IMG/VR virus record: IMGVR_UViG_3300042691_016420
Location: 24,669 to 88,668 of that record
DNA: 64,000 nt
Source: a virus
Reading direction: 5' to 3' (one strand)
Shown piece after piece: positions 1 to 64,000 of the stretch. Both the position numbers and the translations under genes were made by a program. The notes beneath the pieces were generated by a model. The model made no database searches and was not told where the DNA came from. It was given only the letters and a program-made list of their open reading frames with translations. Each line of letters starts with the position of its first letter. Positions within the stretch are counted from its first letter, which is position 1.

Positions 1-369
1 TAAACTATCACCATCTAATCCAACTGAATCAACAATACCTAATAGTTTAAGATCTCCTATATCTTCTGTAGTTTCTCTATACAAAATGTAGTCTCCATTT
101 TGTACATCTCCAAATATTTCTAAAGCAGAACTTATAGTCTTTGATGTAGTACTAGCACTATTTATATTACCAAGAGAAGTAGGTGTAAAAATCTCATAAT
201 TATTAGATAAGGTATTAAGATTAATAGGAGTAATATTATCAAAATCTTGATTAGGATATTGATTTACTCCACTAAAAGATCCTGTAAATGGTGTAGTTAC
301 AAAGGCTGCTGTAGTCTCAGGAGTTTTTAAAAAAAACCTTATATCAGTAAAGTTTTTGATTGCAGGCAT
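1..369 (-). CDS. Partial CDS (runs off the left edge), probable tail/structural protein
   Basis: ATG at 369 opens MPAIKNFTDIRFFLKTPETT..., open to position 1. Not in the ORF track. Follows tail genes, with a TTATACG motif at 481-487. Confidence 0.6.
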   Translation of the reverse strand, partial: MPAIKNFTDIRFFLKTPETTAAFVTTPFTGSFSGVNQYPNQDFDNITPINLNTLSNNYEIFTPTSLGNINSASTTSKTISSALEIFGDVQNGDYILYRETTEDIGDLKLLGIVDSVGLDGDSL

Positions 370-1136
370 AAGTTTCTTATTCTATTATTTAGTAATGCAA
401 TATTTATAAGAGTATCTTTCTTAGAAAGAATTTTTTTAGTAGGTCCTAAATGATAGTAATCACAAGAATCAACTAGAAACTTATACGAGTAATTATAGTA
501 TTCGCAGATTTGTTTAAGAGAAGCTTGTTCTATGAAGACCATATACTCCCAGTTATTCTTACTAATACCAGAATTATTCCTCATAAAGTTTAAAGCATTC
601 TTACAATATATATCCTTAAGTTCTTGAGAATTAAAGAGTAAGGTACTAGCATTCAATCCATGTAAACTAAATTTAGTAAAGTTTGGAAACTTATAATTAT
701 CTGGTATTTCTATAACAGGAAACTGATATCTTTTCTTATCTTTATCTAAGGGGATATCATCATGAGCAGCAATCAAATCTACATCCTCATGAAGGATAGG
801 AGTTCCCTTAAATACTGCATCTACATCCAGATGCCACTCTCCTATAGGTTGTTTATCATATACCTTAATCTTGTGGTAAGCCCAAAAAGTTTTAAAGTTA
901 ATAGAGGGTTCTTCCTCAAGAGGTATAAACTTATCAGGGATTATTCCTATACTACAACAGAGATCTTTAAATCTCTCATTGCAATGTATATTTACCTTAA
1001 AACCATGCTTTATGGTAGAAGATAGAAAGGAATACTTAAATACAAGTTTCTCTAATTTAGAGAACTCTCTATCCTCTGCCAGATAATAAGTATAATTAAC
1101 AGTTACATTTTTTGGTAGTGTCTCCACAATCATCAC
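339..1136 (-). CDS. Glycosyltransferase-like protein (DxD-type, DUF6734-like)
   Basis: FWAYHKIKVY...HLDVDAV and a later EQ..L segment resemble GT-A-fold DUF6734 proteins of Bacteroidota. Confidence 0.5.
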   Translation of the reverse strand: MMIVETLPKNVTVNYTYYLAEDREFSKLEKLVFKYSFLSSTIKHGFKVNIHCNERFKDLCCSIGIIPDKFIPLEEEPSINFKTFWAYHKIKVYDKQPIGEWHLDVDAVFKGTPILHEDVDLIAAHDDIPLDKDKKRYQFPVIEIPDNYKFPNFTKFSLHGLNASTLLFNSQELKDIYCKNALNFMRNNSGISKNNWEYMVFIEQASLKQICEYYNYSYKFLVDSCDYYHLGPTKKILSKKDTLINIALLNNRIRNLCLQSKTLLI

Positions 1137-3534
1137 ACAGATTTTTTAATTCCAAATATAACTCATCTGCATCATATAGAGCAGTTAAGTTTTGGTCTAT
1201 ATCTGTACTTTGATATTGAATCTCATATACCCAATCTTTATCAAGTAACTTTTTCCAGGTCTCATATATTGAGATAAAGCGAAGAGCTTTCTGATAGAGA
1301 ACCTTATCTAATTTGCAAGCATCACATAGAGTATCATCAAGAAGTACTTTCTTCTGTAATTCTAACATACAATTCTCAATCTCACAGAAGTTTATAATAT
1401 ACTTAATTAAACCATCAGAAGTTACTTTGTAAATACCGTCTTTATCAAATGTAATTTCTTGAAAAGCAAGAGGAGGTATCTCAACACTCTTAAGAATTCC
1501 TGTAGAGTTATAATTTGAAATCTCAAAAGTTAATACGCTATTCTTGTAGTTATATATTCTATACTTACCACAAGACATTCTTCTAATCTTCCAAGTTCCA
1601 CAAATTGGGAATACAACCTCCTTAGTTACAGTAACACTATAATTAGTTACAGCTACTACAAGCTTAACCATAGTAAGTTTCTCAGGTGCCCATAATCCTT
1701 TCTCAGTATCTAATGAACCATAGTAATACTTAGTTCTAAGATACTCACTTACAAATAAATCTGATTCTGCAGCATTTTCATCAGCAAAATTAATAGCATC
1801 CTCAAATAAAGTTGGTGTATCAGAAGCTGTACCTTGTAACTCCCATACATATGTATTGGGATTCAGATAGTATAATGAGTATCTTATATTAGGAGTATTT
1901 GTTGCATCAAGTTGTGGTTCTGTAGGAACAATGTGTAACTCCTCATCAGCATTAAAACAATTAAAGTTCAAATTCTGTAAGAAGATACTTGCATTCTGAT
2001 TAATTTGTACACAAGAGATAGTTGGTAAATCAAAAGTAGGTTTATACTCTTGTACAACAAAAGGAACTTCTAAATCCTCAACTAAGGGAAGATCTGGATT
2101 AATTGCTTTGTAAACTACTTTATACTCAGCATTTGGAGAACTTGCTTCTGAGAATGTATATGCATAAAATAATCCAGGAAGTACATTTTCATAGATAAAA
2201 ATAATCTCATTATTCTTATAGATATAAGCCTCAGCTCTTGCATTATTCTCAGGAGTAATAATCAAATTAGGCTCTAATGGATCAAGATACTGAAAAGCAA
2301 ATCTTATTGTATAAGATCCTGGATCTTGAGATTCTGAGTGTAATGTCTCAGCATCAGATAATGTAAGAAGACCTGGACTAGTAAGAGTACTATGAGTAAC
2401 TTCATTATTACAATTCCTTACTATAGTTTCAATCTTAATTGGATTTCCATTTGGAGTAAAGGGTAAAGAGAAATTAGTAAAGTCTGGGTCATTATCATCC
2501 CAACCTGAACCTATTCCTAAAGAATAAGTTATTGGAGAAAGAGATGCCCATACACCATTTACAAGTTCTGAGAGTGTGTATGTAATTGAGGGTTCAAAAC
2601 CACCCTCTAGTGGACATACATTATTATTTAATACTAATAGAGATGGAGAGTAAGTATAATTAGCAGTTGGATTTAAGACTGTAGAAATACTAGTAACCTC
2701 AAATCCACCTTCATAGCCACTTATATAATCATACCCTTGACCTCCTTCATTGTCATCTAATGTATCATCTATAAGAACCCATCCTGTTAAAGGAAACTCA
2801 TTAGGATTAGTGCTTGGGTTAGTAAAGTAACAAAAAGGATCATCTGCTCCAACCATTAACCTCCAGAAATTAACTGAAGGTTCTACATAAGGGTTTTCAG
2901 GATCTGAAAAATAACCACTAGTATTTCCAGGAGCTAAGAAATAAGCAATACCATTAAAAGCAGGATCTGGTGTTTTTAAGTAGTAATTGTATGTTCCAGC
3001 AACAGGAGTATTCATTCCTAAGTTACCATTATCATATCCTAAAGGTCTAACAGCAACATCAGTCTTAATATAAGTTCCATTCAAATCACTCCACTTAGTA
3101 CCACCTGTTCCCCAACCTGTTACATTATTAATAAATCCATCTCCAGCATTGGTAATACCGCTAACTAAGATATTTGCATTATCAACATCTCCACTACTCC
3201 ATACCCACTCTACCTGTATCTCATGTTCAAAAACAACAACATTTAATTCCTCAACAAGAGTTTCATTAGGATTCTCAAGCTCATCAACATTTTCTGGATC
3301 AGGTATAGCAGTTACTGTTAAGTTTGAGTAAGCTTTGTTTAACTCAAGTATATAAACATCTCCAGATTTATAAACTTCTGGATCCCATGTTCCATTAAGC
3401 TCAAGGATTAATTCTTCAGCTACTTCATCATATACTTCAATGTTAATACCTAAAGCGGTATATGTATCTGAGGTAGCTACAATCTCAAGATTATAACTAT
3501 TAATCTGCTGTTCTACTTGTAAACTCAGTGCCAT
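1096..3534 (-). CDS. Acidic beta-rich tail/structural protein
   Basis: 812 aa, beta-strand rich, Cys-rich C-terminus (CDACK...CDDCG..KCNC) as seen in crAss tail hub/fibre-associated proteins. Lies in the late cluster. Confidence 0.5.
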   Translation of the reverse strand: MALSLQVEQQINSYNLEIVATSDTYTALGINIEVYDEVAEELILELNGTWDPEVYKSGDVYILELNKAYSNLTVTAIPDPENVDELENPNETLVEELNVVVFEHEIQVEWVWSSGDVDNANILVSGITNAGDGFINNVTGWGTGGTKWSDLNGTYIKTDVAVRPLGYDNGNLGMNTPVAGTYNYYLKTPDPAFNGIAYFLAPGNTSGYFSDPENPYVEPSVNFWRLMVGADDPFCYFTNPSTNPNEFPLTGWVLIDDTLDDNEGGQGYDYISGYEGGFEVTSISTVLNPTANYTYSPSLLVLNNNVCPLEGGFEPSITYTLSELVNGVWASLSPITYSLGIGSGWDDNDPDFTNFSLPFTPNGNPIKIETIVRNCNNEVTHSTLTSPGLLTLSDAETLHSESQDPGSYTIRFAFQYLDPLEPNLIITPENNARAEAYIYKNNEIIFIYENVLPGLFYAYTFSEASSPNAEYKVVYKAINPDLPLVEDLEVPFVVQEYKPTFDLPTISCVQINQNASIFLQNLNFNCFNADEELHIVPTEPQLDATNTPNIRYSLYYLNPNTYVWELQGTASDTPTLFEDAINFADENAAESDLFVSEYLRTKYYYGSLDTEKGLWAPEKLTMVKLVVAVTNYSVTVTKEVVFPICGTWKIRRMSCGKYRIYNYKNSVLTFEISNYNSTGILKSVEIPPLAFQEITFDKDGIYKVTSDGLIKYIINFCEIENCMLELQKKVLLDDTLCDACKLDKVLYQKALRFISIYETWKKLLDKDWVYEIQYQSTDIDQNLTALYDADELYLELKNLCDDCGDTTKKCNC

Positions 3535-3790
3535 TATCTTCTATATTAAGTTCTTTATCTTTAGTAAATCTTCTTACACCAATTAGTGTACCACTAGCAG
3601 TAGTAAGGATAGCTGCTTGAGTAAAGAGGTCTGCATAACCATTAATCCCTTTTAAGAGGCAGAATAATCCAAAAGCATATAATACTAGTGCTGCAATCCC
3701 ATATAAAAATCCAAACAGAAGACCTAGTGAGGATTTACCCTTACTGTTATTAAGTGCTTCTATAAGTTTGAAAGCTTTATAAGTTGGCAT
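3500..3790 (-). CDS. Holin-like membrane protein
   Basis: 96 aa with two hydrophobic segments and a charged C-tail, next to the spanin-like gene. Confidence 0.5.
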   Translation of the reverse strand: MPTYKAFKLIEALNNSKGKSSLGLLFGFLYGIAALVLYAFGLFCLLKGINGYADLFTQAAILTTASGTLIGVRRFTKDKELNIEDNGTEFTSRTAD

Positions 3791-3795
3791 ACACC

Positions 3796-3802
3796 TTATA
3801 CG
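3796..3802 (-). promoter_or_regulatory. CGTATAA late-promoter-like motif (representative; about 17 sites listed under findings)
   Basis: Recurs upstream of late-gene starts despite genome-wide CG scarcity. Confidence 0.7.
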
Positions 3803-3805
3803 AGG

Positions 3806-4378
3806 TTATCTTTGTAACCTAAGGTGTATAAGTATTCCTGAGATTGTTAGCAATAAGAGTATGCTTACAAACCAGAATTCCTGATGAGAGTAATACTTGT
3901 CAGGAGGAAGTACTGTCTGAGGACAAGGTACTTTATACTTAAGGGATAGTGTACTATCAATAGGGTAAACATTTACATGAATACCTAAACTATCTTGTCT
4001 TACTACAGCTTTATAGAAGGTATCTTTAACTACAATACTATCCTTAATACATTTGTACTTAGAGACTTTCTTAGCTACTTTCTTAGCTAGAGATGTATCC
4101 CTGCAACTTCTTATAATAGTATTATATACATCCTCTATAATAATAGTATCCTGATAGAAAACTACTGTATCTATTTGCTTAATAGGATTATCAATAGTAA
4201 CTATAGTCTCAACAGTATCTACTCTTCTAAATTGTGGATACTGTATATAAATCTTATCAAGCTTCTTCTGAAACTTATCTATATCATGTATAGCATTTTG
4301 TTCAGGGCTTCTAAATAATCTACAGGAAGCAAGTAGAAGAAGTATGAGAAGACGTGTAGTTTTTTTTACCAGACTCAT
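3806..4378 (-). CDS. Putative unimolecular spanin (lipoprotein with C-terminal TM helix)
   Basis: Signal peptide with lipobox LLLASC and a C-terminal TM FWFVSILLLLTISGILIHL, the u-spanin architecture. Confidence 0.6.
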   Translation of the reverse strand: MSLVKKTTRLLILLLLASCRLFRSPEQNAIHDIDKFQKKLDKIYIQYPQFRRVDTVETIVTIDNPIKQIDTVVFYQDTIIIEDVYNTIIRSCRDTSLAKKVAKKVSKYKCIKDSIVVKDTFYKAVVRQDSLGIHVNVYPIDSTLSLKYKVPCPQTVLPPDKYYSHQEFWFVSILLLLTISGILIHLRLQR

Positions 4379-4393
4379 ACTTATTATACGCTC

Positions 4394-7300
4394 TTACCTA
4401 CTTGCAGCCTTAAAGTCATTATACTGTATATGAGGGAATAAGTCCTCATAAGGATTATCAAGAGGATTAAGTTTAGAGATAGGTTGTAGAATCTTCAAAT
4501 CTCCTTTCTCATATCTACCATAATCCCTCTCATACTGTTTCCAAATAGAGATATTACCCTCATCATCCTCCTCAAAATCAAATGTTATTCTCATTATCTT
4601 AGCAAGTTGAGTAAGTGTACTTAAAGCAGCAAAAGGTTGGTTTACAAGTCTACTTTGATCAGAAAAACCAAATCCTGGAATGTATGTACCAATATCACCT
4701 CTTAATCTTGCAAGCTGGTAGATGGTTTCCCAGTGAATAAGATTCTCAAAATTACTATGTTCATCACTATCCCAATCATCATCATCTGCTCCAGCAAGAG
4801 GTAGGAACATAAAGCTTATAGTACCAAAAGCTACTGCATCTACAAGACCTCTCCAAAAACCTTCCTTCTCAATCTCATTTAAGTTTTTCCAATTCTCACC
4901 AATCTTGGGAAGATTCCATATTTTAATTATATTATCATATACAAATTCTCCAAATGCTCTATAGTAACCTAACTCTACTGAGCCAGCCTCAAAGTCCATT
5001 CTATACTTGTTATTACCCTTTTGAGTCATACCAGAGTATTTACTCCTAAAGGTAGGAACAATGTATTTTCTAAATTGCATAAACAATCTAAAGAGAGCCT
5101 CATCCTGGTGGTATAATCTATCAGATTCTGAGTATACACCATTGTTAGCCTTATTCAACTCATGCAATGTTCCTAAGAAATTCTCTGGCAATTTATCTAC
5201 CTCAAATACACCATCTTCTGGGATCTCTACACCCCACTTATCTAAAAGAGCTAACATAGATACAACTTGTATCTGATGTTCAGCCAAATTATTTAAAGCA
5301 AATGCTGAATTAAGTCCAAAAGTATCTTTAGCTGTTTGAAAATCAGCACCAATCTCATCTTTAAATCTACCTTGAACTGCATCAAGAGTCAGTATCATGT
5401 TGTTAAGTTTTTTCTTATCATTAACAATCATGCTTGTATATTTAGAGTGTGCTCTACCCAACTCTTTAAGAGTAAAGTTTCTACCTCCAATAGCTTCAGA
5501 AAGAGTTGCGTAATTACCTATAATTAAGTTATTTAATGCAGAAGCAGGTTTAATAAACATTCTTGTTATTGCAGTAAATTTACCCATATAATCAAATACT
5601 CTATCCCACCATTGATTACCTGCTCTGGTCTCACCATACAGTACTTGGTTAGTATATTTCTTAATTACCTCAGCTCTTCTATTTATTCTACTTCTATATG
5701 TCTCTCCTTCTTCTAATGGTTTAGTATTCTCAAGAGTTTTAGTTAATACCTCAACACTGCTAATAACATCACTCTTAGCTCTATACATCTGGACATCATT
5801 AGCCCAGTATAGGAATGATTGCATAATATTATCAGAGCTCTCACTAACATCTAGAATTCTTGTATAACCTAGAGGTACATTTTGATAAGGCTCACCATTA
5901 AGTTTAGTAGTAGTTTTCTTTTCTTTCTTTCTTAGTTCTTGAGCATCATTATACTTATTTCTATTCTTAAGAGTTTTAGAAACATCTCTTAAGATACTTT
6001 GCTCATAAACTACAGGAACTACACCATTTAATCTTAGGTGCTCAGGAAGCATATTATTCTTCTCATCATAAATTCTCTTCATCTCATTATAGAGATCAAT
6101 AGTTTCCTGAGGTTCCTTCATAAGATTCTCATACTCTGGAGTCAAGAATATCTTATTACCAGTTTGTGGATCTACAGCTTCCTGATTGGGTTTATAGAAA
6201 TTACCTTGGTAATTGTAATAAATTACACTATCCTTAGTAACTACCTTAAATGAGTTCTCACTCTCAGGTCCTATTTTATAGAAGTACTTAAGATTATCAA
6301 GAAACTTAGGAACATTACTTTTTCTAAGTTTCTCCATCATCTCATTCATCTCAGTAGCAGAGTAATTAAATGCAGTTGCTTTCTGATAGGCATTAAGTTT
6401 TGCAGATGCTTTCTTTCTCTGAGAGATTAAGGCATTTCTCTCATTAGTAGAGGTACTTGCATCTATCTTCTCATTCAAGGCCCTTATCTCTGCTTTATAA
6501 TCTCTTACAGTATCATAATACTTCTGTAAATCATACTTCTCAATAAATACCCTAACATTCTTCTTAACTGGTTGTACCTTAAGAACTCCATCCACATCTA
6601 CCTCCTCCTCAGTCTCCATTTCCTTAATAGTGTAGAACTTCTTATATACCTCTACCATATTGGCACCAGTATCTTGTACTTTCTTAAAGTATGGAAGAAG
6701 ATCTCTCTCAAGTTTAAGATGTAACTCTTTAGCATACTGTAGCATTCTTTTAACAGCTTTACTAAAGAGACCAGTAATCATATCATTAGCATTAGCTACA
6801 GGTACTCCATATGAGTTAAAGAAATCTAAATCTTTTCTAGGCTGCATAAGTTCCTTGATAAGATCTTCTTTAGTAAGTTCTTTCTCACCAACTAAAGCAA
6901 GTTGAGAATTAAGTTTCTTAGGAAAAGACATCCATAACCAATCTGCAAGATTGGGTATAGCTACCTCATAGAATGTATCAGTAGCATACTTTATCTCTAG
7001 TCCTAATACTGCAGCTTTCTCCTTAAGTTCTTGTGAGCTATCAGACTCATAAATATCATAAGACATCTGATGGAATACCATCATACTATCTACATAATCC
7101 TTTAAGAAAGATATCATAGAAAGTCTTCTATTAATCTCTGTAATCTTCTCATTCTCACTTTCAGGCAGTTCCTTAGATTCTGAGAGATCTTTCATTAAGG
7201 TTCTACTCTTAAGTACAGCAGTCTGCATAATCTTCATAAACTCTAAAAGATCAGCAGTACCTCTATAAGTATCTAAGTGTGTAAGAGCTTGTTGTAAGAG

Positions 7301-8554
7301 AGCAATCCTCTCAATTTGAAATTCAGATTTAGCAGTCTTAGAGAATCTTTCTATCTGTTCCTCAAGGAGTTTCTTCATCTCAGAAGCTCTTTGGAATATT
7401 TTTCTCTGATAGTTTTCCTTATCTAAGTCTTCATATCTTATAGTATATCTATCCCCAGCAGCATCAATAATAGAGAAGTCCTCATTACCTATATCTACTA
7501 TAGTTCCAGAATACATTAACCCATTAGAGTTAAAATCAACAGTCTTACCTACTTCCAAGTTACTCTTAAAGTAAGCTTGCTCATGCATCTCATACTTCCC
7601 AGGAACAGCCTTACTAATCATATTCTTGTATCTGAAGACTCTCTCCTCACCAGTAGGATATCTACCAGTAAAGCTATTATCATCAATACTTAATACCTCA
7701 ATGCTCTTCTCAGATATTTGCTCAGATGTACTCTCACTCCAGTAATTAAAGTTTACAGTACCTCCCATTTGTAGAGAAGTTTCTAGAGCAGCTCTAAACT
7801 GTTCTACCTCTAAATCACTAAGAGTATTAGCAGGTTTAGGTTTAAACTTAGGTAAACTCTCAGGACTACTAACAAACTGTTTAAACCCCTCTACATCTTT
7901 TTGAGAACCTAATATGTGAATTTGTTCTGGTTCAAATACTATATATTTTCCATTATTGTTATAATCTAACCTTGCGTAAGCATCATTTATGTTTTCTAAA
8001 TTTCCACCTAAGTTTTTATCTATAAATGGATTAGTAGTATTTAAAATAGCTGACTGAAGTTTTTTATCTTCAACCATCTTTTTAATATTAAAATTTCCAT
8101 TTTCAAAATAATCAGTAATACCTTTAATTCCGTATTGTAGTAAAGTTTTTATAGAAGTAGCAAATTGAAATCCTTTTTTGTTTATACCACTATCAACTTG
8201 TGCTAAATTTTTATCAAAAGTATTATTTTGCACAGTTCCAAAATGATAAACAATATCTTTTACTTTACTATTAGGAAATATACTATCAAGATATTGAGAA
8301 TATTGTTCAGGTGTGCCTATAGAAGCAATTTCTGGATTCTCATTAAAAATATCTTCTACTCCTGGTTTAATAGGTTTATAAGAGATAGTAGGTGTAACAT
8401 CTTGAGGAGTTACATAACTTGCAATTTCCTCATCGGTGATATCTTCAATATCACCGTCTCTTAAGAAAAAGATATTGTAGGCAATGCTTTCATTGCCTAC
8501 TCTTCTTACTAAATCTTTCCAAGTCTTACTTCTCTTATTTGGGCAAATTCTCAT
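4394..8554 (-). CDS. Large virion cargo/ejection protein with N-terminal ADP-ribosyltransferase-like module
   Basis: 1386 aa directly downstream of the vRNAP, as in crAss phages. N-terminal DIVYH..FDK..GFQFAT..YIVFEPEQIHILGS resembles ART-PolyVal. Confidence 0.65.
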   Translation of the reverse strand: MRICPNKRSKTWKDLVRRVGNESIAYNIFFLRDGDIEDITDEEIASYVTPQDVTPTISYKPIKPGVEDIFNENPEIASIGTPEQYSQYLDSIFPNSKVKDIVYHFGTVQNNTFDKNLAQVDSGINKKGFQFATSIKTLLQYGIKGITDYFENGNFNIKKMVEDKKLQSAILNTTNPFIDKNLGGNLENINDAYARLDYNNNGKYIVFEPEQIHILGSQKDVEGFKQFVSSPESLPKFKPKPANTLSDLEVEQFRAALETSLQMGGTVNFNYWSESTSEQISEKSIEVLSIDDNSFTGRYPTGEERVFRYKNMISKAVPGKYEMHEQAYFKSNLEVGKTVDFNSNGLMYSGTIVDIGNEDFSIIDAAGDRYTIRYEDLDKENYQRKIFQRASEMKKLLEEQIERFSKTAKSEFQIERIALLQQALTHLDTYRGTADLLEFMKIMQTAVLKSRTLMKDLSESKELPESENEKITEINRRLSMISFLKDYVDSMMVFHQMSYDIYESDSSQELKEKAAVLGLEIKYATDTFYEVAIPNLADWLWMSFPKKLNSQLALVGEKELTKEDLIKELMQPRKDLDFFNSYGVPVANANDMITGLFSKAVKRMLQYAKELHLKLERDLLPYFKKVQDTGANMVEVYKKFYTIKEMETEEEVDVDGVLKVQPVKKNVRVFIEKYDLQKYYDTVRDYKAEIRALNEKIDASTSTNERNALISQRKKASAKLNAYQKATAFNYSATEMNEMMEKLRKSNVPKFLDNLKYFYKIGPESENSFKVVTKDSVIYYNYQGNFYKPNQEAVDPQTGNKIFLTPEYENLMKEPQETIDLYNEMKRIYDEKNNMLPEHLRLNGVVPVVYEQSILRDVSKTLKNRNKYNDAQELRKKEKKTTTKLNGEPYQNVPLGYTRILDVSESSDNIMQSFLYWANDVQMYRAKSDVISSVEVLTKTLENTKPLEEGETYRSRINRRAEVIKKYTNQVLYGETRAGNQWWDRVFDYMGKFTAITRMFIKPASALNNLIIGNYATLSEAIGGRNFTLKELGRAHSKYTSMIVNDKKKLNNMILTLDAVQGRFKDEIGADFQTAKDTFGLNSAFALNNLAEHQIQVVSMLALLDKWGVEIPEDGVFEVDKLPENFLGTLHELNKANNGVYSESDRLYHQDEALFRLFMQFRKYIVPTFRSKYSGMTQKGNNKYRMDFEAGSVELGYYRAFGEFVYDNIIKIWNLPKIGENWKNLNEIEKEGFWRGLVDAVAFGTISFMFLPLAGADDDDWDSDEHSNFENLIHWETIYQLARLRGDIGTYIPGFGFSDQSRLVNQPFAALSTLTQLAKIMRITFDFEEDDEGNISIWKQYERDYGRYEKGDLKILQPISKLNPLDNPYEDLFPHIQYNDFKAASR

Positions 8555-9042
8555 AGCATATCTTTTACGTTGTGCTCAAGAGTAATCATTACTTCTTTAG
8601 AGTCACCAAAGGTATTTATTTGATCTACAAAGGTTTGTGCCTTATCAAGTTCTTCTACTTGCTCAGCACAATACTTCATGCCCAAGGTCATAGTTGGAAA
8701 ATCATCTAGAGCAGCTGCAGTCTTAGTAAGCTCATTACACTGTCTGGTAATCTCTTGCTCATGCTCAAGAGTCAACTCTAGAATATCCTTTAGAGAATTA
8801 AACTCATAATCAGGAGCAGGTAACTTAGTAAGCTCTGGCTGTACACCAAATGCAAGAAGATGATCTTTAGCAAACTTAGCATGAGCAAGTTCTTCATGAG
8901 CATACTTGTAATACAATGCTGCAAAGTTCTTAAATCCTTTATCATCAAGCCATAGAGCAAACTGCTCATAGATTCTGGAGGAAGCTTCTTCTTGTTGAAT
9001 TCTGTAATTCAGAAGGTCTATAATTTTCTTATCTAGTTTCAT
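8551..9042 (-). CDS. ftnA: Ferritin (non-heme, FtnA-like)
   Basis: 163 aa with ferroxidase-centre pattern QQEE / HEELAH / EHEQE / EQVEE. Confidence 0.85.
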   Translation of the reverse strand: MKLDKKIIDLLNYRIQQEEASSRIYEQFALWLDDKGFKNFAALYYKYAHEELAHAKFAKDHLLAFGVQPELTKLPAPDYEFNSLKDILELTLEHEQEITRQCNELTKTAAALDDFPTMTLGMKYCAEQVEELDKAQTFVDQINTFGDSKEVMITLEHNVKDML

Positions 9043-9047
9043 ATTTT

Positions 9048-12000
9048 TTATCCTTTACAAATATCCATTATTAGTGTTGATTTTCTCTCAGGAGAAAGGT
9101 CCATAAGTTCTTCTACGGAATTAATACCTATATTTCCTAAGAGATCTTTATACTGTTCAAAGTTACTTGAAATTTCATTAATAACATCATTTTCTAAGTT
9201 AGTCTCAACTATAGGTTTAAATTTACCAAATTTTTTCTCCATATCTTTAGCTATTGCCTTTAACTCCTCATCCTCTTCAGCTTGCTTTCTAGCTTCCTGA
9301 GCTTTAATTAAAGCATCAGCATCTGCTTCTGGATTATTAAAGGTTTCTTCAGCAGATACTACAGGAGGCTCATTTAATTGTACAGGAGGATTAGAGACAG
9401 CATTATCTTCTTTTTCATTCTCTACTCCAGAATATGGGGCATCATTAAAGTCACCAAATTCTCCATAAGGATCATATCTTTCTGGAATATTATTATATGC
9501 TCCTTGTCTATACTCAGGTTCTTCAGGAAGAATGTCTGAGTAAGATGCTCCTGTAAATCCTCTAGATTCCTCCTTAGGCAAAGTTTTAATAGCATTTTCT
9601 GCTTTCTCCTTAAATACATTATAAGGATATTGTCTCATCATTGCACTAGGAAGATAACCATTATTAATTACCTTAAGTCTTTTATAAACTATTCTATTAA
9701 CAGGTATCTTATTCTCAGTTAAAGATTCTACCTTACTTTCATACACCTCCTTAACAAAGATAGCTTTCTTATCATTTATAACAGTACTAAATACTAAAGG
9801 AGAAATAATCTCATAAGGATTAACAGAAGGATCTACCTCAACTACATAAGTATCCTTATCACTAGCAAAAGGAGTTAGCTCTACAAAATCTTGTTCCTGA
9901 GGTTTATAAAGAAACTTACTATTCTCAAGATCTTTAATATGTCTTGCATTTCTATTATCACTGAAGAAGTACTTAGCAAAGTTTCCAATTAAGGAAGTAT
10001 AGTTATCATAGTTTGTATGATAGACAAGTTTCTGTCTTACAGTCTTAGGTTCAGGAACATTGATGCCTCTTTGCTTAAGATATTGTATATCCCTCAGTTC
10101 TTCAATACTTAAATCAGATTCTTTAAGCTCTCTGATAATGGGCTCAACATACTCAGTGTACATTGAGTTATATGTTCCAAAATACTCAGCTCTAATCTTA
10201 CTTACTACTGAGCCCTGCAGGTATCTATAATTATCATGTACAGCAATATGAGCAAGAACCTGATAGGCAAAGTTTTTAATATCAGCATCTTCTGAGTAGA
10301 CCATCATATCAAAGCTATCTACAATACTTTGTTCTTGAGCAGGAGATAAGTTCTCAAATGTATCTATACCAATTCTTTTAAATGGATACTTAGGTGTTTG
10401 TGGTTTTTCCTCAAACATTTTACCTATTGTAAAGGCTCCTAGTCTATTCTTAACTTTCTCATAAGCCTCAGTAAGAGCTTTACCAGTAACTATATCATCA
10501 CTGTATAAATCTATTCCCCCAAGTACATTTCTCTCCTTATGTTTGCTAAAGAAGATATTAATACCCAAGAAATCTATAAACTCCTTATTAAGGGAGGCTT
10601 GGAACTTCTTACTTAGGTAATCATTTCCTTCCTTATCTGTACTCCTAAGAATAGAGCTAGTTAAGGAACTTGTATTTTTATGATAGGAGATAAGTTTATT
10701 ACCAATCTTATTACTCAATTTTGTAGAGATATCATTAACTCCCTCAATAAAGACATTGCTGGTAATATTGCTAGAATTAAATGAGAAAGTTTTTATTGTA
10801 TTACCATCACTATCAGTTTCTTCATATGCAATATTCTCATATGCAGAAAGAAGCTTATCTATCTCAAACCCTTCTTTACCAATATTCTTATTAAAGTTAA
10901 GAAGAGTATTTATCTGATAGGCATCTTTAGTAATCTTACTAACCTCATTATAAAGAGAAGCTACTGTATACTGAACATTCATTCTATGCTTATCTTCATC
11001 TGAGAGATTACTGAAATCTTTCTCTCCCATTAAGTTCTCAATCCTCTTATTATCATCCCATGTAGAGATACTATCAACAAGATCAGCATCTGTAAGAGTA
11101 ATTTCCTCAGCACCTTTAGCTGCAAGAGATTGCATAAACTCCTCAATAACTTTAGGATTATCTCTGAACTCCTGGTACTCATATATGCTCTTGCTAGGTA
11201 CACTTAAGAGAGAGGCTATCTTTCTGGCAGCTGGAGTTTGTAGGATACCTGAGATTCTATTTATACCCATACCTAACATTGCCATAGTAGATATCTCAGA
11301 GATATTACTATCAGTGATATTAAAGAGAACTAGAGTTTGATCTTTAGCATTATCCACAGTAATGGATACCATGTTAGAGAGAGTATTAAATTTGAGGACA
11401 TTCTCAGTCTTAGTTATAAAACCAATCTTGCCATCTTGCATTATAAAATCAAAATCTTGCTCTAGTTCTGAGGAAGTATCATACTCTAAGTTTGCATACA
11501 AACTCTTCAGTCTTGCAACTAATCCACTATTAAGAGAAACACCATTCTTCTGCAAGAAAGCTGCTACCTTATTTATATTAGCTGCGCCTCCAATAGCCTT
11601 ACTACCTGTAGAGATCTTTCTATACTCATTAAGCATAGTATCTTGTCCAGAGTATACAACATATTTCTGAGCTTCTTTTTTAGAGTTTGGATAACCAGCT
11701 TCTAAGAAATAAGCAGGTTTATTTTCTTTTTTATCCCCACTATAAATTTCCTTCATGAAATCTTTAGCAGGAGTATTAATAAGCCTTACACCCTCTGGAG
11801 AAGTAAGGAGTTGCATTCTAAGTTCCAGCAATCTATTAAAGTTACTTTCTGGAATTATAGAATTAACTGTTTTGCTTCCATCAGGATTCTTGTAATCCTT
11901 TAGATAACCTGTAAGAATTGCTCTTCTATCTGGGTTATCCTTATCTCTAATTAGAGTAATAGCCTCAGTAGTAGATCTTCTATTTACTTCTTCTAAAAGA

Positions 12001-15000
12001 TCTTTTTGATATTGTATATCATTGTTTATAGCTTCTAGTTCCTTAAGCAAGGAATCTTTTTCAGCATAAAACTTATCTTTCTCAGCAGGAGAAGCTTCTT
12101 TAATATTAGCATTTGCACTCCTTAAATCTGAGAGTTGTTTACTAAATGAGTATTTACCTTTTCTTAAGTTTACTATTTGAGCAGAGATTCTTTCCCTCTC
12201 CTCAACATTTAAGTTAGAGGCTATCTCCTTAACTATTTTATTAGTGCCAATAGATTTCTCAAAAGAGTAAGGATCTTCACCAAATAATTTAAACTTCTTT
12301 TTACCATTCTCAACAGTATGGAATACACTAGGCTTATGGATATATAAACTATCCACGTCATAGTCAGCACCTGAGATTTTAGTAATTTCTGCAGGAGCTA
12401 TAATTGTACTACCATAACTAGCAGGAAGTACATCTACAATCTTAATAGCAATCATAGAGTGTTGAGCCTGTGTAGGAATCCTGTAACCTACTGCTGTAGA
12501 TAACTTCTCAAACAAGGCAGGATCATCTTTCTTGAGAGCATTCCACTCAGAAATTTTGAATCCCATCTGATTGATGTATTCCTCAGAGACAATAACCTCA
12601 GCATAAGGCTTCTCCTCTGTAGGCCAAGCAAGTCTTCTGGTAGAACACTTTTGCTTTTCTTCCTTAGAAAGCTCATTATACTCATAAGTACTAATAGGCT
12701 CATTGTTATACATTATAACTCCCTTAGTTAAGGAAGTTAAGAGAGTACACTTATTACCAGGAACTTTATGAGAAGCAATGTTGTTGTTATAGTAAGACAT
12801 AACATACTGCTCAAACTTGTTCTTAATCATAGGCATATTAGGAGATACTTTCATAGTTCCTGTAATAGGATCTGTCTCAAAGAACTCCATTATTCTATCA
12901 CTAAGAGCAGAACTTTGCATAGCAGCTTTAACATACTCCATGAAAGGATCATGTGTAACTCCATCAACAGTTGCTACTAACTCCTTACCAAAGAACTCAT
13001 AACCATACTGCTTAATCTCAGAAACTAAGACATCCATTTCTCTGGTAATATCCTTAGATAAATTTCCAGAGAAGTAAGCATCAATAAGTTGTAGTAACTG
13101 AGTACCATCTTTAATTTTCTCTTTACCAGATGGGTTTTCTTGCTGAAGTCTGTAATCCTTATAATCAAAGGATAAAGTCTTTCCTGCAAAACTCTCAGCA
13201 GTTACATCTACTATACTATTAACATTCTTCTTAATTGCAGACTCTGCAAAGATAGCTTGTGGACCATCTGGTTGCTGCATCTCATTAAGCATCTTCCAGC
13301 TATCAACAGAGGAAGGTAGAGGGAGGTAATATTTACCATTAACCTCATCCTTTACTGCAGTATAAGATTTATCATTGATGGTAATAGTATCTCCTTTTTC
13401 TGCAAGCTGTGAGGTAGCATATCTTGTAAGAGTTGCTACAGCAGTCTTAATGTAATACTCTTCTCCATAACCAACAGTCTTATCAATCTTAAGAAGAGCA
13501 TCATCATCCTGATGAGCATCTATATAATCTCTATCATCCTCCAAGTAAGCTTTGAGTAAAAGATAGTTCTCATACTTTCTATCACTAACCCCACTGGTAG
13601 ATTTATCTGTTGGAGATATTACTCCTTGTCTAATATATCTATTAATTCTCTCAGAGATACTCTCAAATCCAGCAGCATCTGTAGAGTTAGCTCCCTCAAT
13701 ATCAATATCCTTAATTACACCAAACTTAAAGGTTCCTTCTCCATGATTAGGACCAGAAGCAAGTAGACCTGCACCCCTCTTAGTAATATCTACATACCCC
13801 TTAAATTGTGCAAGATTAGGACTAACCTGTGATAGAATTCTACTCCTATTCATATACTGATTAATCAGGAAGTTTCTAAGGAACTTATCTGCCTCTACTT
13901 GTTTAAGATCTTTATTGTTAGTAATTTCCTTTAAAAACTTCATCTTATCAAGATTAAAATCCTTAAAGTACTCATTCATATTCTCAGTTTGCTTTGAGAG
14001 CATTCTCTCAAAATCTTCTTCAGTAATAGGATTCTGAGATATAGTCTTCTCATTAGCATATGGAAGATTAGTATACTGGAAACCTCTTGGAAGTTGATCT
14101 CTTGTAATATCATCTTTTCTAAATCTCTCAACAAGTGAGAGAGTATATTCTTTTGGAGATAATTTTTCCTCAGGATCTTCAACAGTATGATACCCATCAA
14201 TTAATTGAGATTCTGCAGCTTTCTTAAGAGTTTCAAATGTCTCATCAATTCTAACAGCCTGTCTATCTACCTCAGCATTTAAGTACTTAAGAGTATCCTC
14301 TATAGGGTTAGCTGCATAATTATATCCTTGGAAAATAAAGTTAGTACTCTTACTCTCAAACTGTTGAATGAAGAAGTATGGAGTAAATTCTTTAGTACCA
14401 TCACTCTTAGTATAAGAGTTATTGTATATATTAAAGGTTGTATATAGTAAACTTCTAGGATCTAATTTAGAGTAAGTATAAGCATTATCTCCAAACTCAG
14501 AACCTGAGAATGTACCAAACCTTAAGTTTGGAGGATTACCTTTATCCTCTGCCTTCTTCTTCTCACTTCTAGTATCTAACTCTGGAAGATAAATCTTAGA
14601 AAGTTTTTCTAGTAAGAATGAGTTACTGATAATAGAGTACTGAGTTTTATCTTCAGCATTCTTATAATTAAGTTCTCCTATATCCAGTCTCTTAGTAAGA
14701 TTTATAGCAGCAAGTTCCTCAAGTACAGATCTAGTCTTTTCTGTAGAGAAAACTTTATTAAAGTCTTTATCCTCAAGACTGCCCTTAATAATCTTATAAA
14801 GTTTATCAAAGACAGGTTGAGCTTCAGGATCTGTATAAACATCATCTTGGATAGTAATACCAAGAGCTTTACCCATATCTCTATTCTCCTTAATACTCTG
14901 ATCAATTTGTTTACCAAACCCCTCATTTTTCCAGAGGTCCATTTGGTTTTTAACATGATCTTTCTTATTAACTTGAATTACCTTAGCCCCCTTAGTTCTT

Positions 15001-18000
15001 GTATTAAGGGTGTCAACCATTTGGAAGGATAAAGTAAATCTCTTATCAAATGCTGTATTAAAGATATTTTTAAAAGTCTCATTAGTAGTGTACATATTAT
15101 ACACTTGCTCCATAGACTTGGCAAAGTGAGATTTATCTACACTCTCACTCTCAACTCTAGCAAGCTTAGCTAAGATAGCCTCATAGTTCTCAGGATCCTG
15201 ATTACTCAAGGTAAAGAGCAAGTTGTTAATAATACCTCTCTCATCTAAGAATACTGGTCTATCTAAATCAAAGTAGTATAGTCCAGATATCATATTAGCC
15301 AAATCTCTTGTAGAAGTTTCAGTAATTGGATTTCTAGATTGCACACTCTCATTGTGCATAGTATCCTTCTCATTCTCAGGATCTACTTCCTCATAAGTTT
15401 CCTTAAAGTTTCCTACTCTAATTACTTCCTCAGTAATCATCTTAATGTTTGAGGTAGCAAATATTGCAGGGAATACTAAGCCATTCTCTTTTACAAAAGT
15501 TCTCTCTATAAGAGATCTAAAGTTATTATATTGTTCTTGAGCTATAACTTTATTTTCATCAGTAGTTAAAGGGCTCTCAAGAATTTCTTTTAATCTTCTG
15601 GCCTCAACTATAGCTCCCTGATTAGCATACTTTCTAAGTATATTAATGTAATATCTTACAAAACCTTGTAGAGTGTTTCCTGCATCTTTAAGTTCTTGGA
15701 AATTTTCTAAGAGTACAGGATTATGCCTATCAGCATACATATGGATAAGTTCCTTAACAAGCTGTGTAGATTCTGATTCTGTCCTACTTCCAGGAATAAC
15801 TTTATACTTAGCATCTACAACCTTAGGTTGAGTACCAACAATAGTCTTCTTCTTAAATTTGCCCTTAGTAGCATCTCTAAAGAAAGCCTCAAAAGAAGGC
15901 TCTTCTACAATACCACCCATAAGATTTACAAGTCTTTTAGCTTTAGTAAAGAACCCTTCAAGTATTACAGGCTTCTTACCCTCTACCATGAACTCTTGGA
16001 AGTGATCTGCAATCTTCTCCTCAAGGATAGTTTTTACAATCCAATCCTTACCTACAGTCTTTAAGAAGTTAGCATGACCCCTATCCTCATAAATCTTAAT
16101 GAGTTCCATAAACTCCTCATTAGTAACACCCCACTTATTACCAGCAATTCTAAGCAATCTATCCTGCTCAGCTTGTGGAAGTAAGGAAAAAATACCATGG
16201 AAAGCTTCATGCCACTGAGTACCCTTAGGAACAAATCTATTTAAGTAGATAATACCATCTCTGAATTCTCCATAGTTTTGAGTATTACCTTCCTTATAAA
16301 ACTCTACCTTAATTCCTGTAAAATTCTCAATCTCTCTAGCAACCTCATCTGAGATTTCTTCTAGATTAGAGTTATCCATTATAGGTTTAAAAGTAGGCTT
16401 CTTAGTAGTAGGATCTGCAAGACCGTCTGGAATATCAAAATCATCTAAAGAAGGATCTACATCTGGTATATTATCCCCAAGTCCAAAATCAGAAAGAGTA
16501 GCATTGCTTGTACTACCAAACATTGCTAACTCATCAATAGCTGCTTTATTCTCATTATAGAACTTTAACTCTTCTCCAGTTAAACCATAACTTGTATCTA
16601 AAGGGTGTGATTTAGAGTTAAGTATTTTATTAAGTATATATTCTTCTTTTTGAGTTCTATTTAAGGAAGCAAAGTTAGATGCAGGAGCAACTTGTTTTAA
16701 TTCTTTAAGAGCTCTGTAGTTAATGATGTTTTCATATTCACCTATAGTATTTGCACCAGAATCTTCAAAAGATAATAAGCTATGTTGAAACTCATGCTCA
16801 ATTACAAAATTTTCCCATTCCTCATATGTTTTAAAGGAGTCTTCAGGAAGAGCTTGAGCATAATATCCATCTTTTTGTTTACGAGGTTTAGTCCAAGCTT
16901 TCTCATCAAATTTCTTCTTAAGAAGTTCTCTATTTATTAGTATCTTATTCTCAGCACGATTATACTGAGCAGCACCAGGTTCTCCTGTAGCTGTTGTAAT
17001 AGAGGAACTATCAATAATTTGAATACCCTTATAAGTTTTAGAAGGTGTTTCTACAGGAGCAGCAGTTTTCTTGCTAGGAGTTAATTGGTTAGCAGGAAAA
17101 AGTCTATCTTGATTTTTAGATTTTACAATATTTCCATTAGCATCTGCTAAGGTATAAAATGGAATTCCTCCAGGAACTACTTTAGCAATAGTATGTGGAG
17201 CACCATTCCAAATAACAGGATCTCCTACATTATATACATTCTCAGAGTTAGCTGGAAATTCTTGCTCACCGGCAGTATATTTCTCAGAAACTTGATTGGT
17301 ATTCTCATCTAAGAAATCTCTATGCTCAAATCTAAAGTATGTTTTCCATATAGCAGGACTAACATTAGTTACAAGATAATCCTTTAAGAAATCTTCATCT
17401 TGTGCTTCCTCAGAAGCTTTATATATTCTTCTCTTAGCAAGAGAAGAGATAGCATTCTCTGGTGAAGTAAATGTTCCAAAAGCAGTCTTTAAATCAAATG
17501 TAACTCCAATAGGTTTACCATCTAATCCAAGTTTAGGAGCTGCAATTACTGCAATCTTATTAGTCTTAGTATGATAGAATCTAATGTGGATAGGAATATC
17601 TTCTTGTCCTACTTTAACAGTTTTATTAGTAGCAAGGAAAATATTTTTATTTAAGGTATTAACTAACTCTGCAACTTCAGTTCTATCAAAAGCTTTAGGG
17701 TCAGCATTAATTTTAGTTACCTGCTCAATATACTTTTGTTTCTCAGATGTAGGTAAATCTGCCCCCTTTAATCCAATAAATTGATAATTATTACTATCAG
17801 GTCTCTTAACAAGGATAGCATACTGTGTACCAAGAGATGCAGCTACATTAGGTTTACTTAAAGCTTCTTGTATTAAATCAATATTTGCTCTATTATTAAC
17901 ACTATCAATAGCAGCATAATTACCATTATCATTCTGTACAATAACATACTCTCCATTAATTTGCCATCTCTTGGAGTAAGGAGAATTCATAATCTCTGCA

Positions 18001-20759
18001 AGAGATACTGGTGCATCTCCAGAGATAATTTCTGAACGTAACTTAAGATGTTTAGTAATATCAGTATCTCCCTTTCTATCAATAAGTTTTCTCCAACCAT
18101 TAATAACATCCATGAAAACATTCCTACCTTCTTTATTAGGAATTTGTTTTCTTTGACCTTGCTCAGTTTGAGAATATGAATCTATAAACTTATCAATAGT
18201 TCCATGATTAACTTTAGATTGCTTACTGTCATTTCCAGGTTTAGTATTCCTGTTTAAGAAGTAACCTATATGAGTTTCTTTACCTCCAGTTTTCTCTATA
18301 GCATAGAGATTTTTCTGTCCCCTCTCATCTCTTACTACAAACCTATGAGTTTCCCCAATCCTTTTCATATTGTCAATGAGAGCATCAACAACTTCTCTGG
18401 ATTTATCAGCATTAGCTTTCTCTAAGGGAGTAGTTTCTTTACCCTTCTCAACTTTATAATCAAAGAGATCTCTATTAAGCTTAGGTTGAAAATCAGTCCA
18501 GTTACCATACTCAGAGTTAGGGTCTGTTGGATCATATACAAAAGATTGTCCTCTAAAGTTTCCTGCAGCAGGTCTATCTAATGCATCTCTACCTAGAGAT
18601 ACTTTCTCAGGGTCTGGATCTTGAAATTCTTCATCATAATGTTCAGTCTTCTCAATACCTATAGCACCGGCATCTCTCTCATCTGGATCAAAGATTACAG
18701 GACCTTGTGGAGTAGCACCTCTTACAGTACCATCAGGAAGTTCTCCTTCTACTACTACTTTCTTACCATCAACAATAACTACACTACCTTTCTCAGTAGG
18801 ATTATTAGTTGGGTTAGTTTCTGCCTTAACTTCTGGTTTCTCCTTATCAGCCTTCTCTACTTCCTTCTCAGCTTTCTCATTCTTCTTCTTATCCTCAAGT
18901 TTTTCTTGAGTGGCAGCTATAGAAGTAAGTGCTCTTAATTTCTCATTAGCTTTTTCTCTATCCTTAATAAGAAACCCTAAATCACTCATTAGAATTTCCC
19001 TCTCAAGAGGATTCTCCTCAGCAGCTAACTTAGTTTGTAATTCTCTTATTCTTTTATCATAAGTAGCGGCATCAGATACTGTCTTAATAATTTCCGCCCT
19101 AAATGGATTCTTTCCATAAACAGCATCTGTCTTATCAGTAATATCCTGAATTCTTTTAGCAGAATCTATTAGCTCCTGTACAGTCTTATCTTTCTTAACT
19201 CTATTATAAGATGTAGCAAATAACTCATTAAAGGTTCCCTCATCCATTCTCTTAAAATCATCAAGATCATCCATAAGATCTCCAAATCTTCCAGACTGTA
19301 TTCTACTATTTACATAGTTATAGAAAGCCTCATCCTGTGCACTTCTAAAGAGATACTTGGAAGAAGATTCTGCAACCCTCTCACTCAAGTCCCCCTTATT
19401 AGTTTGAATGGCATCATTAGTATGCTGAATGATGGGGGCAATAGATTCTTTAGCCATATACTTATTAAGCAACTCTATACCCATCTTATTGAGTTTACCT
19501 TGCTCAATACCACTAGCTACTGAAGATGGCCCACCTAGCATAGCACCAATTACCATACTTTCCTGACCTTCCTTACTACCAAAAGTTTCTTCTAAACCTT
19601 TAATGGTAGCTTGTATATAATCTCCAAATCCTCTTTGAGAAGATTGTAATTCTCTATCTGTTAAAGTTTTCTCAGTAAGAAACTGTCCAGCTTCCTGGAA
19701 TGATTCTGCAAAAGCATTACCTCCATAATTCTTAACTAAGGATATACCTTTACTAATTCCAGTAAGAGGTTTATACATTCCTGTAGCAGTATCTCTTGTA
19801 GCATCAATAGCTCTTCTAGTTTCCTTATAACCTTTAAAGAATCTGCTATATCCAATACCGTCAATATTTAAGAGAGCCATGTTAATACCAAAAGCAGTAT
19901 TAGCATACTTATTAGCTTCTTTCTCCCACTCAAGTTTAGTAACCTCATCAGCTACAGCATTTTCACCATACTGTAACTTAAAGTCTTTCTCCATGTTAGC
20001 AATATATTCTTCCCTAACACCTCTGGCTTCTACACCAGCCTCATACATATTACTAACTGCTCTCTGAGTTTGAAATTGAGCAGCATTTTTAAATTTAGTA
20101 CTAGTAAGAACACTCTTTACTTTATTAGCAAAGTTAGCATCCTTACCTACCTCAGCAGCAAGACCTGCCAGTTGTTCAGCCTCAGTAGCTGCAGTTACAG
20201 CTTTAGAGAGTCTTGTTGCAGTTAAGGCAGTTCTACCAAGTGCTCCTAAACCTTTTAAGAAAAGTCCTGTACCCATACCTCCAAGCATTGCACCTGCTAC
20301 AAATCCTCCCCCTTCACCTAAGGCATTGCCCCAGAAACCTGCACTACCTAATACAGTACCAATATCAGAAGAGAAAAACTTAGCTTTTTTCTCAGACTCA
20401 GTATCATAGAATGGAGTACTGCTAACTAAAGCCTCATCTGCTTTCTTAAATATTTTACTTAAGTCATTCTCATATAAACTTGAGAAACTTCTATTCTTAA
20501 TAGCAGCAATACTACCATAGCTAAGCATGCCAAAAGTTTCTGCTGCAGATAATGTTGCTCTACCAAGAAACCTACCTAGGATATTACCAGTAACATCCAT
20601 CATTCCTTGCTCTTGAGCAAGTACATTCTCAACAGATTCACCAGGAGCTATTGGTCTCTCATATTGAGAACCCTCAAATCCTGTGTAAACTCCTGTTGGT
20701 GTATGTGGTACTACTGGAAATCCTCCAGAGCTAAAAGTAGGTGATATTTTTTTTGCCAT
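9048..20759 (-). CDS. Virion-packaged crAss-type DNA-dependent RNA polymerase (polyvalent giant protein)
   Basis: 3903 aa. YRIPTQ and GADYDVD (DxDxD metal-binding motif at 12351-12365; phi14:2 gp66 has DFDID). Two HExxH zincin motifs. Canonical crAss position. Confidence 0.9.
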   Translation of the reverse strand: MAKKISPTFSSGGFPVVPHTPTGVYTGFEGSQYERPIAPGESVENVLAQEQGMMDVTGNILGRFLGRATLSAAETFGMLSYGSIAAIKNRSFSSLYENDLSKIFKKADEALVSSTPFYDTESEKKAKFFSSDIGTVLGSAGFWGNALGEGGGFVAGAMLGGMGTGLFLKGLGALGRTALTATRLSKAVTAATEAEQLAGLAAEVGKDANFANKVKSVLTSTKFKNAAQFQTQRAVSNMYEAGVEARGVREEYIANMEKDFKLQYGENAVADEVTKLEWEKEANKYANTAFGINMALLNIDGIGYSRFFKGYKETRRAIDATRDTATGMYKPLTGISKGISLVKNYGGNAFAESFQEAGQFLTEKTLTDRELQSSQRGFGDYIQATIKGLEETFGSKEGQESMVIGAMLGGPSSVASGIEQGKLNKMGIELLNKYMAKESIAPIIQHTNDAIQTNKGDLSERVAESSSKYLFRSAQDEAFYNYVNSRIQSGRFGDLMDDLDDFKRMDEGTFNELFATSYNRVKKDKTVQELIDSAKRIQDITDKTDAVYGKNPFRAEIIKTVSDAATYDKRIRELQTKLAAEENPLEREILMSDLGFLIKDREKANEKLRALTSIAATQEKLEDKKKNEKAEKEVEKADKEKPEVKAETNPTNNPTEKGSVVIVDGKKVVVEGELPDGTVRGATPQGPVIFDPDERDAGAIGIEKTEHYDEEFQDPDPEKVSLGRDALDRPAAGNFRGQSFVYDPTDPNSEYGNWTDFQPKLNRDLFDYKVEKGKETTPLEKANADKSREVVDALIDNMKRIGETHRFVVRDERGQKNLYAIEKTGGKETHIGYFLNRNTKPGNDSKQSKVNHGTIDKFIDSYSQTEQGQRKQIPNKEGRNVFMDVINGWRKLIDRKGDTDITKHLKLRSEIISGDAPVSLAEIMNSPYSKRWQINGEYVIVQNDNGNYAAIDSVNNRANIDLIQEALSKPNVAASLGTQYAILVKRPDSNNYQFIGLKGADLPTSEKQKYIEQVTKINADPKAFDRTEVAELVNTLNKNIFLATNKTVKVGQEDIPIHIRFYHTKTNKIAVIAAPKLGLDGKPIGVTFDLKTAFGTFTSPENAISSLAKRRIYKASEEAQDEDFLKDYLVTNVSPAIWKTYFRFEHRDFLDENTNQVSEKYTAGEQEFPANSENVYNVGDPVIWNGAPHTIAKVVPGGIPFYTLADANGNIVKSKNQDRLFPANQLTPSKKTAAPVETPSKTYKGIQIIDSSSITTATGEPGAAQYNRAENKILINRELLKKKFDEKAWTKPRKQKDGYYAQALPEDSFKTYEEWENFVIEHEFQHSLLSFEDSGANTIGEYENIINYRALKELKQVAPASNFASLNRTQKEEYILNKILNSKSHPLDTSYGLTGEELKFYNENKAAIDELAMFGSTSNATLSDFGLGDNIPDVDPSLDDFDIPDGLADPTTKKPTFKPIMDNSNLEEISDEVAREIENFTGIKVEFYKEGNTQNYGEFRDGIIYLNRFVPKGTQWHEAFHGIFSLLPQAEQDRLLRIAGNKWGVTNEEFMELIKIYEDRGHANFLKTVGKDWIVKTILEEKIADHFQEFMVEGKKPVILEGFFTKAKRLVNLMGGIVEEPSFEAFFRDATKGKFKKKTIVGTQPKVVDAKYKVIPGSRTESESTQLVKELIHMYADRHNPVLLENFQELKDAGNTLQGFVRYYINILRKYANQGAIVEARRLKEILESPLTTDENKVIAQEQYNNFRSLIERTFVKENGLVFPAIFATSNIKMITEEVIRVGNFKETYEEVDPENEKDTMHNESVQSRNPITETSTRDLANMISGLYYFDLDRPVFLDERGIINNLLFTLSNQDPENYEAILAKLARVESESVDKSHFAKSMEQVYNMYTTNETFKNIFNTAFDKRFTLSFQMVDTLNTRTKGAKVIQVNKKDHVKNQMDLWKNEGFGKQIDQSIKENRDMGKALGITIQDDVYTDPEAQPVFDKLYKIIKGSLEDKDFNKVFSTEKTRSVLEELAAINLTKRLDIGELNYKNAEDKTQYSIISNSFLLEKLSKIYLPELDTRSEKKKAEDKGNPPNLRFGTFSGSEFGDNAYTYSKLDPRSLLYTTFNIYNNSYTKSDGTKEFTPYFFIQQFESKSTNFIFQGYNYAANPIEDTLKYLNAEVDRQAVRIDETFETLKKAAESQLIDGYHTVEDPEEKLSPKEYTLSLVERFRKDDITRDQLPRGFQYTNLPYANEKTISQNPITEEDFERMLSKQTENMNEYFKDFNLDKMKFLKEITNNKDLKQVEADKFLRNFLINQYMNRSRILSQVSPNLAQFKGYVDITKRGAGLLASGPNHGEGTFKFGVIKDIDIEGANSTDAAGFESISERINRYIRQGVISPTDKSTSGVSDRKYENYLLLKAYLEDDRDYIDAHQDDDALLKIDKTVGYGEEYYIKTAVATLTRYATSQLAEKGDTITINDKSYTAVKDEVNGKYYLPLPSSVDSWKMLNEMQQPDGPQAIFAESAIKKNVNSIVDVTAESFAGKTLSFDYKDYRLQQENPSGKEKIKDGTQLLQLIDAYFSGNLSKDITREMDVLVSEIKQYGYEFFGKELVATVDGVTHDPFMEYVKAAMQSSALSDRIMEFFETDPITGTMKVSPNMPMIKNKFEQYVMSYYNNNIASHKVPGNKCTLLTSLTKGVIMYNNEPISTYEYNELSKEEKQKCSTRRLAWPTEEKPYAEVIVSEEYINQMGFKISEWNALKKDDPALFEKLSTAVGYRIPTQAQHSMIAIKIVDVLPASYGSTIIAPAEITKISGADYDVDSLYIHKPSVFHTVENGKKKFKLFGEDPYSFEKSIGTNKIVKEIASNLNVEERERISAQIVNLRKGKYSFSKQLSDLRSANANIKEASPAEKDKFYAEKDSLLKELEAINNDIQYQKDLLEEVNRRSTTEAITLIRDKDNPDRRAILTGYLKDYKNPDGSKTVNSIIPESNFNRLLELRMQLLTSPEGVRLINTPAKDFMKEIYSGDKKENKPAYFLEAGYPNSKKEAQKYVVYSGQDTMLNEYRKISTGSKAIGGAANINKVAAFLQKNGVSLNSGLVARLKSLYANLEYDTSSELEQDFDFIMQDGKIGFITKTENVLKFNTLSNMVSITVDNAKDQTLVLFNITDSNISEISTMAMLGMGINRISGILQTPAARKIASLLSVPSKSIYEYQEFRDNPKVIEEFMQSLAAKGAEEITLTDADLVDSISTWDDNKRIENLMGEKDFSNLSDEDKHRMNVQYTVASLYNEVSKITKDAYQINTLLNFNKNIGKEGFEIDKLLSAYENIAYEETDSDGNTIKTFSFNSSNITSNVFIEGVNDISTKLSNKIGNKLISYHKNTSSLTSSILRSTDKEGNDYLSKKFQASLNKEFIDFLGINIFFSKHKERNVLGGIDLYSDDIVTGKALTEAYEKVKNRLGAFTIGKMFEEKPQTPKYPFKRIGIDTFENLSPAQEQSIVDSFDMMVYSEDADIKNFAYQVLAHIAVHDNYRYLQGSVVSKIRAEYFGTYNSMYTEYVEPIIRELKESDLSIEELRDIQYLKQRGINVPEPKTVRQKLVYHTNYDNYTSLIGNFAKYFFSDNRNARHIKDLENSKFLYKPQEQDFVELTPFASDKDTYVVEVDPSVNPYEIISPLVFSTVINDKKAIFVKEVYESKVESLTENKIPVNRIVYKRLKVINNGYLPSAMMRQYPYNVFKEKAENAIKTLPKEESRGFTGASYSDILPEEPEYRQGAYNNIPERYDPYGEFGDFNDAPYSGVENEKEDNAVSNPPVQLNEPPVVSAEETFNNPEADADALIKAQEARKQAEEDEELKAIAKDMEKKFGKFKPIVETNLENDVINEISSNFEQYKDLLGNIGINSVEELMDLSPERKSTLIMDICKG

Positions 20760-20770
20760 AAGTTTTATTT

Positions 20771-22465
20771 CTATTTACCACTTATATCATCTCCGCAAAC
20801 CTGGTATTGTCCATTGGAGAGACGAGTTAAGTAAACTTTCATTTTTGCTACTCTCTTATTACCCAACTCTGGATAATTCAGAGGATCAGGTTCAAAGTTA
20901 TGAATAATTGCAGTCTTACCAAGATTTTCTACCTCATATAATGATTGAGCTTGTTCATCTCTTGGATTTAAGGTACCAAGTGTTGCTACATAAGGTTTAC
21001 CATTAAGATTAACAGTATAACTTTGTAAAGGTAATCCTGAGTTTTTATCTCTACCATAAGGAGAGGCTGTTAGTTTAGCACCAACAATAAGCTTAGGATC
21101 ATCTTTACTAGCACCAATTACATTAGCCATTGCTACAGGTTCTTTAGGATCTTTAGGATCTAAGCTATATAACATAACACTAGTAGGGTTACCTAACATA
21201 GCATTAATAATATTAACCCTTTGGTCCTTATCATCTATAGTAGTTCCATAGATAGGAGTACCTTCTTTTTGTTCTTGTATATAAGCAATAGTATCTTTAA
21301 GAGCTAACTCTTTTGCATTAGGACTTCTTCTTCTAGCATGCAAGAAGTTCTCATACACATCAGCATGCTTCTCTCTAATTAACCTCTCAACTTGAGAAAT
21401 TGAACGAGAAATTTTTTCTTCTTTAGAGGCAAGTCCTGATTGTTTTCCAACATTAGAGTATCTACTAAAATCTCCTCCAGTTCCCATAATACTAGGTCCA
21501 CCTAAAATCATAGGATTTTCTTGAGCAGGTTTAATATTACCCTTATCATCAATATACTGCTTAAGCTCTTCTTTAGTTTCTCTAAAATCTGTTTTAGGAA
21601 TTGTACTAAGTGGTACTGCTAATTGTGCAGCAGCCTCTTCAGCAGCTCTCTTCTCATCAAAGTATCTAGCAGTAGAAGCATCAAATTTATCCTCAGAAAC
21701 AGTTTCTCTCTTCTGATTGTAGGCAGCAAAAGTATTTATGAATTTCTGTATACCCTTAGAATCTAATCCTAGCTCTGTAGACATTTCTCCAATAGCATCA
21801 GGATTCATAGCTAGTGCAGTATTAATGCCACCTAGAATTGCATCCTTAGATTTAATGGAAATCTTTCTTCTTGATACTTTACCATTACTAAGAGCAACTG
21901 TAACATCCTGGCTTTGCTCAGGAGTATTCTTAGCAACATCCTCAAATATTTTATTATAATCTACTCTAGGTTTAAGACCTATAAAGTTATATCTCTGAAG
22001 AGCTCCTGTAGCAGGATCTACACCATTAAAGTTTAAATTATATCTATCTTGATAGGTAGAGTATTTACCATCAGCCATAAGTTTAGCAGCAGTTTCTCTA
22101 CCCTTAATCCATTCTTGTGCAGAACTATTAATTAAGTTTATATTAGGATCAGATACAAAACCATCAACAATATCTTGCAGTTTTCTCTTATACTCAGCAG
22201 AACCTTTATCAGGCATACTGTTATGTAATTTCATAGCTTGAGATAAGTAATCTTGTTTCTTTTTCTCAAGATATTCACTGTGCCCTTTAATAGGAGTAGA
22301 GAGTGCAGAAACACTTCTCTTAGCTTCTCTCTCCATAGCATCAGCAGCATCATACCTTTTCTGCTTTTCCTGCATAGCAGCATACATCTCCTCAAAAGGT
22401 AGAGGTACATAAGTATTTCTACTTTCCCTTATAGGGACATTAACTGAGTATGCGTTTATAGCCAT
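20771..22465 (-). CDS. Virion cargo/ejection protein upstream of vRNAP
   Basis: 564 aa with N-terminal YVPLPFEE motif, typical of the crAss gene preceding the RNAP. Confidence 0.6.
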   Translation of the reverse strand: MAINAYSVNVPIRESRNTYVPLPFEEMYAAMQEKQKRYDAADAMEREAKRSVSALSTPIKGHSEYLEKKKQDYLSQAMKLHNSMPDKGSAEYKRKLQDIVDGFVSDPNINLINSSAQEWIKGRETAAKLMADGKYSTYQDRYNLNFNGVDPATGALQRYNFIGLKPRVDYNKIFEDVAKNTPEQSQDVTVALSNGKVSRRKISIKSKDAILGGINTALAMNPDAIGEMSTELGLDSKGIQKFINTFAAYNQKRETVSEDKFDASTARYFDEKRAAEEAAAQLAVPLSTIPKTDFRETKEELKQYIDDKGNIKPAQENPMILGGPSIMGTGGDFSRYSNVGKQSGLASKEEKISRSISQVERLIREKHADVYENFLHARRRSPNAKELALKDTIAYIQEQKEGTPIYGTTIDDKDQRVNIINAMLGNPTSVMLYSLDPKDPKEPVAMANVIGASKDDPKLIVGAKLTASPYGRDKNSGLPLQSYTVNLNGKPYVATLGTLNPRDEQAQSLYEVENLGKTAIIHNFEPDPLNYPELGNKRVAKMKVYLTRLSNGQYQVCGDDISGK

Positions 22466-22468
22466 GTT

Positions 22469-24466
22469 TTATTTTCTCTTATACGCTTTAGCTTTCTTTA
22501 AACCTTTAGCTGCAGTTTTGCTAGCAGTTTTGGGCACTAATTTAAGCAATCCATCAATATCTTTAATATCATAATTTATACCTAGATCTCTTAGAGTTTG
22601 TAGTCTCTGCTCATCAGCAGCTCTTTGTCCTGCCATTTCCTGAGCAACTTCAGTAGCACTATCAATCTTTTGACCTAACCCAATAAGTTGTTGATCATAA
22701 GCAGCTCTACCCATAGCTCTTTGTTGAGCATATTGATTTCTAAGACCAAGATTTGCTTGAGCTTCAACATTGCCTAAGTCTATATTCTTATTAGCAATAT
22801 CCTGTCTAGCAAGAGTATCTTGGATTACAGCATCATTAGCTGCCTTCATTCTAGCAGCAGATAAGTTTCCTGCTTGTGCAAGATATCTGCCAGCATCTCC
22901 TCCTACAATATCTCTAGCACCTTCTCTGCCTGCTTGTTCAGCAAGTTGTATTTCTCTAAGAGTCTTAGGTAATTGAGAAGCATAATTATATCTACCTAAC
23001 TTTAAGTAGTTTTCAGGAACACCTTCTATACCTTTACCAAGAATAGAAGTTCTTGCAGCAATCTCAGCCATAGCTGGCATATTAGCTAAGAAGTTACCCT
23101 TTCTCTTATTTCCTGCAAAAGTATCATTCTTATCCTCAGGTTCTGGTGGAAGAGTAGGAGTAATATCATCTTTAGGTTTTTCTTTTTCTCCACCTACTGG
23201 TTTTACATCTTCCTCAAGTCCAGAAAGATAAGATTTACCTTTATAATCAAATTTAGTTAAACCTTTATTTACAGCTTCTCTTCTTGCTGTTTCTAACTCA
23301 GCAGTAACTTTAGGAATCTTTCCACTATTAACAGCTGCTATATAATCAGATAGAGAAAGGTTATACATTTTCTTAGCAGCTTCCTCACTCATCTCTCTAC
23401 CATATCCTCCACCATAACCAAGTGCAGACTGTTCAGTAAAAGTTTTATTAGAACCAATTACTGGTCTTTTCTTAACAATGCCCTCAATTGTTTTACCTTT
23501 AGTAGATTTTTTACCAGCCTGAGCTTTATCAACATTATCCTCAGGCATCTGTTCTATAATATTATTTAAGAGTTTATAGTTACCTTTCTTATAAGCAGCA
23601 ATAGCTTGTTTATTCTTACCACCATTAGCAGTAACAATAGCAGAACCTTCTGGAATAGTTAACGCTCCAGTGCCATATTTATATGGGCTCTTACCTTCTA
23701 CAGCAGAGGTAATTCTTTTAACATTAGCTCTTATTTCATTAAGCTCCTTTGTCTCTTGCCCTTTGAGAAAAGTTTTAATACTTTCTCCTTCAGTAGCTTT
23801 ACGATACTTATTACTAGCATTCATAACATCTATTTCTCTTTGTAAAATATCTCTTCTCTGTTGTTTATAAAGATTAGTTACTTTATCTTTTTCAGCATTA
23901 GAGAGATCTTCCCAATCATAACCAAGATTTTTCTTACCAAATCTTTCTCTTTTAGTAATAACCATTTTACCATCTACTGTTTGGTATCTCTTATTACCAG
24001 GAAATACAGATTCTCCATCATAGTTATTAAAGTATTCTGTAGCTCTATCAGTAGACTTAGGAACAACTCTAGTTTTAGTTACCGGAGCTTTCTCAATATA
24101 AACTTTCTTTTCTCCAGATACAGTAGGGTAAGTTTTCTTTTTTACAGGAGTAGTGTCTTTTTTAATAGTAGTTCTAGCAGGAACAGTATCTTTCTTAATA
24201 GAGACTGCTTTAGCAGTTTTAACTTTTGCTTTAGGTAATGGAAAATCATATGGAACATCAGGAAGCTCATCAAACTCATTTGGAGGATTCATTATGTTCT
24301 CAAATTCTAACTCATTAACATCAATATCTTTTCCACCAGGTTGATACTTATATTTTTTCTTAGGATGTTTACAGCCGCAATTCTTCATGCCTTTTTTAGC
24401 TTCAGGAAGATTCTCATCTCCTCTATATTGTTTTACGGCTTTAGCCCCAGATAAAAGTTTATACAT
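22469..24466 (-). CDS. Basic modular virion cargo protein
   Basis: 665 aa, Lys-rich, repeated xxxG[TSAK]K motifs, Ala/Gln-rich helical C-terminus. Confidence 0.55.
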   Translation of the reverse strand: MYKLLSGAKAVKQYRGDENLPEAKKGMKNCGCKHPKKKYKYQPGGKDIDVNELEFENIMNPPNEFDELPDVPYDFPLPKAKVKTAKAVSIKKDTVPARTTIKKDTTPVKKKTYPTVSGEKKVYIEKAPVTKTRVVPKSTDRATEYFNNYDGESVFPGNKRYQTVDGKMVITKRERFGKKNLGYDWEDLSNAEKDKVTNLYKQQRRDILQREIDVMNASNKYRKATEGESIKTFLKGQETKELNEIRANVKRITSAVEGKSPYKYGTGALTIPEGSAIVTANGGKNKQAIAAYKKGNYKLLNNIIEQMPEDNVDKAQAGKKSTKGKTIEGIVKKRPVIGSNKTFTEQSALGYGGGYGREMSEEAAKKMYNLSLSDYIAAVNSGKIPKVTAELETARREAVNKGLTKFDYKGKSYLSGLEEDVKPVGGEKEKPKDDITPTLPPEPEDKNDTFAGNKRKGNFLANMPAMAEIAARTSILGKGIEGVPENYLKLGRYNYASQLPKTLREIQLAEQAGREGARDIVGGDAGRYLAQAGNLSAARMKAANDAVIQDTLARQDIANKNIDLGNVEAQANLGLRNQYAQQRAMGRAAYDQQLIGLGQKIDSATEVAQEMAGQRAADEQRLQTLRDLGINYDIKDIDGLLKLVPKTASKTAAKGLKKAKAYKRK

Positions 24467-24984
24467 TATTTACCAGCTTTAATTTTCTTTTCTTGCTTAA
24501 GCATCTCAGGAGTAGGTTTTTTACCAGAACCTTTATTAGCTCTGATATTATCCCAAAGACCTCTCTGAGAAGTAGAACCATCAGCTCTCTTAATCATCTC
24601 CTTCTTCTTAAACTTAATGCTCTTAGTTCCCTCAGCATATTTCATACCTTTAGAACCACACATTTTAGAATCAGTTTTCATAGACTTGCTACCATTCTTA
24701 ATTACACCTCTGCCTTTAAGAATATCAGCTCTTGTAACTTGTCCATCACCAGTTAAGTCTGGAAAAGAACCTTTTTTAGCACCAACAGATTTAGAACCAT
24801 CCTCATGTTTCCACTTGGCTGCATTCTGTGCAAAGATAGCTCTCTTCTTAGTAATAGGATTCTTACTATGAGTAAGTTCTTCTGTAGTCTTACCAGTAGC
24901 TTTTTTGGTAGCTGTAAACTTACCTCTGTTCTCTGGTTTAATGTAAATACCAGAGTTTCCTTTTTTGTTCATCTTGAATTTCAT
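24466..24984 (-). CDS. Small basic modular (polyprotein-like) head protein
   Basis: Three short modules (IYIKPENRGKFT..FAQNA; FPDLTGDGQVTRADILKGRG; KRADGS..RGLWDNIR) joined by GSKS/GTKS repeats. Confidence 0.6.
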   Translation of the reverse strand: MKFKMNKKGNSGIYIKPENRGKFTATKKATGKTTEELTHSKNPITKKRAIFAQNAAKWKHEDGSKSVGAKKGSFPDLTGDGQVTRADILKGRGVIKNGSKSMKTDSKMCGSKGMKYAEGTKSIKFKKKEMIKRADGSTSQRGLWDNIRANKGSGKKPTPEMLKQEKKIKAGK

Positions 24985-25001
24985 AACTTTATTTTACGTT
25001 T

Positions 25002-26147
25002 TTAACAGTTCCACTTTCTAAGAGCAAGAGCTTTTCTTGTAGGCTTACCATTCTTTTCCATAGGTCCCTTAACACCAGACATTCTAGCACAAAAGGATTT
25101 TCTTCTATTAGCTGCTTTAGAACCTGGCTTAAGTTTAGATGGTGGAGTAGTAACAGCCATCTTTAGATTACCTCCAGTAGCCCTATTATACTTATCTACA
25201 CCTTTTTGAGTCAAGCCTCCCTTAGGATCTTTCTCTTTTCTACTAAAGGATAGAGAAACACTCTTGCTCCCATCCTTATACTTAATTAATGGTTTCATAT
25301 CTTTACTACCTTGTTTCTTTTTATTTAATGGTTTTCCTGTTTTAGGATCATAATATACTCTATCATATATCTCATAGGGTTTGCCTATTTTATCTGAGTA
25401 AGGAACATCAAAATCATATGTATCATAGATTGAGTAATAGTTTCCTTTTTTATCTTTACCTTTAGAATAAGTTACATTTTGTAAAGGTCTAAAAGAAGAT
25501 TCTACACCTGTTCTCTTAGTTGGAGTATCTTTATTTCCAAAAATTTTATCAGAAGCTTTTTGTAAAAAGTCTTTTTCTCTAACAAAAGCTTTTGATGCAT
25601 TACTTATTACTGAATCCTCAAAAGCAGGATATGCATTTCTTACAGTATAATATTTAGTATTTTTTGTTTTATTTTCTGTAGGAGTATATTTAGATCTAGT
25701 TACTGTTTTTTCTTTCTGAGGAATTCCCATATAAAAAGCCCATGCATCTTTATCTGCTTGAGTTACATTCTTACTTTCTTCATCAGTTACTTTTCTTCCT
25801 GAAGTAAATCTTCCAATAGCAGGTATAGTTTCTAAAAGAGGATACTCATCAGGATTTACACTATCATATATTCTTCTTCTAAGACCTTCTGATAAACCAA
25901 AAGTTCTTCCGTTATTATAATCAGCTTTAGCTTTCTTAGTTCCTTTCTGTTTAAGAGGAGTCTCTACAACATAAGGAGTGTTAAACTTGTACTGACCAGT
26001 ATTAGGATATAAAGTTTTACCATTAGCTTTAATAGGAAAAGCCATACCTTGAGTAGTAATAAGGTTAGATGGGATTACATTGACTGGATTCTTAGCAGTC
26101 TTAGCTCCCTTTAAATATCCTGTCTTATTTACTGGTAAATTTCTCAT
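25002..26147 (-). CDS. Basic modular virion protein, C-terminal DUF6321-like module
   Basis: C-terminal KDPKGGLTQKG...RRKSFCARMSG...ALRKWNC module, plus xxxG[ST]K linkers. Confidence 0.6.
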   Translation of the reverse strand: MRNLPVNKTGYLKGAKTAKNPVNVIPSNLITTQGMAFPIKANGKTLYPNTGQYKFNTPYVVETPLKQKGTKKAKADYNNGRTFGLSEGLRRRIYDSVNPDEYPLLETIPAIGRFTSGRKVTDEESKNVTQADKDAWAFYMGIPQKEKTVTRSKYTPTENKTKNTKYYTVRNAYPAFEDSVISNASKAFVREKDFLQKASDKIFGNKDTPTKRTGVESSFRPLQNVTYSKGKDKKGNYYSIYDTYDFDVPYSDKIGKPYEIYDRVYYDPKTGKPLNKKKQGSKDMKPLIKYKDGSKSVSLSFSRKEKDPKGGLTQKGVDKYNRATGGNLKMAVTTPPSKLKPGSKAANRRKSFCARMSGVKGPMEKNGKPTRKALALRKWNC

Positions 26148-27649
26148 CTATATACCTTAACTCTTTTAGAACCTTTATTAAAATCATTCTTAGTATTGAA
26201 GGTACTCCTTGGTGGAGGTGGCTTCATCTCATATAACATAGGAGGATCTATAATCCTATTAGTGTCAGGATTTTCCTTTTTATGCGACCTAGGAGTCCTG
26301 ATTTTCTCCTTTCTTCTCTCATCAGGAATCTGTCTTGCAACTTGATGAAGCCCAGCTCTGGGCTGAATAAATTTATTAGCAGCATTGGCAGGAGTACTAC
26401 CAGTAAGATTCTGAGAAAAGGCAGCAGTATTGAGATCATCAACTTTAATTTGTTTAGCACCAACAGCCATTTTACCAGAACCTAAGAGAGATACCTTACT
26501 TCTTTTAGGCATTAAGTTATTAGTACCTTGTTTAAAAGCAGGAGCTCCCATTCCTACAGTTTCTTTATTATAATATTGAGGTAGTATATTTCTTCCTTTA
26601 TAAGTTCCCTTTATCTTATTATAACCTTCATCACTTAAAGTTCCTCCAAGAATATCAGTTATAACACCCTTTCCTCTTCCTGCAAATTTTCCTGCTTCAA
26701 AACTTCTTTTTAATTTGCCAATAAGTTTTGCCTTTTTTACTAAAGGAAGTGCTCCAGCACTTTCAAGAGCTGCATCAATAGTTGCTTCTGTACTAGGATT
26801 ATTTTTTACATTTTTAATAGATCTATATGCATCATCTGAAGATGTTACTCCAAAAGGATCAATTATTTCTACAAAATTTTCAAACCAACTATCTTTATCT
26901 TCAGTATTTTCTGATTTAGTTTTAGATTTAACAGATTGTTTACCAGCTTGTGCTCTAGGCATAACTACAGCCTTAACTCCACCTTCCTCATGAGTAGGAT
27001 CATTAGGATTATAGTATAAGAGATCTCTACTACCATCTTTCTTCTTAGGAGAGAAGATAGGTTCTCTACCCTCTGTCTCAATAAGACGAGGTTGTTTAGT
27101 TTTAACTTTATACTTACCCTTCTTAGCTAAAGCTGCTTGTACATCTGTAGAAGAACCCTCAGTATATCTTTTATTTATATTAGCAATCCTAGTAGCTTCT
27201 TCAGCTTTCTGAGCTTCTTCCTTAACTTTCTCTTGAGTAGTTTTACCAAATGGATTCTTCATACCAAGAGCTTGTAATCCTGCAGTAATTGGAACTTTGC
27301 TAAATAAATCTGCAGCAGCTGTTTTATCACCTGTAAGTGCAGAAAGTGCTTGACCAGCTGTTTCCATAGGATTAAGTCCCGTAGAAAGAATTTCAGAAAA
27401 TTTATTTTTATAATTTCCTTTAGAATCTTTAAGTGCTGCATTAGAGATTGCACTTACTCCTTGCAATGCACTACCCAAACCTGGCATAGCTATATTAGCA
27501 GCAGTAGCTGCAATATTTCCTCCTACTTGGTTTTTAGCATCTTGTTCTTGTCTTAGTTTATAAGCAGTATGATAGGGAGGAGTATCTTCCTCTATTCTTT
27601 GAACCCCTCCTTGGAATTTATATTTATTTCTTAATATTTTTCTTTTCAT
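26144..27649 (-). CDS. Basic modular virion cargo protein
   Basis: 501 aa with a Gly/Ala amphipathic N-part, an ETEGRE...PTHEEGGV module and xxxG[TSK]K linkers. Confidence 0.55.
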   Translation of the reverse strand: MKRKILRNKYKFQGGVQRIEEDTPPYHTAYKLRQEQDAKNQVGGNIAATAANIAMPGLGSALQGVSAISNAALKDSKGNYKNKFSEILSTGLNPMETAGQALSALTGDKTAAADLFSKVPITAGLQALGMKNPFGKTTQEKVKEEAQKAEEATRIANINKRYTEGSSTDVQAALAKKGKYKVKTKQPRLIETEGREPIFSPKKKDGSRDLLYYNPNDPTHEEGGVKAVVMPRAQAGKQSVKSKTKSENTEDKDSWFENFVEIIDPFGVTSSDDAYRSIKNVKNNPSTEATIDAALESAGALPLVKKAKLIGKLKRSFEAGKFAGRGKGVITDILGGTLSDEGYNKIKGTYKGRNILPQYYNKETVGMGAPAFKQGTNNLMPKRSKVSLLGSGKMAVGAKQIKVDDLNTAAFSQNLTGSTPANAANKFIQPRAGLHQVARQIPDERRKEKIRTPRSHKKENPDTNRIIDPPMLYEMKPPPPRSTFNTKNDFNKGSKRVKVYR

Positions 27650-27651
27650 GT

Positions 27652-30600
27652 TTATGCTACAGAAGGTTTGAAGAAAGTCTTAACGTAATTTAAAACTAAG
27701 GGTTTATCCTGATTATACGAGAGCTTAGTGTACAGAAACTTACCTTTCATATGTGCTCTAAAGTCTGCATTAATATCTAGATTACTGCTCTCAAAAATAT
27801 TTACATAAGGATCTACTACAGCATCTAGTGGTAATTCTGCATGGAAAGAACTTCTATAATAATTTGTAGGTACTTTAGTAGCATCATAATTATTTAAGAA
27901 GTTATTCTCAAAATCATCAGAATATGCAAAAGGAAGTTCTGTACTATTTTGTCTATCTGTCCAACAATGAATAGTTGAGAAAGATTCATCATTAAAGATA
28001 TAACTGTTAGGTTCTACAAATCCTGGAGAATTTATTCCTTGATTTCCACCTGACATGGTATTCATCTCTATCCTATCAAATCTCTTAAATGCATCAGGTT
28101 GAGTATTCTCTACAAAAGTTATATAAGAGTTCTTTCTAATTCCATTTGGATTATCCATGTTATAAAAACTATTCTCATTATTTCTCCAAGCATATGAGGA
28201 ACCATTTATTGTAAAGTAAGCATTGGGAGAAAAGTCATGAAGGGATGTCCATGTTTGAGTCTTAGGATAGAAAGAGATGGCTTTTTCCTGAGTAATATTA
28301 TTAATTAAGAGTCTCTTATTAGCCCAATCATATCCCATAGTATACTTATCATTAGTATTTACAAATCCTCTAAAGAATGAGAAAAGTCCTAAATCTGATA
28401 TTTCTACAGGGGCATCTCCAGCAAATAAGAATACCTTACCTTGTTTATGGTCTAAGAACACTCTACCAAATGGAGTATTGGTTCCACTCTTATCAAGTGT
28501 GCCCATATAACCTCCTTTAATATCAAGGATAAGTTTAGATGGAAGTTGGAATACTCCAGCATTACCAAGTATTACTTGACCTTGAGATGTAGCTTGAGTA
28601 GTATTAGGATTAAAGTAAGAAAGCCATAATCCATATTCTGTATGATGAAAGAAGTTATTATTGAATACAAAAGTATCTGTAATTTCTCCTCTATGTCTAG
28701 GTACATCATGAAAACTATTAGGAGAAAAATATCTATACTGATCTACCAACTCACTCTCAAAAGATTGTGAGGAATATATACTTCTATTTTTATACTCTTG
28801 TATCTCATTAAAGAATAAAGGTTTAGGAAAACTTAACTTTAATCCTGTAAGAGAAGAATATTGTTTATTATAACCAGTACTTACTTTCCACCATTCAAAA
28901 TTAAATAGTCCAAAATTAGTTTCCTGATCATTTACAATATACTTGTAATTAGGGTAGAATGGAACTTTACCATCTTCTGTGTGTCTAAGAGAATAGTTAT
29001 TCTTAGACTCTACATAAACTCCCATCATACAATGTCCTTCTACTGTCTCATTAGTAGTTTTTCCAACAAGTTTATCATAAAAATTAAAGAAGTATTTACT
29101 TATATAAATATCCCCCTCAAGTTCTGCTGTTGTTGGTAAATTATTACCATCACCTATTACAACAACTGCCGGAGTATATTCTGCATTTTCTAACTTACCA
29201 TATTGAAACTCATTATCATTAATGATTCTAGATAAATTGATGCTTAATCTTTGAGTCTCATCTAAATCTTCATAATGATAACCAGGATTAAACATTGAAA
29301 AATCATCTTCCTCTTCAAAATCTTCTATTTGATTAACAATAAATTGAGGGTCTAAGTAATATTTACTTTCAGCATTAGAGTTGTCATCAAAAAAATGTGA
29401 GTCTGAAGTTTTTAAGTGTATATATTGAGATGAAAATTTAATTGTAATTTTACTATCAATAACTATATTATTCTCAGAACCAATATTTGTAATATATTCT
29501 GCATCTTGTATATTTACTAAATTGCCTTTATTAGAGATAAACTCATTAAACTCAAAGAATAAGTTGGCATACAAAAGAGTATCAGTTCTTTGAGCATTTC
29601 TATCTGTACAAATAGGAATTGTTAATTTAACATAGAAAGGATCAGGGCCATAAGTTAAATACCATGCAAAATAAGGCCCATCAACTTCAGGATTTCCTGA
29701 ATGAATTATAAGATTATTACCATACCCTACTCTTTGTATTTTATATCCTGCCTTTACTTTACTAGCATCTAATAGTGTATCTGGAGAATGATACATTGCA
29801 TAGGTTCTATTAGTAAACCATCTAGGGGCCCATGTATAAGCTTGCACACTATCTTCACCCTCACCGCTTCCAACACTTTCTCTGTGGAATACACTGCCTG
29901 TCCAAAGGTTGCCTATATACTTATCATTGTTATACTCATTCTGAAGATAAGGTCTTGAGAAACCATTATCAATTATTCTAGTATTAGTATCATTATTTCT
30001 AGGTTGAAAGCCAATTACATATCCTTGAATATTAGCTTTCTGTTCATCAGTAAAGTTTATATTCTCAGCTCTAACCCTAAGTATATTTATATAATCCTCA
30101 TCACCAATATATCCAGTTTGATCATAGTCTGGCATTTGATGATGTCTAATTCTTCCTGTTAAACCAACCTCTTGATATTTTTCTGTATACTCTTCTTTTG
30201 AGTACCAAACTGCTAGTGTAGGAATATTTACATTAGGAGTAAGATTTCCTGGAATATGATATGCAAATCCTAAACTACCATCTTTATAAATTGGTGTAAT
30301 TGAGAATGAGTAAATTTCTTCTCTCTGAAAACCTTTTAATACTGAAGGGTCAGCATAAACATTAGTTTTCTGAAAGTTTTGATCTCTAGAAATATTTACA
30401 GTTTGATTGGTTGTAGTATTTATAAGTGAGTATATTCTATCACTTCCTGGAAAAAAACTCCCTATTATTTCATTTGGCCAATTTAATCCTCCATTTGATT
30501 TTCTAACAGATAAAAAGTTTCTTCTTGTATCTACAGATTTTTCATCTATAAACCAATATAACTTAATATTGTTAGCAACTTCTTGAAAACCAGCATCATA

Positions 30601-31596
30601 TTTCTTACTAGTAATATTAGATAGTACAAGAATATTATCTTTCTGTTCTATACATTTTGCACTATTAACATTTACAGGTATTTCTAATAATGCACTCTCA
30701 CTAACATCCTGCAAATATTGAGATTCATTGCTAAATGATATTTCTAAGTTTTCCCTTATCTCAAATAAACCTAAACTTTTTATAGAGAGAACATTTGTTA
30801 AACCTATATATGTAATTACAACAGGTTCAATGTATTGATAGTTTTCATCAAGATTTTGTAAACTTATTAATATTCTTTGATTACTATTACTTTGAGGTGG
30901 AGCTCCAGTTACTTTATCATTATATATTTGAGTACCATTAGATACATCGGGTACACCAGGAACAATATTTATAAATCTAGAAGGTATGTTAAAAGCAGTT
31001 TTATTATTCTCACTTGTAGCATATCTAAATGCAAATGAGTATGTCCCTGTTGGAAGAGTTCCTCCTTGTTGAACTGAGTAATTAGCATATGGCATTTTAT
31101 AACTCAGTTGTAAATCCCAATCTTCAAGAGTATTATATATATCTGAGTTGTATTCTAAATCTTGAAATTGAGTAACATTAAATCTTCTAGGTTTATTACC
31201 CTCCTCAACAAAATATACTACAATTTCATTTTTAGAATTTATTCTAGCTACAGAATCTATCTCTTTTTCAAAATTTAATTTATAAGGAGTAAAAAAGTCA
31301 TTAAAGATTCTCTCATAAACTCCATTCTGAAATAAACCTATCTCAGAATATTTATTACCATCATTACCTAATTGTTGAAAGAAAATAATAAATAAGTCTT
31401 GTACAGGACAAGAACCTAAATATGTATAGGAAGCAGCATCTTCTAAGGTTTTAGTAATACTCTCTAACTCCTCATTAGTAAGTCTACCACTATCATTCCT
31501 AATCCAGTTATAGGCATCAACATAACTACCCTCTGGTTGCATCTGAGGGCTATTGCTTCTGTGCAATCCTTTCTCAAAACTATTAGTACCTTCCAT
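27652..31596 (-). CDS. Tail stabilization/muzzle protein (crAss; P22 gp10-like)
   Basis: 1314 aa, N-terminal NSFEKGL...PEGSYVDAYN, C-terminal WTSLHDFSP. Conserved crAss position. Confidence 0.75.
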   Translation of the reverse strand: MEGTNSFEKGLHRSNSPQMQPEGSYVDAYNWIRNDSGRLTNEELESITKTLEDAASYTYLGSCPVQDLFIIFFQQLGNDGNKYSEIGLFQNGVYERIFNDFFTPYKLNFEKEIDSVARINSKNEIVVYFVEEGNKPRRFNVTQFQDLEYNSDIYNTLEDWDLQLSYKMPYANYSVQQGGTLPTGTYSFAFRYATSENNKTAFNIPSRFINIVPGVPDVSNGTQIYNDKVTGAPPQSNSNQRILISLQNLDENYQYIEPVVITYIGLTNVLSIKSLGLFEIRENLEISFSNESQYLQDVSESALLEIPVNVNSAKCIEQKDNILVLSNITSKKYDAGFQEVANNIKLYWFIDEKSVDTRRNFLSVRKSNGGLNWPNEIIGSFFPGSDRIYSLINTTTNQTVNISRDQNFQKTNVYADPSVLKGFQREEIYSFSITPIYKDGSLGFAYHIPGNLTPNVNIPTLAVWYSKEEYTEKYQEVGLTGRIRHHQMPDYDQTGYIGDEDYINILRVRAENINFTDEQKANIQGYVIGFQPRNNDTNTRIIDNGFSRPYLQNEYNNDKYIGNLWTGSVFHRESVGSGEGEDSVQAYTWAPRWFTNRTYAMYHSPDTLLDASKVKAGYKIQRVGYGNNLIIHSGNPEVDGPYFAWYLTYGPDPFYVKLTIPICTDRNAQRTDTLLYANLFFEFNEFISNKGNLVNIQDAEYITNIGSENNIVIDSKITIKFSSQYIHLKTSDSHFFDDNSNAESKYYLDPQFIVNQIEDFEEEDDFSMFNPGYHYEDLDETQRLSINLSRIINDNEFQYGKLENAEYTPAVVVIGDGNNLPTTAELEGDIYISKYFFNFYDKLVGKTTNETVEGHCMMGVYVESKNNYSLRHTEDGKVPFYPNYKYIVNDQETNFGLFNFEWWKVSTGYNKQYSSLTGLKLSFPKPLFFNEIQEYKNRSIYSSQSFESELVDQYRYFSPNSFHDVPRHRGEITDTFVFNNNFFHHTEYGLWLSYFNPNTTQATSQGQVILGNAGVFQLPSKLILDIKGGYMGTLDKSGTNTPFGRVFLDHKQGKVFLFAGDAPVEISDLGLFSFFRGFVNTNDKYTMGYDWANKRLLINNITQEKAISFYPKTQTWTSLHDFSPNAYFTINGSSYAWRNNENSFYNMDNPNGIRKNSYITFVENTQPDAFKRFDRIEMNTMSGGNQGINSPGFVEPNSYIFNDESFSTIHCWTDRQNSTELPFAYSDDFENNFLNNYDATKVPTNYYRSSFHAELPLDAVVDPYVNIFESSNLDINADFRAHMKGKFLYTKLSYNQDKPLVLNYVKTFFKPSVA

Positions 31597-31601
31597 AAAT
31601 T

Positions 31602-32411
31602 CTATCTAAATCTTCCGTGTCTATTTTGTTGTTGCATAATACCCAAGTACCTGAATGAGGTATAGTAATGATTGGTAATTGGAAGAAGCCTCATATTCTC
31701 ATTAGAGAGTCTTTGCATCATATGAATATCTGGCATTCTACCCTCTGTTCTAGCTTGCAGACAGTATCTGTTCCACTTCTGCTCAAAGAACATCATCTTA
31801 AATTCTGGATTCTTAAACTTGTATCCCTGATAGGAGAGTTGCTTACAGCAATACCATTGTAAAGCTTCTATAAAAGCTTCCAAGTCTGGGATAAGTGGTA
31901 ACTCATTCTCATCTGTAGGAACTGCCCAGTATTGCATAGTAATAGTTCCTTTCTCAAGATTAAAGAGGAAGCAGTTATTCTCAATTCTATAATCTAAAAC
32001 TGAGTTCCAAGTCAAATCATTCTCAGGAGTTAGCCAGTTATTTACAGAATGTCTAATGGAGTTATTAAAGGGGTTATACTGTTGTGTAGGATCATAAAAG
32101 TTTACTCTCCTATTAGCATAGATGTAGGAAGTCTCAAGATAATTAGGAAGTCTAGTCTCCTCTACAAAAGTTTCTTGAGTACCATCAGGAGTTTCAACTT
32201 TTAACCATCTCAAGAAGTTAACCATATCACAAGGAATCTCTGCCCTGTAATCAGATATCTCAAGAACTTTTTCCTTTAGTACTTGTGGATAATCTCCACC
32301 AATATGCTGCAATGCAGCAGCTATCCATTCATAACAATCAGCTATTGGGAGTGGTTCCACCACCAGTTGTTCTAGCCTGTATATTACTGTATTTATGCTT
32401 GCTAACTTCAT
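31602..32411 (-). CDS. Tail ring/tubular protein
   Basis: YRAEIPCD...GTITMQYWAVPTDENELPLIPD pattern of crAss ring proteins. ATG 32411 preferred over 32429 because it lies downstream of the TTATACG motif. Confidence 0.7.
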   Translation of the reverse strand: MKLASINTVIYRLEQLVVEPLPIADCYEWIAAALQHIGGDYPQVLKEKVLEISDYRAEIPCDMVNFLRWLKVETPDGTQETFVEETRLPNYLETSYIYANRRVNFYDPTQQYNPFNNSIRHSVNNWLTPENDLTWNSVLDYRIENNCFLFNLEKGTITMQYWAVPTDENELPLIPDLEAFIEALQWYCCKQLSYQGYKFKNPEFKMMFFEQKWNRYCLQARTEGRMPDIHMMQRLSNENMRLLPITNHYYTSFRYLGIMQQQNRHGRFR

Positions 32412-32799
32412 AATATAATTTATACGCATCTATATTCTGAAGTATATAAGCAGCTAGAGATCTAGCTAAGACTCTGACTGTCTTAAACTTGTATCTATTA
32501 AAGATACCTTTGGGAGTAAAGTTTACCATACAAGCATAACCATTAGTATGCTCATTTAAGTGTCTAATAGTATAACCCTCTTCTCTGGTAGCTTTAAAGT
32601 CTATAGGTTTTTTCTTAAACTCTCTAGTAGGTTTAAAGCGTATTACCTCAAAGGTTCCTAGAGGTGTTTCTATTGTTTTACCTTTAAATAGGTGAGAATA
32701 GAATACCTTCTGAAACTCTCTAAGAATTTCATCATAAGGTAAGTGTTTTAAGTTTGGGTTTTCAATAAGGAAATTTCCCTTATTGTTGACTTCCATCAT
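32338..32799 (-). CDS. crAss IHF-like protein
   Basis: PLGTFEV...KKPIDFKATRE...HLNEHTNGY pattern. Start moved to ATG 32799 to avoid a long overlap. Confidence 0.6.
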   Translation of the reverse strand: MMEVNNKGNFLIENPNLKHLPYDEILREFQKVFYSHLFKGKTIETPLGTFEVIRFKPTREFKKKPIDFKATREEGYTIRHLNEHTNGYACMVNFTPKGIFNRYKFKTVRVLARSLAAYILQNIDAYKLYYEVSKHKYSNIQARTTGGGTTPNS

Positions 32800-33436
32800 T
32801 TTCATGGTCTTTAGGAATAGCAAAGGTAAACTTAAACTCTGATTCCTCAAGCATTCTAATGATGGTAGATAGCATATTATTAGAGATAGGATAATCCCAC
32901 TCTTGTCCTTGAAATGGAGCAATCTTACCAGCTAATTTTGCAACTAACTCTGGTTCCTCAAATACTCCTCTAACAAGTATTTTCTTAACTGTACAAGTAG
33001 GAGGAAACTTTAAGTATATCTTATTTTCTCTAGCAAACCATCTAGGAAATCTACCTGCATGTCTGGTATAAGCTACTGATTTAAGGGACTGTAAATCTAA
33101 TTGTGTCCATCTATCCTCAAAGTCTGCTCTACCTACATAAGTTAAGTAATCATGCATATGGCCTTCTATAGGTTTAGGTATCTCAATAGTAGTTCTAAGA
33201 ATTCTATCCTTAGTATCAAAACCAATACCTTTATCTACTTTCTCAAGATCTAAAGTTAGCTCTTGTATAATAAATGGAGATAAAGGTCTACCTTTCTCCA
33301 TATCCTGTCTAATAAGAAAAGACCTATAGTAATTCAAGATAAAGAGTACTTGTCTATCAGATAGTGGGTTATCATCTGACTGGGAGAACTTACTCCTTAG
33401 TTCTTGAATGGTATATATTATCTTAGATAGCAACAT
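32780..33436 (-). CDS. Tail ring/connector protein
   Basis: SDD..LSDRQV..ILNYYRS..I and VRGVFEEP..DYPI motifs typical of crAss ring proteins. Confidence 0.7.
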   Translation of the reverse strand: MLLSKIIYTIQELRSKFSQSDDNPLSDRQVLFILNYYRSFLIRQDMEKGRPLSPFIIQELTLDLEKVDKGIGFDTKDRILRTTIEIPKPIEGHMHDYLTYVGRADFEDRWTQLDLQSLKSVAYTRHAGRFPRWFARENKIYLKFPPTCTVKKILVRGVFEEPELVAKLAGKIAPFQGQEWDYPISNNMLSTIIRMLEESEFKFTFAIPKDHENDGSQQ

Positions 33437-33454
33437 ATATTTTTTATACGATAT

Positions 33455-33487
33455 AAAAAGAAAGAGGGAAGATTTCTCTTCCCCCTA
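33455..33487 (-). terminator. Intrinsic terminator after the auxiliary capsid gene
   Basis: Minus strand AGGGGGAAGA-GAAA-TCTTCCCTCT followed by a T-rich tract. Confidence 0.75.
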
Positions 33488-33510
33488 ACTGTGAGTCTCC
33501 GATTTATATC

Positions 33511-34833
33511 TTAGGCATTAAGGAAAGTAAATGAACCCCAACCTGAAACAGTATATGTTCCAAGCCAAGCATCTAAAATATCAAGGAAGTGGCCTACTGA
33601 ACCAGTTGGAGTAGGTGTTACATCAAATTGACCAGTATCAGCAATAAAAGGAGCAGCAATTACAACAGTTTGTAAAAACTCACTTTGATTAGATTGCATC
33701 ACATTATACCCCCAATTTGAAACATATGATAACGCAACTGTACAATAGAAAGTTCCAGGAGTTGCATTCAAAGGGAATGTTTCAAATGGGAACTCTCTGT
33801 AGTTAATCAAAGGATTAGAGTTAGTGTAAGCTTTTTCTTCAAGATCTCTAATTTGACGATAAGAACCAATTGGATAAACAGGAGCAGTTGCAGAAATAGT
33901 AATAAGACCAGCATCATTACCTTTAGGAGTAATTACTACAAAGTCTACCATTCTAAACTGATCATATCTATTTTTCTGAGTTTGAGCAACAGCATCAAAT
34001 TCAAAAGTAAATGAAGTAGGAAAACTAGCAACAGGTACAACATATGCTTGAGTAGCACCAGTACCAGTAGCTATTGTAGCAGTTGTTTCTTGGAAAGCAG
34101 TATCAAGAGTAATTTTACCAGTTTCTACTTTTTCAATAAGATACCAGCTAGTTCCAAGATTAAGGAGAACTCCAGCAACAACTGCAGCATTAAGAGCTCC
34201 TGTAAAAGTTACAACTCTAGAACCTCTAGTAGCTGTAAGAGCTTGACCAGCAGCAACAAAACCAGTAAATGAAGTAGATGGAGATTTTCTATAAACATTT
34301 ACCAACTGATAAGGAGAACCTGCAGAGGTAAGAGGATTAGCAGCAAAACCTTTAGCAATAGTGCTAGCCATTTCCATTTTAACAAAACCATCTGAAGGAA
34401 TGCTAGCAGGAGTAGTATAAGAACCAATAATTTCAGTGTTCTTATTATAAGTACCCATCCTCAAATCTTCCTTAATCTGTACTCCAATTGAGTAAGTAGT
34501 AGAAGCAGCAAGTGCAGTAGCTCCTACAGTAGCAGTAGCAGAGGCTTCAGCAACTGCAGCTAGTGCTGGTGAAGCTATAGCATTTTCATTATCTTGAGAA
34601 GCAGCAATATACTTAACATTACTTCTTGTAATTGGTGTAGAAAACACAGGAGTGTTTACACCATTCTTGTTGATACAAGAAACAATCTTAATTGTTTTAC
34701 CTGCAACATTACTGATTGTAAGAGCAGTATGAGTATCTGCATCTACAATAAGAAGATCTCCAGGGATCATTGTATCAACAGTTGTTCCACTAGCTGTAGA
34801 TCCATCACCTACGAAAACTTTTAAAAGTTCCAT
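33511..34833 (-). CDS. Auxiliary capsid protein (putative)
   Basis: 440 aa, Ala/Thr-rich, high-expression codon use, followed by a terminator. Matches the crAss auxiliary capsid gene position. Confidence 0.6.
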   Translation of the reverse strand: MELLKVFVGDGSTASGTTVDTMIPGDLLIVDADTHTALTISNVAGKTIKIVSCINKNGVNTPVFSTPITRSNVKYIAASQDNENAIASPALAAVAEASATATVGATALAASTTYSIGVQIKEDLRMGTYNKNTEIIGSYTTPASIPSDGFVKMEMASTIAKGFAANPLTSAGSPYQLVNVYRKSPSTSFTGFVAAGQALTATRGSRVVTFTGALNAAVVAGVLLNLGTSWYLIEKVETGKITLDTAFQETTATIATGTGATQAYVVPVASFPTSFTFEFDAVAQTQKNRYDQFRMVDFVVITPKGNDAGLITISATAPVYPIGSYRQIRDLEEKAYTNSNPLINYREFPFETFPLNATPGTFYCTVALSYVSNWGYNVMQSNQSEFLQTVVIAAPFIADTGQFDVTPTPTGSVGHFLDILDAWLGTYTVSGWGSFTFLNA

Positions 34834-34867
34834 TTTTTTAAATTTGTTTTTTAGTTATAAAATTTAT

Positions 34868-35503
34868 TTAAGTTACATCTTTAATTTGCACCTTAGACGG
34901 AGTCCTTTCAGACCCATATGTCTCAAGTGCATATATAACAGCTAGATTTATTATCTGCTCATGTAAAGCAGGATGTAAATCAGATGTTATATTCTGTTTA
35001 TACGAGACTTGAATTGGTTTCTTTAAATAAACCATATCAAACTTCTTAAGAATACTTCCTTTTGGAATATATGCTAAGATTTGAGATACTTTAAAGAATA
35101 TTGCAATCTCAGTATCATCACTTCTTTCAAAGGGATTAGAGATTACTTTAGTCTCTGTATCAAGAATATGTCTTACTGTTCTTACTTTGCCCTCTATACC
35201 ATTTATCTCAAGAGTAGCATTAGATTGTAGGTGAAAATAATAATCTGCAGGTAGAGTTACTGCATACACATCATCATCAAAAGTATCTAACTGAAATGGA
35301 CAAGAAGTACGAAGAGTTTGAGTAGAGAGTACATCAGAGAGTTTCTGTGTAGCCTCAAACCCTTCATAAGCATCTTGTACAATCTTATTGATAGCTTTAT
35401 TAAAGAAGACATCAACCACTTCAGGTTGTAGACGTAGAGCACTCTCAGTATCAAGAGTATCTAGTTGAACCTTAAATGCTTGATGCCATTCTTTAATATT
35501 CAT
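34868..35503 (-). CDS. Tail ring protein (head-tail connector)
   Basis: M...H..F...LD...PEVVDVFFNKA...GFE..QK..D.L and C-terminal LHEQIINLAV patterns. Confidence 0.7.
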   Translation of the reverse strand: MNIKEWHQAFKVQLDTLDTESALRLQPEVVDVFFNKAINKIVQDAYEGFEATQKLSDVLSTQTLRTSCPFQLDTFDDDVYAVTLPADYYFHLQSNATLEINGIEGKVRTVRHILDTETKVISNPFERSDDTEIAIFFKVSQILAYIPKGSILKKFDMVYLKKPIQVSYKQNITSDLHPALHEQIINLAVIYALETYGSERTPSKVQIKDVT

Positions 35504-35506
35504 ATC

Positions 35507-36370
35507 TTATGCAGTTAACATCTTATCATACGCTTTCTCAACAAGATCTTTAAGCTCCTGATTCTTTTTATCTTTCAGGAATTTATAAATCTCATCAAAA
35601 GTAAAGCCTAGTTGGATACCATTAAACTTGTATCCATTATTATCTTTAATAATAGCTCCAGAGAGATATAGTTGGTTATACTTATACTTCTCATCTACTG
35701 AAGGATCATTCATCAGAGCTACAAAAGTATCTGCCTGTTTAGGGGAACCCTCAATGTAGTCTGTAAGTCTCTCATCAATAGCGGCATCTAGAAGATTAGC
35801 TGCACTCTTACCAGTAATAACTGTAAAGTACTTTCTCTTATCTTCTGGAGTAAGAGTGAGATACTTAGCATAAGCCTCAGCTTTATGTCTTCTATTCTCA
35901 ACCTTCTGCTTAGAAACTTCTGCAAGAGAAGTAAGCTCTAGCATAGCAGCTGAGGATGGGTTAGGGTTATTATAAGCAATAGAGGGGTTAGCAATCAGAA
36001 ACTTAATCTTTAAGTTGTTCCATACTTCCTCAATATCAGCTTCTCCTGTCTCAATAGTAAGACCAGTATCTTTACCCTCAGTATCTAGGTTAACTTCATA
36101 GTCTACCCAGAAACCATTATGCATTTCACCAAAACACTCAATTGGACTATCATACCAAAAGTTGCTTCTAGGAGAAAAGTAACCCATTGGTTTACCTAAT
36201 TTCTCCTCAAAATATTTTTCATCTTCTTTAGTAAGACCAGTAATAAAGTTATTAGACATATCCTTGTATGCCACAATCCTATATTTAGTCTTATCAAATT
36301 GGGTAAACTTTTTACCACCTTTTGTAAATCCCCAAGAACTCTTAGGAATACTTCTTAATCTATACTTCAT
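35507..36370 (-). CDS. Conserved crAss protein downstream of MCP
   Basis: ITGLT..DE..FE..LG...F.P.S.FW pattern. ATG 36370 lies just downstream of a TATATTTG element and is preferred over TTG 36400. Confidence 0.6.
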   Translation of the reverse strand: MKYRLRSIPKSSWGFTKGGKKFTQFDKTKYRIVAYKDMSNNFITGLTKEDEKYFEEKLGKPMGYFSPRSNFWYDSPIECFGEMHNGFWVDYEVNLDTEGKDTGLTIETGEADIEEVWNNLKIKFLIANPSIAYNNPNPSSAAMLELTSLAEVSKQKVENRRHKAEAYAKYLTLTPEDKRKYFTVITGKSAANLLDAAIDERLTDYIEGSPKQADTFVALMNDPSVDEKYKYNQLYLSGAIIKDNNGYKFNGIQLGFTFDEIYKFLKDKKNQELKDLVEKAYDKMLTA

Positions 36371-36397
36371 AATTTTTAATTTTAATTCTTGTTGTTG

Positions 36398-36405
36398 CAA
36401 ATATA
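36398..36405 (-). promoter_or_regulatory. Bacteroidota sigmaA -7 element (TAnnTTTG)
   Basis: Minus strand TATATTTG(CA), 27 nt upstream of ATG 36370. Confidence 0.55.
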
Positions 36406-36412
36406 TGTTGAA

Positions 36413-36452
36413 ATAGGATAGGAAGACAGGAAAAATTCCTGCTCCTATCCTA
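36413..36452 (-). terminator. Long hairpin after MCP stop (terminator or stabiliser)
   Basis: TAGGATAGGA..CAGGAA-AAA-TTCCTG.TCCTATCCTA inverted repeat. U-tract is weak. Confidence 0.5.
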
Positions 36453-36469
36453 CAACAACATGAGAAAAA

Positions 36470-37924
36470 TTAGACGAATCTACCAATCTTAGCAGGAATC
36501 AGTTCACCAGCTGAAAGGGGATCTTTCAACAGGATACCAGACCTTCTAATCATGTGGATTTGAGCACCATCAAGGGCAGAACTAGAAGGAGCAAATCCTT
36601 GCTTATAGTTACCATTGATATCAGTCATACCTTCAATCTGGATTGAACCCATCTGAGCACCCTTAAGGGTTACTTTTACAAGGTTAGCACCATTAGCATT
36701 GTTACCAATATTGAAGATAGTGAAACGAGAGGACTCCAGAGGATATCCAGTAGCAGGGTCAAGTTGTCTGTTAAGTACAATATCATCATACAGAGGACAA
36801 TGTACTACAGTTACCTCAAGACCATTAGGGAACATACAAGTTTTGAACTGAGAACCAAAGCTCATATTCATTCCAGTGCCAGATACAAACTGTCCACCTT
36901 CATAAACTTTAATAGAGAGGTTCTTAACTTTTTCCTGAATTGCTCTATCAAACTCAATCATACCCTGTCTTCCAGTCATCATAACAAACTTGAAGTCACC
37001 ACCAGATTGACCATTAGCAATCCAAGAGAGGTTCATCAGGTAATCCTGAAGCATATCATAAGACAGTCTGTTATAAGTCTGCTTGTTTCTGTTAGAGATT
37101 TGTTGTCTCAGACCAGCACCTTCAATGATAGGTCTACCATTAGGTCCAAGGACATTACCTTTAGACATAGTACCATACATCAGAGCAATTTCTTCTCTCT
37201 TTAAGAGTTGAGCCATAGCTTCCCACTTAGCCTTCTCAATCCAAGAGAAAGTCTTAGATCCATCAGACTTGGTCAGCTCAATAGCAATCTTTTGCTTCAT
37301 AGCTTCAGCAGAGATAGCATGCTCAATTCTGTGAGTAGTGAAGTAGTTCTCAAACTTAGCAGGAGAGAAGAAATCTACCCAACCACCTCTGTCCGACATC
37401 TCAGATACAGGAGAGTAAGCTCTACTAAGTTTAGCACCAGCAACTACATCATTAGGATCAAAATACTGAGCAGGGTCAGAGAATTGGAAAGTATATAACC
37501 AACCATTACCAGTCTGAATAGGATCAGCAATAATGTTTACAAGAGCACCACTATCAGTTCTTACTTTATCAATACCAGAGAACCACTTCTCTTCCAAGGT
37601 CATTTGTACAGGAGCACAGTTAAGACCAAGGTTGGTACCAGTAGCACCAGCAGTAATCTTGATAGTTCTATCATTCATGTAAGCTACATCCCACTGATAG
37701 ATATTGCTATCAATTTCCTTTTCCTCAATTCTACCAAGAGCCTCAGTGAGACACTGGAGAGAGTGACCATATTGCTTACCAAGAAGGTAAGATACTACCT
37801 GTCCAAATTGGAAAGGTTTGCGAAGCAGTAACTGATCAAGCTTGTTGCTATCAGTTAAAGCACCTGAGACTGCCCTGGCATCAATGAGCCTGGGGAGACT
37901 ACTGGAATTTACGTTAACATCCAT
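36470..37924 (-). CDS. Major capsid protein (crAss type)
   Basis: 484 aa after portal and scaffold, strongest codon bias. GAGLRQQI, MTGRQG..EFD, HCPLYDD and HPxxG-like DPATGYPLES motifs of crAss MCP. Confidence 0.9.
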   Translation of the reverse strand: MDVNVNSSSLPRLIDARAVSGALTDSNKLDQLLLRKPFQFGQVVSYLLGKQYGHSLQCLTEALGRIEEKEIDSNIYQWDVAYMNDRTIKITAGATGTNLGLNCAPVQMTLEEKWFSGIDKVRTDSGALVNIIADPIQTGNGWLYTFQFSDPAQYFDPNDVVAGAKLSRAYSPVSEMSDRGGWVDFFSPAKFENYFTTHRIEHAISAEAMKQKIAIELTKSDGSKTFSWIEKAKWEAMAQLLKREEIALMYGTMSKGNVLGPNGRPIIEGAGLRQQISNRNKQTYNRLSYDMLQDYLMNLSWIANGQSGGDFKFVMMTGRQGMIEFDRAIQEKVKNLSIKVYEGGQFVSGTGMNMSFGSQFKTCMFPNGLEVTVVHCPLYDDIVLNRQLDPATGYPLESSRFTIFNIGNNANGANLVKVTLKGAQMGSIQIEGMTDINGNYKQGFAPSSSALDGAQIHMIRRSGILLKDPLSAGELIPAKIGRFV

Positions 37925-37965
37925 TTTACTTTATTTTGTTTTTAAGGTTTTACAATTTATTTTAC

Positions 37966-38940
37966 TTATATGATAATATCATCAAAGTCATCTATATTAC
38001 TATTTCTCTTACTACCAGAAGAACCTGAACGGATATTATTATCCTTTTGGCTCTTCAAAGCTTTAGAGAGTTTATCAGCAACATTAGTAGTAGCTCTTTT
38101 CTGTAAGTCCTCACTATTAAAGTTAGTATAGTACATAAAGGCCATTACTAATTGTTTCTCATAATCCTGAGAATCTTCCTGTAACCTAGTTAAGCCACTC
38201 TTAGTAGGCTGTGTCATATAGTTAAAGAAATCATCTCTGGTTCTTTTATCCATCTTAAATCCCTGTATCTCCTCAATACTGTTGATTGTTTGTCTAAGAG
38301 TTACCATTTGTTCTCTGGCATACTCTTCTTCCTCAATCTTCCTTTGTTCTAAGGAATTAAGATATTCTTGCATTTGAGCTCTTTGTGAGTTTACAAGAGC
38401 ACTATGTGCTTCTTCTACCTCATTACCAAAAGTTCCATCATCTTTAGAACTCTCAATAAGACGAGCTATTCTATCTTCAGAAAGACCCTTAGCAGTATAG
38501 TAATCTATTACTACTTGCTCTTGAGTTCCTGCATCAGACATATCTAACTCACTGTAATTTACTTCTCCATAAATCTGCATTACATCTTGGATTGAACCTC
38601 CATTCTGTACTACATCATAGAGCATTGCTAACTCCTCATTCTCTTGGAATGCAGCAGCTAGTCTAGCATTTACAGTATCCTCAAGGAGTTCTTGAATACC
38701 ATCTTCACTGACATCATACTCCTTGTCCTCATCTGCAAATAAAACTCCCTTTTCTACCAAATCCTCCATGAGAATCTGATAAGGGGTTTTATCCTCTTCA
38801 TTAATCTCCTCCTCATAATCTTGTTCTTTAGATTCTTCATAAGAATCTTCAGTATCCTCAAGATTTTCCTCCTCTACATCTGTCTCTTCAGGTGTAGGTT
38901 TTACATTTTCTAATTCTTCTTCTACAAAATCACCAAACAT
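37966..38940 (-). CDS. Putative scaffolding protein
   Basis: Highly acidic, helical 324 aa immediately upstream of MCP. Confidence 0.65.
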   Translation of the reverse strand: MFGDFVEEELENVKPTPEETDVEEENLEDTEDSYEESKEQDYEEEINEEDKTPYQILMEDLVEKGVLFADEDKEYDVSEDGIQELLEDTVNARLAAAFQENEELAMLYDVVQNGGSIQDVMQIYGEVNYSELDMSDAGTQEQVVIDYYTAKGLSEDRIARLIESSKDDGTFGNEVEEAHSALVNSQRAQMQEYLNSLEQRKIEEEEYAREQMVTLRQTINSIEEIQGFKMDKRTRDDFFNYMTQPTKSGLTRLQEDSQDYEKQLVMAFMYYTNFNSEDLQKRATTNVADKLSKALKSQKDNNIRSGSSGSKRNSNIDDFDDIII

Positions 38941-39005
38941 GTTGTTCTAATTTTAAATTGTTATACGGAAATTATTATACTATCTAATATTTATTATTAG
39001 ATTTT

Positions 39006-40496
39006 TTATTTCATAAACTTTTTATATAGTGTTCTAGGAAGCATTTCATATGCTGAAGGTGCTGCTTTAGAAGCCATATACATAATATTTAACTTTTGTC
39101 CTAAACTAAAATCTTTTGTTTTTCCTTTAGTATTTTTAGTTGTAGGATTTACCTTTTTTTCACCAGAATCTGTAGTTACAGGTTTTTGTTTTTCTTTATT
39201 AATTGAGGGTTGTTTACTAGGTTGATTAAAAGGTATATTAAATCCTGCCATAGCATATGGATTATTTTTCATTCTAACCAATTCTTGTCCTTGAATAGGA
39301 TTATTTCTTTTTTTATAAAAATCTTTCCATTGAGCTTCTGTCCAAGAGTCTTCACCTTTTCTTATCTTAGCTAAAGGTTTTTTTTCAGATTTACTAACAG
39401 CTGCATATTTACCAATACCTTCTACAGTAAATTCTTTACCAGAAGCCATCCCAGCTCTATATTGTTTTTGTTGAGCAGGAGTCATATCCTTAAAAGATTT
39501 ATAAGGAGACATAGTTTCTTTAAATGCCTGACTACTCATAGATCTCTTAATCAAGTTATCAAGAATAGGTGTACTTTTCTTTTGTTCTTGATTCATAGGT
39601 CCTACAAAAGAACTTTCATTATAAGTAATAGGTGCTCTAGCCATAGCCTCAAGTTTTCTATTTTCTGCTTTCCTCTCTCTCCTAGATTGTTTTTGTACAG
39701 GAGCAACATTAGAAGACATCTTAGGAGACATTGTAGGAATTTGAGCAGTTGGGATAGAAGCCATTCTAGGAGTAAGTGGACTAATAGGAGCACCCATTTT
39801 ATTTACTCTCTCAATAGCTTCAGCAATTTCCTTTTTACTATCATAAGCATTAAAAGCCTTTAACTGCTCAGGACTCATTTGTGGAAGATTATCTAATGGA
39901 CCTGGTCCAATAATCTCCTCAGCACCAGCTTGATATTTAACAAGAGAAGGTTTATTAGTTTTAAGACTATCAGTTTTTACATTAGCTTTTTTACCCTCAA
40001 GTTTCTTAGGAGCAACTCTACTATTTAATTCTGCATTTCTTTTAGCATTAGCTGCATTAGCTACTAGTATAGTATTCATTGCATTATTAATTCTATTCTG
40101 TTCTAGAATATATTCCATATTCTTTGCAGATTTTGTTCCTTCTTGATACTTAATCATATTAGTTCCTTTTTTATATGGTCTTCCTGTTGGGTCTTGTTTT
40201 TTATTTGCATTAATAAGTGATGCTATACTAGTTCCAACAGAACCAATTATATCACCATAGTTTCCCATAAAAGATCCTGCTTTATCCATAAAAGAAGGTC
40301 CTTTTGAGGAAAGGTAATCTTGAGACATTACCTTATTATCAACAATTTTTCCTAAAGTTTTTTGTTCGGGAAAAAGAAATTTACCAGTTGAGAACTTATT
40401 AGGATCTTCTTTTTGAGGTGCTAATACACCTACACTTTTAGAATTGTCATAAACAAGTCCACTTGTTCCTGGATAATATTTTTTTACCTTCTTCAT
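39006..40496 (-). CDS. Basic low-complexity virion cargo protein
   Basis: 496 aa, Lys/Pro/Gln-rich, with KYYPGTS, YKKGTN, KYQEGTK and KYQAGA repeats. Confidence 0.5.
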   Translation of the reverse strand: MKKVKKYYPGTSGLVYDNSKSVGVLAPQKEDPNKFSTGKFLFPEQKTLGKIVDNKVMSQDYLSSKGPSFMDKAGSFMGNYGDIIGSVGTSIASLINANKKQDPTGRPYKKGTNMIKYQEGTKSAKNMEYILEQNRINNAMNTILVANAANAKRNAELNSRVAPKKLEGKKANVKTDSLKTNKPSLVKYQAGAEEIIGPGPLDNLPQMSPEQLKAFNAYDSKKEIAEAIERVNKMGAPISPLTPRMASIPTAQIPTMSPKMSSNVAPVQKQSRRERKAENRKLEAMARAPITYNESSFVGPMNQEQKKSTPILDNLIKRSMSSQAFKETMSPYKSFKDMTPAQQKQYRAGMASGKEFTVEGIGKYAAVSKSEKKPLAKIRKGEDSWTEAQWKDFYKKRNNPIQGQELVRMKNNPYAMAGFNIPFNQPSKQPSINKEKQKPVTTDSGEKKVNPTTKNTKGKTKDFSLGQKLNIMYMASKAAPSAYEMLPRTLYKKFMK

Positions 40497-40501
40497 TAAT
40501 A

Positions 40502-40771
40502 TTAAAGATTTTGCATAATCTTATATTGTGCATTAGAGAGAGCCTTATGAATCTCTGCAAATACAGGATTTAATTGTTCTCCATAAAGATTTCTAAAGAT
40601 AGAAGCTAATTCTGAAAGTTTAGCTACAATTTCTTCCTTATTAACAGCAGGTTTAGCTTCTACAACAGGAACTACAACCTCCTCCTTCTTTTCTTCTACA
40701 ACAGGAGTAACCTCAGGAATAAAAGTTTCTACTTTAGATTCTTCTTCTTTATTTTTAAATAGTTTTGCCAT
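40502..40771 (-). CDS. Hypothetical protein
   Basis: 89 aa ORF preceded by the TTATACG motif at 40791-40797. Confidence 0.6.
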   Translation of the reverse strand: MAKLFKNKEEESKVETFIPEVTPVVEEKKEEVVVPVVEAKPAVNKEEIVAKLSELASIFRNLYGEQLNPVFAEIHKALSNAQYKIMQNL

Positions 40772-40797
40772 GATTATATATTTATATTTTTTATACG

Positions 40798-43194
40798 CTA
40801 TTTACTTTTTGGTTTATACTTAAGAGCTTTCTTCTTAAGAGAAATTTCTTCTTTCTTAAGAGCAAGTTTATCATTCTCAAGCTTCATCCTATCAGCATGA
40901 ACTCTATTCTGCTGCTCATTCTCTCTAGCCTGCATTTCTTGTTCTACTTGCATCCTACTCTTTTCCATCTCAAGCTTTTGTTGTTTCTCAACTTGCTCAA
41001 ACTGTTGTTTAGATTGTTGTAAAGAAAGTTTAGTAGCTTCCATTACATCAGGAATAGCATTTTGATTTACATCAGGATTACTCATACCAATAGAACCCAA
41101 GGCTCTAATCTCAGCTTCTCTAAGTCTAGCTTCTCTATCAAGTTGTTTCTGAGCCTCATCTCTATCCATCTTCTCTCTAGCAATTTTCTCATTGCTTTGA
41201 ATTTGTTGTTGCTGTACTTGAGTTTGTTGTTCCTGCATCTTCATCTTTCTTTCCTCAGATTGTTTAATAGAGCTTTCTACCTCAGCAATAGAGTTAGATT
41301 TAAGGAGAGTAACAAAGTTAGAGAACTGTAGAGTTCCAGATGAGATACCTTCTTTAGCAAGTCCCTTAAGTTGTTCAAGGATAGCATTATCCTTAATACT
41401 ATCAGAAACATATAACCCAAAGTCAGTATTTAAGAGAGATTTAGTATTTAAAATTGTTCTAGAGAATTCATCAAAAACAAGTTTACCATGCTCACTAGTA
41501 GAGTATGCAATCTTAGCTATCTCAAGAAGATGTTCAAGTACTTTCTCCTTAACCATTGCATGCTCATGAAAGTATATCTCAGTTAGAGCATTACTCTGCA
41601 CTACAGATCTTTCTACACCTCCTACAGTCTCAGAGGAATTAATTTGTCCCTTTCTTTGCCTAGAGATACCAGTAATATTCTCTACTGCTTCCTCAATCTT
41701 ATTAAGCATTGAGAAGTAACCATTTATGGAATTAGAGAGGGTCATATCTATTCCAGTAAACTGGTTAAACTTAGATACAGAAGATGGATCTCCTTCTCTA
41801 CCTTCCTCAGCTGAGTTTACAAATGCAATACCCAGAGTATCAAAGTAATACATCCATTGCTCTACTGTCCATCCCTTACTCTTTGGGATTTGAGCAATAT
41901 CCATTACAAACTTCTTACCTTTTGCCTTAGCAAATTCTAACTCTAGTCTGTACCAGATGATGTTGTAGAGGTATTGATAGGGCTTAATGAGATCAACAAG
42001 TGAGGTCGGCTTACTGTTGATGTTGTTGAATATTCTACCAATGAATGGAAGTTTACACTTGTATGGGTTATCCACTGTGTTGAATTGATAGGGACTCTCG
42101 TAAGCAAAGAAGATTGTTGGCCCAACTTGGACTCCAATCCATGTTCTTGGAATCCAGTTCCACTCAACTGAGATTTGGTCCTTAAGTTCTGCAGGAATTT
42201 TGAAATCCTCATCAACAACTTTCTTTTGTACTTGCCCATTCTTATCAAGGTAAGTTGCAGTCCCAATTTTCTTCTCACTTTTCCATGTGACAAGTTGCAT
42301 GAGAATTTTGGTACCTGTGTAGTTGTAATGTGGGTATGTTGTTGTGATGACTTCTGGGGATTGTCCATATGATGCTGTAGCGTTAAATATTTCTGCACTT
42401 CTTAAGTTCTCTTTATCTTTATCTGTAAGTCTGTCTCCAAACCAATCTAGTATTTGACCTCTATCTAACCACATTCTACCTACTGCCCAATCACAATCCT
42501 CAATAAAGAGTGAGTCCTGGTTCTTATCACACTCAAAGTGTATTGGGTTCCAAGGGATTAAGACAGGTTCATTATTAAAGATACCTGCATAGTACACCTC
42601 TTCTGCACAAGTAAGTGCATTCTGAAAACCTCTGATAAAGTGATTCTTAAGTTTAAGAGACTTCTCAAGATGTTGTAAGAGTTTATTAGCAGTAATCTCT
42701 ACAGAGTTTGTATAAGAGTTGGTAAAGTAATTCTCTACTTCAGCAGGACTCTCAGCTTCTACCTTTTCTCCAAGGGCATTCTTAAGCACTGCAAGATAAG
42801 AATACTCTAAGGCTTCTTTCTTGTCTTGGAGATATTGATTAAACCCTTCTCCAGCAGTGGAGACAACTTTATAGGTAAATGGCCTCTTAAGTTCTTCTCC
42901 AACCAGTTGAAGAACTGAGGAGCGCACAATATTATAGTCTTGAAAGTTAGCAGGAAGATTACCAATGCTATCATGTATATCAACACCATAAGGCTTAGTG
43001 ACATAACTAAAGTCCTCAATGTTGACAATAGAATTAAAGAGATCATAATTAATTTGTTTAGCCTCTCTTGAAGTTCTACTTCCTGAGAGATTGGAGTATG
43101 CTCTACCTACTAGGGCAATAATACATTTCTTTTGCCAGTCTAGGGTTTCCTTAGTCCTTTGAGGTACTCGTTGTTCTGGAAGTGGTGGAATCAT
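40798..43194 (-). CDS. Portal protein
   Basis: 798 aa after terminase. SLVDLIKPYQYLYNIIWYRLE, ITGISRQRKGQI..SETVGGVERSVVQS and a coiled-coil C-terminus are typical of crAss portals. Confidence 0.9.
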   Translation of the reverse strand: MIPPLPEQRVPQRTKETLDWQKKCIIALVGRAYSNLSGSRTSREAKQINYDLFNSIVNIEDFSYVTKPYGVDIHDSIGNLPANFQDYNIVRSSVLQLVGEELKRPFTYKVVSTAGEGFNQYLQDKKEALEYSYLAVLKNALGEKVEAESPAEVENYFTNSYTNSVEITANKLLQHLEKSLKLKNHFIRGFQNALTCAEEVYYAGIFNNEPVLIPWNPIHFECDKNQDSLFIEDCDWAVGRMWLDRGQILDWFGDRLTDKDKENLRSAEIFNATASYGQSPEVITTTYPHYNYTGTKILMQLVTWKSEKKIGTATYLDKNGQVQKKVVDEDFKIPAELKDQISVEWNWIPRTWIGVQVGPTIFFAYESPYQFNTVDNPYKCKLPFIGRIFNNINSKPTSLVDLIKPYQYLYNIIWYRLELEFAKAKGKKFVMDIAQIPKSKGWTVEQWMYYFDTLGIAFVNSAEEGREGDPSSVSKFNQFTGIDMTLSNSINGYFSMLNKIEEAVENITGISRQRKGQINSSETVGGVERSVVQSNALTEIYFHEHAMVKEKVLEHLLEIAKIAYSTSEHGKLVFDEFSRTILNTKSLLNTDFGLYVSDSIKDNAILEQLKGLAKEGISSGTLQFSNFVTLLKSNSIAEVESSIKQSEERKMKMQEQQTQVQQQQIQSNEKIAREKMDRDEAQKQLDREARLREAEIRALGSIGMSNPDVNQNAIPDVMEATKLSLQQSKQQFEQVEKQQKLEMEKSRMQVEQEMQARENEQQNRVHADRMKLENDKLALKKEEISLKKKALKYKPKSK

Positions 43195-45242
43195 TAGTTA
43201 CTAAATAATTTAGAAGAGAAAAAATCTCTGCCATTCCTCTTATACGAGTCTTTAAAAGCAGGTTGTATTCTAGTTAATTCTATACTTCTAATAAGAGCTA
43301 ATGAGAAGGATATAAATCTATCAAAGTTACCTCTACTATTATAAGTAATAAGTTCCTGTAGTAAGCCTACACTCTTTATCTTATATACATTACTCTTACC
43401 ATCTTCATACTCCTCTCTTAACCAGTTATTTACATAGGTAATGAGTTCATTCTTAACAGAGGAATATGAATTCCCGACAACTCTGATACCATAGGTGTTT
43501 GAGTGTTGGTTAGAAGCAGCCTTGACAATACTAGGCGTTCTGGATAATAGATGTAACTTATGTTTGTTCTCACAGTGAGTTTTGAAATTGTTGATGTTAT
43601 TCTCATATAGACAACTTGCATTATAGTACTCTATTAATAAGATACACTGGTCATAGAACTCTTTAAAGTTTTGTGGCCTACCTGTGTACTCTGCAACTGG
43701 AAGATCATGGGTTTCTTCTCCAATAGCATACCTTTTAAAGATAAAGAGTGAGCCAAGAGACTCAGAGTAATTAGCTTCATCTGTTGCATATGGATCTAGC
43801 CCTGCAGTATATAAGTTGTACGATGTACCTGGGGTTGGTTTCTCCCATATCTGTATACAACCACTCTTATCTAGGCTTTTGTCTCTATATTCTAAAGGTC
43901 TGAGAGACAGGTCTGGGATAAACTCTGCATTACCTCTCTCATCATAAGACATTCTACCACAGATACCTTTATACTCATCTTTAGTCATGCATAGACCTAG
44001 CTGTTTACGCAAGTCCTCTGTAGGAAATACATTATTAGAGATGATTTGGAAAGCCTCAGATGGTGACCAAGCATACTCAGTAGTATGTCTTAAATATTCC
44101 TCAGGAGATTTTGCTTTAGCTTTCTTATTCTCTCTAAGTTTAGTCAAGAGTTCCTTGGCTCTTGGTATATCTGAGTTACCTTCCTTATCATAAGCACCTT
44201 CATAGTTCTGATACATAGGAAAGAAGAATCCTGCAGGTTTCTCAGGCAGTCCATCCTCATCCCATACATTCTCAAAGGGCATCATATTGTAATTATCTGG
44301 GTTATAGTACATTTCTGCAAAATCAATAGTACCTGCTTCCATATCACCACCAGTACCAAAGACAATCATCATCCCAGTATAGTAATCACCAGCCTTAATA
44401 GAGGGTTCCATAGCATAGTAACTCTCATTCCAATTAATGAAGGTACCTGCTTCTTCTACAATTATCTTACTAGCATCAGCTCCCCTTGCAGCATCAGCAT
44501 TGTTCTGAAAAGAGATACAAGTAATAGCACTTTGAAAGCCTTTTGTAAGTTCTGTACCATCCTCAGTATACTCAATAAAACCACTCTTAATTCTACCATC
44601 AGCAATCTTATTAACAAGACGTGTTCTCTTGAAGGCAGGACAGTGCTCATTTAAGTGATTGAGCATATCCATAACCTTAGTAAAGATACCAATCTCTGAG
44701 AATAGGTACTTCTTATCATAAGCAGCAACAAGGGTAAGAGACTTTTTGATGAAGGTATATTCCCAAGCAATAGTAGCAGCATTCTTATAAGAGAATCCTC
44801 TTCTTCTTGCCTTACCTACTATCATACTCTTACCTCCCTCTGTCCAAAGTACTTTATTGTTTAGGTGTAAAGTAGGTATAAGAGCAGGATCTATACCATT
44901 CTCTGCAATCTCTAGAAACCAGAAGTACTCAAAGTCACCATCCCAAAAATCAGGGAGGAGAAATCCTTTGGATACCTTTCTCTTACCTCTATTATCATCA
45001 GTTAAGTTTACCTTATTGATGAGGCAGTAGTTTAGATAGAAGTAATGCTTACCAGTAATCTTAGCACCTGAGGTTTCATAGCCATTTATACACCTATTGT
45101 ACTCCTCATCCCAAAACCTATCAAATTCCAGTGTTCCAGGAAGAGCATCAGTGTATCTACCAGTAGTAATAAATCTATTACCAACTTCTCTAAAGGGTTC
45201 TGTATTAACCCAGATACCATTCTTGTTTCTTACTGCTCCCAT
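43194..45242 (-). CDS. terL: Terminase large subunit
   Basis: Walker A GKARRRGFSYK, Walker B IIVEEAG, FGTGG coupling motif, and RNase H-like AGLDPY...NFDR. Confidence 0.92.
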   Translation of the reverse strand: MGAVRNKNGIWVNTEPFREVGNRFITTGRYTDALPGTLEFDRFWDEEYNRCINGYETSGAKITGKHYFYLNYCLINKVNLTDDNRGKRKVSKGFLLPDFWDGDFEYFWFLEIAENGIDPALIPTLHLNNKVLWTEGGKSMIVGKARRRGFSYKNAATIAWEYTFIKKSLTLVAAYDKKYLFSEIGIFTKVMDMLNHLNEHCPAFKRTRLVNKIADGRIKSGFIEYTEDGTELTKGFQSAITCISFQNNADAARGADASKIIVEEAGTFINWNESYYAMEPSIKAGDYYTGMMIVFGTGGDMEAGTIDFAEMYYNPDNYNMMPFENVWDEDGLPEKPAGFFFPMYQNYEGAYDKEGNSDIPRAKELLTKLRENKKAKAKSPEEYLRHTTEYAWSPSEAFQIISNNVFPTEDLRKQLGLCMTKDEYKGICGRMSYDERGNAEFIPDLSLRPLEYRDKSLDKSGCIQIWEKPTPGTSYNLYTAGLDPYATDEANYSESLGSLFIFKRYAIGEETHDLPVAEYTGRPQNFKEFYDQCILLIEYYNASCLYENNINNFKTHCENKHKLHLLSRTPSIVKAASNQHSNTYGIRVVGNSYSSVKNELITYVNNWLREEYEDGKSNVYKIKSVGLLQELITYNSRGNFDRFISFSLALIRSIELTRIQPAFKDSYKRNGRDFFSSKLFSN

Positions 45243-45748
45243 CTGTTAATCTTTGCTCCAGCTCTTACCTTATTCTGTGCTACATTCTCAGATTCTACTT
45301 TATCTTTTAAGCCCTCTAGAGTAGTAATAACTTGCAGGGTATTCTTTAGTGCATCAGTAACTTCCTTAACCTTATATACAGGATTACCTCTAGCATCTAA
45401 GAGTGCATAATCTACATTTCTAAAGTAAGCTCTAGTTTGATTGGCTGCATGTATGGCATCCTGAAGGTAGCGCATATTAAAGCTGTAATTAAGTTCTTTA
45501 TATTTCTCAATAGCATCCTTTAGATCTTGAGTAAGTTCTACTCCTAAATCTTTATGCAGTGCAGCTATCTTTTGTTCCTCATCATAAGCTCTATAAGGAG
45601 AGTTAAAGTCAGCAAATAGGTATACGTACTTAAAAAGTTGTATACCATTATCCTTTTTACTACTATCCTGCAGCTTCTTAAACTCTGGAATCAAGAGGCA
45701 AGCCTCATGCAAATTTACAGTAGCTCCATTTATCTCAATTATTTTCAT
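45230..45748 (-). CDS. Conserved crAss protein upstream of TerL (possible small terminase)
   Basis: 172 aa, YVYLFADFNSPY motif, position directly upstream of TerL. Confidence 0.5.
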   Translation of the reverse strand: MKIIEINGATVNLHEACLLIPEFKKLQDSSKKDNGIQLFKYVYLFADFNSPYRAYDEEQKIAALHKDLGVELTQDLKDAIEKYKELNYSFNMRYLQDAIHAANQTRAYFRNVDYALLDARGNPVYKVKEVTDALKNTLQVITTLEGLKDKVESENVAQNKVRAGAKINRWEQ

Positions 45749-45953
45749 CTCTTAGTTTCTTAAATTTCTTATAAGCATCCCTTTTAGAGAGTTTTCTAGT
45801 AAAGGTACCTATATACCTAACTGTTACCTTAGGTTCCTTGTTCTTCATAGCTTTAGCAGGAGAAGAGAAAGCAAATTTTACAACAGCATCTACATCTTTG
45901 TACGGAATTTGCAGATTCTCAGCTACTTCCTTGATAATTTGGTTAAGTCTCAC
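45735..45953 (-). CDS. HU/IHF-like DNA-binding protein
   Basis: IIKEVAENLQIPYKDVDAVVK...KVTVRYIGTF matches the HU fold pattern. Confidence 0.7.
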   Translation of the reverse strand: MRLNQIIKEVAENLQIPYKDVDAVVKFAFSSPAKAMKNKEPKVTVRYIGTFTRKLSKRDAYKKFKKLRDENN

Positions 45954-46287
45954 TAAAGATAAATTTGATATCTGCTAGGTATATACCATTTCTAAAGCCA
46001 GAAGAGGTTAAGAGACCTTTCTTTTTTAGAGATGCCTTAATGTTGTTGTAAGAAGCATCCTTAAGAGAGAGTTTATCCTTAATTTTCTTATTAGTTTTAG
46101 CAGAGTTTAGCAATTCCCAAGCAATAGCAGGGGTACTTTGTTCTTGAAAGGACTCATATTCCCTAAGTAATTCGGCAGCTACCTTAATTTCTGTCTCAGT
46201 AAGGTTAAAATTTAGTGCCATAACCTTCATATAGTTGTGATAGGTATCACCCCTCACTGCTATCAAGCGTTGTTTCTCCATCTCCAA
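45943..46287 (-). CDS. Hypothetical protein, possible winged HTH
   Basis: NLTETEIKV...IKDKLSLKDASYNNIKASLKKKGLL resembles an HTH segment. Confidence 0.45.
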   Translation of the reverse strand: MEMEKQRLIAVRGDTYHNYMKVMALNFNLTETEIKVAAELLREYESFQEQSTPAIAWELLNSAKTNKKIKDKLSLKDASYNNIKASLKKKGLLTSSGFRNGIYLADIKFIFSET

Positions 46288-46645
46288 AAGGTATCTTAAG
46301 TTGTAAGTTATTTATTTCTTGTTGGAAGTACTCTTCCTCAGCAGCATTTATAAGAGTCATAATCTCATCTGGAGTTTCTAAGAAATTAAACATAATATCC
46401 TCAGTTAAGCCTTGCATAATAGTAAATGTATGCTCAGTCAAGGGTGAACTTTGTCCACCTATAAGAATAAAAGGGGGTAAAGTATTAAAGGCAAAGGTAA
46501 TATTCTTATAAGATAGGTTTTCTCCCTCTACAACAGTTTCTCCTGCTTCCCTTAACATCTCAGCAATATCATGAGTAATAGTCTTTCCCTTAGCATCCTT
46601 AAGAGAATCCTCAAAAACTAGTAATCTAAGTTTTATACTTTTCAT
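46247..46645 (-). CDS. Hypothetical protein (first gene of the leftward arm)
   Basis: ATG 46645 (MKSIKLRLL) lies 10 nt downstream of the palindromic promoter. The TTG start in the ORF track falls inside that promoter. Confidence 0.55.
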   Translation of the reverse strand: MKSIKLRLLVFEDSLKDAKGKTITHDIAEMLREAGETVVEGENLSYKNITFAFNTLPPFILIGGQSSPLTEHTFTIMQGLTEDIMFNFLETPDEIMTLINAAEEEYFQQEINNLQLKIPFGDGETTLDSSEG

Positions 46646-46655
46646 AATCTTTATA

Positions 46656-46671
46656 TATATTTGCAAATATA
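46656..46671. promoter_or_regulatory. Palindromic bidirectional Bacteroidota-type promoter at the strand switch
   Basis: Perfect 16-bp palindrome TATATTTGCAAATATA gives TAnnTTTG on both strands, between divergent ATGs at 46645 and 46692. Confidence 0.7.
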
Positions 46672-46691
46672 AAATAAAATTTTAAGAAAAC

Positions 46692-46958
46692 ATGAATAGA
46701 AGTTATCGTAGAAAGTTAGAAAAACTAAGAGAGCAAGAATATAGATTATTTGTAAAGAAGAATAAGGGTTTTCTAGATGCTATTAAGGGTGATGGAGGAT
46801 CTCAGGAAACAATGCAAAGAATTAAGGAACTTTTAGATAATTATGGGCAACAAGAACAGACCTTGGAAGGAAGAAAAGAAATTATCACCACAGAAGAAGA
46901 AAGAACAGAAGTTGAAGGAAACCAAGAAAGCTCTAGACAAGATGAAGTGGGAAGCTAA
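46692..46958 (+). CDS. Hypothetical protein
   Basis: 88 aa, MNRSYRRK start, first gene of the rightward arm. Confidence 0.55.
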   Translation: MNRSYRRKLEKLREQEYRLFVKKNKGFLDAIKGDGGSQETMQRIKELLDNYGQQEQTLEGRKEIITTEEERTEVEGNQESSRQDEVGS

Positions 46959-46998
46959 AGTTAAGGATAGTAAGAGATCAGATATGTTTGATGAGTAA
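46843..46998 (+). CDS. Small Lys-rich hypothetical protein (51 aa)
   Basis: MGNKNRPWKEEKKLSPQKKKE...DMFDE, read from the sequence. Below the ORF-track cutoff. Confidence 0.45.
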   Translation: MGNKNRPWKEEKKLSPQKKKEQKLKETKKALDKMKWEAKVKDSKRSDMFDE

Positions 46999-47007
46999 AT
47001 AAAGTTT

Positions 47008-47142
47008 ATGGCAAAGAATAAAGTAACAGAGAATACCTTCAAGAAGAAATATAAAGTTTCTCTTGGTAGACATGCTAAGAAAGATAGTTTGTCTAAAGGA
47101 AGTAAGAGATATAAGAAACCTTATGCTGGACAAGGAAGATAA
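47008..47142 (+). CDS. Small basic phage protein ending Y.GQGR (44 aa)
   Basis: MAKNKVTENTFKKKYKVSLGRHAKKDSLSKGSKRYKKPYAGQGR. The RHAK...Y.GQGR ending is a recurrent small phage protein type. Not in the ORF track. Confidence 0.65.
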   Translation: MAKNKVTENTFKKKYKVSLGRHAKKDSLSKGSKRYKKPYAGQGR

Positions 47143-47149
47143 AAATAAT

Positions 47150-47350
47150 ATGAGTAATACAGTATTAAAGAAATTAATATCTCAGTATGTTGAGCTATTA
47201 AGTAAGTTGCCTGAAGAGAAGGCTATGGTTAATGTAGTTGTAACTTCAGGCCTTGTTAATATTAAGGGAGAGTTAATAAAAGATAATGATATAAAAAATT
47301 TATCTTATCTTCTTATTGATAATGAGGGAGATACATTAGAAGTAGATTAA
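47150..47350 (+). CDS. Hypothetical protein
   Basis: ATG 47150 (MSNTVLKK) after an A-rich leader. The upstream extension in the ORF track overlaps the previous gene. Confidence 0.5.
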   Translation: MSNTVLKKLISQYVELLSKLPEEKAMVNVVVTSGLVNIKGELIKDNDIKNLSYLLIDNEGDTLEVD

Positions 47351-47509
47351 AAAGGAGTTATAATGTCAATTATTTCTCGTATAATTATTTAAAATAATTA
47401 CATACATTTAAATATGTATTTGCCCATACTATAGGTAAGTTTAATTACCTTAAGTAATTAGGGTTAAGAAAGAGAGAATCTAAGAGGCATTGTATAGCAT
47501 ATGCAATCA

Positions 47510-47543
47510 GGGGTAGTAGCTAAGTTACTACCTTTTTGTTTTT
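47510..47543 (+). terminator. Intrinsic terminator
   Basis: GGTAGTAGC-TAA-GTTACTACC followed by TTTTTGTTTTT. Confidence 0.65.
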
Positions 47544-47546
47544 ATA

Positions 47547-47554
47547 TATATTTG
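47547..47554 (+). promoter_or_regulatory. Bacteroidota sigmaA -7 element
   Basis: TATATTTG(CA), 12 nt upstream of ATG 47567. Confidence 0.6.
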
Positions 47555-47566
47555 CAAAAAATACTT

Positions 47567-47890
47567 ATGAAAAGAAAAAAAATAATAGATATTATAACTG
47601 AGAATAATTTTAAGGAAATATCCTCAACTCCTGCAAATATGTATTCAATAATGTTTGATGCTGAGGGTAAAGATAAAATAATTTGTAAAGCTGATTGTAA
47701 AATATTTACTTATGTAGATGAAGAGTATGTGCTTTTAGATAGTTGTGTTAATATTAAAGCTTACTATTATGAGAAGCATGAGGATATAAATAATGAAATT
47801 CAAATATACAAAGCCAATAGACTTATATTTGAGGGGAAGATAGAAACTGAGGAAGAGTTTAAAACTCTTATGAAGATGCTTAGTTTGTAA
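47567..47890 (+). CDS. Hypothetical protein
   Basis: MKRKKIIDII... C-terminal LIFEGKIETEEEFKTLMKML. Start moved downstream of the terminator and promoter. Confidence 0.6.
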   Translation: MKRKKIIDIITENNFKEISSTPANMYSIMFDAEGKDKIICKADCKIFTYVDEEYVLLDSCVNIKAYYYEKHEDINNEIQIYKANRLIFEGKIETEEEFKTLMKMLSL

Positions 47891-48032
47891 AAGATATATT
47901 TTACAGAATAGTAGTATTGTATTTTACATTTTATAAATTTTTTTAAAAATTTTTTAAAGTGTGGGGGGAGTGGATAGCTAACAACAAAGTCCCCCAGTTC
48001 CTTAGTTAAGGCGCGCACCCCCATGCAAGCCT

Positions 48033-48305
48033 ATGTTTCACAAATTAATTACTAAAAAAATGATTATTGCAAAAAACACCCCATTCTTCTTTCATTCTCT
48101 TAGAGGTGAAAAGTCAGCGTTAATTCTGGTAAAGAAACCAGGAGTCTTTTCAGGCACACCAGTATATGTAGCTAGAGATCTAGTTGCAGGTATGGAGCCC
48201 GGTGATGTGGCAAGGTTGCAAATGGACTACACTGCTGTACCTTGGATAGTAGACGGTGAAGCCAGAACTGCAAAGAATGGCCAGCAGCTGCTCATCCTGC
48301 AGTAA
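48033..48305 (+). CDS. Hypothetical early protein
   Basis: ORF followed by a terminator. The true start may be ATG 48060. Confidence 0.55.
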   Translation: MFHKLITKKMIIAKNTPFFFHSLRGEKSALILVKKPGVFSGTPVYVARDLVAGMEPGDVARLQMDYTAVPWIVDGEARTAKNGQQLLILQ

Positions 48306-48306
48306 G

Positions 48307-48340
48307 AAAGGGGGACTATGTCCCCTTTTTGTTTGCTTTT
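48307..48340 (+). terminator. Intrinsic terminator
   Basis: AAAGGGGGAC-TAT-GTCCCCTTTT followed by a T-tract. Confidence 0.75.
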
Positions 48341-48476
48341 CTTCTAAACAGAAACTTCTAGAAACTTTCATAAGTGGTTGATAATCACACTAAACCTTTC
48401 TCACTTAAGTTTCAGTTTTCAGGCTATTACTGATTGTTATTTCATTCAATAATTATAGCCAAACTTCTATTTGCAT

Positions 48477-48610
48477 TTAATTGTAATCAAAACAAGAAGC
48501 TAGAGATCATACCTCTATATTGGTCAATAAAAGACCCTAATAGTTGGAGTCATTCTCCAAAGTCACTGATTGCAATTAATAAAAGTCCTAAGCATGACTA
48601 TAAACTGCTT
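48477..48610 (+). ncRNA. Putative structured RNA (multibranch plus H-type pseudoknot)
   Basis: 13-bp closing stem 48477-48489/48567-48579 enclosing three hairpins, then AGTC-CTAAGCAT-GACT whose loop pairs with TGCTT. Confidence 0.45.
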
Positions 48611-48646
48611 TTGTTTTATGTTTAATTATTATTTATTCACAAACCA

Positions 48647-48868
48647 ATGAAAAAGTTATTTGTCCTCATTGCAGCATGTGCTGCATTATCCTCTTGTTCA
48701 GATCTTACAAGAGATGCTAAAAAAGTAAGAGTTAAATCTATAAGATTTGATAATTACAAAGCACAATATACAGCTAGTATAGCTGTTGATGAAATGATAG
48801 TTGATACCATCTTTAATGTTGGAGATACTATTCAAGAGAATAACAAGTTGTACATTATTGTAAAGTAA
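48647..48868 (+). CDS. Small lipoprotein
   Basis: MKKLFVLIAACAALSSC lipoprotein signal. Confidence 0.65.
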   Translation: MKKLFVLIAACAALSSCSDLTRDAKKVRVKSIRFDNYKAQYTASIAVDEMIVDTIFNVGDTIQENNKLYIIVK

Positions 48869-48869
48869 T

Positions 48870-48998
48870 ATGCATACCTTAACTCTATCTCATACTCAGT
48901 GGAAAAGATTTTCACAGATTATGACAAACAAGCACAGAATTTATTCTCTTATGTACTCTATGGGTTACTATACCTATAAAGTATTATACATAGGATAA
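48870..48998 (+). CDS. Small hypothetical protein (42 aa)
   Basis: MHTLTLSHTQWKRF...VLYIG, between the lipoprotein gene and a terminator hairpin. Confidence 0.4.
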   Translation: MHTLTLSHTQWKRFSQIMTNKHRIYSLMYSMGYYTYKVLYIG

Positions 48999-49003
48999 AT
49001 TAC

Positions 49004-49037
49004 AGGAATACAGGTAGTAATATCTGTATTCCTTTTT
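49004..49037 (+). terminator. Terminator-like hairpin abutting twister 1
   Basis: AGGAATACAGGTA-GTAA-TATCTGTATTCCT followed by TTTT. Confidence 0.6.
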
Positions 49038-49106
49038 GTTAATGCAGCCAGATATTTATATCTGAGAGTCCAAAGCCTCTAAAAGCCAAAATGCAGATGG
49101 ACAAAA
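49034..49106 (+). ncRNA. Twister self-cleaving ribozyme, type P1 (copy 1)
   Basis: P1 TTTTGT/ACAAAA; U^AA; P2 TGCA/TGCA; GC; P3 CAGATA/TATCTG; P4 AGAG/CTCT with loop TCCAAAGC; GA-TGG pseudoknot partner. Matches twister env22 element by element. Confidence 0.88.
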
Positions 49107-49211
49107 CTCTAGCTAGAGTAACTTTAGAAAAGGTAAATTGCTTAAACACTTTCCGTTTAAGAGATGTAAATTCATCAACCTTTTCTTCTTACACCAGTAG
49201 CAATACTGGTG

Positions 49212-49350
49212 TTTGTTAATGCACCATAACTCACTTCCCAAGGGTGAGCAGTTGTAATAACACTTGTATAGGGTAATGCAGGTAAAGACTTAACCATAGG
49301 GGAATATACTTCGACTATATGGTTATTACAACTGAGTGCAGAGGGGCAAA
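49212..49350 (+). ncRNA. Twister self-cleaving ribozyme, type P1 with large P5 (copy 2)
   Basis: P1 TTTGT/GCAAA; U^AA; P2 TGCA/TGCA; CC pairs with GG of loop TCCCAAGG (compensatory to GC/GC in copy 1); P4 CTCAC/GTGAG; P5 CAGTTGTAA/TTACAACTG; GA-GGG. Confidence 0.8.
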
Positions 49351-49385
49351 TTAAATGTTTAACAATAACCAATTAAGTAAACAAC

Positions 49386-49493
49386 ATGGATAAGTATAGA
49401 TCTTTAGCTGCTGATTTATTTATAACAGCAGTTGTAACACTAAGTTTATTTGTAATAGTAATGAAAATCTTAATCTTAATAGTAAAACTATGA
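49386..49493 (+). CDS. Small single-TM membrane peptide (35 aa)
   Basis: MDKYRSLAADLFITAVVTLSLFVIVMKILILIVKL with an A-rich leader. Not in the ORF track. Confidence 0.5.
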   Translation: MDKYRSLAADLFITAVVTLSLFVIVMKILILIVKL

Positions 49494-49663
49494 GTAAAGA
49501 ACAAGAGTGGTGGCTGTATAGGTCACCACTTATTAAACAACAACTGCAGGTAAAGTATTTTCCTGAGACTAATTATAATTATCTTTCACAAACGCAAATT
49601 CAAAAAATTTATGAACAAGAAAAACAGCAACAGAATATGGGGCATAAAGTCCTTAGTAATTAA
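49490..49663 (+). CDS. Small hypothetical protein (57 aa)
   Basis: MSKEQEWWLYRSPLIKQQL..., with an ATGA overlap on the previous stop. Confidence 0.5.
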   Translation: MSKEQEWWLYRSPLIKQQLQVKYFPETNYNYLSQTQIQKIYEQEKQQQNMGHKVLSN

Positions 49664-50006
49664 TGATCTTAGAATATATACTATTTGCGTTAGAGTAAAT
49701 AGTAATTCTATCACTCATAACAAAGTTATTAATGATCCATTTTGGAAGACTAGACATACCTTAGGTATGCATAATAGTACTTCTAAACTGGAATTTATGC
49801 ATACTACAACAAACTTTGATGAAGCAGTTGAGGCAATAAATAGTCTTACTAAGATACTATTTGCTCATAAGATTGCCAAATCCTTACTCTCAGAATATGC
49901 ATTACAAAATAATGTAAAGAATGAGATTGTAAGAGATGTTGTTTCTGAGATGAATAAGATACATCAAGAAGAAACAGCTTTACCTTTTAATGATTATATC
50001 TTTTAA
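49611..50006 (+). CDS. Hypothetical protein
   Basis: 131 aa ORF in the early operon. Confidence 0.55.
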   Translation: MNKKNSNRIWGIKSLVINDLRIYTICVRVNSNSITHNKVINDPFWKTRHTLGMHNSTSKLEFMHTTTNFDEAVEAINSLTKILFAHKIAKSLLSEYALQNNVKNEIVRDVVSEMNKIHQEETALPFNDYIF

Positions 50007-50011
50007 AAGTT

Positions 50012-50257
50012 ATGATGAAGGTAGTATGTATTGATGATGCTAATAGACCACCAGAAGTACCAACTTCTTGCTGGATTGTTGCAGGACAGGAATATACTGT
50101 CCTTAGAGTAGGTAGGAACAAATTGACAAATGAGGATTATTTCATTCTTCAAGAAGTTCAACCTACTCCTCCTTATGGAGGATATAAGGTAGACAGATTT
50201 GTCTTACCTCACCAAGATGCACTTGAGGCTCAGTATGAGCTACAAGCTATAAAATAA
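50012..50257 (+). CDS. Hypothetical protein (SH3/KOW-like small phage family)
   Basis: KVVCIDD...G..YTV...RF pattern common in Bacteroidota phages. Confidence 0.6.
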   Translation: MMKVVCIDDANRPPEVPTSCWIVAGQEYTVLRVGRNKLTNEDYFILQEVQPTPPYGGYKVDRFVLPHQDALEAQYELQAIK

Positions 50258-50319
50258 CTTCAATATTCTTTTTACTATTTTAAACAATTTAAATCTTTTA
50301 AAAAAACAAAACAAAAGTT

Positions 50320-50703
50320 ATGGTAAAATTTGAGTTTATCCGCGACACAGAAAGAAATCAAGAAGTAGCACAATTTAATGCTAAACTTATTTCAATGTCT
50401 TCAGGTCCAGTAGGTAACTTTCCTAGTGGTAAAGAGTATTATGCAGGTACTATTGAGTTTACCAACCACTTTGGCCAGAAAGTACAGAGAGGTTGCATTA
50501 TTAATGCAGCTAATCATGCTAAAGGTATGAGTGAAGGTAATGAGTATTTGTGTAATGCTATTATCAGAGATGGTCAAACTACACCTCTTGTAGTTTGTTC
50601 TCATCTTCCTGCTAGTGGTTCTCGTGCTACAGCTGATGACTTTGGATTTAATGTATCTACAGCAACTCCTGTAGTTAATGCTAATCCACTGGTTGTAGCA
50701 TAA
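50320..50703 (+). CDS. Highly expressed beta-rich protein, possible OB-fold/SSB
   Basis: Strong codon bias, A-rich leader, own terminator, DDFGF near the C-terminus. Function is inferred only. Confidence 0.4.
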   Translation: MVKFEFIRDTERNQEVAQFNAKLISMSSGPVGNFPSGKEYYAGTIEFTNHFGQKVQRGCIINAANHAKGMSEGNEYLCNAIIRDGQTTPLVVCSHLPASGSRATADDFGFNVSTATPVVNANPLVVA

Positions 50704-50715
50704 GTTAGAGTATAT

Positions 50716-50748
50716 AGGAGGGGAGAAATCCCCTCCTTTTTATTTTAT
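50716..50748 (+). terminator. Intrinsic terminator
   Basis: AGGAGGGGA-GAAA-TCCCCTCCT followed by TTTTATTTT. Confidence 0.85.
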
Positions 50749-50756
50749 TCTTTCCT

Positions 50757-51134
50757 ATGAAGGTTAAAGAATCTTGGGTTGCAGAACCCATTGTTAAAGA
50801 ACCTACTCTTATAGAAGGGTGGAGAGTATCTAGGTTTATTAAGGATAAACCTGCTCTTACTGTACAACCTAATGGTTGGGGATACAGTAATGTTAAACTT
50901 GAGAACTCATTTTACTATATAGATGTCTGGTACAAATTTATAGAGAATGGTATTAAGTTTTCTTATGATGAGAAGAGAGGATATAAACCTCTTAAGAAAC
51001 TTATAAAGTTTCCAACAGAATATGTTCCTACAAGTAACAAGAATGTTTTTATTCTTGAGAAAGTAGGCTCACTTAAGTACAAATTCATTAAAGCAAATAG
51101 ATTAGTTAAACTTAAAATTATTAAAACTCCATGA
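50757..51134 (+). CDS. Hypothetical protein
   Basis: 125 aa ORF with an ATGA overlap on the next gene. Confidence 0.55.
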   Translation: MKVKESWVAEPIVKEPTLIEGWRVSRFIKDKPALTVQPNGWGYSNVKLENSFYYIDVWYKFIENGIKFSYDEKRGYKPLKKLIKFPTEYVPTSNKNVFILEKVGSLKYKFIKANRLVKLKIIKTP

Positions 51135-51484
51135 AAAAGATTAAAGACAATTCTAGTACAGTAACTTTTACAGACAAAAATCTCTGGAAACACAGAGATG
51201 GTAGAATGGAAGTTATTAACACAATGACAACCAAACTCATCACAGAAGTAGTACTTCCTGAGATAGAGAAGCGTATTGTAGAAAAGAGAGCAGCAGTTGC
51301 TCTTTTTACAGAAAAGTTGCAACTTTGCAACCAAGTGCTTGTTAGTAGGGGTATCCTTACTAAACAAGAGAACATTAATTCTCAAATTATACAGGCTATT
51401 AAGAGATTTCCTATTGAAGTAATAGAACAAGCTCTTGAGGAGATGCTTGAGGAAGAGAGAATTCGTGTAAATAAGGTGCATTAA
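51131..51484 (+). CDS. Hypothetical protein
   Basis: 117 aa helical ORF. Confidence 0.55.
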   Translation: MKKIKDNSSTVTFTDKNLWKHRDGRMEVINTMTTKLITEVVLPEIEKRIVEKRAAVALFTEKLQLCNQVLVSRGILTKQENINSQIIQAIKRFPIEVIEQALEEMLEEERIRVNKVH

Positions 51485-51492
51485 GCACCTAT

Positions 51493-51518
51493 GGTTCTGT
51501 AGCTCAGCTGGATAGAGT
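51493..51518 (+). pseudogene. 5' fragment of a tRNA gene (acceptor 5' strand plus D-arm, Arg-like)
   Basis: GGTTCTG-TA-GCTC-AGCTGGATA-GAGT, then broken at the HNH gene end. No T-arm follows. Confidence 0.6.
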
Positions 51519-51525
51519 TACTTTA

Positions 51526-51891
51526 TTATTCAGAATGAACTATACGATGACAATTTGCACAAAGCAGTTGACATTTGTCTAGTTCATTCTTAATAATAGA
51601 TTTAGATTTTAATCTAAGTTTTGACCAGTCAAAATCTTTTTCATTAGGATTAAGATGATGGAATTCAAAAACAGAATAATGAGTGTTATCTAAATGTAAA
51701 TTACATCTTTCGCAAGATGAACCTTTATATTTAACAGCTTCAATTTTTCTATCTATCCATCTTTTTGAACATCTTTTATTGAAACAAGTTTTGCAGTAAC
51801 ACATCCTTCCTTGAGAATGTGTTTTTGAAGCATAGAATTCTGAAACATTTTTAGTTTCTTTGCAATCAGAGCAGGTTTTTAATGTATCCAT
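51526..51891 (-). CDS. HNH homing endonuclease (free-standing, antisense to the operon)
   Basis: CxxC zinc pairs, FEFHHLNPNEK and KCQLLCANCHRIVH. Confidence 0.85.
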   Translation of the reverse strand: MDTLKTCSDCKETKNVSEFYASKTHSQGRMCYCKTCFNKRCSKRWIDRKIEAVKYKGSSCERCNLHLDNTHYSVFEFHHLNPNEKDFDWSKLRLKSKSIIKNELDKCQLLCANCHRIVHSE

Positions 51892-51940
51892 ATTTAATTA
51901 TACGATTAACTGGATAGAATTTATAAATCTAAGCTTATAT

Positions 51941-52012
51941 GGCCTCATAGTTAAATGGATATAACACCTCTCTTCTAAAGAGGATTTCCAAGTTCGATTC
52001 TTGGTGAGGCTA
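51941..52012 (+). tRNA. tRNA-Arg (anticodon UCU)
   Basis: GGCCTCA/TGAGGCT acceptor, GTTA/TAAC D-stem, CCTCT-CT[TCT]AA-AGAGG anticodon arm, CCAAG-TTCGATT-CTTGG T-arm. CCA is not encoded. Confidence 0.92.
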
Positions 52013-52053
52013 CAGGTTAATTTGGTTAATTGTGAAACAATAGATTGATAGGA

Positions 52054-52088
52054 TATAGTGGGGTATATTATCCCACTATATTTTTTTT
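52054..52088 (+). terminator. Intrinsic terminator after the tRNA
   Basis: TATAGTGGG...CCCACTATA followed by T8. Confidence 0.75.
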
Positions 52089-52092
52089 CTCT

Positions 52093-52100
52093 TATATTTG
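52093..52100 (+). promoter_or_regulatory. Bacteroidota sigmaA -7 element for the sigma-factor gene
   Basis: TATATTTG, 4 nt before ATG 52105. Confidence 0.55.
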
Positions 52101-52104
52101 TATC

Positions 52105-52554
52105 ATGAACTTTGATTTTTACAACTATAAGAAAGATGTAAAAAGATTTGCTAAGAATAACTTTAAACTAAAAGATGAAGATCTTGATGATTTTGTAGAA
52201 GATATCCTCCTTAAAGCAACTCTTAAACAACATCTATTTGATAGCACTAAGAGTGCACCAGTAACTTGGATAAATAATATCGCAAGGAATCATTATATTG
52301 ATAAATATATTAGGAAACAACATCCAGATTATGTTGATGAGATTCCTGAGAAATTATCAGAAACTTCTAACGATAATATAGATATTAATAATTTTAAGGA
52401 ATCTCTAATGGGAACTTCCTTATACATGTTCTTCTTGCTTAAATCAGAAGACAAATCAGTGAAAGATATCTGTAATGAGCTCCAGATATCTACACAAGAT
52501 TACAATGAGCTCAATAAACAATTAAAACAAAAGTGGTATGAGTACAATGATTGA
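52105..52554 (+). CDS. ECF-like RNA polymerase sigma factor
   Basis: Region 2 pattern DLDDFVEDILLKA...FD...TWINNIARNHYID and a region-4-like HTH KSVKDICNELQIS. ATG 52105 lies downstream of the terminator and promoter. Confidence 0.75.
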   Translation: MNFDFYNYKKDVKRFAKNNFKLKDEDLDDFVEDILLKATLKQHLFDSTKSAPVTWINNIARNHYIDKYIRKQHPDYVDEIPEKLSETSNDNIDINNFKESLMGTSLYMFFLLKSEDKSVKDICNELQISTQDYNELNKQLKQKWYEYND

Positions 52555-53086
52555 GTTAATTGTAGCATTAGCTGCACTTAATTTTACCATCAATGGTATT
52601 GAGTATTACATAAAATACTCTAATTTTATTGAAAGTCCAGTAAAAGCAGCATTTAATGCATTCTCTGGAGTATGTGCAATTTTATTATTTTTCCTTCACT
52701 TAAATATTGTTCTTGATAAGTATGAGAGTAATAAACAAATTAAGATTCAAGTGGATAGTGTCGAAGTTAAAGAAATTCCTTACAAGAAACTCAAGGCTAC
52801 GTTCTATAATCCAACATCAGGCCAATGTGATGCAACACCACTTGTTACTGGAAGCGGATATAAGATTAATCTTGGAAAACTTAAGAGAAAAGAAATAAAG
52901 GTAGTAGCAGTAAGCAGAGATCTCTTAAAGCAATATCCTTATGGCTCCACTATTTATGTACATCAGCCTGTACATCTTAGAGGACACTATAAAGTAGAAG
53001 ATACTATGAATAGTAGATTCAAGAATAGGATTGATTTCTTAGTATATGACAAATTAAATGTAGATTCTGTACATATTTCTATATAA
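52538..53086 (+). CDS. Membrane-anchored 3D-domain (MltA-like) protein
   Basis: Two N-terminal hydrophobic segments, then ATFY..QCD.TP..TGSG..VAVSRD..YGS..VEDTMN.RF..RID. Confidence 0.75.
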   Translation: MSTMIELIVALAALNFTINGIEYYIKYSNFIESPVKAAFNAFSGVCAILLFFLHLNIVLDKYESNKQIKIQVDSVEVKEIPYKKLKATFYNPTSGQCDATPLVTGSGYKINLGKLKRKEIKVVAVSRDLLKQYPYGSTIYVHQPVHLRGHYKVEDTMNSRFKNRIDFLVYDKLNVDSVHISI

Positions 53087-53088
53087 TT

Positions 53089-53253
53089 ATGGGACAGTTA
53101 AAAGCAAGGGTGTTCACAAAGAATCACAGTGAACAAAAGTTTTCTTTAAGAAGATTAAGAAGAATAGCTTTGAAGAAAACTGATAACATAATAGATGCTA
53201 CAATAACATATGAAAATATGTTAGAAAATGTAAAGAAAGGATTTAAAATATGA
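53089..53253 (+). CDS. Small basic hypothetical protein (54 aa)
   Basis: MGQLKARVFTKNHSEQKFSLRRLRR..., fills the gap and has an ATGA overlap. Confidence 0.5.
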   Translation: MGQLKARVFTKNHSEQKFSLRRLRRIALKKTDNIIDATITYENMLENVKKGFKI

Positions 53254-53477
53254 CAGCACAAGAGAAAGCAGAAGAGTTATTTAATAAGTACTTTTCTGAG
53301 ATAGACATGCCTTCAGAATGTGAAGGATGTATGATGTGTGTTGGTAGATGTGGTAATATGGTAGCTATTGCAAAGAAATATTCTTTAATAGCAGTAAATG
53401 AAATATTAGGAAACATGGGCGCAGATAGAGGTTATACATTTTGGCAAGAAGTTAAACAAGAAATAGAGAAGCTATGA
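53250..53477 (+). CDS. Hypothetical protein
   Basis: MT..EKAEEL..KY...AK..ALIAV.EI...W.EVKQEIEKL, a small-protein type common in Bacteroidota phages. Confidence 0.65.
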   Translation: MTAQEKAEELFNKYFSEIDMPSECEGCMMCVGRCGNMVAIAKKYSLIAVNEILGNMGADRGYTFWQEVKQEIEKL

Positions 53478-53704
53478 ATTACTCAGAAGCAATTAAGAAA
53501 TCTTTTACTTTAAAATGGGTAACTGCACCTTGTCCAACAGGAGAAGAATGTTGGTGTAGAGTTATTAAATGTGATCCTCCTTTAATGTATAAAGAAAATG
53601 AAGATTCTGATGAGGAAGAATATTGGCCTGTTCATTCAGGAGAATTAGGTAAAGATACTGCTGAACATTTTGTTAAAGTACACAATAAACATTTAGGATT
53701 ATGA
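53474..53704 (+). CDS. Hypothetical protein
   Basis: 76 aa, Cys-rich (CPTGEECWC), coupled overlaps. Confidence 0.6.
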   Translation: MNYSEAIKKSFTLKWVTAPCPTGEECWCRVIKCDPPLMYKENEDSDEEEYWPVHSGELGKDTAEHFVKVHNKHLGL

Positions 53705-53931
53705 ATAATATACCAACAGCAGAAGAAACTTATTTGAAGTATACTCAATGTGTAATGAATCATGAAGATATTAAAGTAGCTATGATTGAATTTGCTAAAC
53801 TTCATGTTGAAGCTGCATTGAAAGAAGCATTAGAAAGCATACCTTGTCTTGGTTCAAGTAGTGATATTGCTACTTATGAAGAAGTAGAAAATGCAGTTCT
53901 AAACAGTTATCCATTAGATAAAATAATATGA
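53701..53931 (+). CDS. Hypothetical protein
   Basis: IPTAEE...AMIEFAKLHVEAALK...YPLDKI recurrent phage type. Confidence 0.65.
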   Translation: MNNIPTAEETYLKYTQCVMNHEDIKVAMIEFAKLHVEAALKEALESIPCLGSSSDIATYEEVENAVLNSYPLDKII

Positions 53932-54239
53932 AATTCTATATTACACAGGAAACAAAACAAGAGATTGAAGCTAAGATAGCTGAACTTGAAAAGGACAGGC
54001 AACATTGGCTGGATAATACTATTAAAAATATTGGGAATCCTAACTATAATAGTTTAATGGATTCTATAAATCAAGCTAAAGCTGAACAGGCAGCGTTTTT
54101 GTTAAAAGAAATCCTATCATCAGCAACAATACTTCCTGTTGAAGAAAGTTGGTATGATACAAATATATCTGCTGTTCAACCTGAACAAAAATTGGGAAAA
54201 GCATATCCAAATGGAGTTATCATTCAACCTAAACAATAA
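53928..54239 (+). CDS. Hypothetical protein
   Basis: 103 aa, coupled overlap. Confidence 0.6.
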   Translation: MKFYITQETKQEIEAKIAELEKDRQHWLDNTIKNIGNPNYNSLMDSINQAKAEQAAFLLKEILSSATILPVEESWYDTNISAVQPEQKLGKAYPNGVIIQPKQ

Positions 54240-54245
54240 GTAATT

Positions 54246-54428
54246 ATGAGTTTAGACTATCTAGAAAAATTCATTAAAGAACAAAAAGAAAAATATCCTT
54301 CTCTTAAGAATGATATTATGGAATTATATTACCTATGTCTATCTGAGATAGATGAAGGTGGATCTGAGAGCAATGAGGTAGATCATTGTATAGCTAGTAT
54401 TGAGGAATTAATAGAGGATAATTCTTGA
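54246..54428 (+). CDS. Hypothetical acidic protein
   Basis: 60 aa, ...LCLSEIDEGGSE..E. Confidence 0.6.
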   Translation: MSLDYLEKFIKEQKEKYPSLKNDIMELYYLCLSEIDEGGSESNEVDHCIASIEELIEDNS

Positions 54429-54477
54429 TTCCCGACATATTTTAAGGTTTCCCGACAATAAATAGGGATTCCCGACA
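54429..54477 (+). repeat. Three TTCCCGACA direct repeats with exact 20-bp period
   Basis: Copies at 54429, 54449 and 54469 with dissimilar AT-rich spacers. Confidence 0.85.
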
Positions 54478-54533
54478 AAAACACTGCACAGAATTACGGC
54501 AATTATAAACTTTTGTAGTAGTTTTGTGCACAT

Positions 54534-54639
54534 AGTCAGGTGGCGGAATTGGTAGACGCTATCTAAAAGATTATATGAAAGGGTGATATAAGAATGAAAT
54601 GAATAAACCTATTTACAGGTTCGAATCCTGTCCTGACTA
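54534..54639 (+). ncRNA. tRNA-like element 1 (Leu-like D-arm, no valid anticodon arm)
   Basis: AGTCAGG/CCTGACT acceptor, TGGCGGAATTGGTAGACGC D-arm, ACAGG-TTCGAAT-CCTGT T-arm, and a ~55-nt A-rich middle. Confidence 0.7.
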
Positions 54640-54855
54640 CTATGAGTAAGAGGTACTCAGAGTCTTTAATCCAAGACTTAAACAATGGATAGGGTATTGG
54701 ACTGGACATCCTTAAACGCCAGTCTCTTGGGACTAAAGGATACCAACACAAATCCTCCCAGTAGTGTTGGCTGTTTTCAAGGGGGATGCCCCGCAGGTTT
54801 TTAAGAAATAGAAAACCGAATTAACTACTCACAAGTAATCTCATTGTGGGGAAAT

Positions 54856-54946
54856 AGTCAGGTGGTGTATATAAGTAACACCCTTCATTGTAAGGATAGT
54901 AATATCTGGAAGGAAGAAGTAAGTGCAATTCTTACCCTGACTACCA
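54856..54946 (+). ncRNA. tRNA-like element 2 (expanded anticodon loop, encoded CCA)
   Basis: AGTCAGG/CCTGACT-ACCA, GTGT/ACAC D-stem, CCTTC/GAAGG closing a 22-nt loop, GTAAG-TGCAATT-CTTAC T-arm. Confidence 0.6.
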
Positions 54947-55070
54947 GTGTTGTTCCCTTGAGAAAGGAATACTGAACAGAAACTATGTATGAAACTGATT
55001 ACAATAAAAGTAATGGCTTAGAAATAAGTTGGTAAAACAGTACAGACAACACAGAGGACTTCTTATCCTC
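54947..55070 (+). ncRNA. Putative structured RNA with kissing loops
   Basis: GTGTTGT/ACAACAC closing stem with internal hairpins. Loop TGAGAA is complementary to loop TTCTTA of the 3' GAGGA/TCCTC hairpin. Confidence 0.45.
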
Positions 55071-55071
55071 A

Positions 55072-55157
55072 ATTTATCGGTTTCATCTCTAAAGATAGTA
55101 TCTTTGGACCAACAACCTTATACTTGTGAAAACCGAGAGTTTAGTGGGTTGTTTATA
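55072..55157 (+). ncRNA. 86-nt pseudoknotted repeat, copy 1
   Basis: Near-identical to 55235-55320, with differences concentrated at compensatory stem positions. Confidence 0.65.
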
Positions 55158-55238
55158 GTCAAGTAATGCGTAATGTGAAAGGGGCCCATCACATCCTATA
55201 AGGTTGCATAGTCATGAGTTCGAATCTCATCTTGATTT
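55157..55238 (+). ncRNA. tRNA-like element 3 (acceptor plus T-arm, no D-arm)
   Basis: AGTCAAG/CTTGATT acceptor, ATGAG-TTCGAAT-CTCAT T-arm, branched middle (ATGC/GCAT, ATGTGA/TCACAT, CCT/AGG). Confidence 0.6.
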
Positions 55239-55320
55239 ATCGGTTTCATCTCTTAGAGTAGTCCTCTTAGACCAATAACCCTATGCTTGTGAAAACCGAG
55301 AGCTTAGTGGGTTATTTATA
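55235..55320 (+). ncRNA. 86-nt pseudoknotted repeat, copy 2
   Basis: Second copy of 55072-55157. Confidence 0.65.
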
Positions 55321-55336
55321 AACGTAAAATTAGAAT

Positions 55337-55723
55337 ATGAAGAAGTTAATATTTATCTTATTACTATTTATTAGTAATACTCTTTACTCTCAACAGTTTT
55401 ATGAAGCTAAAACTTTTTCTTTCTGTACAATTAAGAGAGGTGAGAGATGGACTGAGTGGACTGAAGTAGAACTTATCAAAGCTTCTATAGAGGTAGATAG
55501 TGCTGATGGTACTATAGTTTTATATACTAATAGAGTTGCAACTTATAGTATTTATAAAACTGATAAGTTTATAAATGATGGTGAAGTAGTCTATTGGTTT
55601 TTTTGTGAGGATGATTCTAAAGTCCTTTGTAATATCCAGTTAGTTCTAGATAGAAATGGATATAATAAGAATGAGATGGAAATTAGGTATGCAGATTTAA
55701 AATTAAGATATGAACTTAAATGA
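55337..55723 (+). CDS. Secreted/periplasmic hypothetical protein
   Basis: Signal peptide MKKLIFILLLFISNTLYS-Q (Bacteroidota-style Gln at +1). Preceded by CGTAAAA at 55323. Confidence 0.65.
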   Translation: MKKLIFILLLFISNTLYSQQFYEAKTFSFCTIKRGERWTEWTEVELIKASIEVDSADGTIVLYTNRVATYSIYKTDKFINDGEVVYWFFCEDDSKVLCNIQLVLDRNGYNKNEMEIRYADLKLRYELK

Positions 55724-56291
55724 GATTCCTAAATATGTAATTAATCTACCTCATAGAACAGATAGATTAGGATCTTTTATAAGAGAAATACATAAAACTT
55801 TCATTAATAAAGACTTTACTATAATTGATGGTGTAATTAAAGAAACTTCAAGAGCTGGTATTTGGCAAGCATTTAAGAACTGTATACAAGATGCTAAAAA
55901 TAAAAACCACTTTGAGATTCTTTTTATGGAAGATGATGTAGTTTTTAGAGATGGAGCATATAAATATTCTCAAGAATGTTTTAATAATTTACCCAATGAT
56001 TGGGATATTCTTTTAGGAGGTATATCTGGTGTTAAAGAATTAATAGAGTATAATAATTATTGGAATAAAACAGTTGATTTTAGTGGAGGGCATTGTATGA
56101 TAATATCTTCTAAGATTTTTGATAAATTATTAAATATGGAAGAAAAAATACCAACAGATAGGGCTCTTGGAAGAATATTTAACTGTTATGTTACTAAAAA
56201 ACTTTTTGCTATACAATCAGCAGGATTTTCTGATTATGTAAAAAAAGAAGTAAATTATAGTGATTTTTTTAATCAATTTGAATTATTATGA
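55710..56291 (+). CDS. Glycosyltransferase family 25-like
   Basis: YVINL..RTDR, ILFMEDDV and WDILLGG motifs. Confidence 0.8.
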   Translation: MNLNEIPKYVINLPHRTDRLGSFIREIHKTFINKDFTIIDGVIKETSRAGIWQAFKNCIQDAKNKNHFEILFMEDDVVFRDGAYKYSQECFNNLPNDWDILLGGISGVKELIEYNNYWNKTVDFSGGHCMIISSKIFDKLLNMEEKIPTDRALGRIFNCYVTKKLFAIQSAGFSDYVKKEVNYSDFFNQFELL

Positions 56292-56749
56292 ACTTAAGTA
56301 AGAATTTAACACTCTTTGAAATGATAAGGAGTGATATGGCTAAGAGAAAGGGAGTTTCTAATCAGCCTACTCCTGAGCATATTGAGAATATGAAAGTTTT
56401 GGCTGAGAAAATATTCCAACCAATTAGAGAACACTTTGGTGTTCCTATCTATATATCCTCAGGATATAGAAGTGCAGCATTAAATAAGAAGATTGGGGGT
56501 TCTAGAACATCTCAACATCTTACAGGAGAAGCAATAGATATAGATATGGATGGACATCCACATGTTTCTAACGTACAAATCTTTAACTTTATAAGAGCTA
56601 ATCTTATTTTTGATCAATTGATTTGGGAATTTGGAAACAATAGTAATCCTGATTGGGTTCATGTGTCTTATAATACTTCAGGCACTAACAGAAGAGACGT
56701 ATTAAGGGCTACCAAAGGCACATTTGGGACTAAGTATGTAGCAATGTGA
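56288..56749 (+). CDS. Peptidase M15A (probable endolysin)
   Basis: LSKNLTL.E, SSGYRS..LN..IGG..TSQH..GEAIDI and WVHVSY zinc-ligand motifs. Confidence 0.85.
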   Translation: MNLSKNLTLFEMIRSDMAKRKGVSNQPTPEHIENMKVLAEKIFQPIREHFGVPIYISSGYRSAALNKKIGGSRTSQHLTGEAIDIDMDGHPHVSNVQIFNFIRANLIFDQLIWEFGNNSNPDWVHVSYNTSGTNRRDVLRATKGTFGTKYVAM

Positions 56750-56985
56750 GTAATGTAATAGTAATAGAGGTAGGTAAGAATTATTCTAAATTTGAGGAAC
56801 TTGCCTACCTAAAAGAGGAGAACTATTGTCTTCTAAATATGGACAATTTTGTATGGTATATTGGAACATGTTTAAATGATCCTTACCTTGCACAGCAATT
56901 ACTAGCTAAATATATGGGAATAACTCCCCTACATGCTAATGTAATTGTACAAATTAATAAGTATGACAGCGGAAAGAAAGATTAA
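56746..56985 (+). CDS. Hypothetical protein
   Basis: 79 aa, GTG start overlapping the previous stop. Confidence 0.45.
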   Translation: MSNVIVIEVGKNYSKFEELAYLKEENYCLLNMDNFVWYIGTCLNDPYLAQQLLAKYMGITPLHANVIVQINKYDSGKKD

Positions 56986-57913
56986 TCTGGACTTTAATGA
57001 TGTACTCATTTGTCCAGCTTCCTACTCTGATATAAGGAGTAGATCTGAGTGTGAGGTAGGAGATATTCTACCTCTTTTTACTGCTCCTATGGATACAGTA
57101 ATTAATAGAGATAATATGCACATCTTTAAAGACTTTAATATATGCCTTCCTAGAGAGAATAATGGCCCTCATGTAGATGAGGATGTATTCTCTTCTTATG
57201 GTATAGAAGAATTTGAGAAGTTATTTCTAGAGAATGAGGTATCCTTTACCAAAGCTAATATTCTTATTGATGTAGCTAATGGTCACATGAGGAGATTGCA
57301 TTATGCTGTATCTCTTGCTAAGAAGAAATATCCCCATATGTCTCTAATGGCAGGTAATATTGCCAATCCAGAAACATTTGAGATATTACAAGATGCTGGT
57401 GCAGACTACATTAGAGTAGGTATTGGTAATGGTGGAGGATGTTTAACTACACAACAAACTGGTGTAGGATATCCTATGGCCTCACTAATTAGTGAGTGTA
57501 ACTTTGTTAAGAGAGGTTCCAAACTTGTAGCTGATGGTGGTATGCAGAAATACTCAGACATCATCAAGGCTTTAGCCATTGGTGCAGACTATGTAATGCT
57601 AGGAAGCATTCTAAATAGAATGCGAGAGAGTGCTGGTGAGACTGTTACCTATCAAGGTAAACCTCATAAACACTTTAGAGGTATGTCTTCTAAGGGTGTG
57701 CAAGAAGATTGGGGTAGAGATATCCTTAAAACTTCTGAGGGAATTGATAGGTATTTTCCAGTAGAATATACATACTCCCAGTGGGTATCTAACTTTAAAG
57801 ATTATCTAAAGAGTGCTATGTCCTACACAGGATGTGGAACTCTTGAGGAATTTATTGGTAATGTAGAGATTATACAAATTAGTAATAACGCTTACAATAG
57901 ATTTGCAAAATGA
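56963..57913 (+). CDS. IMP dehydrogenase / GMP reductase family enzyme (no CBS domain)
   Basis: LDFNDVLI.P, TAPMDTV, IDVANGH, AGNIA, VGIGNGGGCLT (catalytic Cys loop), VADGG, GADYVMLG, FRGMSS, SAMSYTG. Confidence 0.9.
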   Translation: MTAERKINLDFNDVLICPASYSDIRSRSECEVGDILPLFTAPMDTVINRDNMHIFKDFNICLPRENNGPHVDEDVFSSYGIEEFEKLFLENEVSFTKANILIDVANGHMRRLHYAVSLAKKKYPHMSLMAGNIANPETFEILQDAGADYIRVGIGNGGGCLTTQQTGVGYPMASLISECNFVKRGSKLVADGGMQKYSDIIKALAIGADYVMLGSILNRMRESAGETVTYQGKPHKHFRGMSSKGVQEDWGRDILKTSEGIDRYFPVEYTYSQWVSNFKDYLKSAMSYTGCGTLEEFIGNVEIIQISNNAYNRFAK

Positions 57914-58266
57914 GAATTTATTATAGTCTAGATGAGATAAAGGAGATTGTTGATGAGTTAATGCCTCCTAAGAATAATCACTTGATTGGTAAATTTAAGT
58001 TAGAGTTTCTAATTAGTTCTAAGAATTGGGACTATGCTTCTAATGAGATTGAGATTGTTAATCAAAGAAACTTTAAGTATTACATTAAGAAAGCAAGTTT
58101 GCAACAAGAGATAGATATTCTTAGAAGTTATCTTGATGATTATTATGAGTATTATGATGATCATGCTCTATGGAAATATCAAACAGAGTTAAGAGAAAGA
58201 ATTAAAAGATTAGAAGATGAAAATAAAATATGGATACTGCAAGAGTTGTCAAAAATCTCTCTTTAA
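57910..58266 (+). CDS. Hypothetical protein
   Basis: 118 aa, ATGA overlap. Confidence 0.55.
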   Translation: MRIYYSLDEIKEIVDELMPPKNNHLIGKFKLEFLISSKNWDYASNEIEIVNQRNFKYYIKKASLQQEIDILRSYLDDYYEYYDDHALWKYQTELRERIKRLEDENKIWILQELSKISL

Positions 58267-58615
58267 TTTTAAACACCATGAAATGGCTTGGTGTACTAGC
58301 TGTAATAAGTCTGCTGTTGATATTGAAGAGTTTTACTCCAGAACTATTGGAGATGCTGAGGTTAGAGAAGGAGAAATATCTGATCTCATAGAAGGTATTA
58401 GGGAATCTTTTGTATGGACCTCTAATTATGATAAAGATATGAATAGAACTGAGCCTGTTAATAAACTCTTAAAAGACTTAGATACTGATCATATTATTAA
58501 TATTATAGACTATCTTGTTGGTAGAGATTCTATACAAGAAGCTACAAAAAGAAGTATATCCGTAATGGTTAATGAATTAAAGTACAGACATGATAAAAGA
58601 ATTTATTCCTTATAA
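58217..58615 (+). CDS. Hypothetical zinc-binding protein
   Basis: Two CxxC pairs, W..NYDKDMN...LLKDLDTDHI.NI. Confidence 0.6.
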   Translation: MKIKYGYCKSCQKSLFNFKHHEMAWCTSCNKSAVDIEEFYSRTIGDAEVREGEISDLIEGIRESFVWTSNYDKDMNRTEPVNKLLKDLDTDHIINIIDYLVGRDSIQEATKRSISVMVNELKYRHDKRIYSL

Positions 58616-58970
58616 TTTAGCATTAGCACTTAAAGAATTGGGGTTTGATGAACCTTGTTTTAAAAAATATATAGCAGGATGTTTATGGAGCAATCCAATA
58701 GCTCCTGAAGTATATGAAAATATACCTCTAAATAGTTCTGATTGTTTAGCACCACTATACCAACAAGCATTTAGATGGTTTAGAGAGAAGTATAAAATGG
58801 ATTCTGTAATAATTAGAAGTTTTAGTATGACTAATTCCTATCATTATAATATTGTTATAGACCAAGATTATGGAAATGATTTACAATCTACATCAATTCC
58901 TAATAGAACTTATCAACAAGCAGAACTTGAATGTCTTAAAAAATTAATTGAGATTGTAAAAAACAAATAA
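58590..58970 (+). CDS. Hypothetical protein
   Basis: KEFIPY..ALALKELGFDEPC...APLYQQAFRWFREKY...AELECLKKLIEIV recurrent Bacteroidota phage type. Confidence 0.7.
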   Translation: MIKEFIPYNLALALKELGFDEPCFKKYIAGCLWSNPIAPEVYENIPLNSSDCLAPLYQQAFRWFREKYKMDSVIIRSFSMTNSYHYNIVIDQDYGNDLQSTSIPNRTYQQAELECLKKLIEIVKNK

Positions 58971-58976
58971 TTATGA

Positions 58977-60851
58977 ATGAAAAGAGTTTGGGTTTATGAT
59001 CTAGAGACCTTAGACATTTTTACTGCAACTTTTATAGATAGAGACTCTGATGAAACCAGAGTCTTTGTCATTAGTAAGAGTAAGGATGAAAGAGAAGAAC
59101 TATTCTCATTTCTTAAGAATGAGGTTAGTGGATTAATAGGTTACAATAGTGTACACTTTGATGGACAAATAGTAGAGTATATGTTTAGGAATCCTAACTG
59201 TACTCCACAAGACATTAAGAGGTATGCTAGAATTATAACTTCAGAGGATAATAGAAGACCTGATGTGGCTGAATGGCAATTTAGAATCCCACAACTAGAC
59301 CTATTCAGGTCTCTATCTCTCTCTACTAAAGCCAAAAGAACTGGCTTAAAGTGGTGTGAATTTATGATGGACCTAGAGAATATTGAGGATATGCCTTCAC
59401 AGGGTGTAGGTGAGAATTGGGAAGAGATGGTGCTCTCTTACAATCTAAATGATGTTATTGCTACTAAGGAACTGTATAACAGATTTAAGCATGAGATTGA
59501 GCTACGCAAGGCTATAACCTTGAGAGACAATGTTAATGTTATGAATAGTACAGAGCCTGATATGGCTAAGAAACTATTTGGTAAGTATCTCTCTAGAGCT
59601 ATGAGGATTCCCCTCAATGATTTAAAGAGTATGTCTACCAGTAGAGATGTAGTACATGTCAAGGATATTATATTTCCTTATGTTACCTTTAATAAAGAGA
59701 AGTTTAAAGAAGTCCTAACACACTTCCAGAGCCTCTCTCTTAAGAATAAGGATAACTTTGAGAAGGTAGTAAACTACAAAGGCATTCCTATTGTCTTTGG
59801 CTTAGGTGGTATCCACGCTGCTCCTAAGAATAAGATATATAGTAGTGATGAGAATATGATTATTAAGAGTCTGGATGTAGTAAGTTTCTATCCTAATCTT
59901 ATGATTAGGAATGGCTTATGTCCAGCACATTTACCTAAGGATATATTTCTTCCCTTGTATGAGGGTTTCTTTAATGAGAGGAGAAGTATTCCAAAATCTG
60001 ATCCTAGAAACTATATACTTAAAATTTTGCTTAATGCCACTTATGGCTTGACAAATGATGAGTATAGTTTTCTGAGAGATAGAGCAGTAACTCTCTCTAT
60101 ATGTATTAATGGTCAACTCCTGCTAACTATGCTACTAGAGATGTTAGCAGAGAAGATGCCTTTAGAATTAGTCATGATGAATACAGATGGCTTTGAGGTT
60201 AGAATTCCAAGAGCTTATGAGGAAACCTATAACTCTGTTTGTAAAGAGTGGGAATCCTTAACTAAACTTGAGTTAGAGTTTGTAGACTATCAGAAGATGA
60301 TAATCTCAGACGTAAATAACTATATAGCTATCTACACTAATGGAAAAACAAAGACTAAAGGCAAGTATGAGTTCAAGGATATTCCACTTCATAAAAACAA
60401 ATCTCATTGTATTATACCTTATTCTGTTTATAATTATTGGGTTCATAATATTAATGTAGAGGAAACTATTAAGGGACACAGGAATATCTTTGATTTTTGT
60501 GCAGGAGTTAAGGCTAAGAAATCTGTAGAGAGAGGGCAATCCTCCTATGAGTTGCATGCTATAGCAATACAAGATTTAAAAATAACTAAGCTTAGTAAGA
60601 CTGTAAGATACTATATTTGTAATAAGAACCATGATGGCTATCTAATGAAGAGATATTCTATTGGAAGCTTAGAACAAGTAGAAGCTCCGGCTAGAAAGGG
60701 TAAAATCTTTAAAGCTTGGACTGTTAAATACTTTAATAAGTACTTCAAGCCAAAAGAATTCTCAGATTATAATATTGATTATCAGTATTATATAATGAAA
60801 GCTAATGAATGGATTGCAGAATTTGATGAAAAACAATTATCTTTATTCTAA
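58977..60851 (+). CDS. polB: DNA polymerase family B (crAss type)
   Basis: Exo motifs YDLET, GYN..FD and YNLNDV. Polymerase motifs SLDVVSFYPN, KILLNATYG and NTDG. Confidence 0.93.
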   Translation: MKRVWVYDLETLDIFTATFIDRDSDETRVFVISKSKDEREELFSFLKNEVSGLIGYNSVHFDGQIVEYMFRNPNCTPQDIKRYARIITSEDNRRPDVAEWQFRIPQLDLFRSLSLSTKAKRTGLKWCEFMMDLENIEDMPSQGVGENWEEMVLSYNLNDVIATKELYNRFKHEIELRKAITLRDNVNVMNSTEPDMAKKLFGKYLSRAMRIPLNDLKSMSTSRDVVHVKDIIFPYVTFNKEKFKEVLTHFQSLSLKNKDNFEKVVNYKGIPIVFGLGGIHAAPKNKIYSSDENMIIKSLDVVSFYPNLMIRNGLCPAHLPKDIFLPLYEGFFNERRSIPKSDPRNYILKILLNATYGLTNDEYSFLRDRAVTLSICINGQLLLTMLLEMLAEKMPLELVMMNTDGFEVRIPRAYEETYNSVCKEWESLTKLELEFVDYQKMIISDVNNYIAIYTNGKTKTKGKYEFKDIPLHKNKSHCIIPYSVYNYWVHNINVEETIKGHRNIFDFCAGVKAKKSVERGQSSYELHAIAIQDLKITKLSKTVRYYICNKNHDGYLMKRYSIGSLEQVEAPARKGKIFKAWTVKYFNKYFKPKEFSDYNIDYQYYIMKANEWIAEFDEKQLSLF

Positions 60852-60855
60852 AATT

Positions 60856-61086
60856 ATGTACAAGAAAGTGATTATACAGCCTTATAAAAGTGTTGGAATT
60901 GATGGGAAAACCACAGTTACTGGTAGATACAAAGACAATATTGGTGTAGGTAAATTTGAGACAGAAGATACTTATACACTAGTATGCACTATTTCCAGAG
61001 ATATTGGTAACCAGAAAGAACAGGAAGCATATGCAACTCTAATAGCTACTCTCTTAAATGAGAATAGAAAATATGTTATGGAGTAG
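60856..61086 (+). CDS. Hypothetical protein
   Basis: ATG 60856 (MYKKVII) just after the PolB stop. Confidence 0.5.
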   Translation: MYKKVIIQPYKSVGIDGKTTVTGRYKDNIGVGKFETEDTYTLVCTISRDIGNQKEQEAYATLIATLLNENRKYVME

Positions 61087-61102
61087 TATTTTATAAGAAT
61101 AT

Positions 61103-61531
61103 GTGAAAAGAAAAAAACAGAGTATTAAGCTCCTAGCTCTTAGTAAGTATAAAAATGTACATGAGCTAAAGCAACAGCTTTATAGAAGTGCTAGAAAAAG
61201 AGCACTTCAAAAGGGGCTTGAATTTAATATTGAACTGAGAGATATACACATTCCTAAGAAGTGTCCTATCCTCAAAGTTCCCCTAATATGTAGTACTAGG
61301 TACTCTCCATCCATAGACAGAATATATCCTGATAAGGGGTATGTTAAGGGTAACATTGCTGTTATTAGCACCCTAGCTAATAGTATGAAAGCTAATGCTA
61401 CCCCAAATGAACTTTTAATTTTTGCTAAAAACATTAAGAAGTATATGGATTTATATGAAGAGGTAGAAGTGGATGAACTTCCAGTTCCACCAGATCCAGA
61501 TGAGATAATTAGAATAATGAATGAAGACTAA
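61103..61531 (+). CDS. HNH-type endonuclease
   Basis: ARKRA..KGLEFNI...CPIL..SPSIDRI.PDKGYVKGNIAVIS..AN.MK pattern. Confidence 0.8.
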   Translation: MKRKKQSIKLLALSKYKNVHELKQQLYRSARKRALQKGLEFNIELRDIHIPKKCPILKVPLICSTRYSPSIDRIYPDKGYVKGNIAVISTLANSMKANATPNELLIFAKNIKKYMDLYEEVEVDELPVPPDPDEIIRIMNED

Positions 61532-62699
61532 GGATCAAAAACAAGCTGAGATAGTAAAAACTTGGGAAGACAATAATAGAGTGGGTCTCCTAACTGCAGT
61601 AGGTAGCTTTGGCAAAACCATTACTGCAATCAAGTGTTGTAAGACACTTACAGAAGATACTGTTATACATGTAGTTGTCCCAAGACAAATTTTACAGGAA
61701 CAGTGGGTTAAGATTCTTAAAGAATGGGGAGTAAAGGCAGAAGTTTTTGTTGTTAATACATATGTTAAAACTAGCATGCAATCAGATTTTCTGATACAAG
61801 ATGAGATACATATGTATTCTAATGATGAGGCTATTGTCTTTAACCAAGCTGTGCTAAATAGTAAGTGGAAGTATTTTCTAGGTCTATCAGCCACCATGTC
61901 AGAAGCCCATATAGAGACCCTTTCTAAGAGGGGTATCAGAGAAATCTGTAATATCTCTATGAAAGAGGCTTTACAAAACCATTGGGTTGCACCTGTAATA
62001 GAGTATAATAAGATGTTGGACTTTACAGAAGTAGAGGCTAAGCAATATGCTGAAGCTAATAAGATGTATGAGTTCTACTTTAAGACATTCTATAATAGGT
62101 TTGATGATGTAATGGCATGTCTAAGCCCTGCAGGTAGAGATGCTTATCTGTATAGAAGGAATCAAGGACTAAATCCAACTAGTCCAGGATACCTAGATCC
62201 AGGTAAAGCAGTAACACATGCAGTGCAGTTTAATAGATGGCTTAAGAAAAGAAAGGACATTATTTACAATGCTTATAACAAGTATAATGAGATTCTTAAT
62301 ATCATATCTGAGCATGCTGATGAGCGCTGTATTATTTTTAGTGAGAGTACTTCTTTTTGTGATTATCTTCATACTATTCTACCCAATAGTGTTCTTTATC
62401 ACTCCAAGATTAGTGAGAAGAAGAAGAGAGAGAACTTAAAGAAATTCTTAGATAAAGAGGTACAGTATCTTATAGGTGCAAAGAGCGTAGATCAGGGATT
62501 TGATGATAGTAGTGTCACACTTGGTATTATAGCCAGTAGTACTTCAAGCTCTACCCAACATAGACAACGTCTATACAGGGTAACTAGGTATGAGAAAGAT
62601 AAACTTTCCTACCTATATAATCTAGTAATAAGAGGCTCACAAGAGGAAAGTTGGTTAAGAAGTAAACAGAAAGATACAAGAGCTGCAATAGTAATATAG
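61521..62699 (+). CDS. Superfamily 2 helicase
   Basis: GSFGKT Walker A, DEIH, GLSAT, IIFSES, DQGFD and QRLYRVTR motifs. Confidence 0.85.
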   Translation: MKTKDQKQAEIVKTWEDNNRVGLLTAVGSFGKTITAIKCCKTLTEDTVIHVVVPRQILQEQWVKILKEWGVKAEVFVVNTYVKTSMQSDFLIQDEIHMYSNDEAIVFNQAVLNSKWKYFLGLSATMSEAHIETLSKRGIREICNISMKEALQNHWVAPVIEYNKMLDFTEVEAKQYAEANKMYEFYFKTFYNRFDDVMACLSPAGRDAYLYRRNQGLNPTSPGYLDPGKAVTHAVQFNRWLKKRKDIIYNAYNKYNEILNIISEHADERCIIFSESTSFCDYLHTILPNSVLYHSKISEKKKRENLKKFLDKEVQYLIGAKSVDQGFDDSSVTLGIIASSTSSSTQHRQRLYRVTRYEKDKLSYLYNLVIRGSQEESWLRSKQKDTRAAIVI

Positions 62700-62746
62700 A
62701 GTCTTTTATAGAGGGGTTAGGATTTTTAAAACGACAAATAAAAGAC

Positions 62747-63406
62747 ATGCTAGATTTAGAAAAATGGGTTGATGTCCTTGTGAAATATGATATTTCTGGC
62801 GAGGAATTAACCTATCTACTCTTGATTTATAACAAGAGGTTTGATTTGGTGTATAAGTATAGTAACTTTACACCAAAAGATGATGAGGTAAGACCAACTT
62901 CTGCTACTGAGAAGATGGTTGGTCAAAGAATAACCTTGACTTCCAAGTATGGAGTTAAGGAGAATGTCCTAGTCAATGGTAATAGAAGTAGGAGAGCTAT
63001 AAACTCTGAGATGATACTCTCACTTGCAGAGAGGGGTCTAATTGAGCAAGTAATTCCCAGTACCAAGAATACATTCCAACTGGATTATTTTGAGGTTACT
63101 GATAAACTTGCCAAAGAACTCTTCTTTGAGGTAGATAAACACATTGATGAGCTTTATGAGGCTTATCCTACTTTTACACTTATTGAGGGTAGACAAGCAT
63201 TTCTTACCTCTGCAGACAGGAATCTGATGTCCATCCTGTATGCTAAAAACATTAAGAGGAACATCAATACTCACAATGAAGTTATTGCTAAAGTTAAATC
63301 TAACTATAACAATCTGAATATGAAGATAGAAAACTTTATTAAGAGTAAGCTATGGGAAAAACTAAATATTGAAGAACCAAAAGTAGATAAAGTAACTTCA
63401 CTATGA
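62747..63406 (+). CDS. Replication-module protein upstream of DnaB (possible wHTH)
   Basis: 219 aa with ELYEAYP...Y.KNI..N...H.EV pattern. Typical crAss position. Confidence 0.5.
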   Translation: MLDLEKWVDVLVKYDISGEELTYLLLIYNKRFDLVYKYSNFTPKDDEVRPTSATEKMVGQRITLTSKYGVKENVLVNGNRSRRAINSEMILSLAERGLIEQVIPSTKNTFQLDYFEVTDKLAKELFFEVDKHIDELYEAYPTFTLIEGRQAFLTSADRNLMSILYAKNIKRNINTHNEVIAKVKSNYNNLNMKIENFIKSKLWEKLNIEEPKVDKVTSL

Positions 63407-64000
63407 ATTTAGAAGAGAGAATACAAGCTGGATTGGATGGTAAGTTTCAAGGCTTATCTAATGGCTTCAAGAGAATTAATTCTGAGATACATGGTATCCA
63501 GAGAGGGGTATACACCTTACTGGGCGGTTTATCAGGTACTTATAAGACTACTCTTGCAGATTTTATGCTATTAAATGCAATATCTGATGCAGAAAGCAAA
63601 GGACTGGAAATCAATGTATTCTATTATTCTTATGAGATTGACGAGTTATCTAAGAAATGTAACTGGCTTTCCGTCATCATAAGGAATAAACATGGGATTA
63701 TAATTCCCCCAGAGGTTATTAAAGGTTTTGGTGACAATAGACTGACACCTGAACAATTAGAGTATGTCAAGATGGAAATACCAACTGTAGAAGCTTTGTT
63801 CTCTAAGATAAATTTTAGATTTAAGAGTACTAATCCTACTGGTATCTACAATGAGATGTGGCAATATATGTCTAATAAGGGGACCTTTACCTATATGGAT
63901 TATATAGATAAGGAAGGTAATCCTAAGAAGAAGATTGATAAGTTTATACCTAATAATCCTGAGGCTTATAATATAATTATCCTAGACCATCTGCTCTTAC
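63403..64000 (+). CDS. dnaB: Replicative DnaB-like helicase (partial, runs off the right edge)
   Basis: MNLEERIQAGLDGKFQGLSNGF...GGLSGTYKTT (Walker A), YSYE, IILDH (Walker B). Not in the ORF track. Confidence 0.88.
   Translation, partial: MNLEERIQAGLDGKFQGLSNGFKRINSEIHGIQRGVYTLLGGLSGTYKTTLADFMLLNAISDAESKGLEINVFYYSYEIDELSKKCNWLSVIIRNKHGIIIPPEVIKGFGDNRLTPEQLEYVKMEIPTVEALFSKINFRFKSTNPTGIYNEMWQYMSNKGTFTYMDYIDKEGNPKKKIDKFIPNNPEAYNIIILDHLLL

Follow-up and report, generated by a model that had tools for sequence, protein, structure and literature searches.

Two twister ribozyme folds of different subtypes, each directly behind a hairpin, in the small-gene block of a freshwater crAss-like phage

Twister ribozymes are described by a consensus in which the stems P1, P2 and P4 are essential and P0, P3 and P5 optional, and a guanine (G45/G48) and the adenine at the cleavage site have been named as candidate base and acid (PMC5408937). 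Tandem same-strand ribozymes in phage operons are already known for hammerheads; these were proposed by Perreault et al. (2011) to process long transcripts (PMC3088659), and cleavage by tandem hammerheads was shown in vitro and in vivo (PMC3088659; PMC6765202). The genomic neighbourhoods of twisters and hammerheads have been described, and processing of phage transcripts by clustered ribozymes was proposed there as well (PMC6765202). Small non-coding RNAs bounded by two ribozymes 186–399 nt apart are found in retrozymes and between totivirus pairs (PMC7229834; PMC13725137), and in the Tornado system both ribozymes leave the excised RNA, whose ends are brought to RtcB by a designed stem (PMC13622603). 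In Tornado constructs expressed in human cells, the upstream fragment is removed more slowly on account of its 2',3'-cyclic phosphate (PMC13622603).

The locus reported here was analysed within a stretch of 64,000 nt of viral DNA (the window, to which all positions refer). Elements and neighbourhoods of this kind are already known, and the form found here is a variant. As in the clustered ribozymes of phages and prophages (PMC3088659, PMC6765202), which are proposed to divide long transcripts into shorter messages, several ribozymes lie on the same strand of one transcription unit; the locus differs from these clusters in that the pair consists of two twister subtypes, that the carrier is a freshwater crAss-like phage, and that 107 nt of structured orphan RNA, and no gene, lie between the two ribozymes. 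This absence of a gene between the cuts is what is particular to the window.

The window comprises bases 24669–88668 of an 88.7-kb IMG/VR virus record (IMGVR_UViG_3300042691_016420) that is estimated to be 65% complete, and its layout is crAss-like. The genes for portal and large terminase (Table 1) belong to a minus-strand block that also carries an ORF of 3903 aa. A plus-strand block with many small genes, an operon that is probably early, begins near position 47000, and both twisters lie about 2 kb inside it on the plus strand, flanked by a conserved ORF upstream and a conserved block of small genes downstream. Homologues of the upstream ORF with an identical ending precede the hairpin-1 homologues in two related loci (L005 and L010), and CAAATTAAATG follows immediately 3' of twister 2 in the window as well as in L005, L007 and L013. 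DNA nearly identical to the stretch was present in freshwater metagenomes; contigs assembled from public runs contained the stretch in metagenomes labelled freshwater or 'fungus' and in a single metatranscriptome, from freshwater, and a search of positions 48600–49700 against a phage GenBank collection returned no DNA match. The RNA run (X17) consists of contigs that leave 49008–49175 uncovered and list neither ends at the predicted cuts nor a joint of 49217 to 49041; it is neutral on cleavage or circles, since contigs cannot reveal ends or junctions.

Table 1. Positions of the features of the twister locus and its surroundings in the window.
Feature	Position	Strand	Basis or remark
Portal gene	40798–43194	-	minus-strand block
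Large terminase gene	43194–45242	-	minus-strand block
Conserved 42-aa ORF	48870–48998	+	ORF list; ends 5 nt before hairpin 1
Hairpin 1, 13-bp stem, terminator-like	49004–49033	+	terminator scan, fold
Twister 1, type P1, with P3, without P5	49034–49106	+	Rfam RF03160 alignment
Twister 1, P1	49034–49039/49101–49106	+	
Twister 1, predicted cut	U49040^A49041	+	
Twister 1, P2	49043–46/49092–95	+	
Twister 1, P3	49049–54/49059–64	+	
Twister 1, P4	49065–67/49078–80	+	
Twister 1, pseudoknots	G49047-C49048:G49075-C49076; C49070-C49071-A49072:U49098-G49099-G49100	+	
Orphan structured spacer	49107–49190	+	folds
Spacer, hairpin	49107–49118	+	
Spacer, three-way junction	49126–49186	+	arms 49141–61 and 49163–76
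Hairpin 2, 9-bp stem, GCAA loop	49191–49212	+	terminator scan, fold
Twister 2, type P1, without P3, long P5 arm (60-nt insert)	49212–49350	+	family alignment A1, model R1, descriptor
Twister 2, P1	49212–16/49346–50	+	
Twister 2, predicted cut	U49217^A49218	+	
Twister 2, P2	49220–23/49337–40	+	
Twister 2, P4	49230–34/49244–48	+	
Twister 2, P5	49250–61/49322–33	+	12 bp, carrying the 60-nt insert
Twister 2, pseudoknots	CC49224–25:GG49242–43; CCC49237–39:GGG49343–45	+	
Downstream message	49355–49493	+	sequence, ORF list
12-codon mini-ORF	49355–49393	+	begins 5 nt past P1 of twister 2
Gene for 35-aa membrane peptide	49386–49493	+	start overlapped by the stop of the mini-ORF

The 88.7-kb genome was searched with a strict descriptor of our own, which required P1, AA, P2, both pseudoknots, P4 and GA(G/U)GG, and exactly two sites were found, namely twisters 1 and 2. 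Both copies have P1, P2 and P4 in canonical order around a UAA cleavage loop, two pseudoknots tying L4 to L1 and L2, and a core of U^AA, (G/U)UCC(C/A)AAG and GA(G/U)GG. The G directly after P2 is the catalytic guanine. A first-pass annotation had called both twisters from the sequence alone, and the two calls are upheld, twister 1 by its alignment to Rfam and twister 2 by covariation within its family (alignment A1, below), with both folds present in the sequence. The cleavage positions it had given, 49040/41 and 49217/18, match the predicted folds of both copies, and the differences that it had seen between the pseudoknots of the two (GC:GC versus CC:GG; CCA:UGG versus CCC:GGG) are real. The check that it had proposed with the Rfam twister-P1 covariance model came out differently for the two copies: twister 1 was matched with a score under the cut-off, and twister 2 was missed.

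For twister 1, positions 1–68 of the RF03160 (twister-P1) model aligned full length to 49036–49104 on the plus strand with 48.5 bits, at E-values of 9.4e-10 (600 nt searched), 2.9e-8 (18.5 kb) and 3.4e-11 (whole 88.7-kb record). The score lies below the curated gathering score of 67.2 bits, which is unusually high for a cut-off and represents a curation threshold and no structural feature; a default Rfam scan of the window at gathering thresholds gave tRNA only and no twister. L4 deviates once, with CCA for CCC, and the 3' strand compensates with UGG for GGG. Compensatory differences in P1 and P3 were found in close relatives of this subtype on viral contigs (L131, L132, L135 and L143). By structure both motifs are twisters, and twister 1 is a new member.

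Twister 2 was recognized by other means, as Rfam gave no match on 49212–49350 at E-values up to 10 and likewise none on its shortest homologue (94 nt, in L013). Its 5' part reads UUUGU-U^AA-UGCA-CC-AUAA, its P4 region CUCAC[UUCCCAAGG]GUGAG and its 3' part GAG-UGCA-GAGGG-GCAAA. Thirty distinct copies of the family were collected from IMG/VR viral contigs, and 25 of them were aligned (A1); since an exact 14/15-mer was used to collect them, P2 and the adjoining CC are invariant by selection and uninformative. In A1, 92% of the cells pair (P2 and P4 100%, P1 84%) and 13 pairs change on both sides, with such changes at four of the five pairs of P1, four of the five of P4 and one pseudoknot pair. 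The pseudoknot columns 32–189 hold C-G in 21 copies, A-U in four and a mispair in none. As controls, none of 500 shuffles reached the observed values, and partners slid by 1–3 columns paired at 32–49%. A covariance model built from A1 (R1) found twister 2 as its sole match in the window (49208–49354, 126.9 bits, a score that is high by construction, the window copy belonging to A1) and missed twister 1, so that the pair is to be regarded as two ribozymes of different subtypes and not as a recent duplication.

Compared with RF03160, both copies show the P1-UAA-P2 layout, the L4 loop (G/U)UCC(C/A)AAG.., the 3' GA(G/U)GG, the two pseudoknots and the U^A cut, with P3 in twister 1 and P5 in twister 2. 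Twister 2 differs from the Rfam family by the lack of P3, by a 12-bp P5 with a 60-nt insert, by CC:GG in place of GC:GC, and by GAG, not UAAA, ahead of the 3' strand of P2. In contigs of run X1 the twister-2 core (49212–49259 and 49324–49350) had a depth of about 1460 versus about 16 for the flanks, i.e. about 90×, and occurred with many different P5 inserts and neighbours; the twister-2 form is very common among the phages of those samples.

Several tRNA-related elements were recorded alongside the ribozymes. A tRNA-Arg gene lies downstream of the twisters at 51941 on the same strand, and tRNA genes were found 1–4 kb downstream of a twister, on its strand, in at least 10 other loci as well as in the window. 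A tRNA-like element of 106 nt with a large insert (54534–54639, plus strand) scored 38.7 bits in a permissive Rfam scan (cut-off 29) and was not called by ARAGORN. In L059 (3230–3422, minus strand) only 3 nt separate the end of a twister-2-type ribozyme from a tRNA gene that follows it in the same orientation, and the viral contig of L076 (885–1274, minus strand), which carries a twister-2-type ribozyme, also encodes a tmRNA (RF00023, 59.9 bits, cut-off 47).

Each of the two twisters stands immediately behind a hairpin. Hairpin 1 joins P1 of twister 1 without a linker, and the UUUUUGUU that follows 49004–49033 is the 5' strand of that P1; the first-pass annotation had noted that the U-tract of the upstream terminator overlaps P1, and the U-rich tail indeed serves as both. 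Hairpin 2 is joined to P1 of twister 2 in the same manner, its U-rich tail being the 5' strand of P1. Homologues of hairpin 1 were found in L005, L010 and L017. Among 41 sites chosen by a loose twister pattern (one of them visibly spurious), 44% had an upstream hairpin at least as stable as -10 kcal/mol that ended no more than 10 nt from the cut, compared with 13% of random positions. The 5.5-kb region around the locus contains 14 terminator-like hairpins where 1.7 are expected, and several of those on the plus strand have the common tail TTTTTGTT(T). Given this abundance and the common tail, the hairpins before the twisters look like the ordinary intercistronic hairpins of the phage, whose U-tract is used by P1. 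In other twisters of both subtypes the order is likewise hairpin, twister and then 30–90 nt to the next ORF. The optional stem P0 of twisters lies 5' of P1, and hairpin 1, as well as hairpin 2, may be such a P0. Further upstream in the window (48577–48613), before a lipoprotein gene, a small hairpin has a loop that can pair with the tail behind a conserved UAAAC linker, forming a putative pseudoknot. The same arrangement was seen just upstream of twisters in L061, L111, L133, L134, L137, L140 and L142, in several unrelated phages directly before the twister, with the loops AAGCA, AGCA, AACA or GGCA and compensatory changes between loci; it could act as a transcription signal or belong to a P0/L0 stem-loop.

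For comparison of the locus between phages, 17 related loci were fetched via a 172-aa ORF at 45230–45748. A twister-2 orthologue is present at the matching place in five of them (L004, L005, L007, L013 and L017); in L013 all changes in P4 are compensated, and in L017 so is the change in a pseudoknot pair. A hairpin of very different sequence stands at the place of hairpin 2 in these five relatives, and in all of them it directly adjoins the U-rich 5' strand of P1. The five lack both twister 1 and the spacer, of which no homologue was found anywhere searched. In L017 the hairpin-1 homologue is fused straight to twister 2, as in the window with 177 nt taken out, and the boundaries of this difference fall within a 12-nt direct repeat, TTTGTTAATGCA, that flanks the 177-nt unit. 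In L005 a gene sits between hairpin 1 and the twister-2 unit, and in L010 the slot holds two ORFs and no twister. From these varied contents the locus is understood as a mosaic slot, with recurring hairpins and ribozymes and changing content. A DNA contig of run X1 joins 48619 to 49026, with 406 nt (lipoprotein gene, 42-aa ORF) skipped or replaced, and this joint is another sign of mosaic variants at hairpin and motif boundaries. In L008 a hatchet ribozyme (RF02678, 271–405, minus strand, 79.1 bits, cut-off 51) lies a few hundred bases downstream of a homologue of 48371–48466, in the zone that holds the twisters in the window.

A search for paired twisters in related genomes had been proposed in the first-pass annotation, and the outcome was negative: the relatives carry twister 2 only, and the tandem found elsewhere is of another composition. 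The tandem pattern TGCAGATGG-N(100-130)-TTAATGCACCATAAC had two matches in JGI metagenome contigs, both by chance in coding sequence. A looser tandem pattern gave 90 matches in viral contigs; 80 of these loci were passed through the descriptor, which found a full twister in two, and a single one, L192, was a true tandem, made up of two twisters of the twister-2 type. In L192 (2617–3060, plus strand; IMGVR_UViG_3300005739_000030) the cleavage sites are about 327 nt apart, each twister is followed by GAAGAATACTTCAGCA, and the first has a poor P1.

It is considered rather probable that two hairpin-plus-twister units process an early polycistronic transcript, that they were brought together by mosaic recombination, and that the 177-nt RNA is a by-product. 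Each twister would fold while the polycistronic RNA is being synthesized and would cut itself at U^A, 7 nt behind hairpin 1 and 5 nt behind hairpin 2, respectively. The upstream RNA would then finish with a stable hairpin and a short U-rich tail that bears a 2',3'-cyclic phosphate, an end nearly equal to the product of intrinsic termination at that hairpin, and the downstream RNA would begin with a 5'-OH and the compact ribozyme fold right behind it. This agrees with the role suggested for clustered ribozymes in phages, in which the shorter messages each have a stability of their own (PMC3088659; PMC6765202). The conserved 42-aa ORF would be the upstream cistron, its message stopping at the first cut. 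Cutting would uncouple the fates of neighbouring cistrons and make 3'-end formation independent of the polymerase. Twister 1 and the orphan spacer would occupy a slot that contains a gene in L005 and is empty in L017; the two units would be only 177 nt apart because the region is a recombination mosaic, and the 177-nt RNA is therefore most likely a linear by-product of processing. Directly seen are the folds, the covariation in the twister-2 family, the hairpins adjoining P1 and the synteny of the twister-2 unit; cleavage in vivo, an effect on message stability and the status of the 177-nt RNA as a by-product are inferred. Against the processing model it can be held that efficient termination at hairpin 1 would allow few transcripts to reach twister 1, and that twister 1 scores under the Rfam cut-off and twister 2 is missed by Rfam.

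The release of RNA 49041–49217, as the first-pass annotation had supposed, follows directly if both ribozymes cut, the predicted cuts being 177 nt apart. This RNA would consist of twister 1, the three-way junction and hairpin 2; the ribozyme itself makes up 64 of the 177 nt, and the spacer structures described at first reading were found again in the folds. The spacer (49107–49190) folds at -19.0 kcal/mol compared with -9.4 ± 2.7 for mononucleotide shuffles (z about -3.5), and the whole 361 nt fold at z = -5.6. A blastn search of the fetched loci, about 2 Mb in all, gave no homologue of the spacer, and its stem pattern had nothing but chance matches in IMG/VR viral contigs. A further ribozyme within the spacer was rejected, as no Rfam family matched there with an E-value below 1, and a 42-aa ORF at 49091–49219 was discarded as a gene, its AUG lying inside P2 of twister 1 and no homologue having been found. 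The unit length of 177 nt equals 3 × 59, and one frame has a single stop, a UAA that spans the cleavage site or junction; this is probably due to chance (about 0.07 expected over six frames).

The strong folding of the spacer is something that a mere by-product would not need, and it is a reason to consider that the 177-nt RNA is a functional, stable and linear small RNA of the phage, which the twisters release with protected ends (a 5'-OH and the ribozyme fold at one, a hairpin and the cyclic phosphate at the other). Such a role would agree with the hairpin, three-way junction and GNRA hairpin of the product, with the lack of a credible gene between the cuts, and with the resistance to exonucleases expected of both ends. 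It is nevertheless thought unlikely, as the spacer and the tandem layout are absent from the relatives, IMG/VR records and JGI metagenome contigs searched and thus receive no support from conservation, and as so much of the product is the ribozyme alone.

A further possibility is that one or both motifs are inactive relics and that the hairpins are simply intrinsic terminators that separate small genes. Twister 1 is confined to the genome of the window and lies under the Rfam cut-off, and large inserts or a broken pseudoknot pair occur in some members of the twister-2 family, e.g. L004 and L085, all of which would fit decay. On the other hand, all capital (strongly conserved) positions of the Rfam consensus are kept in twister 1 or compensated (C to A with G to U), and the core of twister 2 is near-invariant across many unrelated contexts, with changes that are compensatory, which makes relics very unlikely.

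A further reading has the released RNA closed into a circle, by the RtcB of the host or by a reversed twister reaction in the manner of Tornado or the retrozymes; the first-pass annotation had regarded the locus as a possible excision and circularization cassette. A maintained cassette of this sort is not borne out: the tandem pair lacks conservation, no homologue of the spacer was found, twister 1 is retained in the product, and neither RtcB nor RNA ligase was found in the phage record. Neither does the comparison with Tornado carry over: twisters on both sides of an RNA are predicted to leave a 5'-OH and a 2',3'-cyclic phosphate here as there (PMC13622603), but both are of type P1, so that the 5' ribozyme (49041–49106) stays at the 5' end of the product, where it would be lost in Tornado. 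The ends have the right chemistry, and an RtcB is encoded by Bacteroides thetaiotaomicron, one of the control genomes; RtcB (PF01139) and RNA ligase (PF09414) were both absent from the 88.7-kb record (estimated 65% complete). The only end pairing in the 177-nt product comprises 5 bp, between the 3' tail UUUGU (49212–16) and ACAAA (49101–05), and is no end-joining stem of the designed Tornado kind; it is twister 1's own P1, rebuilt with U49217 beside A49041. This re-pairing makes ligation geometrically possible and is why a small probability is kept for a circle, and yet it restores the cleavage site, so that a circle, with the complete twister 1 and its substrate inside, would cut itself open again. 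The unit has TTTGTTAATGCA on both sides and, as in retrozymes and totivirus pairs (PMC7229834; PMC13725137), two ribozymes bound a small non-coding RNA whose length is a multiple of three; tandem pairs 186–399 nt apart are tied to small circles in retrozymes and are predicted in totiviruses (PMC13725137). Those systems, however, are eukaryotic retroelements or RNA viruses, and the retrozyme circles have been observed and can adopt rod-like folds, whereas the carrier here is a DNA phage, with neither a repeat family nor a reverse transcriptase context, and the predicted fold offers no rod-like alternative in which the ribozyme could be hidden. Circles from tandem phage hammerheads were sought by Perreault et al. 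and none were found (PMC3088659). Together with the lack of conservation of the tandem pair, this leaves a circle highly improbable. Least probable, with only a very slim chance, is that the 177-nt unit is a ribozyme-bounded element inserted at a pre-existing hairpin-plus-twister cleavage site and closing reversibly into a viroid-like circle, for which the flanking direct repeat, the appearance of L017 as an empty site and the 3' tail rebuilding P1 of twister 1 can be cited and which, if true, would amount to a retrozyme-like entity carried by a DNA phage.

The role of twisters in bacteria and phages is open (PMC6765202, PMC5408937), and the locus provides a compact natural test case for it, with two twister subtypes that each stand directly behind a hairpin and with relatives as natural comparison states: a single twister in L017 and L005, no twister in L010 and a hatchet ribozyme in place of it in L008. 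The Rfam models overlook the long-P5 form of twister, which is very common among lake crAss-like phages; standard annotation consequently undercounts ribozymes in these phages. The position of a hairpin before the cut suggests that self-cleavage could yield a termination-like, hairpin-protected 3' end, whichever polymerase transcribes the operon.

What the first reader, a model, noticed from the sequence alone, without database searches (positions are those of the whole stretch)
55072..55320. Duplicated 86-nt pseudoknot RNA with internal covariation flanking tRNA-like element 3
Seen: TCGGTTTCA pairs with TGA(A)AACCGA, which lies inside the loop of a second stem. That stem reads AACAACCT/GGGTTGTT in copy 1 and AATAACCC/GGGTTATT in copy 2, with AC/GT vs GC/GC further in. 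An inserted hairpin also covaries (AAAGA/TCTTT vs AGAG/CTCT). Most differences between copies preserve pairing. I do not recognise it as a named class. Known: HDV-like theta ribozymes sit at phage tRNA 3' ends. Inference: the topology and position (copy 2 starts at the 3' end of a tRNA-like unit) make it a candidate new self-cleaving or nuclease-blocking RNA.
Basis: partly seen in the sequence, partly recalled or inferred. Interest (0 to 1): 0.75.

Follow-up and report, generated by a model that had tools for sequence, protein, structure and literature searches.

The report
Duplicated folded RNA beside phage tRNA mimic
An uncultured freshwater phage carries two diverged copies of an 86-base folded RNA of no known family on either side of a tRNA look-alike; the fold is real and the stretch occurs in RNA libraries, but nothing shows that it cuts itself, and its job is unknown.

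Summary
Two 86-nt copies (55072-55157, 55235-55320; 84% identical) flank tRNA-like unit 3. A related IMG/VR phage has a third copy. All 14 differences between the copies lie in three nested helices, and 12 of them keep pairing. Across the three copies, six pairs show compensatory double changes. The unpaired segments are invariant. The proposed 9-bp pseudoknot (UCGGUUUCA / UGAAAACCGA) is plausible: -10.4 kcal/mol, reached by about 1.5% of shuffles. It never varies, so it is untested. At full length it cannot coexist with the covariation-supported inner helix.

No Rfam family matches, even at E<=10. The features that define HDV-like/theta ribozymes are absent.

The element is one module of a roughly 800-nt protein-free RNA operon: promoter-like region, three tRNA mimics, and a widespread inter-tRNA RNA motif. 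Contigs from two freshwater metatranscriptome runs carry it exactly.

Most likely it is a stable small RNA whose ends are set by RNase P and RNase Z acting on the adjoining tRNA mimic. That step is inferred. A ribozyme or nuclease-blocking role is not excluded and has no support.

The family is rare: three copies in two phages. This scan has met tRNA-array spacer RNAs on other DNA, but not this family.

The parts
55072..55157 (+). 86-nt element, copy 1. Its last base is the first base of tRNA-like unit 3. Its first base follows the 3' hairpin of motif W.
   Evidence: Direct repeat D1; CM R1 112 bits; exact RNA-library contigs 54699-55136 and 54966-55277
55077..55085 (+). Copy 1, S1 5' strand UCGGUUUCA (cols 6-14), invariant. 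Candidate pseudoknot strand.
   Evidence: duplex -10.4 kcal/mol, 1.4-1.6% of shuffles reach it
55088..55108 (+). Copy 1, hairpin (cols 17-37), 9 bp with a 3-nt loop. This is the fastest-changing part.
   Evidence: Four pairs with compensatory changes
55111..55153 (+). Copy 1, P2 helix (cols 40-47 with 75-82). It encloses the inner helix (cols 51-54 with 66-69) and the invariant 11-nt loop GUGAAAACCGA (cols 55-65, which holds the S1 3' strand).
   Evidence: One compensatory pair in P2 (42/80) and one in the inner helix (51/69)
55157..55238 (+). tRNA-like unit 3: 7-bp acceptor stem AGTCAAG/CTTGATT, T arm ATGAG-TTCGAAT-CTCAT, no usable anticodon arm, discriminator T55238.
   Evidence: Read; fold; not called by ARAGORN at default settings; nearly invariant in L004, L024, L021 and L022
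55235..55320 (+). 86-nt element, copy 2. It overlaps the last 4 nt of unit 3 and ends 2 nt before the CGTAAAA motif (55323-55329) that precedes ORF 55337-55723.
   Evidence: 113 bits; RNA-library contigs 55107-55299 and 54966-55277
54947..55070 (+). Motif W, a widespread inter-tRNA structured RNA directly upstream of copy 1. Parts: P1 GTGTTGT/ACAACAC, invariant hairpin TTCCCTTGAGAAAGGAA, a variable arm, and a 3' hairpin whose loop complements TGAGAA.
   Evidence: no Rfam match
54856..54946 (+). tRNA-like unit 2. It resembles tRNA-Thr(UGU) with a 15-nt insert after position 38, an aberrant D loop and T loop, and an encoded CCA end.
   Evidence: ARAGORN with introns allowed; 98.9% identical in L004
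54534..54640 (+). tRNA-like unit 1: tRNA-Leu-type D arm and a standard T arm, with about 49 nt in place of the anticodon region.
   Evidence: Rfam tRNA 38.7 bits with a 49-nt insert; ARAGORN -i
54429..54526 (+). Putative control region: three TTCCCGACA boxes at 54429, 54449 and 54469 (period 20 nt), and a Bacteroidota-type -7 box TAGTTTTG at 54519-54526, 7 nt before unit 1.
   Evidence: Read; 97.5% identical in L004 and present in L024; relatives place a Trans_reg_C gene just upstream. Promoter function is inferred.

Best explanation
The 86-nt repeat is a non-coding, structured small-RNA module. It has a variable hairpin, then a helix (P2) that encloses a short inner helix capped by an invariant 11-nt loop. 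Its invariant 5' tail can pair with that loop.

It is cargo of a promoter-driven, protein-free RNA operon in an uncultured freshwater phage, which probably infects Bacteroidota. The operon is punctuated by tRNA mimics. The element lies flush against tRNA-like unit 3 on both sides, so the host's tRNA-processing enzymes would set its ends. RNase P, cutting 5' of A55157, would leave copy 1 with a 3' end only 3 nt past helix P2. RNase Z, cutting after discriminator T55238, would start copy 2 at A55239, one base before the tail strand.

The released RNA would be about 82 nt for copy 2. Copy 1 would stay as the 3' domain of a motif W plus copy 1 RNA. It most likely acts in trans through its invariant unpaired bases, as a docking surface for a protein or RNA partner. 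The duplication would raise its dose.

Shown: the repeat, the three helices, the conservation pattern, the modular context, and its presence in RNA libraries. Inferred: the strand, the promoter, RNase P/Z release, the pseudoknot, and any trans function.
For: - **Structure:** six compensatory pairs in three helices; 0 of 500 shuffles reach this. RNAalifold agrees independently.
- **Conservation pattern:** stems vary (16 of 42 columns) while unpaired bases do not (3 of 44, two of them at the 5' edge), p = 5.7e-4. Such a pattern is usual for RNAs whose loops make specific contacts.
- **Old copies:** the three copies are equidistant (72, 74 and 74 of 86 identical), so the duplicate has been maintained for some time.
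- **Not coding:** copy 2 has stop codons in all six frames.
- **Flush placement:** copy 1 and the L004 copy end 3 nt before the acceptor stem of unit 3. Copy 2 begins inside its last 4 nt.
- **Module boundaries:** these match those seen in relatives. An RNA contig diverges at 55072. L019/L020 share the sequence from 55321 onward without the RNA cluster. Blocks shared with L004 are the promoter region, unit 2, and element plus unit 3.
- **RNA libraries:** exact contigs of 438, 312 and 193 nt (the last with 3 differences) in two metatranscriptome runs from different studies cover 54699-55299.
[quoted passage not shown] A tRNA-like unit sets the 3' end of MALAT1 through RNase P (PMC8457004, abstract).
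Against: - No read-end data are available. Only assembled contigs could be laid, so no processed 5' or 3' end has been seen, and the contigs run through all junctions.
- RNA libraries can contain DNA. The lack of RNA cover on the flanking ORFs is only a weak hint.
- Units 2 and 3 have aberrant elbows or anticodon regions, so recognition by RNase P and RNase Z is assumed, not tested.
- Copy 1 has no tRNA-like unit on its 5' side, so it would stay fused to motif W.
- Only three copies in two phages are known, and no partner is identified.
- Three relatives with the same locus lack the element, so it is dispensable.
Confidence: 0.5

Rival explanations
1. It is a new self-cleaving ribozyme. It would cut at its own 5' edge (freeing the 3' end of unit 3 or of motif W) or at its 3' edge (freeing the 5' end of unit 3), taking the place of a tRNA-processing nuclease.
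For: - Variable, covarying stems around invariant junction and loop bases are the usual signature of small ribozymes.
- The candidate pseudoknot strand begins 2 nt after the discriminator of unit 3 in copy 2. Theta ribozymes likewise sit at phage tRNA 3' ends (PMC10879173).
- The same phage has a significant twister-P1 match at 49036-49104 (48.5 bits, E 1.7e-9, below the gathering score), so it appears to use small ribozymes.
Against: - No Rfam ribozyme family matches even at E<=10.
- HDV-like hallmarks are absent: no room for P3/L3, no conserved C in the J4/2 position, no G at +1.
- Two of the three copies do not follow a tRNA-like 3' end.
- RNA-library contigs span all three junctions uncut.
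- The pseudoknot has no covariation.
Confidence: 0.1
2. It is a 3'-end module. It would be a compact fold that ends an RNA and shields it from 3'-to-5' exonucleases, or helps termination. The model is the triple helix that sits in front of the tRNA-like mascRNA in MALAT1.
For: - Each copy sits at the 3' end of an RNA segment. Copy 1 and the L004 copy end 3 nt before the predicted RNase P site.
- Copy 2 is the last element of the operon, just before the next gene's CGTAAAA motif. RNA-library cover stops between 55300 and 55324 (weak hint).
- MALAT1 precedent: PMC8457004.
Against: - A mere protective stem should conserve pairing strength rather than 40-odd unpaired bases. Here the loops are invariant and the stems drift.
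- No terminator-like site is found on the + strand.
- Relatives end the operon at unit 3 without the element.
Confidence: 0.15
3. It is an anti-defence decoy. It would mimic a host RNA, for example the antitoxin of a type III toxin-antitoxin system or the leader RNA of an abortive-infection nuclease, and be delivered from a tRNA-punctuated operon.
For: - It is a duplicated small RNA with a possible pseudoknot in a phage early or middle region.
- Earlier notes of this scan describe tRNA-punctuated phage operons that carry copies of the abiF antitoxin RNA (e1-5380956, e1-6046377). These are leads only.
Against: - No abiF or other Rfam match.
- No homolog in genome contigs by an invariant-segment pattern: the 26 hits are about the number I estimated for chance, and all were rejected by the CM.
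- None in 151 Bacteroidota genomes by CM.
- The copies are not tandem, and no toxin-like gene lies next to them.
Confidence: 0.1
4. It matters only at the DNA level or not at all. On this view it is a leftover of unequal recombination around unit 3, or a pair of recombination or protein-binding sites, and the RNA has no function of its own.
For: - The A-B-A' layout with a 163-bp period is what unequal crossing-over gives.
- The 3' end of copy 2 coincides with a mosaic junction to an L019/L020-type ORF region.
Against: - Substitutions are paired across helices and avoid unpaired bases. DNA-level selection or neutrality does not predict this.
- The copies are as far from each other as from the L004 ortholog.
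- The stretch occurs in RNA libraries.
Confidence: 0.04

Closest known systems
Bacteriophage T4 small stable RNAs RNAC and RNAD (species 1 and 2) of the tRNA gene region
   Same: Both are small non-tRNA RNAs encoded among phage tRNA(-like) genes and presumably cut out with them. Their biological role is unknown (PMC3014915).
   Different: There is no sequence or CM relation. Here the neighbours are tRNA mimics rather than decoding tRNAs, the element is duplicated, and the host is probably a Bacteroidota member.
HDV-like theta ribozymes at phage tRNA 3' ends (PMC10879173)
   Same: Phage-encoded, pseudoknot-capable, and (copy 2 only) starting within 2 nt of a tRNA-like 3' end.
   Different: The topology differs: tail - hairpin - P2 5' - inner helix around the tail's partner - P2 3'. 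It lacks P3/L3, P1.1, a conserved catalytic C and G1. No HDV-type Rfam match was found. Two of the three copies are upstream, not downstream, of the tRNA-like unit.
MALAT1 ENE triple helix plus mascRNA (tRNA-like) 3'-end formation (PMC8457004)
   Same: A compact structured element lies immediately 5' of a tRNA-like unit, so RNase P cleavage would create a 3' end protected by structure.
   Different: That system is eukaryotic and nuclear. No U-rich/A-rich triple-helix motifs are present here. Copy 2 lies 3' of the tRNA-like unit.
Motif W and other uncatalogued inter-tRNA structured RNAs of freshwater phage tRNA arrays
   Same: Same genomic niche, flush between tRNA or tRNA-like genes. The fold is supported by covariation and the function is unknown.
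   Different: It is a different fold and sequence. Motif W has more than 110 distinct instances in IMG/VR. The 86-nt element has three copies, and the CM finds none in 1.08 Mb of arrays that contain motif W.

Membership tests
HDV-like / theta ribozyme | Match to an HDV-type covariance model (HDV_ribozyme, HDV-F-prausnitzii, drz families) | tested here: not met
   cmscan of 54400-55400 at E<=10 lists only tRNA and two chance hits
HDV-like / theta ribozyme | Nested double pseudoknot in the order P1-P2-P3/L3-P1'-P1.1-P4-J4/2-P2' | tested here: not met
   Only 8 nt (cols 48-55) separate the P2 5' strand from the S1 3' strand, so there is no room for P3 plus L3. The only hairpin lies between S1 5' and P2 5'.
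HDV-like / theta ribozyme | Conserved catalytic C in J4/2 and G at +1 next to the tRNA 3' end | tested here: not met
   Cols 66-74 read GAGUUUAGU in copy 1 and L004, with no C. C69 in copy 2 is half of a compensatory pair. The first bases after the discriminator are A and U. Features taken from PMC10879173.
Other catalogued small self-cleaving ribozymes (twister, twister-sister, hammerhead, pistol, hatchet, hairpin, hovlinc) | Match to the family's Rfam model | tested here: not met
   No such match at E<=10. The same search type does detect a twister-P1 elsewhere in the window, so the method works here.
Self-cleaving ribozyme (any class) | Site-specific self-scission | not testable with these tools
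   Only assembled contigs were available. They run through all junctions, which shows only that uncut molecules exist.
H-type pseudoknot RNA | Both stems supported by covariation and sterically compatible | tested here: inconclusive
   S1: nine pairs, none varies; energy -10.4 kcal/mol, reached by 1.4-1.6% of shuffles. S1 with P2 is feasible (connecting loops of 8 and 9 nt). Full S1 together with the covarying inner helix is not, because there is a 0-nt linker between A65 and G66.
tRNA-cluster small stable RNA (T4 RNAC/RNAD kind) | Encoded flush between tRNA(-like) genes in one transcription unit | tested here: met
   There is no ORF in the 908-nt region conserved across relatives, and the promoter-like region is shared with relatives.
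tRNA-cluster small stable RNA (T4 RNAC/RNAD kind) | Accumulates as a discrete RNA released by RNase P and 3' processing | not testable with these tools
   Contigs from RNA libraries show presence only.
Type III toxin-antitoxin RNA antitoxin (ToxI-like) | Tandem head-to-tail repeats directly upstream of an endoribonuclease toxin gene | tested here: not met
   The copies are 163 nt apart with a tRNA-like unit between them. The downstream 128-aa ORF has no Pfam family at E<=0.01. No Rfam antitoxin match.

The most novel reading that the evidence does not exclude
The 86-nt element founds a new class of catalytic or nuclease-controlling RNA coupled to tRNA-like ends. The invariant 5' tail and the 11-nt loop would form a pseudoknot that alternates with the inner helix. 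The RNA would either cleave itself at the tRNA-mimic boundary or gate RNase P/Z and exonuclease access there.
Probability: 0.1. Interest if true: 0.8.

Novelty: new variant of a known kind. Interest (0 to 1): 0.42.

Why it matters
Phage tRNA gene clusters have been known since T4 to encode extra small stable RNAs whose roles are still unknown (PMC3014915). This locus is a compact example. One promoter-like region drives only tRNA mimics and folded RNAs, and relatives swap these as modules.

The 86-nt element shows unusually clean evidence of selection on both its fold and its unpaired bases. That makes it a good candidate for biochemical work: partner capture, RNase P/Z processing and self-cleavage tests. 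If its invariant loops bind a host factor or a defence nuclease, this would show how phages use tRNA-processing signals to deliver small RNAs. If not, it remains one more rare, uncatalogued phage RNA motif.

Tried and rejected
**Homolog hunting**
- blastn of the 1-kb region and of 54856-55240 against 50,697 deposited phages found no match.
- IMG/VR pattern scans:
  - TCGGTTTCA N{15,40} TGAAAACCGAGAG found nothing because the gap was 1 nt too short.
  - TGTGAAAACCGAGAG gave 13 loci, of which only L004 is real.
  - TCGGTTTCA N{30,55} GAAAACCGA gave 26 loci. Only L004 is real; L097 is an unrelated 30-nt tandem hairpin repeat.
- The genome contigs pattern scan gave 26 loci, about the number I estimated for chance, and the CM rejected all of them.
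- CM R1 found no further copy in any of these:
  - the whole contigs of five related phages;
  - the loci carrying TTCCCGACA repeats;
  - 1.08 Mb of motif W arrays;
  - 151 Bacteroidota genomes (two hits at E about 0.08-0.09 per genome, which is chance).
- blastn of copy 1 against 401 Bacteroidota genomes gave only short chance matches.

**Neighbour-gene route**
- The 128-aa ORF gave 13 protein homologs.
- The single metagenome scan returned five loci, none with the element.

**RNA runs**
- Contigs only, so no molecule ends, strand or expression level can be read.
- The flanking ORFs (54300-54504 and 55325-55500) have no cover in the two RNA runs, while DNA run X1 covers both flanks and X4 the upstream one. 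I treat this as no more than a weak hint.

**Ideas rejected**
- Coding: copy 2 has stops in all six frames.
- Intrinsic terminator on the + strand: none found.
- tmRNA: ARAGORN finds none.
- A 10/10 complement between copy 1 (55113-55122) and unit 3 (55197-55206), and an 11-bp complement between the tail and the variable arm of motif W (54989-54999). Neither is conserved in L004.
- Host assignment from the DNA polymerase: only about 35% identity to phages of many different hosts.
- TAnnTTTG is not enriched overall in the window. A Bacteroidota host therefore rests on a few well-placed intergenic TATATTTG boxes.

Full report
**1. What is there**

The window is part of an 88.7-kb IMG/VR phage contig with about 33% G+C. 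A 908-nt stretch with no conserved ORF lies between a 60-aa ORF (54246-54428) and a 128-aa ORF (55337-55723). In order, it holds:
- three TTCCCGACA boxes spaced 20 nt apart (54429, 54449, 54469);
- a Bacteroidota-type -7 box, TAGTTTTG (54519-54526);
- tRNA-like unit 1 (54534-54640; Rfam tRNA 38.7 bits, with 49 nt in place of the anticodon region);
- a 215-nt spacer;
- tRNA-like unit 2 (54856-54946; ARAGORN with introns allowed reads it as tRNA-Thr(UGU) with a 15-nt insert; it ends in CCA);
- a 124-nt structured RNA that I call motif W (54947-55070);
- copy 1 of the 86-nt element (55072-55157);
- tRNA-like unit 3 (55157-55238);
- copy 2 (55235-55320);
- a CGTAAAA motif (55323-55329) ahead of the next gene.

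**2. The observation**

The two copies share 72 of 86 bases (BLAST E 6e-22). A related phage contig, L004 (IMGVR_UViG_3300032323_003043), has a single copy in the same place as copy 1, directly 5' of an almost identical unit 3. It has nothing 3' of unit 3. The three copies are equidistant (72, 74 and 74 identities). Copy 2 is therefore an old paralog or a recombinational import, not a fresh duplicate.

All 14 differences between copies 1 and 2 lie in three nested helices:
- ten form five compensatory pairs;
- two convert G.U pairs to Watson-Crick pairs;
- two break pairs.

With L004 added, six pairs have changes on both sides. Four are in the hairpin (cols 17-37), one in P2 (42/80) and one in the inner helix (51/69). 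No shuffle out of 500 reaches this, and shifted registers give at most one. RNAalifold finds the same helices unaided.

Variable columns are 16 of 42 in stems and 3 of 44 elsewhere (p = 5.7e-4). Two of those three sit at the 5' edge. Copy 2 has stop codons in all six frames. So this is an RNA under selection for its fold, and under even stronger selection on its unpaired bases.

**3. The pseudoknot**

UCGGUUUCA (cols 6-14) can pair with UGAAAACCGA (cols 56-65, one bulged A). The duplex energy is -10.4 kcal/mol, and 1.4-1.6% of shuffled tails or loops do as well. All nine pairs are invariant in the three copies, so covariation neither supports nor contradicts it.

Geometry adds a constraint. 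The partner strand fills the 11-nt loop that is closed by the inner helix, 51-54/66-69. A65 pairs at the far end of S1, while G66 must pair at the junction with no linker between them. Full S1 and the inner helix therefore exclude each other.

The inner helix has its own compensatory change (A-U to G-C in copy 2). Two readings fit: only part of S1 forms, about 5 bp, or the two pairings alternate. S1 together with P2 alone is feasible, with connecting loops of 8 and 9 nt.

**4. Known families**

Rfam 15 gives no match to the element at gathering thresholds or at E<=10 with permissive filters. L004's RNA cluster has no match either. The method does work in this window: it finds a twister-P1 fold at 49036-49104 (48.5 bits, E 1.7e-9, below the gathering score of 67.2).

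The features that define HDV-like/theta ribozymes are G1 at the tRNA 3' end, a catalytic C, and L4, J1/2 and J4/2 (PMC10879173). They are not met:
- there is no room for P3/L3;
- copy 1 and L004 have no C between the S1 3' and P2 3' strands;
- the bases after the discriminator are A and U;
- two of the three copies lie 5', not 3', of the tRNA-like unit.

**5. Relatives and rarity**

The locus is a mosaic of modules.
- L004 shares the control region (97.5%), unit 2 (98.9%) and element plus unit 3 (93.8%), but neither spacer.
- L024 has the control region followed directly by unit 3.
- L039 starts with unit 2.
- L021 and L022 have a real tRNA-Leu(UAA) followed by unit 3.
- L019 and L020 share the downstream ORF at 97% identity but lack the RNA cluster altogether.

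Unit 3 is almost invariant in all five phages that have it. The 86-nt element is present in two of them. Relatives place an OmpR-type winged-helix gene (Trans_reg_C, 76 bits) just before the TTCCCGACA boxes. I did not find that gene in the held 65% of this phage.

Exhaustive searches with patterns and with covariance model R1 found no further copy.

**6. Expression**

About 20 public runs hold the stretch or a part of it, and most are labelled freshwater. Two metatranscriptome runs from different studies carry the region. Exact contigs cover 54699-55136 (438 nt, depth 68) and 54966-55277 (312 nt). A third contig covers 55107-55299 (193 nt) with 3 differences.

These contigs bridge the copy 1/unit 3 and unit 3/copy 2 junctions, so uncut molecules exist. 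In both RNA runs the flanking ORFs are uncovered, while DNA run X1 covers both flanks and X4 the upstream one. Contigs cannot show ends, strand or level.

**7. Context found on the way**

It usually starts 3-4 nt after a tRNA 3' end and ends 2-6 nt before the next tRNA or tRNA mimic.

Its features:
- a 7-bp closing stem;
- a variable arm, which related sequences in the same samples replace with many unrelated 26-40-nt inserts;
- a covarying 3' hairpin (GAGG/CCTC, AAGG/CCTT, AGGGG/CCCTT);
- a loop UUCUCA in that hairpin, complementary to UGAGAA in the invariant hairpin.

It is not in Rfam. Earlier notes of this scan describe it and several other uncatalogued RNAs wedged between phage tRNA genes. 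In the usual layout motif W abuts the next tRNA(-like) gene. Here the 86-nt element is inserted between motif W and unit 3.

**8. How it most likely works**

The best-supported reading is that the element is a stable small-RNA module of a tRNA-punctuated RNA operon (confidence about 0.5).
- RNase P, cutting 5' of A55157, would leave copy 1 ending 3 nt after helix P2. Such a short tail is a poor substrate for 3' exonucleases.
- RNase Z, cutting after T55238, would start copy 2 at A55239.

The invariant tail, the 11-nt loop, the UAU/UUAGU internal loop and the UAGU hairpin loop would be the working surface, either for a partner or for tertiary folding. These processing and function steps are inferred from position and from established knowledge of tRNA maturation. 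They are not shown.

Rivals:
- a 3'-end protection or termination module (0.15);
- a new self-cleaving ribozyme (0.10);
- an anti-defence decoy (0.10);
- a DNA-level remnant (0.04).

**9. Verdict**

The RNA motif is uncatalogued but belongs to a known kind, small RNAs embedded in phage tRNA clusters. It is rare, and the ribozyme claim has no support so far.

Noticed in passing
54947-55070: Motif W is a widespread, uncatalogued inter-tRNA RNA. It has a closing stem GTGTTGT/ACAACAC, an invariant hairpin TTCCCTTGAGAAAGGAA, a hypervariable arm, and a covarying 3' hairpin whose loop UUCU(C/U)A complements UGAGAA. It comes in two 3' subtypes. No Rfam match. Here it starts directly after the CCA of unit 2.
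   Followed up: partly
54534-54640, 54856-54946, 55157-55238: Three tRNA mimics share the acceptor stem AGTCA(G/A)G. Unit 2 reads as tRNA-Thr(UGU) with a 15-nt hairpin inserted after position 38, and it lacks the GG / T-psi-C elbow bases. Unit 3 has no anticodon arm, yet it is almost invariant in five phages whose neighbouring protein is only 62% identical.
   Followed up: partly
54429-54477; L024:252-623 (-): Three TTCCCGACA boxes with a 20-nt period precede the RNA operon. In relatives (L004, L024, L021, L022) an OmpR-type winged-helix gene (Trans_reg_C, 76 bits) lies upstream of the RNA operon, and in L004 and L024 it precedes the boxes. This suggests a phage-encoded regulator of the RNA operon. 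The gene was not found in the held part of this contig.
   Followed up: partly
49036-49104: Significant match to the type-P1 twister ribozyme (48.5 bits, E 1.7e-9), below Rfam's gathering score of 67.2. It partly supports another first-stage note on tandem twisters. The proposed second copy (49212-49350) did not match at E<=10.
   Followed up: partly
55321-55340; L019, L020, L021, L022, L004, L024: CGTAAAA lies 7-10 nt before the ATG of the 128-aa signal-peptide ORF in every relative, whatever lies upstream (RNA operon or a glycosyltransferase-like gene). This fits the promoter-like CGTAWAA motif noted elsewhere in this genome. The 3' end of copy 2 coincides with this mosaic junction.
   Followed up: no
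54971-55045 (read laying joints): In the same samples, many more abundant related sequences replace the variable arm of motif W with unrelated 26-40-nt inserts. Depth on the conserved arms of motif W is about 285-326, against 12.6 for this phage. The motif therefore appears to be carried by many more abundant co-occurring sequences, presumably phages.
   Followed up: no
L186:993-1547; L157:1382-1443 (-): Motif W arrays in other IMG/VR phages also hold a phage tmRNA (93.7 bits) and the freshwater-1 RNA motif (86 bits) next to tRNAs. These arrays appear to be general depots of small RNAs.
   Followed up: no
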